Shown here: positions 1-64,000 of the stretch, in pieces
How positions within the stretch are numbered: the first letter of the stretch is position 1
Layout of the letters: each line of letters begins with the position of its first letter
Assembly (NCBI GenBank): GCA_937625935.1
Contig: OW569388.1
Location: forward strand, 124,001 to 188,000
Source of the DNA: Tetramitus jugosus
Taxonomy: Eukaryota; Protista; Heterolobosea
DNA: 64,000 nucleotides
Direction: 5' to 3'
Made by a program: the position numbers and the translations under genes
The notes under the pieces: generated by a model
The model's database searches: none
The model's input: the letters and a program-made list of their open reading frames with translations, nothing else
What the model was told of the DNA's origin: nothing

Positions 1-401
1 AGGTACTTTGTGTGAATTTGCAAGCTCTCCAAAAGGAGTTGATCGTATGCAATTTCGTCAACAGGACAATGTACGTAAACTGTAGATAAGGTAGCACACA
101 ACAATCCAGAACCGAACGACACTTGTCAAAAAAAAGGCAATTACGAAAAAAATCTGGCGAGCCTTCAATTGTCAATCAGGATAGTATTGCGGACATGCCG
201 CCAACAAATTATTTTTGTGCCCCAGACTGCTGAGCGGATTCTCAAAGCATAATCCCCTATCAGAGTTCACTATGTGTTTGTGGGAGAAGCATCACACAAC
301 AACCCATCACACAAAAGAAACAACATCACCACTCTCAAGATCCTCTTATCAAGAGCTAAATACTGAAGTTAGTTCCTTATACTGTTGTCCAATTCATCAC
401 A

Positions 402-875
402 ATGCATATTGAAGACCAAGAACGGATACCATTGAAGGGTTCTTCCACCACCATCAGTGCAATTGACAGAGTACGGAACGCAAATAGTATGAGTACTCGC
501 TCTCCAGCATCTCCAGTATGCAGCTCTTCTGCCTCAGTGGCATCTCCACCACATCTACAGGAAAGCAAGGACGATGACGACGTCGAAACCACTCACTACT
601 ACTACAACTCGACTGAGGAGCGATATCTTTCCAATCAGAAGCGATTTAATTCAATTCTCAAGGAGGAGAATCAAGAGGATAGTAGCAACAGCAGAAGTAT
701 TTTGTCCAGACTTAAGATTCTGGTCTACCTAGGATTGATGTGCTTGGTACTGTTAGTAGGTCTAGTGGCTATCAGTGCATTCTTTTTCGTGTTTCGGGTT
801 GTGAGCACCAATCACACGCCCGTGAAAACGAGTCCTGCAGTGAAAGATCCTTCTCCCTCACCAAAATTTGTCTAA
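402..875 (+). CDS. Hypothetical single-pass membrane protein (157 aa)
   Basis: ATG ORF, Ser-rich N-terminus, one hydrophobic segment ILVYLGLMCLVLLVGLVAISAFFFVF. Confidence 0.6.
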   Translation: MHIEDQERIPLKGSSTTISAIDRVRNANSMSTRSPASPVCSSSASVASPPHLQESKDDDDVETTHYYYNSTEERYLSNQKRFNSILKEENQEDSSNSRSILSRLKILVYLGLMCLVLLVGLVAISAFFFVFRVVSTNHTPVKTSPAVKDPSPSPKFV

Positions 876-1102
876 TTCTTGCGGGATTGATTGATGATTG
901 CGTAATCAACTCTTTCATCCTTAAATCTAGATATCGAGGAAAACAGCGACCGAAACGTGTTGGCCTTGAAATCATTTGTACCTCTACGATGTCCATTATA
1001 ATTCTCTCGGCAATCAACGAACCGAACCGAGAGTGACAACTATTTACTGTGAACGAAGTCTAAATAGATAACAACTTTTTCATAAATAACTTAACATTCA
1101 AT

Positions 1103-3633
1103 TTACTTTTTCGAGAGGCATTTTCGTTCAAAAGTGCCCAGCTCTTTGACATCAGTGCCACTGGCTTGTCTCTTCTCTACTAATTCAAGTTCTGAATACC
1201 ACCGTTCGAACATTTGAGACTGACGGAATGTCTCAAAGAATATCTTCTCCTTTCTGCCCTTGCTCTTCAAGAATTTTGTTTCATTGAAGACAAAGTTAGT
1301 GTCCTCCTTCGACATATAGCTTCTATAGTCACCAAAGTGTTCAATGAAGAAGCATAGGAAGGCATCAGCGACATCTTCGTTGTTAATCTTGGCACTTGCC
1401 CTAATGGTTTGAAGCTTTTTGGTCAATGCAGCAAAAGATTTTGCAGGCAGAATCTTGACATCGTCTCCTCCTTCAATTTTGTCACTATCCAAGTCAATAA
1501 TCACAACTTCCTCCATTGGTAACGTTTCAACAATACCTTTGTGTATGCTGAGCACACCAACAATAAACGGAACAGGTGAGCAAACATATTCCAACAGTGG
1601 CTTTGGAACCACTGGTATGAACACATGTTGCCAAGTGAATGGATAGACCATAGCCATACAAGAGTGGGTAATTGCAGACAAAATTGTGATCTCCCTAGAA
1701 TAAAATATGACTCTGCGCTCCAGTAAGAGCGAGGTAAACAGAGACAGTATCGAATTTACACTCAACTTTTGGAATAAATGACCAAAATCAATCTGTACAA
1801 TACCATGAAAAGATAGAGAAGGGGTAAGACTAAATGCGACCAAAATGGCACAAGAGAAAAACAAAGAGATACATACATATTCTAGCATTGGATCAGATGC
1901 ACCGGGCCGAGTCAATCGAATCTCTTCCATTTTTCCAGTCTTCAAATCTTGAGATTTGACTTGCACAGTCATACCAGGCTGCGGGAATGGATTTGCCAAC
2001 ACTGTTTTCAGGAAGGAAAACACAGCGACAGAACTGATGCTGTTACGCGATTCCACGTGATCCAACAGCTCTGAAAACAGATGGAAGCATGGATGAGATG
2101 ATATGATACAATAGGTGACTGGCCATCGCTTACCGACACCCTTGGTGAGCATACGTCGACAATATCCATGACGACGACTGCCATCGATATCCGTCAACAC
2201 AAAAGAATACGTTTCCTTCTCCAATGAATCAGTTTGTTGAATTATATCGATGTCTGGGAAGCAAAACGAGGGAATCGATTGCATCAGACCTACATTCTTC
2301 TTTTTTTGCACAATAGACGGTGGAAAAGAGTAACTGATCGCTGGATCCATCATACCCTTCTTCTTTGCGCTATCTTCCAATGACACAACAACAACAAACT
2401 CAAAAAGTGCCTTGTCCTCGCTCGATGCTACATATTCGGTCTGTTTCAGTCTCGTTTGTTGGTTCGATATGGAATCTTGTTCCATCAGCTCGTCCAATCG
2501 ACTCTTTTCATTCGAATTCAACGATGATACTCTCTTTGGAGGTGCTGTTGCAGAAGAAGTAGAAGGTGCAGCAGCATTAGACGAAGAGCTGCTGCCAGAA
2601 CTGGTCAGTGCTTGTGATGAACCCTTTCTCGTTTTAAACAAACCAGTTTTCTTCTCCAGTGATGACGACAATGCACTTCCATCCTTCTCGCTCGTCGGCG
2701 TCGATGAACTACTGTTGGTACCACTGTTACCACCGTTACTATTATTATTGTGAATGAATTGGGAAGCACTTCGAATACGATTACCAATTCCAGTCATGGC
2801 ATTCGACGTGATGGATGTCACTGAACCAAATGATCCTCTCTGTTGTTGTACTAATTGAGGTTGTTGTTGAGATGCGACTTGAGCAATTCGAACACTCAAC
2901 TCTGATTTATCATCTTGACTTGTATGATAATCTGATCCGTGATGGGATTTTGCCAATAATTCCAATCCTACAATATATGTCGTTGTTGTTATCATTGAAG
3001 AAGCAAACACAAAATTTCATCATTCATTAATTGAGCAAAGGAATTACAACAATAAACAACCTCCAAGCAATGACTTACCCTTAATCCAAGTAAATGTTTG
3101 CATTGGGTCCTCACACACCAAGTCCACTGTTCTATCATCACACACCAATGAAAAGCTCTGTCCTTCATACTGCTCTAAAAAATTCCTATGTTTTGGCTTA
3201 TTAAAGTTCTCGGTTTGTTGACCGACGAGCACTTGATTCACTTTTGAAAAACGAACTGATCATTCACACACCGACAATCATAATGATGAAAATTATCGAC
3301 AAGAAAGAAAATTGTTTTTTTAGCTTTTAGCTTTTCTCTTCAATCATTCAATGGTAACATACTCTTTGATCGATCAAATGCCTTGAGCTTACTCTCCCAA
3401 CAGAGACTCGTCTCATCCTCACTCACAAAAAATCGTCGAAATTTTGGCGCGCCAAATTTACTCCGCGGTACCTTGTACAACTGATCACCCAGTTTCAAAA
3501 ATTCAATGAGTTCTCTTTCCGAAGGTGTAAATGTCATCTTTGTCGTAGTAGTAGATGTTGTTGTATTCGTCGTAGTTGGCCTCACTCTAGGCGGTAGAGT
3601 AGGTGGGGTTTCTGCTTGGCTCCGCATCATCAT
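1103..3633 (-). CDS. PH + DENN domain Rab GEF (DENND2-like), 4 exons
   Basis: DENN motifs LFEFVVVV, IPSFCFPD, YSFVLTDIDGSRRHGYCRR, LLLERRVIF, YPFTWQHVFIPVVP; upstream exons give PLC-type PH (FLKLGDQLYK..RRFFVSEDETSLCWES..SFSLV..RTVDLVC..TWIKGL). Frame-consistent introns 3256-3362, 2968-3078, 1793-1876; start Met uncertain. Confidence 0.85.
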
Positions 3634-4282
3634 TGTTGGTGATTGTACGATATGAGAAAATAGAGTGGGTGATGTTGTTTTTGAGGTGGTATTGCTTGCT
3701 GGTGAGAGAAATGGTAGTGCTTCTCCGTTCCTTTTCAAAAAAAACTTTTTGTTTTTGGTTCCTTGTCGCTGTTTTGTCGCAATTTTTGGCTTCCCGTAAA
3801 TGTCCGCCTGTCATTTACGTGTCACATCCAAGAAACGATCAGTTTTCATCACACCAGGCGTCAATGCGTTGTCTTCCTTGCTCACTTGGGTTGTGGTATC
3901 AATCTTTTGCAACAAATATTATGAAAACTCTTCAATTTCGCTGAAATCGTGCCACTATCTTGCCTGGAGATATCAACCTGAACTCGCACGAGAGTATGTC
4001 CATTTCTCCGCTACTAGTTTCTGCACAAGGAGATAGGTACACTTTTGTTTTCTCCTTGTGTACCGCTCGTCGTTCCTGTTGCTGCCTGGTGGTTTCGATT
4101 CGACAGAAAATGGCAAAGTCCGGTTTTGAAGCCCCAAGAAAAAATGAATTGCTCAGATCTGCTACCCCTTCAAGGACTTTCTCCGGAGCAAGATTTCGCG
4201 AATCAGACATTGGGTTGTCACTGTTTGTGCGTTACGTCACACAACAACTTCCCAGTACTCACCAACACCACACAAAAGAATC

Positions 4283-6352
4283 ATGTACAACTCGGTACAA
4301 GTCGTTCCATTGTCTAGGATATCTCTTGCTGAATTGCTCAATGTGGATTTAGAATCATCAGAAGAGAACTCCTCTCCGCCATTCAACACGAACGACGAGT
4401 GTAATACGAGCAGACTGACCAACAGCAACAATTCCCTCACGTCAAATTCTCCACGGGTCACAGGGCAACACAAAGAACATGTCTTCGATACAAGTTTTGT
4501 AGGTGGGTTATCCACAAAAAACATTGAGTTGATACAGTCAAGGAGAAAGCAGAGCCAAGGAAAGATTCCATATCCCAATATTGATCAAGATAGAGGCAAC
4601 CACAAGATAAAGAAGCACAAGACTGGGAAAAAATTGTGGCTAAAGTCATGCTTGTGCAGTATTCGAAGCAAAACCCTCTTGAGTTTGTTCACATCAATTC
4701 TAGGTTTGATGATAGTTTTGGCTTGCTTGTTGATATTAGGGTATTCATTGACGTTCAATAAGCTAGGTCATGATATCGAAAAAGATTCTGTTTTGAGAGT
4801 TATGTTTAACATATTTGATGACTTTGATAGGACACTAGATAAGCAGATGGCTTATGGCGAGTGGGATGTTTTGTACGATGCTTTTATACCTGGTTCTTTC
4901 TCGTTTGAGAGATTGGACGCGTTTATTGCGGAAACCTTCTTTCCAGAGTACATGCAGTTGAGTCACAAGGTTAACTTTGTTGGTTTTTATTTCTTGAATG
5001 GAACGCTGGCCAGAAGTGTAGGAATCGATTTGAATACGTTAGAGTCTTTGGAATATCCTGAAGAATTACATTACTTACCTCCAGGTCATCCATTGAACAT
5101 AGGAATGGACATATTGGCCTATCGCAATGGTGGATTCATGGTATTGTCATCTGGCGATGTGCTATTAGCAACTTCAACTCCAATATTTGACGCTCTACGA
5201 AATGCCACCGATGGTATGTTGGTGTATGGTCGCTTGTTGGACTCACAAAAGTTGCAAGAAGTTGCACAACGATCCCAATTGTGTCTGACACTCGCTTCTA
5301 CGAGAACAATACATGACTCCAAGTTGAAAGAGAGAGTCAGAGATGCGAGATCAATTGTGTTAAATGTGACCAATTCGGACTGCGAGGATTGTGAACCATT
5401 TTACACAAGTTTTTGGAACTCTAACTCCAAGGATACGTTCTCTGGAGGAAGAAATAGAGTATGTTGGGCTGAGGACAGTGGACGGAAGAAGAGAACAGTC
5501 TCCTACTTCGTCGATAGTGACATGTTTGGTCAGAAAGCAGTTGTATTTCGTATTGATCAGGCTCAGACTCTAGTATCTTTAGCGGTTCGTGCTTTTATGT
5601 TTTGCTATGGAGTTGTGTGCATCATAGTGCTCATAATAGCTATAATCATTGTTATCTTTACAGAGTTAACGGTGTTGAGGCCAATTTCTCAACTAATTGA
5701 AAGTCTCAGTAATATTGTCCAAACGAATGACATCTCAAGCAAGATTAAACTTGTGGATTATGGAGAGATTGGAGTCATGACACAATCCATTAATGGCTTG
5801 CTGCTATCGTTGCAAAACACACTTCAGACTTCCCTTGATGAGAAGGATAACTTACAAAATGTATTGAATATATCAGATGTGCAAGACATAGCACTCGAGA
5901 CAGTGATGAATCAATTGGATCATATTATTATTCTTGTGAGTATGTCTGGTGCTATTGTCAGAGCAAATCATTCATTTTATACCCAATTAGGTCATGACCC
6001 GAGCAGTGGAGCCCATCAAGATACCATGATGCTCCCACGAGTTCTTGGAAATGAAACCATCATGAGACAGTTAGCAGAAGAGTGTGAAAGAGCTGGGAAT
6101 GATGAATGCTCGTTCGAAACCGATATTAGAGGAATGAAGCCTGTCACTGGAACATCCACATTCATGGTAAGAGCAAAGAAGTTGAAAGCAATTGCATCAG
6201 GACCCCGGAATTCTGCTCTTGACAAAACATCCAATGTCTATCTCCTGATTGCTCGGGATATGGAGGACGACACGGATGATTTACGTGCTCTGCTCAAGAG
6301 ACACCAAGAAGCCTTGGCTTCACTCCAACAGCATGAACCAACTCACATATAA
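4283..6352 (+). CDS. Membrane sensor: TM-CHASE4-TM-HAMP-PAS, no evident output domain
   Basis: Two TM helices flank a CHASE4-like region (YGEWDVLYDAF, G-MLVYGRLLD); HAMP VLRPISQL..GEIGVMTQSINGLL; PAS-like SGAIVRANHSFYTQLGH. Confidence 0.75.
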   Translation: MYNSVQVVPLSRISLAELLNVDLESSEENSSPPFNTNDECNTSRLTNSNNSLTSNSPRVTGQHKEHVFDTSFVGGLSTKNIELIQSRRKQSQGKIPYPNIDQDRGNHKIKKHKTGKKLWLKSCLCSIRSKTLLSLFTSILGLMIVLACLLILGYSLTFNKLGHDIEKDSVLRVMFNIFDDFDRTLDKQMAYGEWDVLYDAFIPGSFSFERLDAFIAETFFPEYMQLSHKVNFVGFYFLNGTLARSVGIDLNTLESLEYPEELHYLPPGHPLNIGMDILAYRNGGFMVLSSGDVLLATSTPIFDALRNATDGMLVYGRLLDSQKLQEVAQRSQLCLTLASTRTIHDSKLKERVRDARSIVLNVTNSDCEDCEPFYTSFWNSNSKDTFSGGRNRVCWAEDSGRKKRTVSYFVDSDMFGQKAVVFRIDQAQTLVSLAVRAFMFCYGVVCIIVLIIAIIIVIFTELTVLRPISQLIESLSNIVQTNDISSKIKLVDYGEIGVMTQSINGLLLSLQNTLQTSLDEKDNLQNVLNISDVQDIALETVMNQLDHIIILVSMSGAIVRANHSFYTQLGHDPSSGAHQDTMMLPRVLGNETIMRQLAEECERAGNDECSFETDIRGMKPVTGTSTFMVRAKKLKAIASGPRNSALDKTSNVYLLIARDMEDDTDDLRALLKRHQEALASLQQHEPTHI

Positions 6353-6581
6353 AACAAACTCCTCATTTACACCAAGCGGGAAAACTAAATATCCCTGATC
6401 ATACGCGTGTCAAGGACTTCATCTCTTACCCATCAAAAAGCAATTGTTATTCTTGACCAATGTCTGTTCTGACATCACCAACAAGGAAAATCAATTAGAG
6501 AACTAAAAAGTCCTACAAACACCAAAACCCACCAAAAAAAAACACGCCGCTCACATTTGCACACAAAACCAACAACACACA

Positions 6582-8789
6582 ATGCATGATTCATCGACTC
6601 TCATTGAGGCGCAGGACACTCTCAACAGTACCAACGCCATCAAATGGTTCAAACAACTCAATGAATACAAGAGTCTCTTCACAGTCAACCTGTCTGAACC
6701 AGTGTACTCGAGTCCACAGTCACCCATGACCACTCTCACCTCCAAGGCCCTATCCGGTGCATTGCGCAACTGTCAAGTAAGAAGCTTGTGTTGGAGAATA
6801 TTCTTGGGAGTGTTGTCTGAGCCTTCTCAGTCCCACTTGTGGACTCAACAGTTGAATGTGAATCGTGAGAGGTATGAACAGTTGATTCAGACGCATATTG
6901 TGAATCCGAGGAACAACAAGACTGAGAATGAAGAAGATTTGATTGACAATAATCCATTGTCTCAATCCGAATCCGTATGTCTCTATCATTGTTATTATAT
7001 GATGATTCAAAGCTTTTTGTTCATCACGTTGTTGTTTTGTTAGGAACAGCTCACCTCAGCTCACACTCACACACACAAAAAAATATTACACATAAATGAT
7101 TTGCATGTTCATTGGAATGCAATCAAAAAAAAACAAATCGTCTTTCAATCTTTCAAATGATGAACTTGAAGAATCCATGGAGTCAATTCTTTGAGAATTC
7201 AGAGTTGGAAAAGGTGATTGAACAAGACTTGTTGCGACTGTATCCGGAGCATGATTTTTTCAAGGAGGATCTTGTGGTGAAACTGATGCAACGAGTGCTC
7301 TTTTTGTGGTCAAAGGAGAATCCTGATACGTCGTACCGTCAGGGCATGCACGAGCTCTTGGCACCATTTGTGCTCGTGTTCTATAGAGATGCGAAATCTA
7401 CTCAGAGAGCATTGGAGGAACGAGTGAGTGAGGATGATGTGGAAGATGCAGCACTATTGCGTCACATTTTTGATTTTAATTATTTGGAGAATGATTGTTT
7501 CTTGGCGTTTGAGAGACTCATGATCAAAATGAAGGAGTACTTTCAAGTGGTGGAGATACCGAGACAGTCAAAGAAGCGTGATGTAACAGGTTTGATTGAT
7601 CATAACGCAATCGTGGATGACACGATATCAAAAACACCGATTCATCAAATTTGTAATCGAATTCAATGTATTTTGTTAGCAAAGAAAGATAAGGAGTTGC
7701 ATGACTATTTGAAGGATTTGAGTATCGAGCCTCAGATTTATTTGTTGAGATGGATTCGATTGTTGTTTGGCAGAGAGTTCCACTTGGAGGATGTAATGAT
7801 GATTTGGGACGCTATATTTGCTGATTGTGGAGGTTTTAGAAACACAGACATTGACTCCACATTGATTGATTTGTCTATTGTCGAGCATATATCCATTGTG
7901 ATGTTGGTTTATATTCGTGGCCAATTGATGGACACTGATTTTAGCTCCTGTCTCAGACGACTTATGAAGTATCCACCTGTTGAAGATGTTTACATGTTTG
8001 TCGAGAAGGGGCTTCAATCACGAAACAACCCAAGTCAGCCAGTGTCAATTCATCAGAATAATGAACCAAAGGTCGAAACTCGATCACGTGTAACTCCACC
8101 AACACCATCGACAGCCGAAAAGAAGTCAAAGTCGGCTAATTTATTCTCAATGCCTTCTCATGGTCTATTTAGCTTCAAGGAATCTTCAGTTACTCCTCTC
8201 GGCCAATTGAACGGTAGCACGAATAAGCCTCCACCTTCTCCTTCAGTCACAACTTCACTCTTCACAACGACTCCAAAGGGATTCGTGAGCGTGAATCGTG
8301 GTGAAAGTGTTGATAGTCTCATTGACAAGGAAGTGGGAATGGGCAATGTCATGGAAAAAGTAATCGATGTCATGCAGCGAGTTGTTCTGGAAAGAGAGGA
8401 AGGATTCGATGAAAATGCATTCTTTATGTGTATTGCCGAATTGAAACATGTAAGTAATCGGAGTATTGTGTGAACAATCTTACCCATTGTGAATGATATA
8501 CTAACTAATTTGTTTGTTGAAAAAGGTTCGAGATGTTCTCAAGTTCCAATTACCATATGAAAAGACAAACCTTGCCTGGATGGACGACCTGGAGAAGGAG
8601 AGGAAAGAAAAGAAACATACAACCACGTCGACTGCACATCCAACAAAGACTCAAACCAAATCGCCTGATGCTGCATCACAACATCAGCAAGAGACCACAG
8701 AGTCCTCAACGTTGACAAGCAGCCTACACAACCTGGAAGACAATGACGAGGAAGGTGGCTTCTTTGATGATCCTTTGCTCTCCACCTAA
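6582..8789 (+). CDS. TBC1D5: TBC-domain Rab GAP, TBC1D5-like, 3 exons
   Basis: RSLCWRIFLGVL, NNPLSQ..NPWSQFF, IEQDLLRLYPE, YRQGMHELLAP, YLLRWIRLLFGREF, C-terminal AELKHVRDVLK; introns 6975-7171 and 8450-8525. Confidence 0.88.
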
Positions 8790-9252
8790 AAAAACATCGG
8801 GCTTTCAATTTTTGTAAAATACGCTGTCACCTGTCACGCCAACAAATCACTTTTCGTGCGTCGAACCCGAACCAAAACAACGAAACAATCAGTTGCAGTG
8901 AAGCGCTACGCATAAATAAGCACACACGCACAACATCATCGTCGTCTCCCCTTGATAGATTTCTAATATCGCAATGTTGCGTCTATTGGATGAAACTGGT
9001 GATGAGTGGCTAGAGATAGTCGACGATTCAACCAAGGCCACCTACTATTACAACAAGAGGTAAAAATGACCACTGAAATATCACTCAGAAGCACGAGAAA
9101 AGATGTTACTTTTTTTTGAAACGTGAAAAGCTTTCTCTCTTTTTCTATTTGCTTTCTCTCCAATTTCAATCAATTTGATTTCGCTAACACCATTATATCA
9201 TCATTATCATCCATTATATCATATCATAATAATAATAATAATAATAATAACA

Positions 9253-12246
9253 ATGAAAATACTATCAATGTTTAGAACTGGTGTGAGCACATGGAGCAAA
9301 CCCAATTTAGTTTCAACTGAAGCTACTACAACTACAACTACTACTGAAACTACGACAACAAGTGAAACAGTTGTCGTGGTGGAAAATATTGTTGTTCCTA
9401 TTGAGAGTAGTGAAAAAGTGGTTGATACGAGCGACACAACGGACACTGTCCACATGAATCATACAAGTGACAACAACAACAACAACAATAATGATAACGA
9501 TAATAATAATAACGATATTCATGAACCAACAGCATCATCAGCATCTAATGATCAACACGTAGCAATTGAAGAAGAGCAACATCCAGTCAAAGTTACAGCA
9601 GTTGCAGTTGAAAAAGAAGCAGAACAACAAACAACAACAACAGCAACAGCAACAACTACAACAGACGACAAACAAGAAAATGTACCATTAGCATCAGTGA
9701 ATCAACAACAACAACAACAACAATCAACAGAGGAAGAACAAGCCTTGGTAGACAGTGTAACAACAACAACTACAATAGCAACTACAGAACTACTAGCATC
9801 AGAGGTAGTTCTTGCTGCGCCACAACAAAAAGTTCAATCTGTTGGTTCAACATCCGAAAATCAAGAGGACAAAAAAACGGATGCTGTGCTGCTTTCATCC
9901 TCAACCTCAGTAGTTGCTCCCGTTGCGATTCAATGTGTATGGAGAGAACTCTTTGATGCATCTACTAACCGTCCCTACTATTACAATGATCAAACATTGT
10001 TAAGCGTTTGGGATAAGCCAGCCGAATTGTGCGAGTATGAATCTCAATTAGCAAAGCAGCTTGAGCTCAATGTACAGACCAACAACAATAGCAACAATAG
10101 CAACTCCACTGATTCCAATCGTTCTTCTCGCAACATTGATCAAGCACGTCTCTCATTGACTAATAACAACAACAACAATAATAGTCGTAACAGTAGTAGC
10201 AACAATAGCAGTCCAAGTCAAAGAAACAGTGCTGTGATTCGCAACTCCAAGAAGCGTCTCTCTCAATATGATGAAATGCTTGCAATGGCACTTGAGAAGC
10301 GAAAGAGTACTCGTTTTGTGTCTGATGGTGTTCTGCATGAGGAACCATCGAGCTCTTCAATGAATTCTGATGGTGCAGCAGAATCCAATCAAGCCCTGAT
10401 TGCCTCTATGTTGATGGCTTCTTCACCTACGGTTGAAGCGTTGATACTGGAGGATGATAAGAACTCGAGAAGACAATCTCAGAGAAGAAGCATGGCCAGG
10501 ATGCATGTGAGATCATCGAGCACTGATCAAATTTTGAATGATTTGAGCAATAGCAATGCCAATAACAACAATTCAAGCAAATGTGATCACGTGGGAAAGA
10601 GCAGAGATGCTGGTCAAATGACTCTTCCATTGTTGAGCATTCCATCATTTGGAAATCTTGATATGGCAGCTTCCAGCAGTAATGCAAGTAGTTCATCTTC
10701 AGGTGCAAGTGGAGAGCTTAGTGGTTCTGCTACGACACGTGCCATGTCTTCCAAGGAACTGCGCAATCATAATTTACAACGAGTGAACAATGATAAGCGT
10801 AGAAGTACCATTTTGAACCATCCTGTCTACATTCCAAACTCTGTCAGACATTCTCCATCGACCAAGAAGAGACCAACCTCCACTGCCTTCTTGTTCAATC
10901 AAATTCCATTAAAGTGTACTGGAAAGAACACTTTGGTCACGTACGGACAAGCAAAGTTCCAACAGCATCGAAAGGGATTGTTTAGAACTGTTGTTCCCAC
11001 CAACAAGATGCTTCTCTTCACAAAAGATAAGCTCAAGGACACTTTGCATGAGATGTCACGTGAGGCACACACAACACTGTGCCTCACCTTCTTCGATCTG
11101 GTTCAGCTGTACATGTTGGACAGAAAGTACAAGGACTTGCAAGCAACCTCAAAGGAGTTCATGATGAAGCAGTGTCAATTCTCTGAGACTGACTCTGAAA
11201 AACTGACCAAGGACGTGTACGATGCAGATGTGAAGCTTGCAAAGGCCATTCTTACCATTTGTCTCAATGAGGTTGTGATACGAAACGAGTGCATGATTCT
11301 GTTGTGTAAGCAGTGCAATGGAAATCCAAATCCAACAAGAGCTGTTCGAGGTCTTCAATTGCTTGCTCTGTTCCTCACTGCGTTCCCACCAACGCTTGCC
11401 ATTCTGCAGGAAGCAGTGTGTCACTTCCTTCAAGTGTTGCCACTGGACCCTAGAGCAACAGATGAGATGAGAACCATGTGTATCGTGGCAGAGAAGAGAC
11501 TGCGAAGAAGTGTATTGACCGGTCCTCGGAAATCAATGCTCAGTGATACAGAGTTCCGCAATATGACACACCGAGAGAAGGCCACAATCGAACCTAGTGT
11601 GTTTGGTGTAACAATAGAAGAGTATGTCAATTGGCAAAATGAGCACATTTTGGATCAGGCGAATGAACACAACAATGATCCCGTGATCCTTGTCATCTTG
11701 TCCGAAGCCATCGAACGACTCGGTGGATTCGAAACAGAGGGCATTTTCCGTCTGCCAGGTCATACACAACAAGTTGAACAATTGAGAGATGAACTCGCTC
11801 AGCTGCAATTGGTCAATGGAAAGAAGCAAATGGTGATTGGCAGCTGGGTGAAGGATCCACACGTTTGTGCCTCCGTTTTCAAGCTTTGGCTGAGAGAGTT
11901 GGCTGATCCTATCATTCCTGATGCGTTTTATCAGAAAGCTGTGGACTCTTCTCAAAACTTCGATGCATGTCTCGATGTGGCTAAACAGCTACCTGATGAC
12001 AACCGTATCATTCTCAATTTTGTGGTCCACTTCCTGTCGAGACTGTCCGAGGAAGCAGTCATCAAACAAACGAAGATGACAATTGAAAATCTGGCTGTGG
12101 TATTTGCACCAAACATCCTGAGAAGCAAGTCAATAGATCCAATGACCATTATGAAGAACAGCAATAATGAGAAACAGTTTGTAAAGACACTTGTGGCTGC
12201 CAATGTGGAGGCTGCCAAGAGAGGAGAACTTCTCATGGAAACATAA
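9253..12246 (+). CDS. WW + MyTH4 + RhoGAP protein (ARHGAP39/Vilse-like) with long low-complexity N-terminus
   Basis: WW WRELFDASTNRPYYYN..SVWDKP; MyTH4 RNECMILLCKQCNGNP..GLQLLALFLTAFPP; RhoGAP EGIFRLPG, SVFKLWLRELADP, KMTIENLAVVFAPNIL. Confidence 0.88.
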   Translation: MKILSMFRTGVSTWSKPNLVSTEATTTTTTTETTTTSETVVVVENIVVPIESSEKVVDTSDTTDTVHMNHTSDNNNNNNNDNDNNNNDIHEPTASSASNDQHVAIEEEQHPVKVTAVAVEKEAEQQTTTTATATTTTDDKQENVPLASVNQQQQQQQSTEEEQALVDSVTTTTTIATTELLASEVVLAAPQQKVQSVGSTSENQEDKKTDAVLLSSSTSVVAPVAIQCVWRELFDASTNRPYYYNDQTLLSVWDKPAELCEYESQLAKQLELNVQTNNNSNNSNSTDSNRSSRNIDQARLSLTNNNNNNNSRNSSSNNSSPSQRNSAVIRNSKKRLSQYDEMLAMALEKRKSTRFVSDGVLHEEPSSSSMNSDGAAESNQALIASMLMASSPTVEALILEDDKNSRRQSQRRSMARMHVRSSSTDQILNDLSNSNANNNNSSKCDHVGKSRDAGQMTLPLLSIPSFGNLDMAASSSNASSSSSGASGELSGSATTRAMSSKELRNHNLQRVNNDKRRSTILNHPVYIPNSVRHSPSTKKRPTSTAFLFNQIPLKCTGKNTLVTYGQAKFQQHRKGLFRTVVPTNKMLLFTKDKLKDTLHEMSREAHTTLCLTFFDLVQLYMLDRKYKDLQATSKEFMMKQCQFSETDSEKLTKDVYDADVKLAKAILTICLNEVVIRNECMILLCKQCNGNPNPTRAVRGLQLLALFLTAFPPTLAILQEAVCHFLQVLPLDPRATDEMRTMCIVAEKRLRRSVLTGPRKSMLSDTEFRNMTHREKATIEPSVFGVTIEEYVNWQNEHILDQANEHNNDPVILVILSEAIERLGGFETEGIFRLPGHTQQVEQLRDELAQLQLVNGKKQMVIGSWVKDPHVCASVFKLWLRELADPIIPDAFYQKAVDSSQNFDACLDVAKQLPDDNRIILNFVVHFLSRLSEEAVIKQTKMTIENLAVVFAPNILRSKSIDPMTIMKNSNNEKQFVKTLVAANVEAAKRGELLMET

Positions 12247-12316
12247 AACGAATTCCAAAAAAACAAAACAAAAACAATGGATAAAAAGATAATATTTTGT
12301 GTCTCATGGCTTTGTT

Positions 12317-12874
12317 TTATACATTCAAATTGTGTTCCTTCACAATTTGTTCAATCGATTCTTCCAATGCAATTTGCTGCTTGAGTCTCTGTCTGGCAAG
12401 TGGTCTAAAGTCTCTGCACAAACTCCTGTACTGATCCAAATCGTTCAACAAGTTTGTCACCTTGTTCTTCAATCCTTTCTCAAAGCACGCGTCCAATGTG
12501 CGCTCTGCTCTCAGAATGAGTTGTGTCTTGTACTCGTCTGTTTGCTTACCTTCTGACTTGTTCATCAATTCTTGCAATTCACTGTCTGATTGTTCCAATT
12601 TCTTCAATTGTGGCATCAAATTCAAAATTTCTGTCTCTCTCGGACCGAATTCAATGTCTCGTTGCTGAACGCCTTCACCTTGATTGATCGGTTCATGATA
12701 GATTCTGTTGCCTTCGTTCGGGATCATTTTGATATTTTGACCGTACAAGTGTTGAATATAGTTGAGAACGTCTTCTGGCTTTGGTGATTCACCGACATAG
12801 AGAATCAAATTGGTCATTGCCTTGTTCTCGATCACAAAATCATTTCCTTCATATGATAGTACAGTGGTTGGCAT
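12317..12874 (-). CDS. Hypothetical protein (~185 aa, helical C-terminus)
   Basis: ATG after an A/C-rich leader, coding-like composition; no motif recognised. Confidence 0.65.
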   Translation of the reverse strand: MPTTVLSYEGNDFVIENKAMTNLILYVGESPKPEDVLNYIQHLYGQNIKMIPNEGNRIYHEPINQGEGVQQRDIEFGPRETEILNLMPQLKKLEQSDSELQELMNKSEGKQTDEYKTQLILRAERTLDACFEKGLKNKVTNLLNDLDQYRSLCRDFRPLARQRLKQQIALEESIEQIVKEHNLNV

Positions 12875-13404
12875 GGTTGTTGTAGTTGGTTTTGTGGGTG
12901 TGATTGAATGATGTGTGTACAGCGCAAAGCTCAAGCTTTCTCTTTTTCTTCGTTTTGCTTTGTTTTCGGTCGGATTGTTGATCACAAGAATAATTTTTTT
13001 GGGTGTTTTCGTTGTAAGGGCGAGCGCAATTATGCTAAAGATAGAATTTCATGGTTGCAAGTTCAAAGTTGTAAGCAAGACAGAAGAGATGTTTTGAGTT
13101 CCAGAAATGACATTGTATTGAAAGAATGAATGATCATTGGAAGGATATGTGAGGTTTATCTTCAGGGCATCTCTGGAGTCAGGTTAGCGACTACGTCGGG
13201 AAAATCGAACTAGTCCCGAGTTCCTGATATTTGGCCAAGTGTTTCTGTCGAACAAGCGTGACGTCAAAATTTAGGTGGCTGGGAGACAATGTTCAGTGCT
13301 TTGTTGGGTTTGTTGGTATTTAAATATTTTAAGGCATTCAACGAAATGAACCAATCAACACCAAAACAAAGAAAGGCCCAACTGAACTACTTTAGTACAT
13401 AACA

Positions 13405-13938
13405 ATGGGCAATTACATTACATCTCTTATTAGTGACATCTGGAAGAACAAGAAGGCAAGAATCCTAGTTCTGGGTTTAGATGCAGCAGGCAAGACTACA
13501 ATACTTTACAAACTTCAAGTAGATGAAAATGTGATGACTATCCCAACAGTAGGATTCAATATCGAAACCGTTAAGTACAAGAATATTGACTTCACAATGT
13601 GGGATGTTGGTGGTCAAGATAGAATTCGTTCTCTGTGGAGATACTACTTTGAGGGTGCAGATGCCCTCATTTACGTCGTAGATAGCAACGATCGGGCAAG
13701 GATGTCCGAAGCAAGAGATGAACTACATAAGGTTTTGTCTCATGACTTGCTAAGCAATGTTCAAGTCTTGATATTAGCAAACAAACAAGATCTTCCATTC
13801 TCTTTGAGTGCGGCAGAGGTTAGGGAGCAAATGAACGTGCACGAACTTCGACAGAAGAATTGGTTCGTCCAACCCACTTGTGCAAATTCTGGAGAAGGAT
13901 TAACTCAAGGATTAAACTGGTTAGCCAATCAATTGTAA
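13405..13938 (+). CDS. ARF: ADP-ribosylation factor family GTPase
   Basis: MG myristoylation start, GLDAAGKT, PTVGFNIE, WDVGGQ, ANKQD. Confidence 0.95.
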   Translation: MGNYITSLISDIWKNKKARILVLGLDAAGKTTILYKLQVDENVMTIPTVGFNIETVKYKNIDFTMWDVGGQDRIRSLWRYYFEGADALIYVVDSNDRARMSEARDELHKVLSHDLLSNVQVLILANKQDLPFSLSAAEVREQMNVHELRQKNWFVQPTCANSGEGLTQGLNWLANQL

Positions 13939-14189
13939 GTCAAACGCGGCATAAGTCATTTAGTGTTGAGTTCTATTGTTTAAGTTTTAAAATGGGACAG
14001 CAACTCGGAATAGAGCGCGATCCCACAAGCCACTTTGTGACTTTGAACTGTGGAGGCTTTGGAAATGTGCTTGGTACTGCTTTGAATAAAATTCTCGCTT
14101 CTTTGGGTGTGGGATCGCTTGAAGTTTAAAGGGTTCGCTTTTCCCAATACCAAACTTCAAAAGGATGTAACAAAATTAAGTGCAGAATT

Positions 14190-17100
14190 TTACTGATTGC
14201 CTGTGTTGACATACAAGAATACAGATCCATAGCAAATCTCCTTTTCTGCACGACGGTAATTGTTCAAAAATTCGAATCTGACAATCTTGATATCCTGGTA
14301 TGTCTTGTCAAAGTCGAAGAATAAATTAGTCCCAGGTGCCACCTTTGGCACAACAAACGTTCCCACCATATGGTGGTAAACTTCTTTCTGATCATCGTCA
14401 CCTCCTGATAGCACACTGACACGAATGTCTTGTACTTGAGTACCGATGCCTGCTGCTCCATGTTGCACGCATATTCTAAATCCAGAGACATATCTGCTCT
14501 TGTTGTTTGGATTCGGAGAGACATACAGGTCCAATGTATGGATTTCTCTGTGGAAAACGGAGTTGTCCGTTTGGAGTTGGACACGAGAAGTTACAGGTCT
14601 CGTCTTCATGATTTGATCGTACTTTGAGATATCCTCTTGGCTCAATAGCTCGGTCTCCGAGGCCGAGTTCACCTTACCATACACAAACACACGACCCAAA
14701 TGTAAGAAGGATGTACCCTTCTGTAGTTGCTCTGGATTCAATTGGATGGTTAGTTGCAGGATTCTGCACTTTCCGTTATTGTACAATTTCGTTGGCACAG
14801 TGCTTCCATCATCACAGATCAAGTCTGCAAACTTCAAGTCAACACGATCAAATGGTGAAATGAACAACTTGTTGTCAGACAGTTGTTGCTTTGGAGTAAT
14901 CTTAGACAAATCCCAATGACCAATCGACTTGATATTTGGCAAACGGTCAGCCACTGCTACCTTGATGAGTGGAGCATCGTGCATTTGGTATCCCAATCGA
15001 TCAACCAACAGTGAGAGTCTTGATAATTCGGTGTTACATGGCAGAATCATGATGATTGGAACACTTGTTATTCCTTGAGGGGCGTACCAATATTGATTCT
15101 TGAGAATGTTTGGAGGCAACAGAATAGTTTCAATAGGAGGTGAAGCGGGGTCAGTGTCAACTGAACTCAAGATACCAGCGCTGGGGAAAATAGAAACACA
15201 AGTTTCTTCGAAATCATCCTTAATATTCACCTCGGGTAGACAACTACAAGGGTGAAGCTGCGTGAAGAGCTTGTAATATACATCCTCATTACTTTTTAGT
15301 TTCTTCTCCTCTAATTCAATGTGTTTTTGGATCTCTTGAATCATGCCCTTCTGATTTGTAATAGTATTGGCGCACTCAATACAAACAGGACCTTGACCCC
15401 ACATGTACTCAATAATAGGGAGCTTATTCTTGGCCATACATTTGTTACAAAATGAGTATCTGCAATATCTGCAAGCCTTGGACTTGAATTTGATGCTAGA
15501 TCGACACAGGTGACAGTTATTGGTCTTTCTTCGTTTTCTGAGTACCTTTTCAATTTCAATGTCTCTATAGAACACGAAGGAGTTAGGATCAAAGGATTTC
15601 ACTTTGAAACCCTGCTCGACTAAAATACTGTCTCTTTGACTAGGAGTCAAGTTCAACTTCAAGCGGGCAAGATCTAATTCAAGAGCATCAGTGAAGCTGA
15701 TATTCACTGGCGATTTTGGTACCTTCGTATTCAAGAACTTGATGTACTTTTGTCTTGCCTTCTCAATGTCAGATTGCAGATCTTGAAGTGAGGCAGGCTC
15801 ACTTTGATTCACGTTCGACTCTGTAGAATCGTTGTTCATCTTGATACTATTTTCAATAAATGATTCCAAGGACTCTCCATTGTTCGAATTGAAAGTGACA
15901 TTTGGAGTATTGGCAAAGTAATCATCAAATAGCGAATTAGTCTCGATATTTCTTTTGGTGACAGAATTTCTTTCAACAGGTTCGTTATCATCTTGTGCTT
16001 CGTCATCAGAGTCGTCATTGCGGGTCTGTTCAGTCTCGGCAATTTCATCCAGATGAGTAGTGGATGAAATCTCTTCAATGTTAGGTGAGTCCTGTTTCTT
16101 TCTTTCTTCCGCGAGGAGTAGTTCTGCTTCGTTGAGAGCCTCCATTACCTTGTTGATATCACCATTAGATGATGCTTGCTCTAATTCGAACTCGAACTTC
16201 TTTGGAGACTTTCCACTCTCTTCCTGAATTCCGAACACTTGAATTTGTCCGAGAGTCATAAAGGCAGCAGGAGGAATACCATAGAATGTAATTCTCACAA
16301 TACGCATGGCAGAGCTGGCTACACGTCCCTCAAAATCGTAGAGAGCAGAGTCTTGGACAATACCTGAGATTTGAGGAGGAAGGCTGTATAAGAGTTTCGT
16401 TCCATCTTCGCACTTTGGGATAATCATTTCTTGGAAGGCCATTTTTTGGTTGTCGATATGTGATCCCACAAAAACATCCATCTTTGTTGGAGCAGATAAC
16501 TCAGATGTTCCATGTCTCACAGTAATAGCAAGCTCAGTTACTCTACAATACACAGGTAGATAGATGTGTACCTCAACATAATCATAATCTCGAGGACAAA
16601 TCCAACAATATTTGGTGGCACTTCTCAACAGCGAATATTCTTCATTCTTGTTGGTCGCTATTTCAGAGGGCAGCGTTTTGAATATATAAGAAGGATATGG
16701 TGTCAAGTATCTAATTTTTCCACCACTTTCAGATGCAGAGTGAGCAGGGAAATAGGTATTCCAGTTCACACCCAAGAACATTTCAATGGATGTTTGTCTG
16801 TACTTGTCCTTCAATACATTTTGAATTCTTCTCTCCACAATAATTTTTGTGTTCGATGGTGCTGCTGGTAAGTGTTGTGCGAATTCTCTCAATGCACCAG
16901 TATGCATCGCCACAGTGTTGGTATAAACTGTAGCACATACGTCTCCCTTATTCACGTACACTTCAGCCAATTTTACAAGTAGATCATTATCGTATGTTTG
17001 TTTCAAATAATCAAGTGAGAAGCTCAATCCCTCGAAGCTTGGAATATCCTCAGCGGATTTTTTGGACGAGCAAAGGGTAGAGCCAATGAGTCTACATTGC

Positions 17101-18871
17101 TCGGCAATCGTCTGCAGTGAATGGAAGAAACAAACTAAATTGGTTCTATCGAGGGAATCAGCGCAATTGACACGAACAATACCGTTTTGTTCTTTTGTTA
17201 TCTTTGATTCAAGAATTTTTCCATCGTTAGACACTCGAAGTTGACCAACAGTGACGCCATATGCCTTCAACTTTGGTCCAACTGCACTCCATAATCCTTC
17301 GACAGATGCGTTAAGACCATTGACCTTCAATAAATGATGCCAATCGTATTTGATCATATTTACATCAATGGCCATCAACTTTTTAATCATGCTCAATGAT
17401 TCTTCATAATGCTACACATGAGAATTGAAAAAGGTGTAAGTCACATGAAAAGAACAGTCTTTCAATAGAGTCCAAAAAAATGAATCAATACCTCTGTCAA
17501 ATTTCCTTCATCAGCGTGAACACTCTTTCCTCTCAATACGTTCACAATTGTCAATGGTTTACTCTTGTATCGATTTGCGAGCCTAGAATAATAAACATCG
17601 ATATTTTCATATGGTTTCTCACTAATCACAATATCAGCATCGGCAACAGCACTGTTCATCTCTGATCTCCAATGAATAGGCACAGTTCCTCTTCTCCAAA
17701 CATTTCTGGACCACTGCACAACACCCTGTACAGTTTTCCACACCAACTGTTCCACTTCATATTCATTACCTGGACTCGCCTTATGATTCAATCCTCTGGC
17801 ATTGTATCTCGTACCTGGATTCAAACTACTCCTCTTACAAATCATTCCGATATGAACTGTATTTGATGTATTCATAGTTGTTCAAGATTATCGTCATTAG
17901 ACACACAACCAATAAGAAAAACAAAATTGTCGTTAAAATCAATGTCCTTCACAATGATAAACGAACATACAAACACACAATTCAATCATCAAAAAACACA
18001 TACTCGGTGTGGTGACATCCAACACAACATTCTCCTTTGCAATACCCTGCATCAACACACAACACCATCTTCTCATTCCCAACACCTTGAACTCTTTGGT
18101 GATCTCTTCGTTCCAACAAAATTCAGCATCATAATCATCCACAGTAAACGTCGATGGAAATTGTCTCGTTAAATCATATGTTTCCGAGTAGTAATGCAAC
18201 CCATTGATGGGATACACTTGAAGAACATCGATATTCTTGAGTTCAAACTTTGATTGATGAGCCATTGGATATGCCAAATTGATTTTCAACCATTTGGAGT
18301 CTTGAACACAAAATACCTTGTGATTGGGAGGCAGTACCAAGTCCAATGAGACCTTTGTTGCTACACACAACAAGGATTGATTTCCAATAACAGTGTAACC
18401 AATAATCGCATGACATTTACTACCAATTGTTATACACACACAAGAAGTGGTCATGTCAGTATTTGTTGTTGTTGTTGTCATCAATCAATGAAACAAGAAA
18501 TACCACAGACAGACAAGCAGGCGTGTACATACGTAATATTCTTGATAATAGGCTTCTTCTTAGTCAAATAGATGAGGGCATCTCTTGGTGAATGAAACAA
18601 ATCTACACCTGGTTGACCAGTGTACAATAGACGACCAGTGTAGCGCTCAATGGTGAATACTTGAGTGTCTGAACGATCACACAACGAACTCACAATATAC
18701 TATATCGATCCATTATCACACAAAAAACAAGAACAAAAAAATGAAAAAAGCAAAAAACGTGTTAGCTTTTGATGTTTTTTGAAAGCTTTTTTGATAACAT
18801 ACCCATCGTCCATGGATTGTCTCGACAATCAGATGAGTGGTATCTCTTGTGTTCTGAGACAGTGATGACAT
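14190..18871 (-). CDS. SAC9: SAC9-like phosphoinositide phosphatase with FYVE-like zinc finger, 5 exons
   Basis: SAC motifs PGTRYNARGLN, WRRGTVPIHW, RVNCADSLDRTN (SAC9-type variant); FYVE-like Cys pattern ~15370-15515; frame-consistent introns 18700-18802, 18420-18532, 17856-18003, 17412-17491. Confidence 0.85.
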
Positions 18872-19096
18872 TTGTTCAAGTCGTTGTTTTGATTTTGGTT
18901 CGTTTGCACAGTGCAATCCAGTGGCATATGTACTCAAAGCACAGACTATGAGACTAGAGTAAATTGTTCTCTTCGCTATTTTTGTAAGTTATCCGCCTTC
19001 CAAACACGAAAATCATCCATAAACAACGATACAAATGAAGATGATGCAAGACTCATAATAACAGCAACAACAACAAAACAACACACAAACGAAGCA

Positions 19097-20029
19097 ATGA
19101 CAGCATCAAACAGCACTACGACATTTGCACACACTTCCAACTTGAATGGTGATCATAGGAGCAAGGGTGTGGGAGGTCGTGTCTCCTCTACATCACAGAA
19201 GATTGTGTGTCGTACTACAACGAAGATTCTTGAAGAGAAGCTATCAATTGCAAATAAGAAGATTCAGTTATTGAACCAAAGTGTCACCAAACTCCAACTG
19301 GAACTAGTTCACTACAAACAATATTTCGCTTCCATGTACCTGAACAATTCTATGAACCATAATACAGCATCAAGTGCAGTTCCAATTTCTATTGTTGCAC
19401 CTGTTAATATGGCATCTGTTGAGCAGAAGATTGATAATTACATTGAGCAATCTGATGATTCTGATCCAAGCATTGCATATTTTGAAGTGTCATGTGCTTT
19501 GAAAGTATTGAAGAGCAGAGTGAAGCAAGCACGTACCCAGTCTATTAGTTTTCAACCAGAGAACACTGCATGTAATATTACTCGTGGTGAGTTTGAGAAA
19601 TTGTATGATTGTCACAGAATCCAAGAATTTCTAGGTTCAGCAACCAAGATCCTTAATAATAGATTGCAACCTGGCTTTGCGAAGAATGGAACCAATCTAC
19701 ATCTAGGTCAATGTCCATTTTATCTGTTCAATTATTTTATGTCTCTACAGAGCAATTGTAAGCATACAACCAAAGTTTTCCACCCAATCAGAGATGGAGT
19801 GAGAGTGAATGTCACAAAGCATTATTATAGATTCAATAATACTCTTCCTGATTTTGGATCCAGATGGCACATTCGTGATCATGGAAATGTTGTTGACTGG
19901 AGTGCAGAAATGAGATCCATGTACCAATCCATTGTATTAATTATTAATGAAGAAGATGATAGAGTTACATGCAAGTACTCTCAAGTGTCACAATTCAAAT
20001 TTTGTGATCGTTGGATAGATACTGCATAA
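19097..20029 (+). CDS. Unknown 310-aa protein convergent with the RAG1-like transposase
   Basis: Long intronless ORF, N-terminal coiled coil (LEEKLSIANKKIQLLNQSVTKLQLEL), globular C-terminus; stop is 54 bp from the transposase stop. Confidence 0.7.
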   Translation: MTASNSTTTFAHTSNLNGDHRSKGVGGRVSSTSQKIVCRTTTKILEEKLSIANKKIQLLNQSVTKLQLELVHYKQYFASMYLNNSMNHNTASSAVPISIVAPVNMASVEQKIDNYIEQSDDSDPSIAYFEVSCALKVLKSRVKQARTQSISFQPENTACNITRGEFEKLYDCHRIQEFLGSATKILNNRLQPGFAKNGTNLHLGQCPFYLFNYFMSLQSNCKHTTKVFHPIRDGVRVNVTKHYYRFNNTLPDFGSRWHIRDHGNVVDWSAEMRSMYQSIVLIINEEDDRVTCKYSQVSQFKFCDRWIDTA

Positions 20030-20083
20030 TATGGACTAATTGTAAACAATTCATTTTTCAACTTCTGCAATGTAATTATATAC

Positions 20084-22849
20084 TCATACACTTCGAGCAT
20101 TATTGATGTTGCCAATAAGCGTCTGTAGGAAAGAATCATTAGCTCCACTATACGCACGTGTGTTTCTCATCAAATCTGGATCAATTCTCTGCCTCTTATT
20201 AGAGTTATTGTCAGTTGTCACATACAATGGATACTGTGGCTGGAACTGTTGTTGCTCTTGCACAACTGGTGCAAGTTGTGGCTGGAACTGCTGTGTTGAG
20301 TACTGTTGAGATCCGTATTGTATCAATGGATACTGCTGCTGGAATTGTGGTGGCATCTGTGGAACAAATGGATTATTCATTTCTGGAATAGGGCCATTCT
20401 GTTGAGACGAATCAATGCTGGTACTGTTTCCAATTGGTACATATGCCTTCTCTGTTGATTGTGGTAGTTCAGATACATATTGTTGCATATATCCCTCTAT
20501 ATCATCACCCATCTGGAGCAAATCCAGTAGTACAATCAATTTCCAGTTCTCCAATTTGTTCAATAGGAGCTTTCGTGGATCATTCTTCTTCTTTTTGCTG
20601 TTAGTTTCATCTGTTTCATCAACGAATTCGTCATCGCTGTTACCATTATCATCTATAGGCTCCATATATTCAGAGTGTTTGCCCAGCCACTTTATATGTT
20701 CATGCTGTGCTGGTAGATATATCTTTCTGAGGCCTTGATAGAATGTTTGCTCAAACTGAGTCTTTCTAGCAACGCCACTCTTTGCAGCTTTACCACCTGC
20801 ACTTGTAGCTCGTGTCTTGGCTTTCATGTGCATAGAGTGGACATTCTCTGTTCCTTCATTCGAATATCTGCACAAAGATCCATGCTGCACCAGCAATTCC
20901 GGCAAATGTTTGATCATAATATGAAAGTAATAGGCAAATTTGCTCGCTGGATATCTGAATCTGAGGAGACTTCCGAGTGTTTTGAGCAGTTGCTGCAGAA
21001 GCTCCATGTCTAACTCTTCAATCTCTTTGCTAGATGCCTCTACATATCTGTACATAACATATCGATGAATTTTCCAGATTGTAAGCTCCGCTGGATCTGC
21101 AATACCATCCAGCACACTCTCAAAGTTATGAAGAATCTCATTCACTTGACTGCCATTCAGATATGGTAACTTGATGTTGCTCTGATCGAAGTCATCATCA
21201 TCTGGATCATTCTCTCGAGCACGAAAATCAAACTGCGAACATCCATTTAACTTTCTGATGTTCTCTTTCAGCTGCTCATGCAATGGTTGCTCCTCACGAG
21301 ATCTCAACAGAATTTGTGACAGAAGATTGCATACAGTTCTCATCTTCAAATGTAGAATACAGATCATAATAACGACATCCATTTTGTATTTCATATTCAA
21401 CATTCTAGCTGCGTGATCCTTTTGAAATAAATGTCTTTCAGCTTTCTTGCACATGCAAAATGGACAGAACAGACCATTCTTGAACACATCAGATATAAGA
21501 GATAGAGCCTTCAGATCATTAACTAAAAATAACTTTAACTTGAATTCAACTTGATCTTGAGTGAATCCATTTTCTATCCACTTCTGAATTTGTTCGAATA
21601 TAGGCTTGAACCTGGTGTCCACATCCTTCTCAGTTTCTGATCCAACATACGAGGCGCAGCAAATACACGAGTCTCTTGATTGAGTTGCAAAAGTAGAGAG
21701 GTTCAATGGCGTGAAAGTCATTGTCGTATATGCGTTTGCTCCACCATCAAATGACAGCTTTCCTTCAATAGACACTTCTCTTGGACCATCTGGAGTATAC
21801 ATAGAATCTCTGTGACAACAACAAATAGCAGAATGAATGTGATGTCTCTGGTGCTTGTTTGAACTGGTACAACAATTATCAGAATGAGTGTGACGCACCT
21901 GCTGCAGTTCTTTCAATGCTCTTTTATGAATTTTGTGCATATCAGCTATTGCTTTGTCTAGTTCAATCTGTAGTCCATCCATAATTTTTGTGACACTATA
22001 CTTTTCCTCTATTTCATTATTCACATTAATTCTCGTTCGCTTGAGCGTTGACTCATGAGGTATATCATTCAAATTAGTATAACCTCGAACACCCTGCAGT
22101 AAACCATCGCTGATCATATAATGGTCTTTCATATACAAAATTGAAAACTTATCTGTTCTTAGTGGATTTGCTTCTTTCAAAATCTGGTTGATAGTTGAAT
22201 ACCTATTGGATCGTTTGGACACCTTTCCAGTTTGATCTCTGATGAAACTATCGATGATCTTATAGAAAATTTCTGGATGATATTGAAAATATAGTTCAAG
22301 AATGGCTTCCAATTATTGGCCATTCGACTCTAAAAGTTCAACGACACCGCACATCAAACGAGTAACTGTTTGTTTTTTATGACCTGCATCATCCATTTCT
22401 TTAACTAATTTGTAAGGTCTTCTGCCGCTCGTTGGTGATACAGTATGATTGTTACATTTGGCACAGTTTAAATTGAATAACTTCTTCATGTCTACATGAC
22501 CAAGTGGAATAGCAGATCCAGTTGCTTCTGAATTGTTTGAATTCACTAAATTATCTTCATTTAACTTTTCGGTCATAATTGAAACAAGATAGCTTATATA
22601 TGAATCACGAACTGAGCACAATTCACTCTGCAAGAATTGATGTAACCATTTTTTATCCACGTATTTATGATTGCCAATCATCATACCAACTGGTTTATAT
22701 GCTGCACTTTGTTGTGGTTTGAAATTCTTCGGCTTCTTGTCACTTCTAGTGCAGTAGTTCTTAATGAGACTTGTCAGATTGAAGTAATGAATGTCATTCA
22801 CTCTTGTGAATACCAATATACTTGGATCAAAATTGACTTGTGCATTCAT
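20084..22849 (-). CDS. RAG1-core-like DDE transposase, interrupted by one in-frame TAA (22313-22315)
   Basis: KLSFDG, LVNDLK, FCPFC, ILHLKMR, LNGSQV, YYFHIMIKHLPELLVQHGSLCRYSNEGTENVH, in the order of the RAG1 core motifs; ORFs 22313..22849 and 20084..22312 share one frame. Confidence 0.8.
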
Positions 22850-23219
22850 TTGTTCGTGTGTTGCTTGTTATTCGTGTTGTTGAAGTTCCACTTTTTTGTT
22901 GACACCAGTTCTTCTATCAATCATAAACAATCGCACTCAAACAATGACTAGTCATCAAATTCAAATCATAATAACCAAAGATTCGTATTGGAAGGCTTTA
23001 TTTGGACATATTTTAGCCATTACATCGTTGCATGACCAAAAACGAATTGTTGATGATATCACAGCTTAGAATGGGGGGAAGTGGAACATACCCCACAAAC
23101 CAAGCATTGAACTGTATTGAAAATAATTGTCCGATGAAATGACACCGCGTATCTTCGAAGCGCGGGATTTCAGGAAGACCTTCTACGGTTATTTTCAAGG
23201 TAAAAATCTGTTGGCGAAA

Positions 23220-23888
23220 ATGCTGTTCGGAAAAAGTACTCATAGTGAGGTGGAGAATGAATTGATTGGAGGAATAACACCAAGCAATTCAGGTTCTATC
23301 ACTACATCTTCGGAAAAACCAGTACAGATTCTTCATGGTGCCATAGTTTGTGTTCCCTTAGAAGATATCATAGCTTGTCCAAACTCTGGTCCCATTTTCA
23401 TTGGAGAGAACACAATTATTCATCCCAAGGTCATATTGGAGAGTGGTCCAAACAGTGGCGGTATCTACATTGGCAAGAATAATATCATTGAGGAAAAGGT
23501 CAAGATTACTAATTACACAAAACAACAACTCGTAATTGGTGACTTCAACTGGATCCAATCGAGTAGTATAATCGATTCTCAAATGATTGGTCACAGAAAT
23601 GTAATAGAACCAAGAGTTGTTTTGGAAAGAGCGAGTGAGATTGAGAATGATTGCCACATAGGAGGGAACTGTAGGGTCAGGAGCTATCATTGTATACCGA
23701 ATAACACATCAGTGCTTGGATCAAATTGTCAGCAATTTACGATGGATCCGAATGAAGAACACACGAAAATGGTAAAGCAACGACACGTGGATATGATGGT
23801 TAGTCAATACAAGGTACTATCCAAGATCTTGCACCCTTTGAACAATAAGCGAAAGGGATCAATTATACTAACAACAGGAATAAAGTAA
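23220..23888 (+). CDS. DCTN6: Dynactin subunit 6 (p27)-like left-handed beta-helix protein
   Basis: GAIVC..IGENTIIHPK..GGIYIGKNNIIEEK..LVIGDFN hexapeptide repeats; alternative start at 23139. Confidence 0.8.
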   Translation: MLFGKSTHSEVENELIGGITPSNSGSITTSSEKPVQILHGAIVCVPLEDIIACPNSGPIFIGENTIIHPKVILESGPNSGGIYIGKNNIIEEKVKITNYTKQQLVIGDFNWIQSSSIIDSQMIGHRNVIEPRVVLERASEIENDCHIGGNCRVRSYHCIPNNTSVLGSNCQQFTMDPNEEHTKMVKQRHVDMMVSQYKVLSKILHPLNNKRKGSIILTTGIK

Positions 23889-23915
23889 ACCATGTTCTAT
23901 TTAACCTGTTCTTAT

Positions 23916-26447
23916 TTAATAAATGTTGATTTCTCTCTCTCGGTGGTTCATCAAGTCATAATAATCTCCCACAACATTAGTCCATGAGGGCAAAGAAAGT
24001 TTCCAGATATGTTTCCATGGATTCTCTTCGAACTCCTTTCGAAGTTCTTCATACTTGGACATTTGGACAGAACTATGCAAGTACCGAAGATGTCTGGACA
24101 TCTTCATGAGCTGAATGCCAATAGACGAGGCATCTTCAGAGTTATTCAAGTTAAATGACAGCATCTGCAAACCAACACCAGCCTTCTTTATAATTTGTTC
24201 CATGGACTCAGGAGTGGTGGTAGGACAGCATAGTTGTCTCAATGAAATTGTTGGAGATTCCTGTGTGTACTCTGAAATCTTGGCAATAGTATCTACGGTA
24301 CTATTGGTAGTGATTGAGTGAATACGAGGAGCATTTTCTGGAGAAATCAACCTATCAAACTGACTTTGAGTTACGCCACCAAATATCGAAATGAACTTTA
24401 GAGATGGCAGTTGTGTTGGAAATTGACTCCATATTGCTCGCTCGCAATACAGGATCGTCAAGGATTGAAGGGCGGAAGTTTGGTTGCTCAATAGGTCTTC
24501 AGGAGAGTGTGGAGAATATTCATCCAAGCAGGCAATCTGACTTAGAGTTAATCTCTGAAGGTGGTGACAGATTTTCTTAATAAATGAATTCGGAGTATTG
24601 ATCCACAGATTCTCGAGGAACAACACCTTCAGATTTGTGCAGTGAGCACCAATGATACGAACTATTTCATTTCCGAAGGTTAATGGCATCAGCTTTGGTG
24701 CGGCTACAATCTTGATTTCCAGAGACTTCAATTGCGGGCCAACAGCAGTCAAAAAATTATAAAGATGCTGTGCTTTTTCCTCTCGTTCTGATAGTGGTTC
24801 AGATTCAGAAATGTTAATGGTCATTTTGAGATTCTCAAACTTTCTTCCCACCTCCTTCTCTGCTCCTTCTAGATCTATCAATTGCATCTCACACTGTAAT
24901 GATCGTAAATTCTGATGATGTTTGAAAAAGTGGGACAGATCTCCTTCGTTAAAAGTCACACCAGATGAGCATGTGAATGACTCCAGTCCTGGATATAAAC
25001 TTAAGAATTCCCGTAATGGAAAAGCATCTTCTTGATCTTCGTATTGTCCCTCAAAAGTCAAGTGCTTCATCTTTGTATTCTTCTTGGACTCGCTCCAGCA
25101 TCTCTTCATAACTCTATCATCAATGTTAAGCATGTGATGAGATCCCGAGAAGTAGAGTTGAACCTCTCTCAAGTTCTTAAACTTTTGAGTCAAAGCAGGA
25201 AGAGAGGAAGGAGAGAAATTGAAGTAATTGTTCGATGTCAGGTGAATAGATTCCACAGTGTTGTATAGATGATAGAGTTTGGTTGGGTCGCGAGGCAAAG
25301 GATGGAAATGTCTCATGTTCATTACCTCCTGAGCTTCCAAGTGATTTGCGCTTTTATCTGAGACAGTGTTTCTTCTCTCTCTCAGAATACGGAGCAAATC
25401 CTTATCTAACTCCTTATCTGCTTGATCCATGAGCTCCATTAGCATATCTTCGTAATAATCTGCCTCAAACCACACAATTCGCTTCAAATTCTGAAATCCC
25501 TTCAAGTATGGAAGAGTTGAATACTCTTCATTGGCCATTTTTACCAATGGACTCTCAGAGAAGTCAAAATATTCCAATGATTGTCGTAAAAGAGGGCTAT
25601 TAACCACACACAGTCGTGAAAATTCTGTAATGTTCATGCAGGAGCGTAGTTCAAGCCTCTTGAGCTTCACACACTTACTCACAATGATATGGACAATGAA
25701 ATCAGTGACTGCGTCACAGCCATTCAAAATGAGTTCTTCAATGTGTTGTCCCTGAGCCAAAATCAAGTTAATGAGAGTTTCTTGATTCATCACAGCATGA
25801 GCTTGTACTCCAATACATGCATCATAAGTTCCTCCTGTTCCGTCGTACTCTGTAAAATTTGGAACATTTTTGTTCAAGTCGTAATCTGTCATCTCTTGGA
25901 ATTCAAATTGTAATCCAGATTCCAATGGAGTCGTAAATCCTTTTCTTTCTAGAACTTTGCAGTATGAACTTCCAAAGTCAACTCTCCGGTACAAGTGAGA
26001 ATGATAGAGTTCTAGTTGGTCCCGAGGGATGACCCTAGTGTATGGATTCATTTTGACTCGTTGAAGTCGAGGGTTTGTGATAGAATCATTGTACAAACTA
26101 ATGAATGACTCTGAAACGTGAGCGTATCTTGGATCAGACAACAAGTAGTGGAACAATCGACTGACAAACATCATCCGAAGCATGTTCACTGTAGGAAGAT
26201 AGGCAAGAATGTTGACCCAGAGATCTTCAGGCATGTGATAAATATTTGCAGGGGCGTTGCCTAGTGACTTGTAATACAGTTCCCTGATGGCTCTTTGATT
26301 CTTTTGGACGAGCTTGTAATTTCTTCTTCTGACTCTTCTCTCTTCTTGAGTCATCCTTGTGCTCTTCATGGAGGATACCATGTTAGTGGTGTTGGAGGTG
26401 TGGAGTGCTGCAGTTTGTTGAGTTTGAGCTTGGGTGGTGGCAGTCAT
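23916..26447 (-). CDS. F-box/LRR protein
   Basis: F-box MPEDLWVNILAYL..VSRLF; LRRs IEELILNGCDAVTD, LKRLELRSCMNITE. Confidence 0.8.
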   Translation of the reverse strand: MTATTQAQTQQTAALHTSNTTNMVSSMKSTRMTQEERRVRRRNYKLVQKNQRAIRELYYKSLGNAPANIYHMPEDLWVNILAYLPTVNMLRMMFVSRLFHYLLSDPRYAHVSESFISLYNDSITNPRLQRVKMNPYTRVIPRDQLELYHSHLYRRVDFGSSYCKVLERKGFTTPLESGLQFEFQEMTDYDLNKNVPNFTEYDGTGGTYDACIGVQAHAVMNQETLINLILAQGQHIEELILNGCDAVTDFIVHIIVSKCVKLKRLELRSCMNITEFSRLCVVNSPLLRQSLEYFDFSESPLVKMANEEYSTLPYLKGFQNLKRIVWFEADYYEDMLMELMDQADKELDKDLLRILRERRNTVSDKSANHLEAQEVMNMRHFHPLPRDPTKLYHLYNTVESIHLTSNNYFNFSPSSLPALTQKFKNLREVQLYFSGSHHMLNIDDRVMKRCWSESKKNTKMKHLTFEGQYEDQEDAFPLREFLSLYPGLESFTCSSGVTFNEGDLSHFFKHHQNLRSLQCEMQLIDLEGAEKEVGRKFENLKMTINISESEPLSEREEKAQHLYNFLTAVGPQLKSLEIKIVAAPKLMPLTFGNEIVRIIGAHCTNLKVLFLENLWINTPNSFIKKICHHLQRLTLSQIACLDEYSPHSPEDLLSNQTSALQSLTILYCERAIWSQFPTQLPSLKFISIFGGVTQSQFDRLISPENAPRIHSITTNSTVDTIAKISEYTQESPTISLRQLCCPTTTPESMEQIIKKAGVGLQMLSFNLNNSEDASSIGIQLMKMSRHLRYLHSSVQMSKYEELRKEFEENPWKHIWKLSLPSWTNVVGDYYDLMNHREREINIY

Positions 26448-26819
26448 TGTGGTTAATTGTTGATGTTCGTGGTCAAAAATGGAGGTCGGAGCCTGGTGGT
26501 GGTGTTGAGTTATATGGAGTAAGTCTTGCACTTGTTAAAATGTCAAGGTTGTTGTTATCTATTGTTTAAGTTGGTCCTTGCTTTGCTGAAACTTTATTTT
26601 TGAGAATCAAGGGAGCCATTAAAACATTATCGACCAGGAGAACATCTTGTTCAACTTCAAAATCGAAGCGACATGTACACTTGCCCAGCGAACTCGATCA
26701 TTTTGTCGTGTGGTCGATGTCGCCAGTTTCAATTTCCAAGTGCGCAAAATCAGCTATCTCCTAAAATATTTGTGGTCTCTTGAAGTAGTTTATTTCTGCT
26801 TTTTTTTTCGATATTTTCT

Positions 26820-27485
26820 TTACAATTGTTTGGCATATGTTGGATCGATTTCTGGTTGTCTCTTGACCTGTCTGTCATTTTCTTCAACGTCAAGTTCATA
26901 TGGGTTAGGCACATAATCCCATGACGAGGAAGCAGGTGGTGGAGGATGATAGACTGTGCTTGAAGTCTCGAATGGAATTTCATCTGGCATATGGCTTGGA
27001 TAGGGTGTAGAGTGCATCGTGAATTCATTCATAGGAATCTCTGCCTGGTGATGATGTGTCGTGGTTGTGTGATAAGTTGTCTGTTGTTCTCCTCCCTCTT
27101 CTAGATTCTGCTGTTGCTGTTGCAAATTCTCCTTTGACTGAGCTAACAACGCGGAAAAGAGGAAATAACGTCTCAAGCTCGTGATCAACGAGATTACAAA
27201 TATAATGGCGAAAGCAATCCAGACAAACAAGTACCAGGTGACCCACCAACGGTATCGGATGCCATAAACAATCCAAATGGCAAGGAATATACCCAACACC
27301 AAAGCGGATAAAATCGTGGTCAACGAAGTGAAAATGACCCAACTGCGGAACATGGATACTCGCCTCTGTTGCTCCACTCGTAATTCGAGCTCTGTGGGTT
27401 GAGCATCTAGAACTGGAGGTACTGATCCTGAATCTGCCCTAGCATCTATCTCAGGTTGTCTCAATTGTGCCGTCTTAATCGTCAT
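26820..27485 (-). CDS. Hypothetical 2-TM membrane protein with Pro-rich tail
   Basis: Two adjacent hydrophobic helices, disordered C-terminus. Confidence 0.7.
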   Translation of the reverse strand: MTIKTAQLRQPEIDARADSGSVPPVLDAQPTELELRVEQQRRVSMFRSWVIFTSLTTILSALVLGIFLAIWIVYGIRYRWWVTWYLFVWIAFAIIFVISLITSLRRYFLFSALLAQSKENLQQQQQNLEEGGEQQTTYHTTTTHHHQAEIPMNEFTMHSTPYPSHMPDEIPFETSSTVYHPPPPASSSWDYVPNPYELDVEENDRQVKRQPEIDPTYAKQL

Positions 27486-27970
27486 GGTTTACAATAATTA
27501 GTTGTGTTGTTTTTACTATCGGGAGTCTCTAGCTTGTCTTCAATAACGTGAATCAATCAACAGTTTGGGGAGTGATATTGTTTTTTGTTGAATAGGTTGA
27601 GGAAGAGAATATAGTTCACCCAACGAGAAATCCTGGAGCTTTAATATTGCCTTGTCTGGTCGCTCCTTCCAGCTCCGATTTCGTCCTTTCGGTCTATTCT
27701 TGAAGCCCGTCAGTAAGAATAGTCATAAAAAGTCCGTAGAGTCTCCTTAAAGAATCATCAGTTGACGCACAGCGAATTTTGGTTCGTTGTTGTTCAGTGT
27801 TCTTCTCGTGCACGCAAATACGAATCTCGCTTTTTTGCTTCTTGGTCAAAGAACTTTGTTCTCGTCAGCAACCAAAAAATCCAATAGCTTCCATCAAACA
27901 TCGAGACAAATATCTTGTCGTCCAGTGCACAAACAAACCAACAACAAATAAACAATAACAACAAAAAACA

Positions 27971-28754
27971 ATGGATTGTGATGTTTTATACAAGGGTAAC
28001 GCATCTCAAAGCTAAAAGCTTTTTTTTCTCTGTTCCATGATGTAGTCAAAACAGTGTCAACTAACTCACACAATAAAACAAACAACTAAAAAAAAAAACA
28101 GTGGTTGTGATCGGTGATTCAGGTGTAGGTAAAAGTAATCTCATCACCAGATACACTCGTGATCATTTCTCAACAGACATGAAATCCACAATTGGTGTCG
28201 AATTTGCCAGTAAGCTCATTGATTATGAATCTGTCAAGATTAAGGGTCAAATCTGGGATACAGCAGGTCAAGATCGTTTCAGAGCCATTGCTGCTGCTTA
28301 TTATCGTGGTGCTCATGGTGCTTTAATCGTGTATGATATCACGAATCCATTGTCCTTTCAAAATTTGGACTCTTGGTTCAGAGAGATTGAGAATCAAGGT
28401 GAACAAAACTGTATTAATGTCATTGTGGGCAATAAGCTTGATTTGGCTGAAACACACAGAAAGGTGAGCACCGAAGAAGGAAGGTTATATGCGGAGAAAC
28501 ACAATATTCGATTTGTGGAAACGTCGGCTGCCGATAGCACAAATGTGGATTTGGTGTTTACAACGTTGCTTCATGATATTTACAAGTCACAGAAGGGTAA
28601 GATGAAGAATGGTATTGGTGGTGGTGGTGGATTGGGTGGTGACGATGACGATGATGAAGTGGTGGATGTTTCGATACCGAATCCCTCTAGTGGAACGAGT
28701 ATTCGAATTGGTGATGGTCCGACACAACCGAAAACGAATCAATGTGGATGTTGA
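27971..28754 (+). CDS. RAB11: Rab11-family GTPase, 2 exons
   Basis: Exon 1 MDCDVLYK, intron 27996-28101, GDSGVGKSNL, KSTIGVEFA, WDTAGQ, AYYRGA, GNKLD, ETSA, C-terminal CGC. Confidence 0.88.
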
Positions 28755-29139
28755 GCACTCGTGCATTGGAGGAGTAGAGTACTAGTACATGTGTGCGTGT
28801 TTGTTTTCGTCGTAGTTGCCACGAATCCAATTCATGCATATTTGCTCTGTGTGCGTTTGTGTGTGGACTGTGTAAAAAACAATGAATCACGAAATTCGTT
28901 CATTATTGCCTTACGAGAAATAGAATGTCTTCGAATGCCACAGATGTCTTGGCAGTGTGTGAGAACGACATAAACCATAAAAGTTGTAATTTATTTTTCA
29001 TTATTGTTTCGAGTCGAGTGTACTTTGCTGTTTGTTTCCAAGGAACGCTTGGTTTAGAATGTTGTTATTGCGGTGACAGTTATCTAAGAGTATTGGTTGT
29101 ATTTTATTTCTATTTACAAAGGAAGTGTTTGTTTGTTCT

Positions 29140-31002
29140 TTAACTAGAGCTGACCTTACTGAACTCTTCCGTGTACACAATCTTTCTGGCCCTGTCCTGA
29201 GACACACCTGTAGAAAAGTCCTTGTGAATGATGCCACATGCTTCACCAACTGTCCTTTTCATCATGCCCAACTCTCCTCTCATCTCCTCAAGGCCCATTG
29301 TATTTCTTCTGACGAGTAACAATTCCTCTTGGAGAGCATTCATACCCATCTTCAACTCCTCATTCAATCTGAACATTTCGTTTCTGCCCCTATCCATCTT
29401 TGCTTCCAATCGAGTCACCAAGACGTCACTCTCCAGTGCCTCTTGATCAACTTCTGTGACAAGGTATCGTGTTGGTTCCTTGGCCAATTTAGCCTTACTA
29501 CCAAACAGAGCTTGTCTTCCCAAAAGTAATGGCAACAAAAGCAAGAATGGTAACACCATTGTCATGAGCAGAATGTCCAATGTTCTCCATTCTCTCTTGT
29601 CTTCAACATCGGAGCGAATAGGAATAGGTGGTGAACGAGTTTGAATGGGTCTCTCCTTGATTACAAAGGCACGTTTCAAGAAGTCAGCAGTCGTGGAGTA
29701 GCCCCTCTTGAGCGAGTCTGAGAACCAATGGCTACGTACAATTCTTTCATCTCTGAGTGTGTCTTCATACAAGTCCTCCACTCGGCCAATGTCGATATCT
29801 GGATTGTATGTGAACTTTCCATGTTCATAGGTGTCAAATGTTGGTTCGAGAACTGCTTCAGCTTGATCTCTCCAATCATTGAACTTTTCTTCCACGGGAC
29901 GCTTCCAGTCTTCAACCTTTTCACGAGCCTTGTCCATGGATTCCTTTGCTGTTTCCTTGATATTTTCCTTTGCTTCATGAGCCTTTTGTTTTGCCTTGTC
30001 ATATGCTCCTTCAGCTTCTCTCTTGAGCTCTCTCTTGTTGTATTCCATGTCTCTTCTAATATCTCTGACACCGCCCTTCAAATTGTCATAGGCATCACCA
30101 AATTTCTCCGTAACCGCCTCCTTGACATCTGAAATTCTGTCCTTTGTAACATCAACGGCATCGCCAATATTTTCCTTGATATCCTCAACAAAGTCTCTGG
30201 TGTTGTGAGCTGCTCCCTTGATGACATCAGCAGTCTTGTCAATGGTGTAGTTGATACCTGAAGAGAACGAATTGAAAAAGTTGAAGATTGGAGAAGTTAC
30301 CGCGTCCTTTGCCTTGTCTTTGGCACCTGTCAACAAGGTCCAAATTCTCTGATAGAATGGAGTAATATTCTTGTCCGAACCTCTTGATCTTTCAAATCTT
30401 CTCTCTGCGACAGCTCTGGCTCTTCTCTTCCATTCTTCTCTCTCACCGGGTGGCAAACGAGCAGCGTATCGGTCAATCCAATCTTCACTGAATAAGCGAT
30501 GGAACAAGGCAGATCCAATGTTCGAAGGAAGATCGAAAATGAAGTGCCATGCCTTCTTGGCGTTACCAGCCATCTTGATACCAGACGATTTCAAAGCAGT
30601 CATCCATTGAGTCAACAGTGAGGGAAGTTCAGCAGTGCCTTCTTCTACAGTGTCAACCGGAACCCTCTTGTGATACAATTCACTGACAGAGGATTGCTCT
30701 GTTGGTTCCACACAATAGCTCTTGATCAGTTCAATGTGTTCCTTGACGAGTGTGTCTACGGCGGGTTTATCAATCAACCGCTCTTTCTCCAAGTCCGTGA
30801 AAAATTCTCTTTCAGTGACAATTTTCATCGTGTAGCTTCTACAGTTGGGTGAGAGCTTGGATAGCATACTTGTATCCGTGTTGAGTTGATCGGTAAGTTG
30901 TTGTTCGTGTTCTGGTCTCAAGTATCCCAAACAAGTATGAGACAGGATGAGACACAGTAGAACTACGGTTGTAAATAACAAATAACTCTTAAATTTCATC
31001 AT
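29140..31002 (-). CDS. Secretory-pathway membrane protein with LEA/apolipoprotein-like repeats, TM helix and coiled-coil tail
   Basis: Signal peptide (YLLFTTVVLLCLILSHTCLG), repeats such as AYDKAKQKAHEAKENIKETAKE, TM ILLMTMVLPFLLLLPLLL. Confidence 0.65.
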   Translation of the reverse strand: MMKFKSYLLFTTVVLLCLILSHTCLGYLRPEHEQQLTDQLNTDTSMLSKLSPNCRSYTMKIVTEREFFTDLEKERLIDKPAVDTLVKEHIELIKSYCVEPTEQSSVSELYHKRVPVDTVEEGTAELPSLLTQWMTALKSSGIKMAGNAKKAWHFIFDLPSNIGSALFHRLFSEDWIDRYAARLPPGEREEWKRRARAVAERRFERSRGSDKNITPFYQRIWTLLTGAKDKAKDAVTSPIFNFFNSFSSGINYTIDKTADVIKGAAHNTRDFVEDIKENIGDAVDVTKDRISDVKEAVTEKFGDAYDNLKGGVRDIRRDMEYNKRELKREAEGAYDKAKQKAHEAKENIKETAKESMDKAREKVEDWKRPVEEKFNDWRDQAEAVLEPTFDTYEHGKFTYNPDIDIGRVEDLYEDTLRDERIVRSHWFSDSLKRGYSTTADFLKRAFVIKERPIQTRSPPIPIRSDVEDKREWRTLDILLMTMVLPFLLLLPLLLGRQALFGSKAKLAKEPTRYLVTEVDQEALESDVLVTRLEAKMDRGRNEMFRLNEELKMGMNALQEELLLVRRNTMGLEEMRGELGMMKRTVGEACGIIHKDFSTGVSQDRARKIVYTEEFSKVSSS

Positions 31003-31277
31003 GTTCACAAGAGTATTCTGAGATCTAATAAAATGATGAATAATACTGCTTTGATTTTGTTTTGTGTGAGTTAACTGCAATTAAATAGTTATGTGACCAA
31101 CGGCTTCTCTGACTGATTATTCATATTATTATTGTTATAAAGAAAGAAATATTTCAAGAGTAGCTCGTTATAGGATGTGATACAACAACCAAGCACTCAA
31201 CCATGAGGCTTCGTTACAAATTATTGTCGCATCCCAAAAAAAATTTTTGTTGTTGGACTAAAAATGGATTCGCGCCT

Positions 31278-34200
31278 TCAGAATTTGACAAGAGGCAGGT
31301 TCAGCGTGACATCCTCTGTTACCCGAGACACTCTGCTCCATGTTTGAGCGAGTGAATCGTTCATGCGCTTGAGTGTATCGTTGACGTGTTCATTCCATTC
31401 CTTCTCTTTGATTGCAGTCTTCTTGGTTCTGTCTTGAGCGGTAAGCACCGAATGGATCAGAGTCGCATGTTGTTCGCACAACTTGAATTGGCTTCCAGAC
31501 TTTGCGCTCTTTTGTACTGTGGAGACATGAGTCCCGACAAGTTGATTAAACTTCAAAATTGTCTTCTTGAGCTCTCTCAACAGCTCCAGAAGTGCAGTGT
31601 GATTCAATTGTTTCGCATAATCTGCCCATTGTGGAAGCAAAATATCAAGGACAACAATGTCTCTCTGAACAAAAGTTGCAGTTTGTTTCAGATCGCTAAA
31701 GTATGAATCGGCCCCCTTGACAAGTGCTTCTACCTCGGTGATATGTTCGGTTGAACTATTGACATCCTTGCTGAAAGCTGAGAGGACTGCATCAAACAAA
31801 TGAGCACACACCACATTCTTGTTATTGTTGTAACTCTTCCATTTCTCTAAGTCTGATTTAAACTCTTCTAAAGCATTATAATCAGTTGCAATAAAGTTCA
31901 CCAAGTTGGTTGCATGAGCCAATGCCCTCAAGAAGTAGAACTTCTCCCAGATTTGCTCGTTCTCGGAATGACTCTCTGGTTGGACTTCAGAAGGAATTAA
32001 CAAATTCTGTGACAAGTTCTTGCTGCCATAATCGATTTGCAAATTGATATCGTCATTTCGCGAAAATGAGGAGGTGTCTGGGCTAAATTCGCTTGGGAAT
32101 CGACCCAACTTCTTTTGAATATGAGCAGAAAAGTTCTTCTTCTCAATGTCCGAGTGCTGAGTTGTGACGTTGAGCATAATTTCATCAATCATAGCGACGT
32201 GCACCATGAAGCTCTTGTCCATCATCTTACCAAATCGGATGAACTCACTAACCTTTGAGAATGTTTGATTTCTGTAGGCCAATAAGACAAGATCGGCAGT
32301 TTCGAGCGAGTGCTCCAACTTATAGAAGTTGAGAACCTGAGACGACAAAAGCCCCAATCTATCTGTGATACCCAAGTTAGATAGAGAATAATAGATTAAA
32401 TAACTCAACGTCTCCCATTGGATGTGTTTGATGTCCATGTTGACACCTCCACAAGGCTTGTAATTCGTCAAGAAGATATCAAATGACTCGAGTGGTATCT
32501 CAAGCAATGAATATAGTCTCATCAATAAGCACTTGATTTGGAAGTTGTAAGATGAACGCTTCAAAGCAACTTCAAGAAGCAAAATGCAAGTCACTGCATG
32601 CTCCTTGTTCAAGTTGTCCTTCTCGCAATCCAACAAATAATGTGTAGCAAGGACCAAGAAATCATCTCCAAATTGGTTTTGTGTCTTCTCGAGCTTTGTG
32701 CCCAATGAAAGTGCATCAATGTATTCGAGGGTTAGCTCCTTAATGAGATCATCATTGATACTCGACTGATTGCCATCTTGTTGATTTTGAATAAATAAAT
32801 TTCTCTCGATTTTTCGTATATTCAGATTCAAGACACATCGGTTCTCTCCTTGGATGTTTGAAGAAGCAACGAATTGTCTGCATTTCTCGAGGAGTGAACC
32901 TGCAGCATCTTTGCTCAAGTTCACCAAAAATGGCTTAACATCTTCGAAACAAATATTCTTTGTTCCAAACTTTACGTAATAGTCATATAACAATTGCTCC
33001 AACTCTTGTTTGCAAGTGGATTGTGCGTCTGTAGAAATAATTCTTCTGCTTAATTCCAACATGGCCAAAAATGGTCCACGTTTCTTTTCACTCTTCTTTT
33101 GCATATCGGAAACAAATTGTTTTGCGGATTCCAATGTCGAGTAAACCTTCAAATTTCCTTGGAAAGTCACTGTAGCTGGTGCTTGTTTTCCAACTAATTG
33201 GAACAAGGAATCAAAGAATCCAGTCCACCATGTCCACTCATCCGTGTCAAATTGATTCAATAAATGAGCGTATATCGCGTTACTCAGCGGAACATATTTT
33301 TCAACTTTCAAACTGTATTCGGCCAACAATTGCTTTCTATCGTATGGGATCGGTTCGAGTATAGTACCATACGGCTCATCATTCAGCAACACTTCTTCCA
33401 CAATTTGTGTATACTCGGATTGTTGCTCCAATGTCCAAATATAAAAACGGATCAACTCTGAAAACCTCAACTTCTTTTGATTGTCCTCCTTGGTTGCTTC
33501 TTTGACTTCAGTTGATTTTTTCGCCTTCTTCTTCTTCTTTTTGCCTTCTCCTGTGGCTGTAGCTGCGGTTGCAGTTGAATTGGATGGCATATTGGCACCC
33601 AATGCATTTTCACCGTATTCCTTCTTCATATACTCCAAGAATTCAGTAACGTTGGCACTGACATTTTTCTGGAGGAGCTTACTTGCCATTTTTGTCATTG
33701 TTGGATTGTTGTCAAAAGCACCTCTCATGGCCATTGAAACAACATACCAATAAAAGAACATTTTATCATTGGGAAAGTTCTTTGACAAGTTAATTGCAAC
33801 TTGTTGAGCCTTGAGGAAATGATTGCATCTCGCATGAGCCAAAAACAACATTTGACCCAATTCTGCATTTGCTGGAAACGTAGGAACTACTCTCTCCAAG
33901 AACAACTCTGCTCTCTCCCCTGATCAAACATCATTCGTTTTATACACACATTACAAAACAACAACAATTAGGATCAGCAAAACAACAAAAATTGAGTCCT
34001 TGTTGACACACATCAAAAAACAAGGAATGTGTGAATCAACAAACAAACAAACAAAATACTTACACTCTCCCAACAATTTCAATGCACCCATCACTTGATT
34101 GATCACAGAGTCATTGACTTTGGGATATGGTTGTTGATTGATAATGGTGTCCAATATGGGCAGTACCGTATTCTTGAGTGACTCTAGATTCTTGAGTGAG

Positions 34201-34373
34201 TGATTAGGTGGATTGGACTGCACAAGAGCAATGCACTTGACTGATTTGAGTGCATTGTCATCTGGGTTCCTGATGAGTGCTTCGTCAGCTAATTTTAGGG
34301 CTTGTTTTGGTTTTCTGCTGTCGAGAAGTTGAACAATTTGTTGCAGTTTGGCAGAATGTTGTTGTTGTTGCAT
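31278..34373 (-). CDS. NAA25: NatB auxiliary subunit (NAA25/MDM20), 2 exons
   Basis: N-terminal TPRs, KRGPFLAMLEL, KFGTKNICFEDVK, SYNFQIKCLLMRLY, DIKHIQWETLSY; intron 33920-34063. Confidence 0.9.
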
Positions 34374-34497
34374 CACTCTCGTTCTTTTTGTTTTTTTGTT
34401 TGTTGGTGTTAGAGTTTTGCTGATCAGCAACATCATTAGGAAGCGGTGTTTTAGTGAATAAATTCCGATTGTCGTGATAAAAAAAAGTGAAAGAGTT

Positions 34498-36264
34498 TTA
34501 CAGATCCTTGAAGATGGCAAAGATGTCTCCCTCGATATAATCGTTATCCACAATGGACACCAACCAGTAGTTGTTGCAGATATCGTTGATCACCTTTCTG
34601 CTTGGGGAGTCTTCTGGGTAAATTTCGAGCCAGTAGCTGCTCCACAGAGCAAATGCCTCAGACTTCCATGCCAAGAAGGATTGTCCATCAACAACAGTTG
34701 GTTGAATAATTTCACTGCCTGGGAAGACACCCCAGGTGACAGCGTTGACATCATTTGGATTGGTGGCATTGCTAAAGGTTTCACCGGCCAAGTTGGCAGC
34801 GTGCACTGTCAAGCTTGGGAACTCGGAGAGCTTTTGCTTAATCTTTTCCAAGTTTTCTGGTGAGACAAAGAATTCCAAGTATGCCTTCTTGTACACGTAA
34901 CCAATGCTGGTCTTTGGTCCCCATCCGTGAACCTTGGATGAGCTCTTCTCACCATTGACTCTAGGTTGACTGTTAATGGTCAAGAATCCACGCATATTCA
35001 AATCAACAATAGGAGACACGATAGTATCGGTTTCTGGTGCAATTCCAGTCTCGACCCATGGCAATCTTGGAACCTTGCCCTGCAAAAATTCAACAAACAC
35101 TTGGCTGACTTGATCAACAGAGGTCAATTCCTCACCCCACCACTTTCTTCTATTCTCAATTGATGGCTTAGAGTACAAACCAATGATGTGGTAGTCTTCC
35201 AAAGATCCAAAAGCAGGGGATCTGCTATCACCCCATCTTCCGTTTGGATATTCGTCCCAAAAGTTTGTTCTTGCGACGTAGGAAATTGGTCTGTGTGACC
35301 AAAAGATTGGTCTCACGGATTCGTTCTGTCTGTTTGCATTGGCAGTGGCAATCCATGGCAATGGTCTTGGAACAGAGTCAGAAATCATTTCGAGTCCCTC
35401 TAGGATTTGAACACAGGACTTTTCCAAGTTCAAAGTGTACAAATGGAGTCCCTTGACACCATTTCTCATCAAATACTTGCACATTTGAATACCGAGACGA
35501 ATACCGTAGGCCTTGACTTCATCGTCATCATCCTTGTTCAGAGCTTCCAAATCCTTTGTGATTTGCTCTGGAATCTTTGTCTTACAGAAGGAGACCATTC
35601 TCTGGAAACCACCATAGGATTGAATAGGCATAATTCCGGGCAAGATTGGAACATTGATACCCATTTCTTTTGCGTCCTTGCAAAACTTTAAAAAGCCATC
35701 ACAGTCATAAAACAGCTGAGTCACAACAAAATCAGCACCAGCATCCACCTTTTCCTTCAAATGTCTCAAATCGTCTTCGTAGCTTCCATCAGGGTGACCC
35801 TCTGGATAACCAGCCACAGAAATACCAAAATAATCACCAAATTCCTCTCTCACAAATCTAACGAGATCAGAGGCATAGGAAAAACCGGATTCAGTCTTTT
35901 CCCACTTGTCTGCATTGAGTGGAGGGTCACCTCTCAAAGCCAACAAATTTTGGATACCATTCTTCTTGCACTGTTCAATCGATTTTCTCAAATCTTCCTT
36001 GCTCATGTTGGTACATGTCATGTGCACTTGAGTCTCCAATCCAGTATAGTTTTGAGCATTGGTTGAGATGTCAATGGTCTTTGTAGCGGTGCTTCCACCT
36101 GCTCCCCATGTCACATCGATAAACAGTGGACCAAGCTTTGACATGCGCTCGATACGAGTGTACAAGTTCTCAACACCTTCGTCAGTCTTTGGAGGAAAGT
36201 ATTCAAATGAGAAGAAGGACTTGTCCTGTGCGACACATTCGTTGATTTTATCAATGATCTTCAT
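34498..36264 (-). CDS. MTHFR: Methylenetetrahydrofolate reductase, eukaryotic two-domain type
   Basis: FSFEYFPPKT, DVTWGAGG, HMTC, LALRGDPP, VAGYPEGH, TQLFYD, WDEYPNGRWGDSRSPAFG, NAVTWGVFPG. Confidence 0.97.
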   Translation of the reverse strand: MKIIDKINECVAQDKSFFSFEYFPPKTDEGVENLYTRIERMSKLGPLFIDVTWGAGGSTATKTIDISTNAQNYTGLETQVHMTCTNMSKEDLRKSIEQCKKNGIQNLLALRGDPPLNADKWEKTESGFSYASDLVRFVREEFGDYFGISVAGYPEGHPDGSYEDDLRHLKEKVDAGADFVVTQLFYDCDGFLKFCKDAKEMGINVPILPGIMPIQSYGGFQRMVSFCKTKIPEQITKDLEALNKDDDDEVKAYGIRLGIQMCKYLMRNGVKGLHLYTLNLEKSCVQILEGLEMISDSVPRPLPWIATANANRQNESVRPIFWSHRPISYVARTNFWDEYPNGRWGDSRSPAFGSLEDYHIIGLYSKPSIENRRKWWGEELTSVDQVSQVFVEFLQGKVPRLPWVETGIAPETDTIVSPIVDLNMRGFLTINSQPRVNGEKSSSKVHGWGPKTSIGYVYKKAYLEFFVSPENLEKIKQKLSEFPSLTVHAANLAGETFSNATNPNDVNAVTWGVFPGSEIIQPTVVDGQSFLAWKSEAFALWSSYWLEIYPEDSPSRKVINDICNNYWLVSIVDNDYIEGDIFAIFKDL

Positions 36265-36580
36265 GATTGGGTATGTATCTTGTGTTGTTGTGGTTGGTTT
36301 TTGGTTTTTGTGGTTTTGTGGTTTTTTCGAGTGTGTGAATTTGTGAGTTTGAAGTTGGTATTTTATTTTGAGAGGAGGCGGTGTAAACAGGAAAAGCTGA
36401 TTGCGCGCCTCAATAGGAGATGGAGTGGTTAACTGTGGTATCTTTCGATCCGTTCTGAGAGTCCCTCTGGGCCGCACCGCAAAAGAGCACGTGGTCAGTA
36501 ACCGTCTGAAGGAAAAATTATTTTTCGTCATCTTTTCACACAGAAGCTTTTCTCCGGCCACGTCATCAAGAGATGAAAGG

Positions 36581-37368
36581 CTAACTGTTTACAGGTTGTA
36601 TGCACGGGAGTATCTTCATAATCTGATCGTAACGTTCTTGTAGTACTTGCTCTAGATCCTTGATGAGCTTTTCGTGAACAGAGTTGACCTCAAATCTACT
36701 CCGATCCAAGTGATCAAGCATGTACTTGGACTCCACATAGTACTCAATCAAGAAATTACTATCTGGCTTCAACTGATCTTCGTCCTTTGGTTCTGGAATG
36801 TCCATCAAGTTGTCGATACGATCTGATAGCTTAACCAACACAGCATCCAAATCAATTTGATTCAATTTCTTTGTTAAGTACAGTGCTTTACCCTGTCGTT
36901 TCCTTACGACCTTATCTGCCACTTGAGGCATCCAGTGTCGAAGTTGTTCAACGATCCATGCAGTCTCCGGAGAAGCATTATTCTCTTGTTTCGAAAATTG
37001 TTCGTTGGCCAATTGCTCAATCATGGAGTTGTCGCTCGTCACTTGCTTTACAATTTCAGTCACCCTTGTATTTAAATTCTCATTGAGAGAGGTCTCCGTA
37101 GCGGCAGTGTCCTCCAATGTGTCGTGCAACAGAGCTGCACAAAGTACATTGTCATCACTGACACCATAATTGATCACTTTGGTGGATCCACTTGCGTGAG
37201 TTCTCACTCCTTCAGACCACATTACAAAAAATGGATCAAAGATAACAAAAAAAACTTACGACGTTGAGCAACACGCTTCGGATGTTCAATGTAGGGGGTC
37301 GATTGAGGGTCATTTCGCACTTGACCCTTGTGCATTTCAGTAGCATAATTCAGTGCTCTTGTGTACAT
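36581..37368 (-). CDS. HDDC3: HD-domain (p)ppGpp hydrolase-like protein (MESH1/HDDC3 type), 2 exons
   Basis: Exon 1 MYTRALNYATEMHKGQVRNDPQSTPYIEHPKRVA, intron 37210-37259, AALLHDTLEDT, VKLSDRIDNL. Confidence 0.82.
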
Positions 37369-37517
37369 TTTAATGTGAGTTCTTCTTTGTTTTTTTATCC
37401 CCGAAAAAGTTGGTGGTCGAAGATTGTTCCTGTCTGGACGAAGTTCGTCATTCGCTCCTCTCTGCCAACATACATCGGCTCTTTGTTTTCGGATTGTTTC
37501 CCGCTAAGAAATACAAC

Positions 37518-38339
37518 ATGTCAAAACGTTCTCAGAGGTCCGATATCATTCATCCAACAATCAAGCGAAAGAGAAGCAACGAAAGTGATGTGGTGGCGAA
37601 GGATATGGTGCTTGAAATTGGTTTTCCACTTTGCAGAGACACATGGTCAAAAATCATTGAGTTTTGTGACACTCACGAATGGTTACAATTGAGTTACACT
37701 TGCAAGGGAATCAATCAATTCAAATTCAACCGGTTGCTCATGTGTAACAAGATGAGAACACTCAACAAAAACTTAGACGAGCAAGAAATTGAACACTGGT
37801 TTCGATTGGCTCAAGGAACACTGTTCAATGTTTGTGTTAATTGGAATCAGCGAGTGACGGATCGACATTTCCAATATTTAGAAGGAATTCACTCACTTGA
37901 TATGGGTTTTTGCAAGAATGTCACAGATAAGGCATTCACTCATTTGACTGGCATTCACACACTCAAGATGAGCTATTGCGATCAAATCACAGACAATTCA
38001 TTTGTGCATTTAACTGGTATTCACACACTTGATATGACACATTGCAATCAAATCACAGACAATGCTTTTTCTCATTTGACTGGCATCCGTACGCTCTATA
38101 TGGCTGATTGCACTCATATCACAGATGCCGCCTTTGCTCATCTGACTGGTATTCACACGCTCGATATGAGTGGATGCGATCAAAACTCGATCACAGAGAA
38201 GGTGTTACTCTATTTGACTGGTATTTGCACACTCAGGTGGTATGTCAGTGGACGAGATGAAGCCTTCATTAAAAAGGTTGTTGACTATTGTGAGTCCAGT
38301 TCAACAATGCTTATTGGGATGAAAATCGGAATGCGTTAA
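37518..38339 (+). CDS. F-box-like + 22-aa LRR protein
   Basis: Degenerate F-box LCRDTWSKIIEF..LSYTCK; about 6 repeats of ITDxAFxHLTGIHTLDMxxCxQ. Confidence 0.8.
   Translation: MSKRSQRSDIIHPTIKRKRSNESDVVAKDMVLEIGFPLCRDTWSKIIEFCDTHEWLQLSYTCKGINQFKFNRLLMCNKMRTLNKNLDEQEIEHWFRLAQGTLFNVCVNWNQRVTDRHFQYLEGIHSLDMGFCKNVTDKAFTHLTGIHTLKMSYCDQITDNSFVHLTGIHTLDMTHCNQITDNAFSHLTGIRTLYMADCTHITDAAFAHLTGIHTLDMSGCDQNSITEKVLLYLTGICTLRWYVSGRDEAFIKKVVDYCESSSTMLIGMKIGMR
37853..38235 (+). repeat. Tandem ~66-bp coding repeat (LRR units)
   Basis: Recurring atcacagac..catttgactggcattcacac units. Confidence 0.8.
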
Positions 38340-38403
38340 CTCTCTTTTGTGATCATAAAAGGTGCTCCAGGTCAAGGTGGTATCTTAAGACCTAAGAAAA
38401 ATT

Positions 38404-38530
38404 TCCACACTCATAATGAAAGGGTGCGCTCAAATCACTAACGGTGCATTTACCCATTTGGCTGGTATTCCCACACAAGATACGAGCAATTGTTATCTAA
38501 TCACAGATGATGCATATTCCCATTTGACAA
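38404..38530 (+). pseudogene. Detached degenerate LRR units of the same 22-aa repeat
   Basis: MKGCAQITNGAFTHLAGIPTQDTSNCYLITDDAYSHLT, after the stop of the upstream gene. Confidence 0.7.
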
Positions 38531-38905
38531 TACAAATATTAATTTCAATACTTCATTCACAAAATGATAAATCCACTGCATGCACGCACCTAGAGGCAAA
38601 AGACGAAAGAGCGTAAATCTATATATCTCGAAATATATTTTATAATACAACTAATCATTGTGTCTGTTTTTTGTCGCAACAAACACTCATCATATATTAT
38701 CAAACTTTTTAAATTGCTTCTACTACTCATGTTTCGAATACTACTACAACTACGAACTACACTGCAAATGAATCCACACAATCATCATTCCTACTACATC
38801 TTCTGATCGTTCCTCTATATCAACAAACAACACATTTGCTTTCATTCGACAACAATAGTTGCTGTATCATGTGCGCACACAAGCACAAAACAATCGTTAA
38901 AAAAA

Positions 38906-39598
38906 TTATCTTCTTTGACGCTTTCCTGATCTCTCATCAGATTCACCACTATCTCTTCCTCTTCTCTTCCTATCTCCTTCATATCGATTATTGGCCTTGG
39001 TTACTCTGAGAGCAGATGGAGAAATGGATGAACCACCACTCTTTTTGCCTCTTCCACCAGATGCAGGTTTTTTGTTGCGTTGTTCTTGTTGCTCATTGTT
39101 GTTATTCGATGATCTCTTCTTATTCTTTGCAGCCAAGTTCTTTTTGTTAGGTTCAGTCTTCTTATTGCTCTTTTCATTGCTTTGTCTCGCTCTCTTCTTT
39201 TGCTTCTTCTTTTCTTCTAGAGCAGCCTTTTCTTCTTCCATCTTCTTGACATCTTCTTCAGTAATACCGAATCGTTGTCTTCTCTTGTTCATCTTTTCCA
39301 ATTCTTCCTATAACATATGCAAGTGAAGAATCGCGTGAGCAAAAAGCTTTTTGTAAAGTGCGGCAAAAAAACAGCTGAAAAAAAATGATCATACTGGATC
39401 AGTGAAACGGTTCTTTCTGGCTTCAGCCTTTTCTTCTTCAGTCATTTCGACAGACGTACCAAAACGCTCTGCACGAGACTTTTTCTTCTCAAAAGCAGAC
39501 GAAGCGACAGATGTGGATGAGGATGTTGTGTCATCACCATTGACTTCACCAGTAATTTCGTTTAATTGATCTTCTAAGCTCTTTTCTTCTTGGGACAT
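38906..39598 (-). CDS. THO1/MOS11/CIP29 C-terminal-like RNA export factor, 2 exons
   Basis: Three R-x-x-RF(G) motifs: KSRAERFG, EARKNRF, KRRQRFG; intron 39308-39394. Confidence 0.7.
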
Positions 39599-39840
39599 GA
39601 TTATTTATGTATGTTGGTGGTGGTTGGTTGGGTTTGTGCTTTTTGTTGGTTTGTTGAGAGTGGAAAAAAGGAATCCTTTCAGTTTTTTGATCAAATTCCG
39701 CGTTGTTGATTTTGTAAGAGATGCAAAGAAAAAATCGGGGATATCGCTCCAACGAACAAAAGAACTTTGATTTTGGCTATTATCCAATAAGCTCTACTGT
39801 ATCTCTTCGGTGCACCACACACAGCGCAACATCCACAAGA

Positions 39841-40452
39841 ATGGGCTTACGATCCTGGTACCAAAAGTACCTCAAGAATGAAGAGGCTGACCAAATCACA
39901 GAAATCCTGCCTGGAAAGCTTTACCTTGGCAACTGGAAATGTGCTTACAATCTAGGGAAAACAACGACTCCTTCCAACGTTGACAATGAAAATAATATGA
40001 ATGTAGCAATACGTCACGTGATCAACATGACTCCTCACATTCCAAACTTTCATAATTGGTACTTATTCAAGCAAACGGGTGCTGATGATGTCATTTACAT
40101 GGACGATACAGGCATTCAAGACAATGAACAAGCCAATGTTTCTCAACACTTTGAAAGAACGTTTGATTTTATTGATGAGGTAGCAAAGGAGAAACCAGTG
40201 TTGGTTCATTGTGTGGTGGGTGCAAGTCGATCGAGTTCAGTTGTGATTGCATACTTGATGAAGAAGAATCATTGGAATGTGGAAACGGCGCTCAATTATT
40301 GCAAGAGTCGAAGAAGCGTTGTGAAGCCGAATCGAGCCTTTTTGGAACAGTTGCACAAGTATGCGATACAGTTGGGTACGGAGACGGCAGATGGTGAGAA
40401 CAATGGAGACAATAAGTATGAGAGCAATGGTGATGATGAAGAGGTACATTAA
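39841..40452 (+). CDS. Dual-specificity protein phosphatase
   Basis: EILPGKLYLG, VLVHCVVGASRSSSVVIAYLM, RRSVVKPNRAFLEQL. Confidence 0.92.
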   Translation: MGLRSWYQKYLKNEEADQITEILPGKLYLGNWKCAYNLGKTTTPSNVDNENNMNVAIRHVINMTPHIPNFHNWYLFKQTGADDVIYMDDTGIQDNEQANVSQHFERTFDFIDEVAKEKPVLVHCVVGASRSSSVVIAYLMKKNHWNVETALNYCKSRRSVVKPNRAFLEQLHKYAIQLGTETADGENNGDNKYESNGDDEEVH

Positions 40453-40510
40453 CCAGTGCAATGGCTGAAGAAAGGTTCTGTAAAAATGTGTACATAGATT
40501 CGAGGTGGGA

Positions 40511-42325
40511 TCATTGTTTTACTGCGATACGAAGTCTTGGCAATTGACTTTGAACTTGTAGGAAACGTCTGTCCGAATTCTCTGTCATCCATTTTAACAA
40601 TTGATGGAAGAATGAAGGAGACAACTTATGAATCGAATTCAGATAGTCAACATGGTGCGTTGGTGCAAGAATATAGTCAATGTGCGTCTCGCGAAACTCT
40701 GGCGAACTGTGAAGGAACTGTAGCAGCAATCCTCTTGTTGGTTGTTGTTCATAGTACAGTAGATCCTGATATAATAAATTTGCAATGTAAGCATCGTTCT
40801 TGAAAGTACTCACTAGTTGACTAATCATGTAAATGGTTGGTTTGAAAGAGGCATCTCTTTCAGCCATCTTTTTGACTTGGTTGTAAATGTCGATCGCATG
40901 ATCCTTGAGATTGTTTCGGCAGTAGAAATTAATAATTTCAGTGTACGTCACGACTGAAGGTGGAACATTCATGTGTTGCATCAGCGATATGACAACCTTC
41001 ATATCCGATTCATTCTGAACTAGTTTAAGCACCGACGAGAAGTGGAAAATATTGGGCCGCAGATGAAAATCATTCTCCATTCCTCTTAATATGGCAAACG
41101 CTTGATCAAACGAATTGGAACAATTGATTAAACAATTGACCAATATTTCGTCGACTTTTAATCCATATTGATTCTCCATTTGCTTAATAAATAATAGTGC
41201 AGTGTCAACGGAACCACTTCCCTTCAAAGATTGCACCATACAGGTAGCAATCTTGATATCTGGCGTAAAATTCATCGCAGTGACACGCTTAAACCACCAA
41301 TTGGTCAACTCTGCATCAGACAGCGTGCCCAACAAGGAGAAAATGGAGTGCAACAATCGATAATTCGGTATTCTCTTGTCTCTCAAATGATTCAAAACTG
41401 TAAAACAATACTCTCGATAGTGATTCACTTCTTTGACTGCCAATTTCAAATGATCCAACAATATCGTATAAAATGGTAAATCAATCGGTACTTCCTCTGC
41501 AATCAACTGCTCGAATATATGCATGGCATGATTCGTATAATTGCCCTTTGTGTACGCACTCAATTGAAATTGAAGCATATTCTTATTGAATGGAACGGCA
41601 TGTTTCTTTGAATATCGATTCAACTCATCAAACAACAGTGGTTGTCTCTCCTTGATACACACACAAATGAGTAAATCCAAAAAACTTGGATTCCGAGACA
41701 AAATATCATGTTTCACACAGAATCGATAGACAAAAATGACAATTTCTCTCATGTTCATCTCCCTCGGATTCTTTAAAATTTTTGTCAACAATTCAAACAC
41801 TCTATTTTCATCCATTTTCGGCAATGCAGAAGTCTCTAATGATGATAATGATGATTGACTATTGAATGCATTCATGTATTCATCAAGTGCTACTAAACAA
41901 GCTTTGGAATCAAATCGAACCAATAATGATCTTTGCATTCGATCCAACACATTTTCCAATTCTTTCACATGTTCTAACGATGTTGTCATAGTAGTGGTTG
42001 AAACATCAACGTTTGTAGCTTTGGTCTCTGGTGGTTGCTCATGGTTCGTATTTGTAGTTGATGGTGGTGATGGTGGTTGTGTTGTTGCTGTCTTTGGTAC
42101 TGTGCTTTGTGATTTTTTCGTGAGTGCGGCATTTCTGGTCAATAGCTCTTGAAATCGTTTCGGTTGTTGCCGTAGTGGAGTTTTTTGGAGGGAAAAATGG
42201 AGAGTGTGAAAATTTTGATGTGGGTGGAGTGAAACGATTGGTGTTGTTCGGTTGCACAACAGTCGTGTTTGTCGACGAAGGTGATGCATGCATCGTAGTC
42301 TCAAAGAAGCTTCTTGAATCATCAT
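40511..42325 (-). CDS. Pentatricopeptide-repeat protein, probably mitochondrial
   Basis: Arg-rich presequence; PPR-like units PDIKIATCMV, PNIFHFSSVL, PSVVTYTEIINFYCR. Confidence 0.8.
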   Translation of the reverse strand: MMIQEASLRLRCMHHLRRQTRLLCNRTTPIVSLHPHQNFHTLHFSLQKTPLRQQPKRFQELLTRNAALTKKSQSTVPKTATTQPPSPPSTTNTNHEQPPETKATNVDVSTTTMTTSLEHVKELENVLDRMQRSLLVRFDSKACLVALDEYMNAFNSQSSLSSLETSALPKMDENRVFELLTKILKNPREMNMREIVIFVYRFCVKHDILSRNPSFLDLLICVCIKERQPLLFDELNRYSKKHAVPFNKNMLQFQLSAYTKGNYTNHAMHIFEQLIAEEVPIDLPFYTILLDHLKLAVKEVNHYREYCFTVLNHLRDKRIPNYRLLHSIFSLLGTLSDAELTNWWFKRVTAMNFTPDIKIATCMVQSLKGSGSVDTALLFIKQMENQYGLKVDEILVNCLINCSNSFDQAFAILRGMENDFHLRPNIFHFSSVLKLVQNESDMKVVISLMQHMNVPPSVVTYTEIINFYCRNNLKDHAIDIYNQVKKMAERDASFKPTIYMISQLVSTFKNDAYIANLLYQDLLYYEQQPTRGLLLQFLHSSPEFRETHIDYILAPTHHVDYLNSIHKLSPSFFHQLLKWMTENSDRRFLQVQSQLPRLRIAVKQ

Positions 42326-42436
42326 CGTTTTTTCTTTTCGTTTGTTTCTTCTTGAGGTTCAATCGATTACTTGAACTTTTCTCATTTCTCCTTCGACAAG
42401 TTTTTCCTTCAAAGATCAAAAAATTGAAATCAGCAA

Positions 42437-43495
42437 ATGCTTCGAAATCGTAAAGTCCTCATTGGTGTCGGTGCTGCCGTGTTCTTGTCTTCGACGTACT
42501 TTACCTATGCTCTCTCATCAGCCAACAAATCATCTTCGACTGATTCTCCGATAGCAAGCACCACGAAAACATCTCCTCCTGCAACAAAGCACTCGTGTTC
42601 AGAGACAAGAGATATCTATAACAAGATATCCTCATCATACGATAAGAAGGTTGGTTTTGATGAGTACCTGATCGGTGTAACAAAACTCCGAAAGAAAATT
42701 TTCTCCACTCCCGACAGCAAGTCTCAAGAACCTGTGAAGGCGTATCAGATCAAGGGACCTCACGTGTTGGAAGTGGCTGCTGGAACAGGGAGAAACATTG
42801 ATTTTATTTGTGATTATTTGGTGCCCAACAATACCATTTCTCAGGTCGATGTGACCGATTATTCCGATCTCATGATCAAAGAAGCGTATATCAAGTATGC
42901 AAAGTGGCAACGGAAGCTCGAAAAGAGGAATTATGTCAATAAGAGAAAAGCTTCAGATAAAGTGCAGTTTAAGCTCGTAGACGCACATGCTCTGACAGAG
43001 GAGTTGCCTCCAAAGTATTATGATACAGTGATTGATACATATGGTCTGTGTTCGTTCGAAGATCCAGAAAAAGTGTTGCGCGAGATGGTCAAGGTCTGTA
43101 AACCAGATGGAAAGATTATCCTACTGGAGCATGGAAGAACATTGGAACAAAAGAGCTGGGTTCCCTTTTATCGATCATGGTTGAATCATTACTTGGATCG
43201 CACAGCACCCAAGAGAGCACAAGACTGGGGATGTTGGTGGAACAGAGACATTGAAGGAATTGTTCAAAAGTGCAACGATGTACTGTTTGTAGAACGCGTC
43301 GAGTATCACCAGTTTGGAACATGTTATCTGATTGTCGCTCGACCAAAGTATTTGCAGGACATGCCGAATCCCGCTGTCGCCAAGGAAGAAGTGGCTGCCG
43401 TAGCCAACCTGTTTGCACATGCAAGGCAAATTACAAACCCTACTGGTAGTGGCAGTACTCACACCAACAGTAACAATAACCTGACTGAAGAATAA
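42437..43495 (+). CDS. OMS1-like class I SAM methyltransferase with N-terminal anchor
   Basis: VLEVAAGTGRN, YDTVIDTYGLCS, CKPDGKIILLEHG, WGCWWNRDI. Confidence 0.85.
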   Translation: MLRNRKVLIGVGAAVFLSSTYFTYALSSANKSSSTDSPIASTTKTSPPATKHSCSETRDIYNKISSSYDKKVGFDEYLIGVTKLRKKIFSTPDSKSQEPVKAYQIKGPHVLEVAAGTGRNIDFICDYLVPNNTISQVDVTDYSDLMIKEAYIKYAKWQRKLEKRNYVNKRKASDKVQFKLVDAHALTEELPPKYYDTVIDTYGLCSFEDPEKVLREMVKVCKPDGKIILLEHGRTLEQKSWVPFYRSWLNHYLDRTAPKRAQDWGCWWNRDIEGIVQKCNDVLFVERVEYHQFGTCYLIVARPKYLQDMPNPAVAKEEVAAVANLFAHARQITNPTGSGSTHTNSNNNLTEE

Positions 43496-43683
43496 TCACT
43501 CAATGTCACCGTACATGCAAAACTCCTTTTTTGGTCCGATTCACACTTCACTGTTTGCGACATTTTTCGCGCCTGTTGATGTTTCCCGCCTCAGGAACAA
43601 AAAACACATCAAGAAAAAAAGCTTTTCCCTGTCAAAACAAACAAAAAAGCCATCTTCAAAATATATTGCTTCGAATAACATAG

Positions 43684-44663
<980 letters not shown>

Positions 44664-44841
44664 TAACGACGAATGGAGAAGGATTGTAATGGTTGGTTGA
44701 TTGATCGAGAGATGCACTATCAATGCCAATGGATGACCCTGTGAAGAAATGAAGGAAAGATAAATGAGAAGTTTTTTTTAAGAATTGTTGTTATTATTGT
44801 TCGATATTATCTTATTTATGAAGCAAAGGAGGACCATTGAT

Positions 44842-47619
44842 TTATGACGATAGCGCCGAATAGTTGGATTGAAGAATTTCTTTGGTCAGTATCCGATAGT
44901 TGAGACAGTTGTGGAGAGATGGATGATTCTCACTGGTGCTGCACAGTTCGTAATCCTCCTCTAGCGATGTGGGATATTGCTCGAGAACTGATTGTATAAT
45001 GTCTCTGGCAGTCTGTTTCACGTGATTGTCTTCGGTCGTGTGCAAATCTACTTGTCTGTCACCGATTAGGTATGCATCGTTCGTTTTCAGTCTGTCCAAG
45101 TTGGCTTCGGCTTCCTCGTTGGACATGAAGCACAATCTTAGGAAGTTGAGCAAACGATTCGGCTTGTCGTTATTGCGCAAAATATGCACACATGGATTCA
45201 TGGAGAAGCCCAGCAGTTGACTCAATTCAATCTTGGCATCGTCCTCTTCAATCATCGAAGCAATTTCCTCATCTAGTTCGAGAGCATAGGAGTGTCTGAT
45301 GCATTCTCTATTGTGATCATCCTTGGCAATGGAAACACCATACCGTAACAACAATTCGTCTTGAGGTTTCTCTGCCAAAATGTTGGTTTGGATCATCGAT
45401 CCAGCACTGAATGGTGTCACAGCAGAGACATGCAATGTTCCATCTCGGCCATCGTACCATGTTTCCCATCTTCTGTTTGGTGAATATTGGACACGTGTAT
45501 CATGGATGCATGGCGTAGGCAAAATATATGCCTTATCATTGATGGAGGCATTGTTGGATTCTATACGAGATACACATGTATCGAACACTACATAGGACCA
45601 GAGGAAGTGTTCAAAAGTGAGTACAGATCCCTTGTTGAGGTGACATGCAGCCTCAAACTGCTTGTTGTTGGGATACTTTTTGTTAATGAATTGCAAGTGA
45701 GCAACAATATTGTCAAATGTTTCTTGCAGACCGGCCTTCAATTCCAAAGTTTCTTCAATCAATGCTTGATCTTGCAATTCTTCGAGAACTTCATCAGAAT
45801 ACATCAATAAACAATTAAACTCTGAGGGAATGGACTCCACAAAGAATTGGAATTGATAGTCTGAGGAAGTTGGTGAAAATTTGGAGTAGAGCAGGTACAA
45901 CATAAACATTGTTTCCTCATCGAATAGCTCTTGGTCTGGATTCTGTTGGAGAAACAATGCAGATACTAATTGACCAATTGGCGATTTCATTATCGTTTCA
46001 ATAGTGATTGTATTCTCCAGTTTTGTAACAACAATATCTCCACCAACATTAATCTCGTTCGTCGTTTGAAGATACACTGAATGTTGTTTATCCTCACGGG
46101 TCGTAAGTACGCAATTCGAAACATTGTTTTGCATCTTTAACCAATTATTTGCAACATCGACATTGTATCCACACAGAGTTCCTGCAGCAGAGATATCCTG
46201 AGGCAATTGTTCATGAACCCTTTGAATGTAATCGTTTTCCATTTGCAAAACAATGTTCAGTGTACTCTGCAGAATCTGCTTCTGTCCCATTCGGTAAATA
46301 AGTATATCAATCAGATGTCTCTCATGTCTGGTCAGTTCTGGTTTTGATCTCAGATTGCTCAAGAGATGAGCATCATGGTCAAGTGTTGTTTCGAAATTTA
46401 ACAACATTTGTCTGAACTGCTTCTTAATACCAAGCAACTGCATTCCATTGCGGAAGGATACATCACTCTCAATTTGTTCATTTCTAAAGTGATAAATCTC
46501 TTCATCATCCAACAAACAAATCTTTAGTGCCTTGAAGAGCTCGGCAGGCATAAAATGATCATTCTTCAAGTAGTATCCCAATTTGAGACCATGTTGATTC
46601 AATAATTTGTTCTTGAATTCAATTTGATCTTCATCTCCTGCTAGTCCTAACTGCATATAGAGCGTGTCTTGCGAATTATTTTCAACAACAAAACCGTAGC
46701 TCAGCAAGAATGAATCGTTACTCTTTCCTCCATAGTTATTAAATACTTGTTGTCCTGTTTGTAAAGGCTCACTCGATCTCAGCGAGAACGTATTGTTTTC
46801 TTCATTTGTTAGATAGGTGACATTCTCTCCTGCATTGTGATTCAAAATATCAATCAACGGTAGCAGAGTAGGCAGCACTCGCTTCTGTCCATCTCTATCA
46901 ACGAACTGGATGGGAAACACACGAGACCAAACAACAGAATAAGCCCAAACAAAGTTCTGCAACGTAAATGCCTCCTTGGGAAACAGTGTTTGAGTATCCA
47001 TTTGTGTCAATGGACGAACGATGTGCTCAAAAATATGAACTAATCGTTGCTTAATACTCAAAACACTCTTTAACAGATTCGATCCCTTCAACTCGTCCAA
47101 TTCACTATCACTGTAGTACAGTGGAGTATCAAACTCTGTTGGCAACGAGTCTAAATAGGGAAACCAAAAGGATTGTTCACCTCGAACATGACGCTCATAA
47201 ATTAAGAAACAGTAAAACAGGATAGCATTCACATCGAACATGTCATTGTTATGATGATGAACTGATCCTTCATATCCCGTCGATGGCAACAACAATGCCT
47301 GTAAGCTAAACGAAGAATCTCCGCTATTCTTTTTCGTAGATTTTTTGGCGGGCTTTTTTTGCGCCAAAAGTTGCTGCAATCCGTTTTCAAAAGATTGAGC
47401 AAATGCAAGGTTACCATGCTCCACAGAATATGCACTGAGATAATTTAAGCTAATGCACAAATCAATCTTGATCCAATCATTCTCTCCCGTACCATCACTG
47501 TTGTTGATTGCGACTCCACTGAGACCAAATCCAGGGAGATACTCGAGGTTAATATTGGAATTTAAGTAAGAGTTGGGAAACTGAAGTGCCCACTGCTTCA
47601 ATCTTTCTACCTTTTGCAT
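44842..47619 (-). CDS. Tandem SET + Rubisco-LSMT substrate-binding methyltransferase (SETD3/SETD4-like, duplicated)
   Basis: Unit 1: SFWFPYLDSLP, FVWAYSVVWSR, LLPLIDILNH, VFNNYG..FLLSYGF; unit 2: FFVESIP, FLWSY, ELLLRYGV, YPTSLEED. Confidence 0.85.
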   Translation of the reverse strand: MQKVERLKQWALQFPNSYLNSNINLEYLPGFGLSGVAINNSDGTGENDWIKIDLCISLNYLSAYSVEHGNLAFAQSFENGLQQLLAQKKPAKKSTKKNSGDSSFSLQALLLPSTGYEGSVHHHNNDMFDVNAILFYCFLIYERHVRGEQSFWFPYLDSLPTEFDTPLYYSDSELDELKGSNLLKSVLSIKQRLVHIFEHIVRPLTQMDTQTLFPKEAFTLQNFVWAYSVVWSRVFPIQFVDRDGQKRVLPTLLPLIDILNHNAGENVTYLTNEENNTFSLRSSEPLQTGQQVFNNYGGKSNDSFLLSYGFVVENNSQDTLYMQLGLAGDEDQIEFKNKLLNQHGLKLGYYLKNDHFMPAELFKALKICLLDDEEIYHFRNEQIESDVSFRNGMQLLGIKKQFRQMLLNFETTLDHDAHLLSNLRSKPELTRHERHLIDILIYRMGQKQILQSTLNIVLQMENDYIQRVHEQLPQDISAAGTLCGYNVDVANNWLKMQNNVSNCVLTTREDKQHSVYLQTTNEINVGGDIVVTKLENTITIETIMKSPIGQLVSALFLQQNPDQELFDEETMFMLYLLYSKFSPTSSDYQFQFFVESIPSEFNCLLMYSDEVLEELQDQALIEETLELKAGLQETFDNIVAHLQFINKKYPNNKQFEAACHLNKGSVLTFEHFLWSYVVFDTCVSRIESNNASINDKAYILPTPCIHDTRVQYSPNRRWETWYDGRDGTLHVSAVTPFSAGSMIQTNILAEKPQDELLLRYGVSIAKDDHNRECIRHSYALELDEEIASMIEEDDAKIELSQLLGFSMNPCVHILRNNDKPNRLLNFLRLCFMSNEEAEANLDRLKTNDAYLIGDRQVDLHTTEDNHVKQTARDIIQSVLEQYPTSLEEDYELCSTSENHPSLHNCLNYRILTKEILQSNYSALSS

Positions 47620-47754
47620 TTTGTTGTTTTCTCAGTTAAATTCTCCGTTGCGCGCCAAAAACTTTGCCACCTCGAAAAAAGTGAACGTTTGGTGCAACAA
47701 AACAAAAGAGGATTTTGTCACATAGTCAGTTACGTTTGTTGTTGAGATCTGACC

Positions 47755-50700
47755 ATGAGTAATCATAACTACCCAGTTCATTTGGATGCGTCCTTCAGGC
47801 GCTTGTCCCTTACGCCTCAAAAGCAAATCAGACAAAAGCCAATTGAAATTCCTCCTTCGACAACCAAGCGTGACCTAAAAGTTCAATATAACAATTATGT
47901 GTCCAAGGCAAAGCAAATCGAAAAGATGACCGCAGACATTGAAAACAATTTTGAAAAATTGGAGGAGTGCTATCTCTTGTACAGTTCGGCCTTTGCTCTG
48001 TTTTCTCAGGATGAGAAATTGAAGAAAAAGTTGGCCAAATTGAAGTCCGTGTTGGATGAGTATGAAGATGCGACTGATGATGATGACAAGGAACAGGGTT
48101 TTGAAGATAAAATGGTCGTATCAACTGCTCCAAAACCAAGTGCTCCAGTTACACGACATGTATCAAACAGAGAAAACGACGACTTCTTACTGGATATGAG
48201 AAACTATAAGAAAGCGCCTCCTCCAGTTCAAACAGATGGTCGGCAGTTAAACTCTAAGAAATATTCTGCCTCCAGTGTGGTATCTTTACCTCGAACCACC
48301 AACAACCAGAGTACGAATCGACCCAGTGAAAAAAAGTTTATAGCGCAACCGAATGGATTTGTGCATGATAGCGAAAGAGACTGTTATTGTTTACCGGACA
48401 GTACTAAACCATTTAATACGAGCAATATCACGAAGGAATCTTTACCGTATTGTTTGGCATCTGACATTTATAAAGAATTATATGATTACCAGAGAGATTC
48501 GATCAAATGGTTTTGGAAGAAGCATTGCGAGGGTCAGAAGCGAAAATCAACGAATGGAGGAATATTAGGTGATGATATGGGACTGGGTAAAACTGTGCAA
48601 GTTGCTGCCTATCTAGCGGGTCTGTTTCAATCCAATCTTGCTGAGCATGTAATGATTGGTATGCCTGTTTCTGTGTTACAAAATTGGAGGAAGGAATTCT
48701 TGAAGTGGGCCCCTGATATACCCGTATATTTTTTTCATAACCTAACGAAAAAGCAAAGAGAATATATACTCGAGGACTTCTGTGATTCTGGAGGAATATT
48801 ATTGACAACATACGGAATGATTACATCTCAAGTTGATTTATTTGTGAAAAGTTTTGACAAGTTAGGCTTTAATTTTGACTACATCTTTTTAGATGAGGGA
48901 CACAGGGTCAAGAACCCCTCTATTCAATTGTCACAATGTCTGCGAAGAATACCTGTTCATATTTGTAAGTTTATTCTTACAGGTACTCCCATACAAAATA
49001 ATTTGATGGAAATATGGGCTCTATTCGATTATTTATTTGATGGGCGATTGCTTGGATCTTCACGAGCATTCAAATCTGAATTTGAAAAGAAAATTATAAG
49101 AGCTAATGAAAAAGATGCAAGTGACTTCGAAAAGCGTCTGGGACATCAAATATCGCTCAAACTGCAAAAGTTGATCGAACCTCACCTACTGAGAAGAGAG
49201 AAGAGTGTAGTTTTAAATGCATCCTCATCAATTTCCATTAGCAGAAAGAATGATTTGGTTATATGGATCAAAAACTCAGAAAAGCAACAGGAAATATACA
49301 ATGAGTTTTTAACATCTCCAGAAGTGAGAGCAGTGTTAAATAGATCCCAGAGTGTGCTATCAGCGCTTACTACTTTGAAGCAAATATGTAGTCATCCTAA
49401 CTTGCTTAAGAATGGCACAAAAGCGTCCAAGCTTGCAGATATTATCCAGCAGAGTGGAAAGTTAACATTCTTAGAGATACTGCTGAAACAGCTCTATTCA
49501 GAGAAACGTCGTGTCCTAATATTCAGTCAAAGTGTTCAAATGCTCTATCTCATATCTAAAGTGCTAGATTCACATTGTTTTAAGCACTTACAGATCGATG
49601 GTTCAATATCAGATTCGAGAGAACGACAAAAGTTGATTGATGAATTCAATGAGCCAAACTCAAAATACTTTTGTTTCTTATTGACGAGTCAGGTTGGTGG
49701 TTTTGGAATTACCTTAACTTCTGCTGATCGCGTAGTCATATTTGAACCAGCTTGGAATCCAAGTGTGGATTCTCAAGCAGTTGATAGAGCATATAGAATT
49801 GGTCAAACTAAAGATGTGATTGTGTATCGTCTTATTAGTTGTGGAACAATCGAAGAAAAGGTATGTGAGTCACTATCGTATGTTTCATTGAATTGCAATT
49901 CTTACCTTTTACTATAGATTTATAGAAAGCAAGTGTTCAAAGGATCACTTAGCAAGCAAACGATTGAGAAATCGAATCAACATCGATATTTCACACATTC
50001 TGAGCTCAGAGAACTGTTCACTATGGGCGAATCAGACAGATCAGAAACTCAACATCAACTCCGAGAAATTCATCAACCAGTCGAATACTATGAAGAAATG
50101 AAAAGACATATCAAAACGCTTGAGACCATAACAGCTCGCACCATGGTAGGATACAGTGATCATGATGTTTTATTCTCGAACAATAATGAAGTTATTGAAG
50201 ATGATGATCTATCCCTGCAAGAAGCAGAGCAGTCACAGAACAGGCTGTTCTCTCCTCAATCAAAATCATCAGTTATCCACCTCAGCAGTCCTCCTCCAAA
50301 CCGCACCAGAAAGCCTAAAGGTACTACTCCCGCATCCTCTGTTCGAAGTAACAAGTTTACCGAAAATGAGCTACCTAACTTATTGAAGGGAGTGCGAATG
50401 TACGGTGAAGAGGACAAATGGGGTCTCATTGCTCTTGATTTCTTCTCCCACACGAATATTTCAAGCCATAATCTTGAGAAAGCATGGATGCAATTTAAGC
50501 AAGGAAAAACAATAGAAGAGATAGCAAAACTAATATGTCAATTCGATGATAGCTTCGATATTCTGCCTGCTCTACCAACGCTTACCGAAGTATCGAGGAT
50601 TGATAGACACTCTATTCGACGTCAATCCATTAGGAACAGGTTAAGCTCAGCGATCTTAATCGATGATGATGAGCCAGCTAAACCAGAGGCAATTAAATCT

Positions 50701-51345
50701 GTTTGCAGAAGAGTGTCAATGGGCTTGGGATTGATTGATGGACCATACTCTGATGATGAGGAAGATGAGGATAATGATAATGGAGATGATTGCATCAATG
50801 ACCTTGCATCTGAATCAGAAGAGTCTGATGACGATGATCATAATGATAGTTTTATTGTGCCAGATGGAGAAAATATGAGCGATGGAGATTATGAGTCTCC
50901 GTCAGATCTTGAGTTTATTGATGACCGTGACATGGATATGGCTACCATTTCAACCAAGAAAGTTCGGAAGCATGTTGTTGATGATTCTGATGAAGATGAT
51001 GAAGCTATGAAGACAGTTGAAAGGCCATCTCACAGAGCCTCATCCTCTCGTGTCGAAGACTTTCAAATCATCCCATTTAGTGATCGGTTAAGTACCTTAA
51101 CAGAGGATCCTAATACAGTCCAAGAGCAAGATGAGAATGCAGTCATAGGAGAGGATCCTTTGACTCCTAATCAAACTCTCAGTGACCCCTATGTTCAGTT
51201 GTTGTACAAGGCAAGAGATGCTGAACTACAAAATAATATTCCCCAGGCGCTTTCTCTGTATATGCAAGCTCTTGAGATATCAGACCAAGACAACAAACTC
51301 CATTGCAAGATTTGCGTTCTTGCCAAGGTACTCCAATTTTATTAG
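47755..51345 (+). CDS. ERCC6L: SNF2-family helicase, ERCC6L/PICH-like, 2 exons
   Basis: GGILGDDMGLGKTVQ, LDEGHRVKN, LTGTPIQNN, SRKNDLVIW, PAWNPSVDSQAVDRAYRIGQ, terminal TPR-like helices; intron 49861-49917. Confidence 0.87.
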
Positions 51346-51465
51346 TGTAAAACAATTATTTATTGACAATGTCAAAAGTCGGCCGTTCGCGCCTCTCAAC
51401 TAACGGTTAGAATTTATCCATGGTTTCTGTGGAAGGTAAAGACAGAGAACAACCACTTCGAAATC

Positions 51466-52668
51466 ATGCACAAGAACAGCTACAAGACAAACAAAACACT
51501 TATTAACAACTGGAGTGAGGAACAATTTGACCAGGGATTTGATGATGAGAAGGCCAACAGACCAAGACTTCTGTCTCACACAGAACAGAGATGGAAATCA
51601 TCATATTCATTGGACCACTCAATAGAAAACAGTGCAACCTGTTTAGAGCTAGAAAAGAGCAATTTGGCCCAAACAACTCTCAGACATAGACTAGATGATC
51701 CATCAAAGAGAAATGTTGAAGAACAGAATCTCTTTATTAATTTGGAGAAAACAAAAGCTTTCCCTGGTCATCAACCAAAGCAAGATCCGTTCAACTACAA
51801 TTCACCTCAAAATCCCTTTGTATCTACCACAAGAGCAACGTTTATCAATCCAAAGCACGTTCCGAATGTACCTCTGAGGGACGACACCGACCCTATCAGG
51901 GGAATAGAGTTAGAAAATCCTGAAGCGTTAGAACAGTACAGAGATCGATGGACTCGTTCTACTCCTGTCCAAAAATCAAGTCTGGTAACTGAACACTCAT
52001 CCCAGTTTGTAAATCATTTTGAACGGCCAAATCACTTGGCTCATGTCTCTCTGCGTACCATTCCTAAAAACAAACTGAAGTCTCATGAAAATGAAAGGGA
52101 ATCACTGGATAGTATATTAAATACAATTAGAGCAAAATGTTTATCTAGAGCTAGTGGAGTTGGAATTCTTGCCCTTGGTAGTTCTTTTAGGATAATGGAC
52201 AAAAATCGATCCATGACTCTAACCAGAGATGAATTCTTTGTTGGCCTAACACACTATGGAATAGAATTGAGTGACTATGAACTGGAACAAGTGTACAAGT
52301 TCTTTGATCGAGATGGAAACGGATTCATATCTTATGATGAGTTTTTGATTGGTGTTCGAGGTACGGTACCACCACGACGCCAAGACCTAATTGCGAGAGC
52401 GTTTCAGATATTAGACACTAACAACTCTGGGGAAGTATCTCTGAGCGAAATACAATCCAAGTATAATGCTCGTAATCACCCCCTTGTAGTCAAGGGAGTG
52501 ATCACTGAGGATGAAGTGTACCAACAGTTCATGAAGCCATTCGAGGACAATACTCCAGATGGATCTATTACCAGATTAGAGTGGGATAATTACTATGTCG
52601 GAATTAGCGCCTCCATTGATTCTGATGAACTCTTTATGGATATGATGCAAAGATGTTGGTCCTTGTAA
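51466..52668 (+). CDS. Calcyphosin-like EF-hand protein with N-terminal extension
   Basis: RGxxGI-like SRASGVGILALGSSFRIMD, EF hands FDRDGNGFISYDEFL, LDTNNSGEVS, YNARNHP, YYVGISASIDSDELF. Confidence 0.88.
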   Translation: MHKNSYKTNKTLINNWSEEQFDQGFDDEKANRPRLLSHTEQRWKSSYSLDHSIENSATCLELEKSNLAQTTLRHRLDDPSKRNVEEQNLFINLEKTKAFPGHQPKQDPFNYNSPQNPFVSTTRATFINPKHVPNVPLRDDTDPIRGIELENPEALEQYRDRWTRSTPVQKSSLVTEHSSQFVNHFERPNHLAHVSLRTIPKNKLKSHENERESLDSILNTIRAKCLSRASGVGILALGSSFRIMDKNRSMTLTRDEFFVGLTHYGIELSDYELEQVYKFFDRDGNGFISYDEFLIGVRGTVPPRRQDLIARAFQILDTNNSGEVSLSEIQSKYNARNHPLVVKGVITEDEVYQQFMKPFEDNTPDGSITRLEWDNYYVGISASIDSDELFMDMMQRCWSL

Positions 52669-52907
52669 CTGTTTTTTAAGGATGTAGTTCGTTGGACCTC
52701 AACGTATAAATAGAACTCTACCTATAAATTTTCCAGACTGCCCAAAAAAACAGGTGCACGACACCCAATCACAAACACAAGCTTACGATCATGGTTGCCA
52801 CATCTCATCAATGGTTCTGTTCCGGCTGTGGTTCCGTCTCAGCCAAGAGTATTATAATGAATACTGCCTCATGGTTCTGCCCAGGATGCGGTCAAGTACT
52901 GGTTGAT

Positions 52908-53228
52908 TCAACAAGCAATCAAAACAGGCACAAAAAATTTCCTTTGCAATTTGCACGGTAAGCCTGACTTGCAAACGGCCAAACAGTGTGAGTACAAATT
53001 GTCCATATAAGACCTTATTGTTGATAGATTATTGACTATCGAAGATCGAAAATCCCGACACGTCAATACCAAATTCAACACATCTTCTACACCAAGGAAC
53101 GAACCAACTAGATACACAAATAAATCAATATGTATATCGGTTATTCTTACTTTTCTTTTGACTCCAAACTTTACCAATTGTTGGTGTTGGTTATGTCTTC
53201 TTTTGGCGCCTTTTCCTTGTTTTCCCAT
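52908..53228 (-). pseudogene. Truncated F-box protein stub
   Basis: F-box-like ITDIHIDLFVYLVGSFLGVEDVLNLVLTCRDF, then an early stop. Confidence 0.5.
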
Positions 53229-53370
53229 TTGTTCATTGATTTTTTTCATCAAAAAAAACTTGCAAAAAACAGAAAACAAACACTCTGAAGGACATCGTGA
53301 ATGCGAGTGACCTGATGATGAGTATGAGTTTTCTGACGTTTGTCAAATTCTGTCCTATTGATACCATTAG

Positions 53371-54018
53371 AGAGGTGTTGAATTGTCCGATAACTTGAGT
53401 ATTCAGATCTCATTGATGACACTTGCTCTTCAAACATATCCTGATAACACTGACTATGTCAACAAGATTATTAATAACATTGCTAGTCAATTGAATAGCA
53501 CTGCACTTGCTTCAGATGAAATTGTAGAGATGTTGAAGCGATTGTTGTTGGTGCCACTCGAGTCATACAACAATGTGCTAACAGTTTTGAAGTTGGAGAA
53601 GTATGGTGATATTATTCATTCTCTTGGATATGAACAGAGAAAGTTTATTGCACTGAGCATTGTGAGATGCGCACTTGACAATGGACACAAGATTTCAACA
53701 TTTGAACAAGTGAACAAACTGTTTGATTTGATTCGTCCACTGTTGAAGGATGAGGAAGACCAAACAACATTCTCACCTTCTGACGACTCACCAATAGCTG
53801 CAACATTGCTCGAAGATTTCGAAGAAGAACAGAACTTGATTGCCAGATTGGTTCATTTGTTTGATAATAGCGATACTGATCAATTGTTTAAAGTTTTGGC
53901 CGCAGCCAGAAAGCACTTTGGTCAGGGTGGTGTCAAGAGAATTCAATACACATTGGTACCGCTTGTATTCTCCTACTTGAAACTTGCTCAGAGAATCTAC
54001 AATGCACACTGCAAATAG
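53371..54018 (+). pseudogene. VPS35: Internal fragment of retromer subunit VPS35
   Basis: SLMTLALQTYPD..YVNKI, LIRPLLKD, EDFEEEQNLIARLVHLF, ARKHFGQGGVKRIQYTLVPLVF; N- and C-terminal parts of VPS35 are absent from the window. Confidence 0.85.
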
Positions 54019-54390
54019 ACACCTCTTGTCGACTCTCCATCTTTTTTGATTGATTTGGTTGTTGTTGTTGTTGTTGATGTTCGTTGTGCGACTTGTGTTT
54101 TTCGTTGTTGTTGTTGTCGTGTCAGAGAGAAAGTTTTTCGTTGTCTTTCGTTTGGTTCAAGATTGGATAGATAGGTGGATATATTATAAAAAAATACAAT
54201 ACATGTTGTATCAGTTTCCTCTAAGCTGCGGAATTGGTGCAGTTGTAAAAATTTCCGTTGAGACTGTCTTTACAACGACAACGGCCATCTACCTCGGTTT
54301 AAAAAGCGCTGTCTTTTTCGCTGTTTGATTCAACTCACACAACAAATATAACACACAACAAATACACCACACAACAAATACAATAACATT

Positions 54391-55299
54391 ATGCCACGAG
54401 GCGTACCTAAGGACGGCAAGAGAAAGAGAAAGAGAGAGACTGTCAAAAAGAATGAATACTCATCACATTACGTGGTCAAGGTCGGTCTGAAGTCTCTGTT
54501 GTTGCATCATCCAACTCTGTTACCAATCATACAGACTCAAGCTCTGGAGATTACAAGGATTGCTCTTCGACTCACAAGATTTATAAACATATTCGTTTTG
54601 AGGCACTTGGAGTCTGACTATCAAATCCCTTTATTAGATCAAGTGTTTCTTCAAAGATTAGGTTCTGTGTTGTTTGGACGCAATTCAAAACCAAGAGACA
54701 ATAACTTAAGTCTCATCAACGAGTCTGTCAACATGGACGATGTAGTAGTCAAACTCAGAAAGATTTATCAGAGTTTTGCCACGTCCATCAATTATGTTGC
54801 CAGGTCTCTCAATGTCAACATCTCCAACATGCTCAAGTTCACATTGGAACCAAGACTGAGGAAGTATCTGAGGGTCAGAATGAATCAACTACACAGTGAC
54901 TCATCTATTCCAAAGTCAGAACAAAGAAGGGTTGTTGAATACATTATCAGAAGGTTGACATTTAGCACTCCTGTCCACGATTTTATCAAATTGCCTCCAA
55001 AAGAGTTGATAGAGACGATTCCTGTGTTGATCCGAGAGGTTCGAACACTTGTTGATGCTAAAACTGATGAAGTAATTGATGAATCATTTGTGAAGAACAA
55101 CACCAATAACATGCTGAAGTTTTACTGGCATGTTCAACAATTTCTGATCAACAATGATATGAAATCGTTTGCACTACTTCCTTTGTTAAACATGATGTTG
55201 ACAGATGATGAAGGAAGTTTTTTCTGCAGGGATAAAATTACAATTCTTCTACAGAAGTTCCTCAGATACCACCAAGTTCCACACCAAAGTTCAAAGTGA
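54391..55299 (+). mobile_element. Fanzor1-like ORF, N-terminal lobe only (RuvC missing)
   Basis: NLS, then VVKVGLKSLL..ITRI..RFINIFVL..IPLL..INYVARSLNVNISN..RLRKY..LKFYW..KSFALLPL; resemblance stops at ~55185. Confidence 0.65.
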
Positions 55300-55698
55300 A
55301 ATCTTCCAGCAGGAAGTCCCTAAAAACAAATGAAAACAACAATAGTAGAAATGCAAAGCCGTATTATCAAAGTTACGAAGAGATATCGATGCGACATCAA
55401 GTACTGCTTGACGGAGATTATCGTTGTAAACGAGAAAGGCCAATGGGAAAACGACAAGGTAGAAAGAGGAACAAATGAGGCCTAATTTCACAATCAGAAT
55501 GTGGGACCATTTAGTTCAATATGTCCACGGTGTTCCTCAATACATTTCTCTGGAGGGTCATGACATTCTGATTGAAACCGTCTTGTAATTTCCACAAACT
55601 CCTGGAACCACAGAGATTTTTAGCGGAAATTTTCGTACTAAAAATAAAACTTAGCAATTCTGTTTCCGAAGGACAAGTGTCAGTGAGACATGTGTCCA

Positions 55699-55730
55699 TT
55701 CCTGAACTTTAGAAAAGAGTTGTATAAAAG
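55699..55730 (+). promoter_or_regulatory. TATA box with HSE-like element upstream of the small HSP gene
   Basis: TTCctGAActTTA at 55699-55711 and TATAAAAG at 55723. Confidence 0.4.
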
Positions 55731-55804
55731 GAGGGAATGTAAAGCACAGAAAACCAAAGCACAACAAATACCAAAATCGAAACTTGCAGACCTAAATCAC
55801 AAAG

Positions 55805-56661
55805 ATGTCCAATCAATCCAAGAAATATCAACACCTATTCATCCTTATCATCTTAATTATCATGTTAGTCACTCTCGTGGCTTCCTCACTGGCCGAGAGT
55901 GGAGCTCAAGATCTGTTGGAATCGATTGCCACTGTGAACATGGCCACAGAAACCACTAAGAATACATTGCCTGAAGGTCTACCCGAAACTCCAAAGAAAA
56001 TTTTGGAAGAGAACATTACGGTAGAGAAGGAAGCAGAAGAACCAAAGGAACAAACAAAAGAAAAACAGATTTTTATTGAGAAACAAGTATCTCCAACAAA
56101 GCCAGAGAAGAAACTTCGACAGAAGATTGCAAGACGGAACAGGAGATCGAAGGCGTTGGAGAACAGAATCTATCGTCCATTCGATGGTCTACTCAGAAAC
56201 ACCCTCGACTCTTTCCATAGACGCAATGCCCGAATTCAAAGACTCTTTAATATGGAACTCTTGATTTCCCAATTCCATTCAGAAGAAACATGTTGAAATT
56301 CCCTGACTACTTGAGATTTCCAACCTTTGACCCCTTGGAACCAGTTAAGGACAAGAGAATTTACTCTGTCATGAACGAGAAGGAAGATAGATTTGTTGTA
56401 GAACTGTCAAATCTTCCAGAGAACCTCGAGAAGAAGGATATCAATGTGAAGATGAATATCCAAGGACAAACAGCTGCTCTGGATATTTCCAGCAAAATCA
56501 AGGACAGCATACTCGAGAAGAGATATGTGTTTGGATCAGCTAACAATGTGGATATTGACCAGGTGGCAGCCAAGTTTGATAACGAGAACCATCGCTTATC
56601 AATTGAAGTTATGAAGAAACCTGCTCAAAACCCTATTGTGAAGCAAATCAATATTGAATAA
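55805..56661 (+). pseudogene. Signal-peptide-bearing small heat-shock (HSP20) gene with a frameshift
   Basis: Hydrophobic N-terminus; alpha-crystallin domain (FVVELSNLPENLEKKDINVKM..VDIDQVAAKFD..LSIEVMK..QINIE) lies in another frame; frameshift at ~56258. Confidence 0.7.
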
Positions 56662-56840
56662 CTTCTTCTTTATATGTATAATAAAAACAATTGAAAAATA
56701 ACAAAAATCTCAATCATGCCTGGTCAATTTGATGTCTGTACATTCGAGTACATCCTAACGTAACTGCGATGAATTACGTAAAAATTCTCTAAATTCCTAG
56801 ATTGGTTAATTGAATGTGTCTCTATGAGCAATCTTCTTCT

Positions 56841-58909
56841 CTATTCCAACTCTTTGTGGTAGATATCCCGTATGAAACCAAAGAGTAAAATCTGCCTTAC
56901 TTCATGCTCAAACAAAATCAGTGGATCCGGAGATGTTGACTGTAAAATCTCCTCAATCCTCTTTGGACAGAGTTGTGTAAGCTTCCTAACAGCAGTAGGT
57001 GCAGTATAAGTATCTATATGAATTGGCAAGAATGAAAGTGTAAGCATGATGTGAATGCGATGACATGTGTTCAATAAAATAGTAGAACCGTACCATAGAT
57101 GTCCTTCTTCTTTTGGTCCTTTTCTTGTTGATTCGATGTTGATTTCCACGAGGACACATCCATTAGGAAATCAATCAATTCTGAACAAAAACCATCTTGA
57201 ATTAAAGAATGAATATAAAAGTCATTCACTTGCTCACCCTTCAAAGCAACTTCCACTTTCTCTTCCTCTTCCTCACCATTTGGAGACTTGAGCACGAGAA
57301 CAACGGCACTCGGAATGCGCGTCACTGACATAAAAACACGCTTCGTGTATCCACCCTTTGTAATTAATCTGGAGTGTGTGCTCTGATACAAGTTAAGAAC
57401 ATCCTTATTGTATGGAAATAGAATCTCATATCTCGCTGATCTCAAATCAGAAAGATTGTACTCTGACAAGCGTACAAAGCTCTGATTGGCATGAATCACC
57501 TCTCCGTCTAACGAGAATGCAATCACTGGATCCGCAATTCCACTCATAATCATGTGTGTCTTCTGTTCCTCTTCATTGATCCGTTCTAAAGCAATGTTCA
57601 ACCTGTTCTGCGTTTCACTCACCAACTCCATCTTTTCAATTTCGATCTGACTCACAATACTCGAATGCTGTAAACTCTTGACCATACAAACAGCCGATGC
57701 AAGTAAAATAAATGAGATGCATATGGGAGACAACAGCGCAATCCATCTTCCATAACGTCTCTTGTTTGCGACAAACGATGGTTGCGCCACATAATAAATT
57801 CGATAAATTCGATTCACAGTCTCAATATCATCATAACGCACTTGCTTTGAGTTCTCAATCGTTTTCTTAATCTCCTTGTACTTGAGATCGGATTCATCCA
57901 AACTCGAATAAATTAAACTATCTTCTTCATTATTATTGTTCATGTCGAACACGGCGACAGTCACACCTTTCAACGTGCCCATCGCCTGCTTCATCAACGG
58001 TTGAAACTGGAAGAGACCCAATGCTAAACCAGTGTAATTTCCACTGAGATTAATCACTGGATCCAAAATGACGAAACCAGTGCTTCTCTTTTGCTCTTGA
58101 TACAGAATGACCTTTCGAGAGGCTGTCATCTTCAGTGTAGTGGTCGCCAAATGAACTGCACCCCTCACATTGACTCCAATTTCCAAATCTAACCCCAACA
58201 CTTCAATATTGGTCTCTAGAGGACTGGCCCACAACACTGGATGATACACGTTCGATTTGGGAGAAGGTTCCCACTCGTTTGTCGTATAATTCTTCACCTT
58301 GATGTAGTAATTAGAGTAGCAACCGCCAATTTTACGTGTGTCAGCCAAAAATTGATCAACGTCATCTCCAGACACACGAGGCACCCATTGCAATGATCGA
58401 ATATCATGTCGCAACGATGCAGAAGAGTTTGTAAACTGAAGAAACTCTTCCAGTGTGGCATTTCCACTGCGAATTGACAAGTATGACTTGAGCATCATGA
58501 CCTCTCTCATAGAAGAGGTCACTGTGCGGTCAAGATAACCCGTGTAGACCTTTGTGTACACTTCCAGTTCAAATTTTGTGTTTCGTTCATCCTCTTGGCT
58601 AAAGTAAAAGAATAACCAGAGTCCAACAGTGCCGGCACCCAAAATGAGCACGAGTGCAATGAGGAGCAACGGCAGATCGTACCGTAGATCGAGTCGTCGG
58701 AGGATTTTGGCCAGAAAACATTTGCGGAGGAACGATTTTTCGGTGTCGGACATGTCGTGGTTTTTGGTCATTTCGCCGCCTTGGTTGGTGACATTTGAAT
58801 GGAGTTCCAAGTCGATGTTACTTTCCTTGTTGTCATTGTGGTCGGTTCTGTGAGTTCTCGTTTTGTTGCTGTTTTGTCGTTGTTGAAAGATCCATGAGAC
58901 ATGGTTCAT
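56841..58909 (-). CDS. TM-CHASE-TM-PAS-RGS receptor-like protein, 2 exons
   Basis: CHASE EFLQF..LQWVPRV..YHPVLWASPLETNIEVLGLDL; PAS IADPVIAFSLDGEVIHANQSF; RGS-like CSELIDFLMDVSSWK..IYDTY; intron 57014-57093. Confidence 0.75.
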
Positions 58910-59935
58910 TCTCCAGAGTCAGGGAGTGCTGGATGTGACAATTGGTTTTGGTTGAATTCTTACTTACTGTCGTACGCAAATGTTCTCCTTGTTGAAAAGA
59001 CTTGTCACACTCGGGGTGTCAAGTGTCAAGTTTTTCAGCCATCGAAATATCGCCAAATGCGAAACTCGAACGATCTACTCTTCTTTTGTCAATCCTCGCT
59101 CATAACAAACCACGGAATTTCTTCGACTCTCTCATTTCGCTCAGTGATCTAATTGATAAGATCTCACCTGAGAATCAAAAGTTTGTTGGCTGTAACAAAG
59201 ATAAGAGAACCTCTCTGGAATACAATGAGTTCCCTCGGTCCGATGGAATTCGAAGGAACTTCAATGTGCTACTAGGACCTGGAAGTCCTTTGCTTTTGGG
59301 TCTCCATCCTTCCTCCAAAGTTTCGAAAAAGGATATTTAGGGACGACAATCAGCTACAAGTTTTGCGATTGGATCATTTGCAGCTGAGTCAGGGAATTCA
59401 TCTTGAGGCGTCAAGATTGCGCGTCATGATTGTATACATGAAATGACCCAAAAAATTATGTTGCGGATGTGTTCGAGTCGGAAGTTAAAGGAAGATTGAG
59501 AGATCTTGTCCACAATACATATGGGAGTTTTCGACATTGAAGTTTCGATCTGCCAGATACCACAGCAAAAAGATATTGTACTTCTATTTTGTTTAAGCTA
59601 CATCAAACCTTTAACTTCAAGGCTGGGAAAATGAATGCGGCTGGTTAGAATTTCCGTCGTCGGAAACTCCGTCGCATCTTTGTGGAGGTATTTTTTTGCT
59701 TCATGAAAGCCATGTGACACTCGCAGAACTTTTCGAATCGCAGCGATTGTCATCTTAGCTCTCCCAACGATTACCGAATATCATCACTCTCAGTTATCAT
59801 CACTTGACCATCCCAAAAAACCAAACGCTCTTCACTATCTAAACAAACTCACAATCACTCTCCCTACCCACCCATAAGCTTTCTCCACTTTTTTGCATGA
59901 AATTCTTCTTGTAAGTTTTAACTCTCTTATGCAAA

Positions 59936-62900
59936 ATGACGAACAGTAATCATAATCACCATCATCATCACCACCACATTGATATCAAGGAAGAACCACC
60001 ATCCTCAGCTTCCTCATCAACAACCATAGCTATAGACAACAATCGTCATCATCATCATTCACCTACTATCCTATCATCATCAACAACAACAACAGTAGAA
60101 GACAGGACAGAGCTATCACTGGAGAATCAATTACCCATTTTTGCTACCTTACCTCCACTCAAACAAGTCCATCTCTCCAAAAAACACTCTTCCAAAAAAT
60201 CATCTTCTTCCAAGAGAAAAGCTCATCATACACCAACATCAACAACGACAACAATAACAACCATCAGTAAGAGTCATAGTAGTCATCACATACACAATGG
60301 AGAAGATTTAGGAGAAGGCACTCGTGTCATCTCTACGGATCCAGAAATGGCCGATTCGCATGAAAAGCGTTCCAAAATTATTGTTCAATCGGAGGAATTG
60401 ACATTGCGCGATGAAGATGACTATGATGACAATGTTCAAGATGACGACGATGATGAGGATGAGGATGATGACAATCAAGTCAATAAGGATACCACAACAA
60501 CAACAACAACAACGAATTATGGTACCATTTCTTCATTTCATTCAAATCCATTGACTTTATCATCCATAGCTACAACATCTTCGTCACATCATCATACTAG
60601 TAGTAGAAGTAGTAAGCATCCTCATCACCATGGTAGTAGTAGTAGTGGTAAACATCGTCGATACAAGAGCACGAGTAGCAGTGATGGTGGTACTAGTATG
60701 AGCAACAATAACAACAAGGATGTTATTGGTGATGCAGTGGATGGAAGTGGAATGGACAATTATCATGATGGTGATGAAGCAAGAGTGCAAAAGCGAAGTC
60801 ACAAGAGTCATAATAGGAGTCATCGACGTGTTCATTCTTCGCATCACGGTTATTCATCGGTTCCTACTCCAACAACGACGACAACGGCTCACTTTACATT
60901 TTCTCGTCATGACAATCAGAGTAATCATCATGGTGGTAGTCATGGTAGTCAAGGTGATGGTGAAAATGGAGGTCGCAGTGGTAGTAGTGTAGCGACCTTA
61001 TCAAGACAAAAATCACGTGATGGAATCGCTAGTAGTAGCACAAGTCATGGTCATCATCATAGTGGTGGTGCCAGCAGTAGCAGTAGTAGTAGTAGTCATC
61101 ATGGTGGTGGAAAGCGAAAGAAATGTCGCCGAACAAAGAGTGAGATACAGCGCGAGGAAGAACATGCTGTGATTAATCATGATGACAAGGTCAAGGTTCA
61201 AAATTTTATCACGGAAGGTGCTGCTTCATACAACTTAACCATGTCACCACCAAAGATTAAGATTCCGACATCGTACTCATCGATTCGAAAGGTATTTGTT
61301 GGAGGTGAGGATGAGCCATTCTTGAGCGATGAAGAGAATGAAGAGGCAGTGGATGAAGCAGACAACAAGTGCGCAGAAGAGAAGAAGGTAGTGGACGAGA
61401 AGCAACAGTTGGTGTACTTGAATGATGAACCTGCAAACAGAAAAGTTCGAAGAAGAATGCCCAGCAATTATATTCGAACAACAAAGTACACGTTCCTGAC
61501 CTTTTTGCCATTCAATCTATTTGAACAGTTCAAGAAGATTTCGAACATTTACTTTTTGGTCACGATGGTTATCACTTTGATTCCCGGAATTTCACCAGTG
61601 TTTCCAGCCTCTTCGATCATGCCCCTTGCATTTATTTTAACGCTGACGGCGATTAAGGACGGTATTGAGGATTTGGCGCGCTTTAGAGAGGATCTAAAAG
61701 CAAACGGAGCCAAGGTGAAAATTGTAAGGAGTGGGGAGTTGAAGGAAGTGAAAACAAGTAATGTAAAAATTGGAGATATTGTGTTTGTGAAAAAAGACCA
61801 AGCGTTTCCCGCAGATCTCATATGTCTATCATCGCATCGTGAGGACGGTGCTTGCTATGTACAAACTGCGAATTTAGATGGTGAGAGTAATTTGAAACCC
61901 AAGTTTTCTGTTCGTGACACTGTTGCAATTAGAGATGATCACAAGGTTTTGTCCTCGATTCGGGCCAAAGTCAATGTTGAATTGCCTAATGCTCGATTGG
62001 ACAAATTTAATGGAAGTTTCCGATTGAAGGAACTATGTGGAGAGAAGGTAAAGCGAAAGAGAATACCGCTTGATGTTGATAATGTGCTCATGAGAGGTAG
62101 CATTTTGAAGAACACAAGATATATTTATGGAGCTGTGATATATGTAGGACAAGATACGAGACTATTCAAGAACTTGAAGAAGCCAAAGGCCAGAATGTCA
62201 TTGCTTGATAAGCGATTGAATATGTTGCTATGTTTCCTCGTTCTTCTACAACAAGCCATTTGTGGTTTGTACGTTGGATTGGCTTCCTTCTTCCAAAACA
62301 GAACCACTCGTTTCAGTTTCTACATGAACAATATTCTACCTGGTCGTACCTCGTTTGAGTATGTTGTCAGAAATTGGATGACCTATTTCATTCTGTTGAA
62401 TCTCGTTATTCCCATGTCTTTATTCGTTGGATTAGAGTTTGTGAAAGCATTCCAAGCAAAGCTAATGGAGGCTGATGATGAAATGAAAATAGTTGACGAT
62501 AGAGGTGAAACGATATCCATGATTGCGAAAACTTCTAATTTGAATCAGGAACTGTCCCAGATTGATGTCATTTTTTCTGATAAGACAGGAACACTTACGG
62601 AGAATCTGATGGAGTACAAGCAGTGTTGGGTCGATGGTACTTACTTTGGAGAGGACAAGGGAATGCTGTCGTGGATGATGAAGCACCCAAAGGTGAAACC
62701 GGTCAATGATCGAACAGATCCCATCGGTTATCACATGTACATGATTCATGAATTCTTGTTAGGTATTGTGTTGAATCATACCATTATTCCTGAACGATCA
62801 GACGAAGGTGAAATTTTGTTTGAAGGCCCAAGTCCTGATGAAATTGCTCTCATTTCTTGTGCCAAACAAAATGGATACTTGTTGGTTCAACGAACGACTT

Positions 62901-64000
62901 CTGGATTGGAGATTGCGATCAATGGCACATCATACTTTTATGAGATTCTAGTCAGCTTGGCGTTTACGTCTGACAGAAAGCGAATGTCAGTCATTACACG
63001 ATCCCCAGAAGGCAGGATTGTTCTTTACTCCAAAGGTGCCGACAATATCATGTTTGCCCGATCGATTATATCAAGCACTGACAAATCAGATATTGAAAGA
63101 GCATTGGATGTTTTTTCCCAGTCTGGGTTACGTACGTTGGTCATTTGTAGAAAAGAACTATCAGTCAGAGAGTATGAAGTGTGGTCAAGGCAATACCAAA
63201 AGGCAACTATTTCAACAAAGCAGAATAAGGATGATTTGATTGAGGAGTTGTCAAGTGCCATCGAACAAGGATTTGAGGTACTCGGTGCCACTGCTATTGA
63301 AGATAAACTTCAACAGGGAGTACCAGAAGCTATCGAGTTTTTGAGAAGAGCTGGATTCCAAATCTGGGTGTTGACTGGCGACAAGCCAGAAACAGCCAGA
63401 AATATTGCATATACTGCAAATGTGATCCAGAAGCACTCAATTGAAATTCGAATCCAGGAGTCACAATCCAGAAAGCATTGCAAAAAGAAGTTGATGATTG
63501 CTTGGACATTCTTGGAAGAAAACAAGAAGAAGAATGTTGATTATGCATTATTGATCGATGCTCAGTCTCTCAATTTCATCTTAGGACAGAAAAAGATTGA
63601 GGATAAGTTACTGCAAATTATCACGTATTGCAAAACGGCCGTATGTTGTCGTTTGACTGCTTTGCAAAAATCCCAAATTGTTCAGCTCGTTGAAAGACGA
63701 TGTAATAAGAAGGGATTGGGTATTGGTGATGGTGTGAATGATGTCTCGATGATTCAAGCTGCCACTGTAGGTGTAGGTATCATTGGTCGTGAGGGATCGC
63801 AAGCTGCTAGAGCATCGGATTACGCAATTCCGAGGTTCAAACATTTGGTGAGACTTCTCGCCGTCCATGGACGATACTCATATATCAGAAACAGTGATTA
63901 CCTTCATCTTTCCTTCTATAAGAACATGATCGTGGTGTACTCGCAATTGTTGTACGCTATCTTTGCTGGATTTACTGCTCAAACATTGTTTGAGTCATGG
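59936..64000 (+). CDS. P4-type ATPase (phospholipid flippase), 3'-partial; missing from the ORF track because it has no stop in the window
   Basis: Frame from ATG 59936 carries NYIRTTKYT, FEQF, TANLDGESNLK, IFSDKTGTLTEN, SPDEIAL, GATAIEDKLQ, WVLTGDK, IGDGVNDVSMIQ. Confidence 0.93.
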   Translation, partial: MTNSNHNHHHHHHHIDIKEEPPSSASSSTTIAIDNNRHHHHSPTILSSSTTTTVEDRTELSLENQLPIFATLPPLKQVHLSKKHSSKKSSSSKRKAHHTPTSTTTTITTISKSHSSHHIHNGEDLGEGTRVISTDPEMADSHEKRSKIIVQSEELTLRDEDDYDDNVQDDDDDEDEDDDNQVNKDTTTTTTTTNYGTISSFHSNPLTLSSIATTSSSHHHTSSRSSKHPHHHGSSSSGKHRRYKSTSSSDGGTSMSNNNNKDVIGDAVDGSGMDNYHDGDEARVQKRSHKSHNRSHRRVHSSHHGYSSVPTPTTTTTAHFTFSRHDNQSNHHGGSHGSQGDGENGGRSGSSVATLSRQKSRDGIASSSTSHGHHHSGGASSSSSSSSHHGGGKRKKCRRTKSEIQREEEHAVINHDDKVKVQNFITEGAASYNLTMSPPKIKIPTSYSSIRKVFVGGEDEPFLSDEENEEAVDEADNKCAEEKKVVDEKQQLVYLNDEPANRKVRRRMPSNYIRTTKYTFLTFLPFNLFEQFKKISNIYFLVTMVITLIPGISPVFPASSIMPLAFILTLTAIKDGIEDLARFREDLKANGAKVKIVRSGELKEVKTSNVKIGDIVFVKKDQAFPADLICLSSHREDGACYVQTANLDGESNLKPKFSVRDTVAIRDDHKVLSSIRAKVNVELPNARLDKFNGSFRLKELCGEKVKRKRIPLDVDNVLMRGSILKNTRYIYGAVIYVGQDTRLFKNLKKPKARMSLLDKRLNMLLCFLVLLQQAICGLYVGLASFFQNRTTRFSFYMNNILPGRTSFEYVVRNWMTYFILLNLVIPMSLFVGLEFVKAFQAKLMEADDEMKIVDDRGETISMIAKTSNLNQELSQIDVIFSDKTGTLTENLMEYKQCWVDGTYFGEDKGMLSWMMKHPKVKPVNDRTDPIGYHMYMIHEFLLGIVLNHTIIPERSDEGEILFEGPSPDEIALISCAKQNGYLLVQRTTSGLEIAINGTSYFYEILVSLAFTSDRKRMSVITRSPEGRIVLYSKGADNIMFARSIISSTDKSDIERALDVFSQSGLRTLVICRKELSVREYEVWSRQYQKATISTKQNKDDLIEELSSAIEQGFEVLGATAIEDKLQQGVPEAIEFLRRAGFQIWVLTGDKPETARNIAYTANVIQKHSIEIRIQESQSRKHCKKKLMIAWTFLEENKKKNVDYALLIDAQSLNFILGQKKIEDKLLQIITYCKTAVCCRLTALQKSQIVQLVERRCNKKGLGIGDGVNDVSMIQAATVGVGIIGREGSQAARASDYAIPRFKHLVRLLAVHGRYSYIRNSDYLHLSFYKNMIVVYSQLLYAIFAGFTAQTLFESW

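Follow-up and report, generated by a model that had tools for sequence, protein, structure and literature searches.

The window analysed here, a stretch of 64,000 nucleotides of Tetramitus jugosus DNA, contains a 4206-bp element (positions 18914 to 23119) that is probably a DNA transposon of the cut-and-paste type, with two genes and recent activity, belonging to a distinct lineage of the CMCT / RAG1-Transib group that has spread in heterolobosean amoebae. The element works like RAG1/Transib, yet it shows neither the target-site duplication (TSD), nor the type of terminal inverted repeat (TIR), nor the RAG2 partner of a Transib or RAGL element, and it also lacks the TSD of the CMCT clade. Transib-like proteins have been described in fungi, plants and bacteria. 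Moreover, a complete RAGL is known in Aureococcus, and unicellular RAG1L and Transib have already been described (PMC9435367). RAG1-like transposases of protists are therefore already known; the novelty here lies in the partner gene and in the absence of a target duplication.

Ends, copies and insertion site

The published long-read assembly of T. jugosus represents one haplotype (26.3 Mb in 55 scaffolds plus the mitochondrion, the longest of 0.7 Mb; PMC11106597). A search for further copies in the genome, proposed by the original prediction, gave five copies of 4206 bp on five contigs, and a 398-bp piece of one element end adjoins an N stretch on contig C20. Since the five copies are identical base for base and their flanks are unrelated, they indicate that the element moved recently. 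The termini are short imperfect inverted repeats of the form CAAT...ATTG. The repeat on the ORF2 side (18914 to 18922, plus strand) is CAATCCAGT, with eight of nine matches to the other end, and that on the transposase side (23111 to 23119, minus strand) is CAATACAGT, the same nine bases with which the related metagenome element L026 opens.

The insertion (18913 to 23120) lies between divergent SAC9-like and dynactin-p27-like genes, and in the empty allele position 18913 is followed immediately by 23120. It is polymorphic, as the site is empty in the metagenome runs X5 and X6 (groundwater, soil) and a diverged element-free haplotype is present in run X3, from the same organism. For the copy on contig C3, no paralogous empty site was found. 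The host flank just outside the element reads CACAGTG (18907 to 18913, plus strand), a look-alike of the RSS heptamer. This motif was rejected as an RSS-like element end, being absent beside the other four copies and present in the empty alleles of X5 and X6.

The element appears to be transcribed. Run X3 is probably RNA, because two GT-AG introns of a neighbouring gene are skipped in it, and there the element forms one contig of 4206 bases, unspliced and unchanged, as far as contigs that reveal neither the strand nor rare variants can show. The element sits inside the short divergent promoter of the SAC9-like and dynactin-p27-like genes (18890 to 23160), and in X3 the dynactin-like gene appeared only together with the element-free haplotype, a hint of allele silencing from contigs that drop variants. 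Runs X5 and X6 carry internally deleted, diverged versions of one end (22554 to 23119) and also other flanks at the element termini, so that the family occupies other sites in wild strains. Elsewhere, two related elements, L028 and L029, lie tail to tail with 4 bases between them (G000 C4:468467-476541), and one of them opens with the Transib consensus heptamer CACAATG.

A transposase gene divided by a stop codon

The original prediction had placed a transposase gene at 20084 to 22312. An open reading frame of 742 amino acids does occupy this interval on the minus strand and encodes the core, with an RNase H DDE fold and a C2H2 zinc site of RAG1/Transib type and a low-complexity Gln/Pro-rich tail; however, it is only the portion that follows an in-frame TAA (22313 to 22315, codon 179), and the gene itself starts at 22849. 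The RAG1-core motifs claimed from the sequence were all located on the minus strand in the expected order: KLSFDG (21743-21760), LVNDLK (21509-21526), CPFC (21455-21466), CILH (21350-21361), YLNG (21152-21163), YYFHIMIKH (20906-20932) and NEGTENVH (20837-20860). In the alignment, the D, D, C, C, H, H, H and E columns are kept in 36 to 41 of the 41 homologues. A His/Cys-rich insert ahead of the first catalytic Asp (21812 to 21890) is missing in close homologues and has low confidence in the structural model.

A Pfam search of the window proteins found nothing for the transposase or for ORF2, and a single-sequence search of the PDB reached RAG1 weakly (E 0.006). In the searches the N-terminal and core pieces of the transposase served as separate queries, and a read-through sequence with X at the stop entered local alignments only. 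A search of 1.8 billion representative sequences yielded 129 relatives, and a profile of 57 homologues matched RAG1 at E 8.5e-7 and BbRAG1L at 8e-5. The AlphaFold model of the transposase (542 amino acids, pLDDT 87) gave Foldseek E-values below 1e-6 with RAG1 (2e-11), BbRAG1L and HzTransib only. In a wide structural search RAG1 scored highest (Z 21.4, 426 aligned, rmsd 3.6), followed by BbRAG1L (19.7), HzTransib (15.9), the P element (10.4) and Hermes of the hAT superfamily (7.3). Hence the comparison with the RAG1 core, BbRAG1L and HzTransib that had been suggested at the outset recovered the DDE core with its C2H2 zinc site, P and hAT scoring far lower, and the predicted structure confirms a RAG1/Transib-type fold and active site, at an identity to RAG1 of 11-13%.

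The homologues that bear an organism name belong to Naegleria gruberi, N. lovaniensis, Willaertia, Pharyngomonas and Planoprotostelium. No relatives turned up in viral, JGI metagenome, prokaryotic and plasmid collections, the first three having been searched by pattern, which is a weak method. The tree took in family members only, and the element is set apart from Transib and RAGL by its missing TSD, its TIR and its partner gene. Among the family members, P0011, P0048 and P0117 are fused to Zn2Cys6, Ulp1 protease or SAP domains. Two more distantly related RAG1-fold transposases (G000 C37:146739-148049 and C9:301628-302827) have open frames of 1123 and 1015 amino acids. At the start of G000 C46, positions 1 to 800 of locus L031 are telomeric repeat CCCAAA/TTTGGG, and a frameshifted transposase relic lies about 1 kb inward.

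The N-terminal part of the gene (22316 to 22849, minus strand, 178 amino acids) contains a region resembling KilA-N, a CxxC motif and a GRRP segment, and is collinear with single-ORF homologues. The KilA-N resemblance is no more than that, and an identity with this domain found no support in Pfam or the PDB. The GRRP segment, judged from the profile alignment to RAG1, would sit where RAG1 has its nonamer-binding domain, and the TAA divides the segment aligned with that domain from the transposase core. In a six-way alignment, the 178 residues and the core form a single protein in five relatives, which are collinear with the element transposase across the TAA. The stop is present in all five copies, and homologues carry a sense codon at this place. 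Removal by an intron was rejected, since the homologues are collinear across the stop and no splice joint is listed in the contigs of the sequencing runs. An alternative genetic code or editing was likewise rejected, since the neighbouring genes use TAA for termination and no other letter is listed at the codon, in contigs that drop rare forms.

The motifs had been described as intact, which is correct for the catalytic and zinc-binding ones but not for the gene as a whole, because in every copy the TAA severs the N-terminal DNA-binding part from the core. As the next Met is 61 codons downstream, the five copies are probably incapable of producing the full-length enzyme without read-through. 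This in-frame stop leads to the proposal that the copies were moved in trans by an enzyme from an intact sister outside the haploid assembly, to which the authors' own estimate gives a little less than an even chance. Short contigs 86-93% identical to the element, absent from the assembly, occur in runs X3 and X4 of T. jugosus, and their sequences point to a sister family as a possible source of the enzyme. The genome also has four less closely related families, whose transposase frames are open and whose ends are different. Among the alternatives to a sister's enzyme, read-through of the stop is the least unlikely, a split or re-initiated protein is improbable, and use of another family's enzyme is more doubtful still.

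The partner gene

ORF2 (19097 to 20029, plus strand; 310 amino acids from the first ATG) and the transposase gene converge tail to tail, and 55 bases separate the end of ORF2 from the stop of the transposase. The conserved part of ORF2 is a domain of about 150 residues at the end of the protein. The same convergent arrangement beside a transposase was found in six other elements or relics of the genome, in N. gruberi, in N. lovaniensis and in metagenome contigs. A more distant version stands in tandem upstream of the transposase in Willaertia, in a second N. lovaniensis family, in element L052 and in Planoprotostelium; these matches are weak (E 2e-4 to 4e-3, with one piece at 3e-7; hhalign probability 62-64%).

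The model of ORF2 (pLDDT 89) consists of a long helix and an antiparallel sheet. Searches of the PDB, viral and Atlas libraries gave no match for this fold (best Z 5.2, best TM 0.43), which by itself is no proof of a new fold. An identity with RAG2 or another Kelch protein was rejected, as the model has no propeller match in the fold searches, and Pfam domains of CACTA helper proteins were not found in ORF2. Two side observations concern the gene content of relatives. Element L045 (4002 to 5315, G000 C24) is 1.3 kb long, with TIRs matching at 12 of 12 positions, an open ORF2 and no transposase, and at its ends it is very similar to L052, an element of the tandem layout. The latter, 6.5 kb long, holds inside its TIRs a third gene (9909 to 10925) with a faint 2OG-Fe(II) oxygenase match (E 0.03), which recalls the TET/JBP cargo of fungal CMCT elements.

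Judged by co-occurrence alone, the likeliest role of ORF2 is that of an accessory transpososome subunit, comparable to RAG2L in this role and unrelated to it. The competing reading, in which ORF2 is a passenger or an effector aimed at the host (such as an anti-silencing factor or a nuclease) outside the transposition machinery, is the weaker of the two, although it retains an appreciable chance. It would fit the survival of TIRs and an open ORF2 in L045, and a weak EndoU lead (score 0.79) would suit a nuclease. However, ORF2 has been retained with the transposase in very divergent families and in two layouts, and the EndoU identity was rejected, as no EndoU appeared in four fold searches and the alignment contains no conserved His/Lys set.

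Integration and relation to known transposons

RAG, ProtoRAG and Transib generate duplications of 5 bp (PMC1131882, PMC10629977), and those of the wider CMCT clade measure 2-5 bp (PMC12730594). No TSD of 2-10 bp was found at any of 18 two-ended elements, namely the five copies and 13 further loci, which comprise, in the genome, four more elements of autonomous type and a derivative with ORF2 alone and, elsewhere, elements of N. gruberi, N. lovaniensis, Planoprotostelium (with tentative ends) and metagenomes. Each of the further elements lies between CA...TG inverted repeats that agree at 10-12 of 12 positions; the ends of single-copy relatives are the best CA...TG inverted pair and were not defined from multiple copies. 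The window site, the one site compared with true empty alleles, has no bases gained or lost relative to X5 and X6, and the other haplotype in X3 reads TG followed by AAAATAATTG once. In the N. lovaniensis element L041, runs of 376 and 622 stop-free codons join in frame only by a 0-bp join, giving a frame of 998 codons, and each of the other five frames has many stops; at L020 a 0-bp join is supported more weakly. At the four flank positions closest to the element A/T predominates, and the flanks vary with no clear target motif. A single residue as the cause of the missing TSD was rejected: the YLNG tyrosine is taken here to match RAG1 R848, and at this position TSD-less elements have Y, M, K, R, P or F.

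By analogy with RAG and Transib biochemistry, a transposase dimer would bind the CA...TG ends and excise the element by nick and hairpin, a cleavage suggested by the fold, leaving blunt ends with 3'-OH. Both ends would be joined to phosphodiester bonds directly opposite each other (a stagger of 0, perhaps sometimes 1) and not 5 bp apart, so that no gap would be filled. ORF2 would act in this process as the accessory subunit.

A variable stagger of 0-1 bp, with about half of the insertions producing a 1-bp duplication, is unlikely. The same single base stands on both sides at 9 of the 18 junctions against 4.9 expected (p ~0.03), and 1-bp duplications may thus arise part of the time, as far as the junction sequences can tell. 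However, L041 is one of these nine (G|G), and its frame is restored only when no base is removed, so this match is not a duplication; furthermore, the sample is small and a target preference could yield the same excess. A lower probability, about half as great, is given to a transposase that only excises, with host end joining then inserting the blunt-ended element at pre-existing double-strand breaks and hence no TSD. RAG signal ends can be captured at breaks and RAG-type enzymes leave blunt ends, and both a TSD and a clear target motif are missing; on the other side, the tested junctions are precise at both ends, with full element ends and all host bases kept, and repeated gains in copy number are better explained by enzymatic integration.

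It is very unlikely that the element is an ordinary protist member of Transib or RAGL whose TSDs have decayed or been lost by assembly or by recombination between copies. RAG1 is its best structural match, some relatives start with CAC and one with the Transib heptamer, and the gene layout is convergent, as in ProtoRAG. Nevertheless, copies that are 100% identical make decay of the TSD impossible, and the empty allele shows that the flanks are contiguous, which largely refutes this explanation; the TSD is likewise missing in the independently assembled N. gruberi, N. lovaniensis and metagenome contigs, and the partner is not a Kelch protein. Finally, a domesticated recombinase carrying out programmed rearrangement for the amoeba can hardly be credited. 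The RAG1-like fold and the apparent transcription would agree with it, but the element is multicopy, bounded by TIRs, polymorphic in its insertion, interrupted by a premature stop and accompanied by many decayed relatives, and at the window locus the empty alleles refute it.

The preferred reading, a two-gene transposon of a distinct lineage, can be set against the known systems. With RAGL (ProtoRAG/BbRAGL; AanRAGL of Aureococcus, PMC9435367) the element shares the fold (Z 19.7-21.4), the DDE and C2H2 residues and the possession of two genes, and the ORF2 layouts are both those of RAG2L, convergent as in ProtoRAG and tandem upstream as in AanRAGL; it differs in having a partner that is not a RAG2-like Kelch/PHD propeller protein, no 5-bp TSD and no RSS-like heptamer/nonamer TIR. 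Transib (HzTransib; PMC1131882) resembles it in fold (Z 15.9), motif order, size (3.5-4.2 kb) and CA start (CAC in some relatives). However, Transib makes 5-bp TSDs in GC-rich targets and has a TIR of CAC heptamer and A-rich nonamer, whereas the element makes no such duplication, starts with CAAT, lacks any stretch of four A within 80 bases of either terminus and carries a conserved second gene. The CMCT clade (EnSpm/CACTA, Mirage, Chapaev, Plavaka, ESTA, Lanisha; PMC12730594) is matched in the DDE with C(2)C and H(3-4)H motifs and in the 5'-CA..TG-3' termini, a form that was preset in the search for single-copy relatives, but not in its 2-5 bp TSD, which neither the 18 elements nor the empty alleles reveal. 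Membership in a RAG1/Transib/Chapaev group, as first proposed, thus holds for the RAG1/Transib-type fold and not for the defining features of Transib and RAGL, as the 5-bp TSD, RAG2L and the CAC heptamer are missing. Chapaev duplicates 4 bp and Chapaev3 3 bp, and the element does neither. Spy (PHIS group; PMC4122938) is a known precedent of a DDE element with TIRs and no TSD, but of an unrelated lineage, its transposase being IS5/Harbinger-like (PHIS-type) and its target AAATTT; the present element has a RAG1-like fold and no such target.

A full-text literature search, with Repbase and most subscription journals outside its scope, gave no account of the family from Heterolobosea. It seems to be unrecognised in heterolobosean genomes, since its genes are annotated there as hypothetical proteins and have no Pfam match. 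The element may have the rank of a superfamily. The 5-bp duplication is regarded as a fixed trait of RAG, ProtoRAG and Transib, linked to sharply bent target DNA, and the structural basis of the target stagger can be tested directly in a naturally occurring relative that shares this core without a duplication; a duplication-free integrase could also serve genome engineering. The partner gene provides a test of whether RAG1-like enzymes gained helper subunits more than once. It is tentatively suggested, at somewhat less than even probability, that the family is an undescribed superfamily-level branch with a RAG1/Transib fold in amoebae, combining zero-stagger integration with an obligatory second subunit of new fold. 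If this is true, a RAG2-like helper role would have been acquired independently, and TSD-free DDE integration would have had a second origin, after that of Spy.
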